Shown here: positions 1 through 7,748 of the stretch, piece by piece
How the letters are laid out: each line of letters opens with the position of its first letter
Position numbering within the stretch: the stretch's first letter is position 1
NCBI GenBank assembly: GCA_013306035.1
Contig: JABUBF010000011.1
Location: forward strand, 30,217-37,964
Length of the DNA stretch: 7,748 bases
Direction: 5' to 3'
Source: Nitrososphaerota archaeon
GTDB taxonomy: Archaea; Thermoproteota; Nitrososphaeria; Nitrososphaerales; UBA57
Made by a program: the position numbers and the translations under genes
Notes under the pieces: model-generated
Database searches by the model: none
What the model was told of the DNA's origin: nothing
The model's input: the letters and a program-made list of their open reading frames with translations, nothing else

Positions 1-124
1 AGAAACTATTTGAGTAATGTTCTGGTAATGTTTTAAAATTTATAGATATAACTTCTGCTATATCTTTGGACGTAGCAAACCTTATTTTTATGTTATTTTT
101 TGCATTTAGCACTATCTTCTGCAA
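1..124 (-). CDS. GNAT-family N-acetyltransferase, RimI/Ard1-like (first 41 codons only; gene runs off the left edge)
   Basis: Not in the supplied ORF track (partial and short). The minus-strand frame is open from TTG at 124 (alternative GTG at 112) to the window edge, and an in-frame TAA at 133-131 closes it upstream. Translation: (M)QKIVLNAKNNIKIRFATSKDIAEVISINFKTLPEHYSNSF. The pattern IRxAxxxDIxxVxxINxxxLPExY is the typical N-terminus of N-alpha-acetyltransferases. It starts 25 nt after the stop of the upstream same-strand gene. Confidence 0.5.
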   Translation of the reverse strand, partial: MQKIVLNAKNNIKIRFATSKDIAEVISINFKTLPEHYSNSF

Positions 125-149
125 TATTAATTATTCTCCCTTGTTCAAT

Positions 150-1292
150 TTAAACTGTTTTACCAGATCCTACTTTCATAATCATGTTATTTGCATGTGG
201 AATTATTGCAATTTCTACTCTTTTTCCTTTTCTCCTAATCGTTGAATTTAATGCACTATTTACAGTATTAAATGGGCGAAATTTGAATCTTTTTTCAATA
301 TAGTGATGTGGTATCGTCGAAATAATATCTATTGAATATTCTTGATTAATCTTTTCTAAAAATATTAGATTTTCTAATCCCTCAAAGTATTCATTATTAC
401 TAATTAAATTCTTTATATTTATTTGATTCATTGCATACTTATCTAGTCCATCTGAACCAAAACCATCTAAAGATTCTGATACTAGTGTGATGTTTCCCTT
501 TTTCTCAATTGAATTATATAAATTCCAAATTCCATTTAATGAATCATTTAGAGTATTTTTCTTATTATAATCACAACTTATAATACAACTTTCAAATTTA
601 TTCTCAATATGTCTGATATTGTTAGTTAATACTTTAGAAGAATTTACATAAGAATCATATAATTTACCTACCACACAATTACTTATTCCATCTGCATCTT
701 CAATTATCTGTACTGAAATTATATTGCTATATCCCTCATATTTTTTTTGTACTATCTTACTTCTATTCGTGATAATTCCAGATTCAGGATAAATAATTTC
801 TTTGTCATAGAATGCATCTTTTATTATAGGATCTTTCAATATCCTTGCTAATGATATGGCGCCTCCATTGAATCCAAATAAGGAATCGAACGACGCATTT
901 GATAATAAAATAACTTGATTATCATTGATTATTTCCTTTATTTCATCAATTGATAATTTTTCTATAATCTTGATATTATGTTGAAATTCTTTATCTTTTA
1001 ATAGATTTTCAATATTTTTCTTATGATTTTTTCTAATAATTATTTCTATTTGATTAGTCCTTTTCGAATTCTTTATTATTTCTATTAACATCTCAATTAC
1101 TGAAATTGAACCTATTGAATTACATATGTCAAATATTGTGACTTTTTCATTCAAATTATTTAATATTTGATTATTCTCTAAAATAGTATCATCGAATTCA
1201 GTTTTTTCATTTTTAAATATACCTGATAAATTATTTGAATCTATATCTACTGATATTTCTACATCTCCATATGGAATCCATATTTCAGGCAA
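150..1292 (-). CDS. LarA-fold (lactate racemase N-terminal domain / DUF2088-like) protein, probably not a canonical nickel-pincer racemase
   Basis: 380-aa ORF. N-terminus IWIPYGDVEISVDIDSNNLSGIF matches the LarA start (IDLPYDKRTITAQIDDENYAGKL, from memory). Central LLSNASFDSLFGFNGGAISLARIL matches LLISEGFIESHFFAGFSGGRKSVLPGI. C-terminal IAIIPHANNMIMKV matches VTVIPDGLGVIVK. The only usable start is TTG at 1292: in-frame TAA lies at 1304-1302 and the next ATG is codon 68. Confidence 0.7.
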   Translation of the reverse strand: MPEIWIPYGDVEISVDIDSNNLSGIFKNEKTEFDDTILENNQILNNLNEKVTIFDICNSIGSISVIEMLIEIIKNSKRTNQIEIIIRKNHKKNIENLLKDKEFQHNIKIIEKLSIDEIKEIINDNQVILLSNASFDSLFGFNGGAISLARILKDPIIKDAFYDKEIIYPESGIITNRSKIVQKKYEGYSNIISVQIIEDADGISNCVVGKLYDSYVNSSKVLTNNIRHIENKFESCIISCDYNKKNTLNDSLNGIWNLYNSIEKKGNITLVSESLDGFGSDGLDKYAMNQINIKNLISNNEYFEGLENLIFLEKINQEYSIDIISTIPHHYIEKRFKFRPFNTVNSALNSTIRRKGKRVEIAIIPHANNMIMKVGSGKTV

Positions 1293-1371
1293 CTTGGTTT
1301 TTTATTATATTGATTTCATTATAAAGGCTTTTAATATGTAATATTACAGTTGATATTGGCGTTATTCTCTT
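1293..1371. promoter_or_regulatory. Divergent promoter spacer with TATA-like boxes for both flanking genes
   Basis: 79-nt spacer between divergent starts. TTTATAA (minus sense, 1325-1319) is centred about 30 nt upstream of the 1292 start. GTAATATTA (plus, 1338-1346) is centred about 30 nt upstream of the 1372 start. TATA-like words are common by chance in sequence this AT-rich. Confidence 0.35.
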
Positions 1372-1983
1372 TTGATAAATGATGACAAAATAACTGAATT
1401 AGTAGACGCATTGAATATTTGTCAATCATTTAAATTTGGTACATATACGCTGAGCAGTGGAAAATCCAGTTCATATTATCTCGATCTTCGATTAATTCAG
1501 AGTTATCCTGAATATTATAAAATTATTATTGATTCTTATATAAATTTGATAAAAAATATTGGTGTTGATTCATTTGATTATATATGTGGCATTGCAACTG
1601 CGGGTTTAATTTTTTCTGTTCCTGTATCTATTTCTTTAGGCAAACCCCATGTATATATTCGCAAATCAAAAAAGAACTATGGCCGGGAACAAAACCTTGA
1701 GGGAAATCTCAAAGCTAATTCGCGTGTATTACTGATTGACGATATATTTACTACTGGTTCATCTTTAATTGATGGATTTAATGTAATTCATGATTCAGGT
1801 GGAAAAGTCTCTTCTGCAGTAGTTCTTATTGATAGATTGGAAACATCTCATTCAATTTTTAATTCTATAAATATGAAACTGTCTAGTGTCGCAAATATTA
1901 TTGACATTGCAAATGTTCTCTTCTCGAAATCTATAATTGATGATAAACAAAAAAATATTATCCTATCTAATGTTATTGATTAA
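1372..1983 (+). CDS. pyrE: Orotate phosphoribosyltransferase
   Basis: 203 aa. N-terminal FKFGTYTLSSGKSSSYYLDLR is the OPRTase signature region (FGxFxLxSGxxSxYYxD). VLLIDDIFTTGSS is the type-I PRTase PRPP-binding loop. TTG at 1372 is the only start available: in-frame TGA lies at 1351-1353 and there is no ATG near the N-terminus. Confidence 0.9.
   Translation: MINDDKITELVDALNICQSFKFGTYTLSSGKSSSYYLDLRLIQSYPEYYKIIIDSYINLIKNIGVDSFDYICGIATAGLIFSVPVSISLGKPHVYIRKSKKNYGREQNLEGNLKANSRVLLIDDIFTTGSSLIDGFNVIHDSGGKVSSAVVLIDRLETSHSIFNSINMKLSSVANIIDIANVLFSKSIIDDKQKNIILSNVID
1949..1955 (-). terminator. Oligo-T(7) tract on the minus-sense strand, candidate tbp terminator embedded in the pyrE coding sequence
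   Basis: A7 on the plus strand (pyrE codons KQKN) reads as T7 on the tbp sense strand, 25-31 nt past the tbp stop. Archaeal RNAP terminates at oligo-T runs. Confidence 0.3.
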
Positions 1984-2537
1984 TACAACATTAAATTCTT
2001 CTTTTCTAATAAATTATGAAGATTATTTACTGCATTTTTGACCTGTGACTCTATTTTTGCTCCAGTACATACTAATTTTCCACTTGAAAATATCAAGATT
2101 ACTGTTTTTGGTTTTTTCATTCTATAAATTAACCCAGGAAATTGTTCGGGTTCATACATAGAATTTGATAATTGCCTCGCTGCTTCCTCTAAATCTATTT
2201 TTCCACCCAAGTCTACTGAAGCTACTATGTTTTGAATAGTGATTATTGCACTCTTTTCAATTTTAATTTCATTTTCTTTAAGGTTGGATACTACGGAATT
2301 TATAGCAATTTTAGCCATCTTTTCAGATTTACCGCCTGTGCAAACCATTTTTCCAGAACTAAATATCAATATTGCAGTTTTTGGATCCTTTATTCTAAAA
2401 ACTAATCCAGGAAATTGCTTTGGATGATATTCTACATGTGTAAATTTTTTGGTTATTTCAATTAAATCTATCTGTTGATTAATTGTTGCAGATGCCACTA
2501 CATTTTCAATTTTAATTTTTGGTATTGTTTCTGCCAT
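1980..2537 (-). CDS. tbp: TATA-box-binding protein (TBP)
   Basis: Two direct TBP repeats are present. Repeat 1: IENVVAS...QFPGLVFRIKDPKTAILIFSSGKMVCTGGKS. Repeat 2: IQNIVASVDLGG...EQFPGLIYRMKKPKTVILIFSSGKLVCTGAKI. The track starts at TTG 2552 (MNYRIM...). I prefer ATG 2537 (MAETIPKIKIEN...) because a TATA-like CTTAAATAG (2574-2566) would sit only about 18 nt from 2552 but about 33 nt from 2537. Confidence 0.93.
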   Translation of the reverse strand: MAETIPKIKIENVVASATINQQIDLIEITKKFTHVEYHPKQFPGLVFRIKDPKTAILIFSSGKMVCTGGKSEKMAKIAINSVVSNLKENEIKIEKSAIITIQNIVASVDLGGKIDLEEAARQLSNSMYEPEQFPGLIYRMKKPKTVILIFSSGKLVCTGAKIESQVKNAVNNLHNLLEKKNLMLY

Positions 2538-2565
2538 AATTCTATAATTCAAAAATCAAATCAAT

Positions 2566-2574
2566 CTATTTAAG
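2566..2574 (-). promoter_or_regulatory. TATA-box candidate for tbp
   Basis: CTTAAATAG on the minus sense strand, centred about 33 nt upstream of ATG 2537. This implies a very short or absent 5' leader. Confidence 0.4.
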
Positions 2575-2610
2575 TTTAATAATTTTGGATTAATAATATT
2601 TGATTTAATA

Positions 2611-3108
2611 TTATTTTTTCTTTACTTCATTTGTCAATAAAATTAATACAACAAAAAATATAATGTAATAATTAACTGGAGGTGATAACCATATGGTTAT
2701 TTTCCCTATTGATGGGACTGATGTAATCACTGTTCCAATATAATCCTTTTCAAGAATTGTCCATCCATCAACTTTTGGATTATTATCTCCTTTAGTTTTA
2801 ATTTCTATTCCTTTCTCTCCTTCTTCATCTATTGAATTAACTCTATGCACAATTACTCTTTTTGAATCGGTAGGTAATGTAAATACAATTACATCTCCTA
2901 CTTCTAATTCATCATAATGATTTCTTCCATTTACAATTATTATATCTCCAACTTGTAATACTGGTTTCATACTTCCACTACTTACAACAAAGAATGGTGT
3001 ATCATTTTGAATTATTGTAGTTGCTCCAATCCAAATTCCTCCAATTACTAATATAAATAATATTAGTGGCAAAATATCTTTAACTAAATTTTTTATTATT
3101 ACTTGCAT
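2611..3108 (-). CDS. Signal peptidase I, archaeal/ER type (S26B, SipW/Sec11-like)
   Basis: N-terminal TM segment, then SSGSMKPVLQVGDIIIV (nucleophile Ser box), VIVHRV (general-base His instead of the bacterial Lys), KGDNNPKVDG (GDNN box), and a C-terminal TM anchor (YYIIFFVVLILL). The track starts at TTG 3117. ATG 3108 (MQVIIKN...) fits better with the TATA-like box at 3130-3139. Confidence 0.9.
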   Translation of the reverse strand: MQVIIKNLVKDILPLILFILVIGGIWIGATTIIQNDTPFFVVSSGSMKPVLQVGDIIIVNGRNHYDELEVGDVIVFTLPTDSKRVIVHRVNSIDEEGEKGIEIKTKGDNNPKVDGWTILEKDYIGTVITSVPSIGKITIWLSPPVNYYIIFFVVLILLTNEVKKK

Positions 3109-3129
3109 TTTAATCAAATGTATATTTTT

Positions 3130-3139
3130 TAATATATAT
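3130..3139 (-). promoter_or_regulatory. TATA-box candidate for the signal peptidase gene
   Basis: ATATATATTA on the minus sense strand, centred about 27 nt upstream of ATG 3108, inside the 33-nt gap after the upstream gene. Confidence 0.3.
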
Positions 3140-3141
3140 TC

Positions 3142-3381
3142 TTACCATAGAGCATCTGATTTTTGATCATTGTTTTCTGATAATTCAATTCTTTTTGAAT
3201 TTTTACCCATCCATCTTACTGATATTAAATTTAATATTTCTAAATGCAATAATACTTTGTTTATATCATTTTTATTCGTCTCTATGTTTTGCTTTTTCAG
3301 TAATTTTATTAATTCTACATCCGTTGTATTCTTTTCAGATTTGATTAAATCATAAATTACATTCTTTAATGGTAGAACCAT
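3142..3381 (-). CDS. Small hypothetical protein, winged-helix-like by sequence pattern
   Basis: 79-aa ORF with an ATG start. Helix-helix-helix-hairpin pattern: NVIYDLIKSEK / TDVELIKLLKK / NDINKVLLHLEILNLISV / RWMGKNSKRIEL. It is followed by a polar/acidic tail ending in DALW. No family recognised. Coding is supported by length, strand context and the TATA-like box upstream. Confidence 0.55.
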   Translation of the reverse strand: MVLPLKNVIYDLIKSEKNTTDVELIKLLKKQNIETNKNDINKVLLHLEILNLISVRWMGKNSKRIELSENNDQKSDALW

Positions 3382-3400
3382 GTCTGTTTATTATATTTTT

Positions 3401-3410
3401 AATATTTAAA
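3401..3410 (-). promoter_or_regulatory. TATA-box candidate for the 79-aa gene
   Basis: TTTAAATATT on the minus sense strand, centred about 25 nt upstream of ATG 3381. A second TATAAAT lies at 3420-3414. Confidence 0.3.
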
Positions 3411-3430
3411 CCGATTTATACCTAATTTGA

Positions 3431-3808
3431 TTAAATTGTATCTTTTTTTGCATCTATTATGGCATTATTTTTTATGTATTCTCTAATACTATTATAATTA
3501 TTTATATAATTATTAATTAACTTCTTTATTTCTGCAAATAGATTTACTTTATCACTTTTTGAATTATAATTATAACTAGTCAATTTCTCATTAAGATTTA
3601 TTCTGATATCATTCTGATTATTAATCATATTAGATAATTCTGAATTATTAATTCCTACATCCGAATATCCTTTATCTATTTCTTTTTCAATTAATTCTAA
3701 TTCCTTTAATATCTCAACAAATTCAGGAAAATTATTTGGATGCGCATAGTCTTTAACAACTGATATCACACTGCGATCTAATTCATGTAGAAATCTCAAA
3801 TCTTGCAT
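3431..3808 (-). CDS. Hypothetical protein, predicted all-helical, Asn/Ile/Lys-rich
   Basis: 125-aa ORF with an ATG start, on the same strand as its neighbours. No recognisable motif. The N-terminal half (LRFLHELDRSVISVVKDYAHPNNFPEFVEILKELELIEKEI) looks like real protein rather than low-complexity shadow. Confidence 0.5.
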   Translation of the reverse strand: MQDLRFLHELDRSVISVVKDYAHPNNFPEFVEILKELELIEKEIDKGYSDVGINNSELSNMINNQNDIRINLNEKLTSYNYNSKSDKVNLFAEIKKLINNYINNYNSIREYIKNNAIIDAKKDTI

Positions 3809-3882
3809 ATCTTCATTAATACATACTATAACTAATCTTTTACTATGTGTGTTGTGAAATACCTAAATAATTTGATAAAATT

Positions 3883-3892
3883 TTTGTAAAAT
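3883..3892 (+). promoter_or_regulatory. TATA-like element upstream of the small basic protein gene
   Basis: TGTAAAATTA abuts the palindrome at 3892-3913. Alternative TATA-like words are at 3862-3870 (CTAAATAAT) and 3873-3880 (GATAAAAT). I cannot choose between them from sequence. Confidence 0.2.
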
Positions 3893-3913
3893 TAGGTTAG
3901 TTTAACTAACCTA
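3892..3913. repeat. Perfect inverted repeat TAGGTTAGTT-tt-AACTAACCTA (10-bp arms, 2-nt spacer)
   Basis: Verified base by base: 3892-3901 is the reverse complement of 3904-3913. It lies in the 161-nt divergent spacer, 57 nt upstream of ATG 3970. The repeat is certain. Its function (operator or RNA hairpin) is inferred. Confidence 0.85.
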
Positions 3914-3969
3914 GATGTTGAATATTCTTCACTTAACTCGAATTAAACCTAAACTTCCATTTCAATAAT

Positions 3970-4167
3970 ATGGGTATTATGGGAATATTAAAATCCAATT
4001 CCAACAATAATGCAGGAAATAGCCCAGAATTGAACTTCTATGATGTCAAAGGACGTCAGAAATTTAATTCTACTAAATATAGCATTGTTGTAAAAAGTGG
4101 ACGCAGATTTGCAGTGTCAAAAGCTCCATCAGGAATAGATGCATATAGAATAATCGGTAAAGCATAA
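3970..4167 (+). CDS. Small basic protein, DUF5679-like (zinc-ribbon-like) core without cysteines
   Basis: 65 aa, 11 K/R against 3 D/E, no Cys. The core FYDVKGRQKF...VKSGRRFAVSKAPSGIDAYRIIGKA resembles the DUF5679 pattern as I remember it (YCxKC[KR]...KNGR...CPxCGxKx[FY]RIxGK). Two hairpin/oligo-T terminators follow. The start could be M1 or M4. Confidence 0.65.
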   Translation: MGIMGILKSNSNNNAGNSPELNFYDVKGRQKFNSTKYSIVVKSGRRFAVSKAPSGIDAYRIIGKA

Positions 4168-4182
4168 ATTTTTAATGAAAAT

Positions 4183-4201
4183 AACGCGGTAATGCGTTTT
4201 T
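4183..4201 (+). terminator. Short hairpin plus T5, candidate terminator of the small basic protein gene
   Basis: AACGC (4183-4187), loop GGTAAT, GCGTT (4194-4198), running into TTTTT (4197-4201), 16 nt after the stop codon. Confidence 0.4.
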
Positions 4202-4222
4202 ATTAAAATTATGTAATAACAG

Positions 4223-4256
4223 AGTTATGGCAAAAGGCCATAACTTCTTTTTTTTT
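4223..4256. terminator. 9-bp GC-containing hairpin plus T9, likely bidirectional terminator between convergent genes
   Basis: AGTTATGGC (4223-4231), loop AAAAG, GCCATAACT (4237-4245), then TC plus T9 (4248-4256). The T9 tract overlaps the argS stop codon (4255-4257). The same stem forms on the argS transcript. Confidence 0.6.
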
Positions 4257-6141
4257 AAATTCTTTTCAAGTATTCAATTCCTAATAAATCAAATAATATT
4301 TCTAATGAATCTTTAAATGAATTAACAAGATAAAGTCTTGCATTCATTATATCTTTGTCTTCTTCGTGCAATACTGGACTCTTTTCATAAAATGAATTGA
4401 ATAAATTGCAAAAATTATACGTGAATTTTGCTATTCTCATTGGCGACATATTTATCACTGATTCTTCAATAATTAGATCAATTTTTGACATATTCTTAAT
4501 CAATTCAATCTCATGCTGTAAGGAAAGATGCCTATGAATATCTTCAATAAATTCTATTTTAGGTTGATTTTTTGCTTTTTCTAATATACTTGTAGCCCTG
4601 GCAAATGTATATAGTAAATATGGACCTGTTTCACCATCTAATCTTAATGAATTTTCTAAATCAAAAATAATAATTTTATTTAAATCATTTTTTAATAATT
4701 CATATCTAAAGGAAGCTACTGAAATGATTTCTGCTGTATTTCTTATCCAATCTTCATTTTTTTCCGAGTTTCTTAATTTAGTTTCTTCATATACTTTGTT
4801 CTTAATTATATTCAATGTATTATCTACATTAATGTACATTCCTTTTCTTCCAGACATCTGAATAATTTTCTTATCTTCTGTTTTTATTCCTAATGTTTTT
4901 GCAGTTCCTTTACTTAATGACACAACTTCATAGCTAAGATGTTCATACGTTCTATCTTTATTCTCATTAAATCTATTCAATATTTCTTTAATAATTTTCT
5001 GCAATCGACTTTGTCTTGCATCAATTAATGTTATTGCTTTTGAATTGTTTGTAAATTTAGTTTTATTATCAGTTTTGTTTAATGTTGAAGATAATAATTT
5101 ATTATTCTGGCTATCAAACACTTTATAATTAAAAATTTCATCAATTATTCCAATTTTCCATGCAGCTAGTACTATATCTTTTGCAATATATGTAGAGGTG
5201 CCATCGCTTCTGATTATTACTTTGTCTGTTTCATTTTTAAATGTAGTTTTAACAATCCATGCTCCATTTAATTCTCCTTCTTTTTCTAATTTGATTATAT
5301 TCTCATCTTTCATTTTTTCAAAAATTTCTTTCCATCCATTAGAGAATATTATATCTGATTCAAATACTAGCAAATCATATTCTGCCCCTAATCTTTTTGC
5401 TGTTTCTAATTGCGCTTTTAATATTTTGTTTGTTATTTCTTTTGCGTATTGTCTTATTTCTGATTTTTTTTCTAATTGTTTTAAAACATACTCTCTTTTT
5501 TCTACTAATTCTTTTCTTGTCTCGTATAGTTCGTTCATCTTCACATATATTTTATCTCCTGCATATTCGTCGAATTTCATATCATCTTCTGGTATTTCAT
5601 TAAATCCTGCATATTTCAAACCTACAATTATATCCGCTACCTGTAATCCTGAGTCATCAATGTAATTCATTACTGTCAAATCATGTCCTGTGAATCTTAG
5701 CATTCTTGCTAACGTGTCTCCTATGAATAAATTTCTTGCATGCCCAATGTGCAATGCTTTGTTTGGATTCACACTTGTATGTTCTAATATTATTTTCTGA
5801 TTCTTTCCTATATTTACTGAATCCTTAAGCTGATCAACATTAGTTTTTAGTGTTTCTTCACACAAGTTCTTATAATTAATTTTAAAATTAATATAACCTG
5901 GTTTTGATACTTCTGCTAATATTGAATCATTGAATTTTAGCTTTTTTTGTATATCTTCTGCTATATTCATTGGATTTTTTTTTATTGGTTTTGATAGAGT
6001 AAACGGTATATTTGTATATAGCTCTCCAAATTCGGGATTTGTATTCTCTTTTATTTGATATTCTATCTTGGGATAATTATTCTCTTGTAAAACTTTGTCT
6101 ACTTCTTCTTTAATTATTGATTTATATTTTTTAAATATCAA
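4255..6141 (-). CDS. argS: Arginyl-tRNA synthetase
   Basis: 628 aa. The class-I HIGH motif sits in HTSVNPNKALHIGHARN. An ArgRS-type degenerate KMSKS region is present (QMSGRKG). The C-terminal anticodon-binding (DALR-type) helical domain includes ETGPYLLYTFARATSIL. Start is TTG at 6141: in-frame TGA lies at 6153-6151 and the next ATG is codon 58. Confidence 0.95.
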   Translation of the reverse strand: MIFKKYKSIIKEEVDKVLQENNYPKIEYQIKENTNPEFGELYTNIPFTLSKPIKKNPMNIAEDIQKKLKFNDSILAEVSKPGYINFKINYKNLCEETLKTNVDQLKDSVNIGKNQKIILEHTSVNPNKALHIGHARNLFIGDTLARMLRFTGHDLTVMNYIDDSGLQVADIIVGLKYAGFNEIPEDDMKFDEYAGDKIYVKMNELYETRKELVEKREYVLKQLEKKSEIRQYAKEITNKILKAQLETAKRLGAEYDLLVFESDIIFSNGWKEIFEKMKDENIIKLEKEGELNGAWIVKTTFKNETDKVIIRSDGTSTYIAKDIVLAAWKIGIIDEIFNYKVFDSQNNKLLSSTLNKTDNKTKFTNNSKAITLIDARQSRLQKIIKEILNRFNENKDRTYEHLSYEVVSLSKGTAKTLGIKTEDKKIIQMSGRKGMYINVDNTLNIIKNKVYEETKLRNSEKNEDWIRNTAEIISVASFRYELLKNDLNKIIIFDLENSLRLDGETGPYLLYTFARATSILEKAKNQPKIEFIEDIHRHLSLQHEIELIKNMSKIDLIIEESVINMSPMRIAKFTYNFCNLFNSFYEKSPVLHEEDKDIMNARLYLVNSFKDSLEILFDLLGIEYLKRI

Positions 6142-6848
6142 TTCCTTGTATCATCTATGTTTTTTTTGAGGAATTTATCTGCTATATGGTCGAATGCCTC
6201 GATTGCACCTTTTGCCATTTCACTATTTGTAATATAATCGGCTCTTTCTTTAACATTGTCTTCTGCATGACCCATTGTTATTGAATATCCACACATGTCA
6301 AACAACGGTATGTCTGTATTACTATCTCCTATCGCAATACAATCTTTAGGATCTATGTTTAATTTATTAATAATATGTTTGAATCCTATTGCTTTATTCA
6401 TTCCTTTTTCAGTTATGTGGTATGAGTATTTACTATCTGTCAAGTCAACTTCAAGATTATTTTTTCTAACAATATCTATAGCTCTGTTTATGTCAAACGT
6501 TCTTTTCAAAACAACTTCGGTCAGTCTTGGTATGGTGAGTAATTCTTCTGTTTCGTCTATTTCATTTTTGATAAGCTCGAATGCTTTTAGTGGAATTGTT
6601 TTTTCAGCTAATTTTGTAACATTTGAAGGAGAATTCTCTATTGCAACTCCACCATTCTCACCTATAACAAACGGCTTTAGTCCTGTGTGTTTTGCTAAGA
6701 AATACATTTCATACGCGGTCCTTCCGCTTACCATGAACACGTCTATTCCCATTCTCTGAATCATTGTTGCCGACCACAGTGCATCAAGATTTATTATGTG
6801 ATTTTTGTCTGTTAACGTTCCATCAAAATCCAGTGCTATGTATTTCAT
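6138..6848 (-). CDS. HAD-superfamily subfamily IIB phosphatase (archaeal phosphoglycolate phosphatase / Cof-like)
   Basis: 236 aa. Motif I is IALDFDGTLTD, motif II is VSGRT, and motifs III/IV are KGMNKA...IAIGDSNTDIPLF. The cap region sits between motifs II and III, as in HAD-IIB. The substrate cannot be assigned from sequence. Confidence 0.85.
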   Translation of the reverse strand: MKYIALDFDGTLTDKNHIINLDALWSATMIQRMGIDVFMVSGRTAYEMYFLAKHTGLKPFVIGENGGVAIENSPSNVTKLAEKTIPLKAFELIKNEIDETEELLTIPRLTEVVLKRTFDINRAIDIVRKNNLEVDLTDSKYSYHITEKGMNKAIGFKHIINKLNIDPKDCIAIGDSNTDIPLFDMCGYSITMGHAEDNVKERADYITNSEMAKGAIEAFDHIADKFLKKNIDDTRN

Positions 6849-6869
6849 AATTATTTTCCCTTTATCTAG

Positions 6870-6877
6870 TTCTTAAA
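6870..6877 (-). promoter_or_regulatory. Weak TATA-like box upstream of the HAD phosphatase gene
   Basis: TTTAAGAA on the minus sense strand, centred about 26 nt upstream of ATG 6848. The 55-nt spacer has no sense-strand oligo-T, so read-through from the upstream gene is equally plausible. Confidence 0.2.
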
Positions 6878-6903
6878 CTTGTTTTATTATTTAGTTTCTC
6901 TTA

Positions 6904-7740
6904 CTATAATATTATTAAGACTACTTTGGAAATTATGTCTTCAAATCTAATTACTCCGTCTACCTCTGTGTTATGTATTCCTTTCATAAGATATCCCTCA
7001 TTTTGAATTTCTATTATTTGATGTAATATCATTTGATCTTTACACCAATCAAATTCACATTCATACGCAATCATGTCCCCTACATTCAGATCATTTCTTG
7101 TGAAGCATGTAGTCTCTATATAATAAGAATTCGACGAAGGCAAAGCAGGTGCCATTGACCATCCTTCACCTCTTCCTAGTCTCAAACATCCAAGTGGTTG
7201 TTGTGAATTGAATACTAATGAATCCTCAGATAAATAACAACCTTCTATACACTTTCCTGAATACTTCAAAATGTTAGATGTTAATGGCGCTACATTTCTA
7301 TGTTTATCCCATAGATCCCATATTTCTTTCAGTTTGTCATATTTTACTGTCAAATTATTTATGTTAACTTGTAATATTGTCTTTTCTAATTCCATCTCAT
7401 TTTTAAGATCCTTTAATTTCTTAATCTCTTCCTTATCTAATTCATCATTAACTTTACGTCTGGTAATTTCATTATCTAATTCATTAATTTGCTTATCCAA
7501 TCTAACTATGTCTTGTTTCTGATTATTGATCTCTACATCGAGCTTGGTCAGATTAAATTCCAGAGTTGCAATGTTATTTTTATTTGATATTTGTTCTTGC
7601 CTGAGGTCTCTTATTTGTTCATCTTTGTATTGAATTGATCCCTGTAATTCGTTGACCTGTGGATTTAGTCCCAAGTACCCAATTCCTATTCCTATACCTA
7701 TGCCTATTACTAAATACAGTAATACTGTGGATTTTATCAT
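6904..7740 (-). CDS. Membrane-anchored coiled-coil protein with a C-terminal divergent S26 (signal-peptidase-like) domain
   Basis: 278 aa with an ATG start. Residues 5-25 are hydrophobic (VLLYLVIGIGIGIGIGYLGL). Residues 35-147 are free of Pro and Gly, charge-rich and heptad-like. Residues about 190-278 align with the window's own signal peptidase: GWSMAPAL/SGSMKPVL, NVGDMIAY/EVGDVIVF, MILHQII/VIVHRVN, KGIHNTEVDG/KGDNNPKVDG. Confidence 0.8.
   Translation of the reverse strand: MIKSTVLLYLVIGIGIGIGIGYLGLNPQVNELQGSIQYKDEQIRDLRQEQISNKNNIATLEFNLTKLDVEINNQKQDIVRLDKQINELDNEITRRKVNDELDKEEIKKLKDLKNEMELEKTILQVNINNLTVKYDKLKEIWDLWDKHRNVAPLTSNILKYSGKCIEGCYLSEDSLVFNSQQPLGCLRLGRGEGWSMAPALPSSNSYYIETTCFTRNDLNVGDMIAYECEFDWCKDQMILHQIIEIQNEGYLMKGIHNTEVDGVIRFEDIISKVVLIIL
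7678..7707 (-). repeat. Imperfect hexanucleotide tandem repeat encoding (Ile-Gly)x5 within the TM anchor
   Basis: Minus-sense codons are ata ggc ata ggt ata gga ata gga att ggg. That is five Ile-Gly units, with four different Gly codons among the five. Confidence 0.8.
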
Positions 7741-7748
7741 ACATTCAA

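What the first reader, a model, noticed from the sequence alone, without database searches (positions are those of the whole stretch)
6904..7740. S26 signal-peptidase-like domain held on a ~113-residue coiled-coil stalk above a membrane anchor
Seen: the protein has an N-terminal TM anchor (res 5-25). A 113-residue Pro/Gly-free, heptad-like segment follows (res 35-147, nt 7300-7638). The last ~90 residues align box by box with the canonical signal peptidase at 2611..3108. The boxes are the Ser box GWSMAPAL (S195), VGDMIAY, the His box MILHQII (H240), and KGIHNTEVDG in place of KGDNNPKVDG. Established: in S26 signal peptidases the nucleophile Ser follows the anchor within a few residues, so the active site sits on the membrane surface. 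In the archaeal enzyme, Ser, His and a conserved Asp were reported as essential (Methanococcus voltae mutagenesis, from memory). Here Ser and His are kept, but the Asp of the GDNN box is Ile. The inserted helix would span roughly 17 nm if continuous (0.15 nm per residue). Inference: this is unlikely to be a housekeeping signal peptidase. One option is a protease displayed away from the membrane, at S-layer or pseudo-periplasm distance. The other is a catalytically impaired substrate-binding module on a stalk, similar in logic to bacterial EnvC (coiled coil plus degenerate LytM domain). I know of no characterised protein with this architecture. No sense-strand oligo-T separates it from the HAD phosphatase and argS downstream, so it may be co-transcribed with housekeeping genes.
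Basis: partly seen in the sequence, partly recalled or inferred. Interest (0 to 1): 0.78.

Follow-up and report, generated by a model that had tools for sequence, protein, structure and literature searches.

The report
Sec11-type protease on a coiled-coil stalk
A marine ammonia-oxidiser-type archaeon (Nitrosopumilales) encodes, besides its normal signal peptidase, a second copy of that protease whose catalytic head keeps its active-site residues but sits at the end of a long coiled-coil rod above the membrane. This is a conserved, uncharacterised design that probably cuts proteins in the cell envelope rather than membrane-embedded signal peptides.

Summary
ORF 6904-7740(-) encodes 278 aa in three parts. 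There is an N-terminal signal-anchor (res 5-25). There is a roughly 120-residue coiled coil in one unbroken heptad register, with Ile-rich a positions and Leu-rich d positions. The C-terminal domain is a true homologue of archaeal/ER-type (S26B, Sec11/SipW) signal peptidase: hhalign gives 99.6% probability, a family profile hits human SEC11C at E=2e-8, and Foldseek matches the S24/S26 fold.

The Asp replaced by Ile255 corresponds to SEC11A Asp116, a structural residue that salt-bridges Arg97. Here the Arg partner is also replaced (Gln241), and the two changes covary perfectly across 93 sequences. The residues aligned to the real triad, Ser195-His240-Asp261, are invariant or nearly so.

The protein belongs to a wider Nitrososphaerota family of about 27 clusters at 50% identity. 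All have the head at the extreme C-terminus, lack the usual C-terminal TM, share an invariant Cys pair, and carry stalks of 45-297 residues. A canonical housekeeping peptidase lies at 2611-3117.

Most likely this is an active envelope endopeptidase held away from the membrane. It is a new architectural variant of a known enzyme family; its substrate is unknown and I found no characterised member.

The parts
6904..7740 (-). Whole gene: 278-aa type II membrane protein made of anchor, coiled-coil stalk and S26B peptidase head
   Evidence: ORF; 25 close homologues at 77-96% identity, same start; coordinates checked by translation
7666..7728 (-). N-terminal signal-anchor, res 5-25 (TVLLYLVIGIGIGIGIGYLGL). 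Inferred topology is N-in, C-out.
   Evidence: Hydropathy. Family members with longer N-termini carry Lys/Arg-rich or zinc-ribbon segments before the TM, which fits the positive-inside rule.
7297..7659 (-). Coiled-coil stalk, res 28-148. The a positions are Ile-rich (VIIQILIIIIDIKKIYWR) and the d positions Leu-rich (LKLNLLQLLRDLMLLLW). Polar core residues R95, D99 and D102 form a possible hinge.
   Evidence: register and a/d residues; AF2 helices 27-98 and 103-148, pLDDT up to 96; indels against P0060 are 7, 21 and 7 residues; no indel in 18 homologues
7285..7320 (-). Stalk-head junction motif W141-D-L-W144-D-K-H147-R-N-V-A151-P152. The family consensus is W..W..H.[ND][LV][AS]PQ.R.
   Evidence: Pro in 27/28, small residue before it in 22/27, 37-54 residues before the Ser
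7189..7296 (-). N-terminal extension of the head, res 149-184, holding clade-specific Cys164 and Cys168. It corresponds to the FPDP.NC region of the wider family.
   Evidence: the AF2 model is only moderately confident here (pLDDT 55-68)
6907..7188 (-). S26B (Sec11/SipW-type) peptidase core, res 185-278. It ends in a beta-strand (SKVVLIIL) and has no C-terminal TM.
   Evidence: TIGR02228 hit in 28/28 members; SEC11C/A; hhalign 99.55%; AF2 pLDDT 81, Foldseek to LexA, UmuD', SpsB, LepB
7156..7158 (-). Ser195 codon, predicted nucleophile (box B, SMAP). Aligns to SEC11A Ser56.
   Evidence: present in 26/28 diverse members
7018..7023 (-). His240-Gln241 codons. His is the predicted general base (SEC11A His96). 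Gln replaces the Arg97 salt-bridge partner.
   Evidence: both invariant in the family
6976..6978 (-). Ile255 codon, in place of the structural GDNN Asp (SEC11A Asp116)
6958..6960 (-). Asp261 codon, predicted third triad member (SEC11A Asp122)
   Evidence: invariant in the family
7186..7188 (-). Cys185 codon, one of the family-invariant Cys pair and a presumed disulfide partner of Cys212
   Evidence: invariant C53 and C80 of A2
7105..7107 (-). Cys212 codon (TTCF motif), the second invariant Cys
2611..3117 (-). Canonical housekeeping archaeal signal peptidase I of the same genome. Ser49 lies about 13 residues after the N-terminal TM. It has HR and GDNN boxes and a C-terminal TM. It serves as the comparator, not as part of the stalked protein.
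   Evidence: Peptidase_S26 at 7.3e-9; TIGR02228 at 95.9 bits, above cut-off
6865..6878 (-). Invariant GTTTAAGAACTAGA block in the 55-nt spacer. Its TATA-like TTTAAG lies about 29 nt before the HAD start codon, so it may be a separate promoter for HAD-argS.

Best explanation
The gene encodes an extracytoplasmic serine endopeptidase of the archaeal/ER signal-peptidase lineage (S26B) that has been moved off the membrane surface.

Shown:
- An N-terminal signal-anchor.
- A heptad-perfect coiled coil of about 120 residues.
- A conserved Trp-rich junction.
- A compact S24/S26-fold head whose Ser195, His240 and Asp261 align with the catalytic triad of human SEC11A/C. This head ends without the C-terminal TM of ordinary archaeal enzymes.
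- The one 'missing' Asp is the structural one. It has been swapped together with its Arg partner for an Ile/Gln pair.

Inferred:
- The topology is N-in, C-out.
- The stalk forms a parallel dimer, from Ile at a and Leu at d. It would then be roughly 17-18 nm long.
- The invariant Cys185-Cys212 pair forms a disulfide.
- The head is active and cleaves soluble, S-layer-associated or otherwise envelope-located proteins in the pseudo-periplasm. It probably cuts after small residues, as signal peptidases do. It cannot reach signal peptides still embedded in the membrane, which are handled by the canonical enzyme at 2611-3117.

The substrate is unknown.
For: Homology and fold:
- TIGR02228 hits all 28 diverse family members, best E=2.1e-16.
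- hhalign against canonical peptidases gives 99.55% probability, E=1.9e-23.
- The family profile hits SEC11C at 2e-8 and SEC11A at 1.9e-6, with Ser/His/Asp columns aligned.
- The AF2 head model has pLDDT 81.4 and pTM 0.72.
- Its top Foldseek matches are almost all S24/S26 proteins, with probability near 1.0.

Catalytic competence:
- H240, D261, M196 and P198 are invariant, and S195 is present in 26/28 members, at 24-41% identity.
- SEC11A Asp116 is structural and Asp122 is catalytic.
- HQ pairs with G[I/T/F/L] in 67 sequences and HR pairs with GD in 26, with no mixed case.

Distance from the membrane:
- 171 residues separate the TM from Ser195, against about 13 in the canonical paralogue.
- The heptad register is continuous.
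- Indels in the coil come in multiples of seven.
- The clade of 18 homologues has no indel at all.
- Family stalks span 45-297 residues with the head always at the C-terminus.
- Some short-stalk members appear to start with cleavable signal peptides, read by eye. That would mean the head also works untethered.

Extracytoplasmic location:
- The Cys pair is invariant.
- Other members have basic or zinc-ribbon N-termini before the TM.

Precedent: the STABLE protease bound to the tetrabrachion stalk of Staphylothermus (PMC5744192).
Against: - No activity, substrate or expression data exist.
- The target scores below the curated cut-offs: 27 bits against 51.85 for TIGR02228, and no Pfam S26/S24 hit at E<=1.
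- I could not read model coordinates, so Ser-His-Asp geometry is inferred from alignment and not measured.
- The AF2 monomer breaks the helix at res 99-102, where core positions are R95, D99 and D102. A fold-back hairpin that brings the head nearer the membrane is therefore not excluded.
- Two family members lack the Ser: Ala in P0061 and Phe in P0041.
- No conserved gene partner points to a substrate.
Confidence: 0.55

Rival explanations
1. A specialised signal peptidase that still works at or near the membrane. The stalk folds back on itself as an antiparallel hairpin, or lies along the membrane. The head then processes a particular set of membrane-anchored precursors, much as SipW serves TasA/TapA in Bacillus.
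For: The AF2 monomer breaks the helix at 99-102, with very high pLDDT on both flanking helices. Three consecutive core positions there are charged: R95, D99 and D102. 22/28 family heads also match the SipW model. A conserved type II membrane protein of 215 aa always lies next to the gene in Nitrosopumilales.
Against: One heptad register runs across the putative turn. The arms would be unequal, at 72 and 46 residues. Insertions relative to P0060 are +28 residues in one arm and +7 in the other. Stalk length varies from 45 to 297 residues, and P0037 keeps a single register over its 297. AF2 monomers often fold long coiled coils into false hairpins (my own knowledge).
Confidence: 0.18
2. A catalytically dead or weakened substrate-binding module on a stalk. 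This is the first reader's EnvC-like option: a scaffold or regulator rather than a protease.
For: The GDNN Asp is lost. Scores fall below curated family cut-offs. Two family members have Ala or Phe in place of the nucleophile. In one genome (L010) a stalk-only paralogue lies directly upstream of a full-length family member (P0059), which hints at non-enzymatic roles for the stalk.
Against: His, Asp and the SM.P box are invariant, and Ser is present in 26/28, across sequences only 24-41% identical. That conservation is hard to explain without catalysis. The lost Asp is not catalytic in SEC11A, and its salt-bridge partner is co-replaced. No FtsEX-like partner appears in any of the nine loci inspected.
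Confidence: 0.12
3. A self-acting module. In one version the conserved linker H.[ND][LV][AS]-P lies in the active-site groove as a built-in pseudo-substrate, giving auto-inhibition until a signal displaces it. In the other version the head cleaves its own linker, as LexA and UmuD do, and is shed from the stalk.
For: The best Foldseek matches are the self-cleaving LexA and UmuD' domains. The conserved small-residue-Pro motif lies 37-54 residues before the Ser. In LexA, UmuD and lambda cI that spacing is about 35-38 (my own knowledge). Pro at P1' makes a sequence an uncleavable competitive inhibitor of type I signal peptidase (my own knowledge).
Against: P3 is mostly Asn, Asp or Glu rather than a small neutral residue. 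Pro at P1' argues against self-cleavage at that bond. The Pro may simply end the helix. AF2 confidence in this segment is low, at pLDDT 55-68. The catalytic base is His, not the Lys of S24 self-cleavers.
Confidence: 0.08

Closest known systems
Archaeal/ER-type signal peptidase I (MEROPS S26B: Sec11, human SEC11A/C, M. voltae and Haloferax Sec11a/b; NCBIfam TIGR02228)
   Same: Same fold and the same conserved boxes. Ser195, His240 and Asp261 align with the SEC11A triad Ser56, His96 and Asp122. The closest sequence relatives by every profile method are of this type.
   Different: The nucleophile lies 171 residues from the anchor, against about 13. There is no C-terminal TM. The structural Asp116-Arg97 salt bridge is replaced by Ile255 and Gln241. 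The head adds an invariant Cys pair and an N-terminal extension. It scores below the curated cut-off (27 against 51.85 bits). The same genome has a canonical enzyme.
Bacillus SipW (ER-type signal peptidase dedicated to the biofilm matrix proteins TasA/TapA)
   Same: It is an S26B paralogue kept alongside housekeeping enzymes for a special substrate set. 22/28 family heads match the SipW model.
   Different: SipW is membrane-embedded with its active site at the membrane surface, and it sits in an operon with its substrates. No such operon was found here.
STABLE protease on the tetrabrachion stalk of Staphylothermus marinus
   Same: It is a protease displayed in the archaeal pseudo-periplasm on a membrane-anchored coiled-coil stalk. 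A review calls it the only reported enzymatic S-layer component (PMC5744192). This is the closest match in how the system would work.
   Different: STABLE is a subtilisin bound non-covalently to a four-stranded right-handed stalk of a separate S-layer protein. Here the protease is S26-type and is fused to its own heptad stalk.
Bacterial coiled-coil hydrolase activators and enzymes (EnvC, CwlO, PcsB)
   Same: Each is a long coiled coil carrying a C-terminal hydrolase-fold domain outside the membrane. One family member is even auto-named 'CwlO-like'.
   Different: Those act on peptidoglycan and are driven by FtsEX. EnvC's domain is degenerate. Here the host has no murein (my own knowledge), no FtsEX-like neighbour was found, and the catalytic residues are intact.
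S24 self-cleaving domains (LexA, UmuD', lambda cI)
   Same: They are the best structural matches to the compact head (Foldseek probability 1.0, target-normalised TM 0.64-0.70). They also have a conserved segment N-terminal to the Ser.
   Different: They use a Ser-Lys dyad, are cytoplasmic, and cleave at Ala-Gly or Cys-Gly. Here the base is His with an Asp, the domain is extracytoplasmic, and the motif is Ala/Ser-Pro.

Membership tests
S26B archaeal/ER-type signal peptidase I (Sec11/SipW; TIGR02228) | S24/S26 (clan SF) beta-barrel protease fold | tested here: met
   AF2 head model has pLDDT 81.4 and pTM 0.72. Top Foldseek hits are LexA, UmuD', SpsB and LepB with probability near 1.0.
S26B archaeal/ER-type signal peptidase I (Sec11/SipW; TIGR02228) | Box B nucleophile Ser in an SM.P motif | tested here: met
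   S195-M-A-P aligns to SEC11A Ser56 and to Ser49 of the window's canonical enzyme. Present in 26/28 family members.
S26B archaeal/ER-type signal peptidase I (Sec11/SipW; TIGR02228) | Box D His as general base (the ER type has His where bacterial enzymes have Lys) | tested here: met
   H240 is invariant and aligns to SEC11A His96.
S26B archaeal/ER-type signal peptidase I (Sec11/SipW; TIGR02228) | Box E catalytic Asp (SEC11A Asp122) | tested here: met
   D261 is invariant and aligns to Asp122.
S26B archaeal/ER-type signal peptidase I (Sec11/SipW; TIGR02228) | Box E GDNN Asp salt-bridged to the Arg that follows the catalytic His (SEC11A Asp116-Arg97) | tested here: not met
   The positions are I255 and Q241 instead. 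The replacement is coupled across 93 sequences with no mixed case.
S26B archaeal/ER-type signal peptidase I (Sec11/SipW; TIGR02228) | Score at or above the curated family cut-offs | tested here: not met
   TIGR02228 gives 27 bits against a 51.85-bit cut-off. There is no Pfam Peptidase_S26 or S24 hit at E<=1. Only 2-3 of 28 relatives give weak Pfam hits.
S26B archaeal/ER-type signal peptidase I (Sec11/SipW; TIGR02228) | TM anchor directly before the nucleophile, so that the active site abuts the membrane surface | tested here: not met
   171 residues, mostly coiled coil, lie between the TM end and S195. The canonical paralogue has about 13. There is no C-terminal TM.
S26B archaeal/ER-type signal peptidase I (Sec11/SipW; TIGR02228) | Removes Sec signal peptides from pre-proteins | not testable with these tools
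   Needs an enzyme assay.
S24 self-cleaving repressor-type peptidases (LexA/UmuD) | Ser-Lys dyad and an Ala-Gly or Cys-Gly self-cleavage site | tested here: not met
   The base position is His. The conserved upstream motif is [AS]-Pro.
Two-stranded parallel coiled coil | Continuous heptad periodicity with hydrophobic a/d positions | tested here: met
   71% hydrophobic a/d positions in one register over res 28-150. Ile at a and Leu at d. Indels come in multiples of seven. AF2 predicts helix.
Two-stranded parallel coiled coil | Parallel homo-oligomer rather than an intramolecular hairpin | not testable with these tools
   Only monomer prediction was available. The helix break at 99-102 leaves this open.
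FtsEX-controlled coiled-coil hydrolases (EnvC/CwlO/PcsB) | Genomic or functional link to an FtsEX-type ABC transporter, with a murein-hydrolase-fold head | tested here: not met
   No such neighbour in nine loci. The head is S26-type, not LytM, NlpC or CHAP.

The most novel reading that the evidence does not exclude
The stalk acts as a molecular ruler. A rigid dimeric rod, about 17 nm long in this clade and invariant in length there, holds an active Sec11-type site at a fixed height in the pseudo-periplasm of marine Nitrosopumilales. There it matures or trims S-layer or other envelope proteins at a defined plane. The conserved Ala/Ser-Pro junction motif might gate it as a built-in pseudo-substrate. 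This would be the first genetically encoded stalk-mounted protease of an archaeal envelope, and a signal-peptidase active site working with no membrane contact.
Probability: 0.22. Interest if true: 0.8.

Novelty: new variant of a known kind. Interest (0 to 1): 0.58.

Why it matters
Type I signal peptidases are textbook examples of proteases whose specificity comes from sitting on the membrane surface. A conserved family keeps that catalytic machinery but mounts it 45-297 residues away on a coiled coil. This shows the fold has been recruited for a different job.

The hosts are Nitrososphaerota. The close relatives of this gene recur in many ocean metagenome assemblies, including Tara Oceans. 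How these archaea build and maintain their envelope, including S-layer anchoring and maturation, is largely unknown.

The protein gives a concrete, expressible handle on that question. It has an ectodomain with three obvious point mutants. It also offers a natural test of how much signal-peptidase specificity depends on the membrane. For annotation, one relative is already auto-named 'signal peptidase I' and others 'CwlO-like' or 'Lpp'. All of these names would mislead.

Tried and rejected
1. The word-indexed homologue searches returned almost only close relatives. The exhaustive phmmer search with the head alone was needed to reveal the family.
2. The full-length AF2 model built from the shallow alignment was useless for the head (pLDDT below 50). 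The job was repeated on the head with a diverse alignment.
3. A single-sequence search of PDB found nothing meaningful. The family profile was needed.
4. I looked for a conserved operon partner or substrate in nine loci and found none beyond Nitrosopumilales. The recurring HAD hydrolase neighbours belong to different HAD families and lie in different orientations, so I treat them as residual synteny.
5. I considered a cytoplasmic location for the head. I rejected it on the basic or zinc-ribbon N-termini and the invariant Cys pair.
6. I considered self-cleavage at Ala151-Pro152. It is unlikely because Pro is at P1' and P3 is polar.
7. I looked for a measured pseudo-periplasm width in Nitrosopumilus. 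No number was found, so the idea that the stalk reaches the S-layer could not be checked.
8. I looked for a homologue in a cultured strain. Only metagenome-assembled genomes turned up.
9. The Bardy 2005 paper was not held in the library. I used reviews and the SEC11 structure preprint instead.
10. Model coordinates are not exposed by the tools, so the triad geometry could not be measured.
Full report
**1. What is in the sequence**

The window is AT-rich (21-33% G+C) and archaeal. It carries a TATA-binding protein gene, arginyl-tRNA synthetase, a HAD phosphatase, a phosphoribosyltransferase and a canonical archaeal signal peptidase.

The finding is the ORF at 6904..7740 on the minus strand, 278 aa. 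Close homologues (77-96% identity, 25 clusters) come from ocean metagenomes, including Tara Oceans assemblies. Two genome bins carry the gene, named 'uncultured Nitrosopumilales archaeon' and 'Thaumarchaeota archaeon UBA223'.

- The hydrophobic segment at res 5-25.
- The stretch at res 35-147 with no Pro and no Gly, 41% charged.
- The four boxes GWSMAPAL, VGDMIAY, MILHQII and KGIHNTEVDG.

**2. The stalk**

- One heptad register runs from res 28 to 150, with 71% hydrophobic residues at a/d.
- The a positions read VIIQILIIIIDIKKIYWR and the d positions LKLNLLQLLRDLMLLLW.
- Ile at a with Leu at d is the classic pattern of two-stranded parallel coiled coils. This follows Harbury's rules and rests on my own knowledge.
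- The 18 full-length close homologues have no indel at all.
- Against a 33%-identical relative (P0060), the gaps in the coil are 7, 21 and 7 residues, so the heptad phase is preserved.
- AF2 predicts helices 27-98 and 103-148, with pLDDT up to 96.

One caveat applies. The helix break at 99-102 coincides with three charged core positions (R95, D99, D102). A hinge, or a fold-back hairpin, therefore cannot be excluded with a monomer prediction.

**3. The head**

The target alone gives only sub-threshold evidence:
- TIGR02228 (archaeal signal peptidase I) at E=3.4e-6, 27 bits against a 51.85-bit cut-off.
- No Pfam S26/S24 hit.
- BLASTP at E=1e-4 to the window's own peptidase.

An exhaustive phmmer search with res 148-278 found 52 cluster representatives at 29-50% identity. 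In nearly all of them (all the HQ-type ones) the match ends at the last residue of the protein.

I aligned 28 of them as alignment A2. This turned the weak signal into a firm one:
- All 28 match TIGR02228 (best 2.1e-16), and 22 match SipW.
- The A2 profile finds human SEC11C (2e-8) and SEC11A (1.9e-6) as the best solved structures.
- hhalign against an alignment of canonical enzymes gives 99.55% probability, E=1.9e-23 over 87 columns.
- AF2 on the head with A2 gives pLDDT 81.4 and pTM 0.72.
- Its top Foldseek matches in PDB are almost all S24/S26 proteins: LexA, UmuD', lambda cI, S. aureus SpsB and E. coli LepB. Probability is near 1.0 and target-normalised TM is 0.64-0.70 for the small LexA/UmuD' domains.

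**4. Is it catalytically competent?**

The alignments place Ser195, His240 and Asp261 on SEC11A Ser56, His96 and Asp122.

The human signal peptidase complex study states three things (bioRxiv 10.1101/2020.11.11.378711):
- These three residues form the triad.
- Asp116, the Asp of GDNN, points into the core and salt-bridges Arg97.
- The Asp116 mutant keeps activity, while Asp122 mutants are dead.

A review of archaeal enzymes likewise reports that only one of the two conserved Asp is essential (PMC2913515).

In the target the Asp116 position is Ile255 and the Arg97 position is Gln241. Across 93 sequences in hand, HQ goes with G-[I/T/F/L] 67 times and HR goes with G-D 26 times, with no mixed case. 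The salt bridge was therefore replaced as a pair.

Within the diverse family the invariant residues are H240, Q241, D261, M196, P198, G221, D222 and G254. Ser195 is present in 26/28 members. This pattern is what one expects of an active enzyme, not a degenerate binding domain. I could not measure the triad geometry, because model coordinates are not exposed.

**5. What sets the family apart**

The HQ-type relatives share these features:
- The head sits at the extreme C-terminus and ends in a beta-strand (VVAIIY; SKVVLIIL here), with no C-terminal TM. The canonical enzyme at 2611-3117 does have a C-terminal TM.
- A Cys pair is invariant (Cys185 in FPDP.NC, Cys212 in TTCF). The target clade adds two further Cys pairs.
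- A junction motif W..W..H.[ND][LV][AS]PQ.R is conserved.
- An N-terminal TM is followed by a coil of 45 to 297 residues.
- Some members add a cytoplasmic zinc ribbon or a Lys/Arg-rich tail before the TM, which fixes the topology as N-in, C-out.
- Some short-stalk members look as if they start with cleavable signal peptides. I read this by eye and did not test it.

Named members come from Nitrososphaerota/Thaumarchaeota, 'Thermoproteota' and one 'Bathyarchaeota' bin. Their database names are 'hypothetical protein', once 'signal peptidase I', once 'CwlO-like' and once 'Lpp'.

More distant hits keep HR/GD. Several of these also have a spacer between the anchor, or a lipobox-like signal, and the head. 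Detachment of this head from the membrane surface may therefore be more widespread.

**6. Genomic context**

In Nitrosopumilales the gene sits in a conserved block: a 115-aa protein, then a 215-aa type II membrane protein and the stalked peptidase in either order, then HAD and argS. The 215-aa neighbour is 64% identical between two clades whose peptidases are only 33% identical.

Outside that order the neighbours differ completely, so no substrate or partner can be inferred. In L010 a stalk-only paralogue (zinc ribbon, TM, coil, no head) lies directly upstream of the full-length gene.

However, it contains an invariant GTTTAAGAACTAGA block whose TATA-like part lies about 29 nt before the HAD ATG in five loci. 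A similar ATTAAGAA lies at the same distance before the peptidase ATG in L001. Separate, possibly leaderless, transcripts are as likely as an operon.

**7. Interpretation**

Best supported (about 0.55) is an active Ser-His-Asp endopeptidase of Sec11 ancestry, displayed on a probably dimeric stalk in the pseudo-periplasm. It would act on envelope or secreted proteins, while the canonical enzyme handles signal peptides.

The rivals are:
- A hairpin stalk that keeps the head near the membrane as a SipW-like specialised signal peptidase (about 0.18).
- A non-catalytic binding module (about 0.12).
- A self-inhibited or self-cleaving module using the conserved Ala/Ser-Pro linker (about 0.08). P1 is small in 22/27 members, but P3 is mostly Asn, Asp or Glu.

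The closest functional analogue is the STABLE protease on the tetrabrachion stalk of Staphylothermus. A review calls it the only known enzymatic component of an archaeal S-layer (PMC5744192).

**8. Novelty and verdict**

Two full-text searches found no description of this architecture. The protein is homologous to S26B peptidases but fails four membership features:
- The curated score cut-offs.
- The Asp-Arg salt bridge.
- The anchor adjacent to the nucleophile.
- The C-terminal TM, which the canonical paralogue in this window has.

I therefore class it as a new variant of a known kind, not an ordinary signal peptidase and not a new fold. Interest is moderate to high. The design is unexpected for this enzyme class and occurs in ocean Nitrososphaerota, but function and substrate remain wholly inferred.

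Noticed in passing
window 1980-2552 (-): A TATA-binding protein gene (Pfam TBP E=3e-63) lies between the canonical signal peptidase and the phosphoribosyltransferase gene, and overlaps the latter by 4 nt. At the same place in the related loci L001 and L006 the gap is only about 60-190 nt and holds no TBP gene. This TBP copy is therefore a lineage-specific insertion or loss.
   Followed up: partly
window 6865-6878 (-), spacer between the stalked peptidase and the HAD gene: An invariant GTTTAAGAACTAGA block occurs in five loci whose flanking spacer sequence varies. Its TTTAAG lies about 29 nt before the HAD start codon. A similar ATTAAGAA sits at the same distance before the peptidase start in L001 (3537-3544). 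These may be archaeal promoters of leaderless mRNAs.
   Followed up: partly
L001 2888-3535 (+); L012 1678-2331 (+): A conserved 215-217-aa type II membrane protein has a Lys-rich N-terminus, one TM, and a roughly 150-aa extracellular domain with a C-terminal GCC motif. It has no Pfam match. It always lies next to the stalked peptidase in Nitrosopumilales, but on opposite sides in two clades. It is 64% identical between those clades, while the peptidases are only 33% identical. It could be a partner or substrate, or merely syntenic.
   Followed up: partly
L010 6337-6963 (+): A stalk-only paralogue (zinc ribbon, TM, coiled coil; 208 aa; no peptidase head) lies directly upstream of the full-length family member P0059, and its N-terminus is very similar. 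This suggests hetero-oligomeric stalks or head loss.
   Followed up: no
distant hits P0050, P0072, P0052, P0058, P0071, P0075: These are Sec11-like heads with normal HR/GDNN boxes. They also lack a C-terminal TM and lie 40-100 residues after an N-terminal signal. Two start with lipobox-like sequences (LTAC, LIGC). Signal-peptidase heads detached from the membrane surface may be more widespread than the Nitrososphaerota family.
   Followed up: no
window 6138-6141 and 1980-1983: There are two 4-nt gene overlaps: HAD stop with argS start (co-directional, likely translationally coupled), and the phosphoribosyltransferase gene with the TBP gene (convergent).
   Followed up: no
window 3970-4167 (+), 3142-3381 (-), 3431-3808 (-): Three small ORFs (65, 79 and 125 aa) have no family match, but genes of matching size, order and relative strand were called in L001 and L002. 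They are probably real genes of unknown function.
   Followed up: no
window 7156-7299 region; residues C164, C168, C228, C233: The target clade has two extra invariant Cys pairs (C-x3-C and C-x4-C) beyond the family-wide pair. The P0060/P0049 clade has different extra pairs at other positions. These could be additional disulfides or a metal site; this is unresolved.
   Followed up: no
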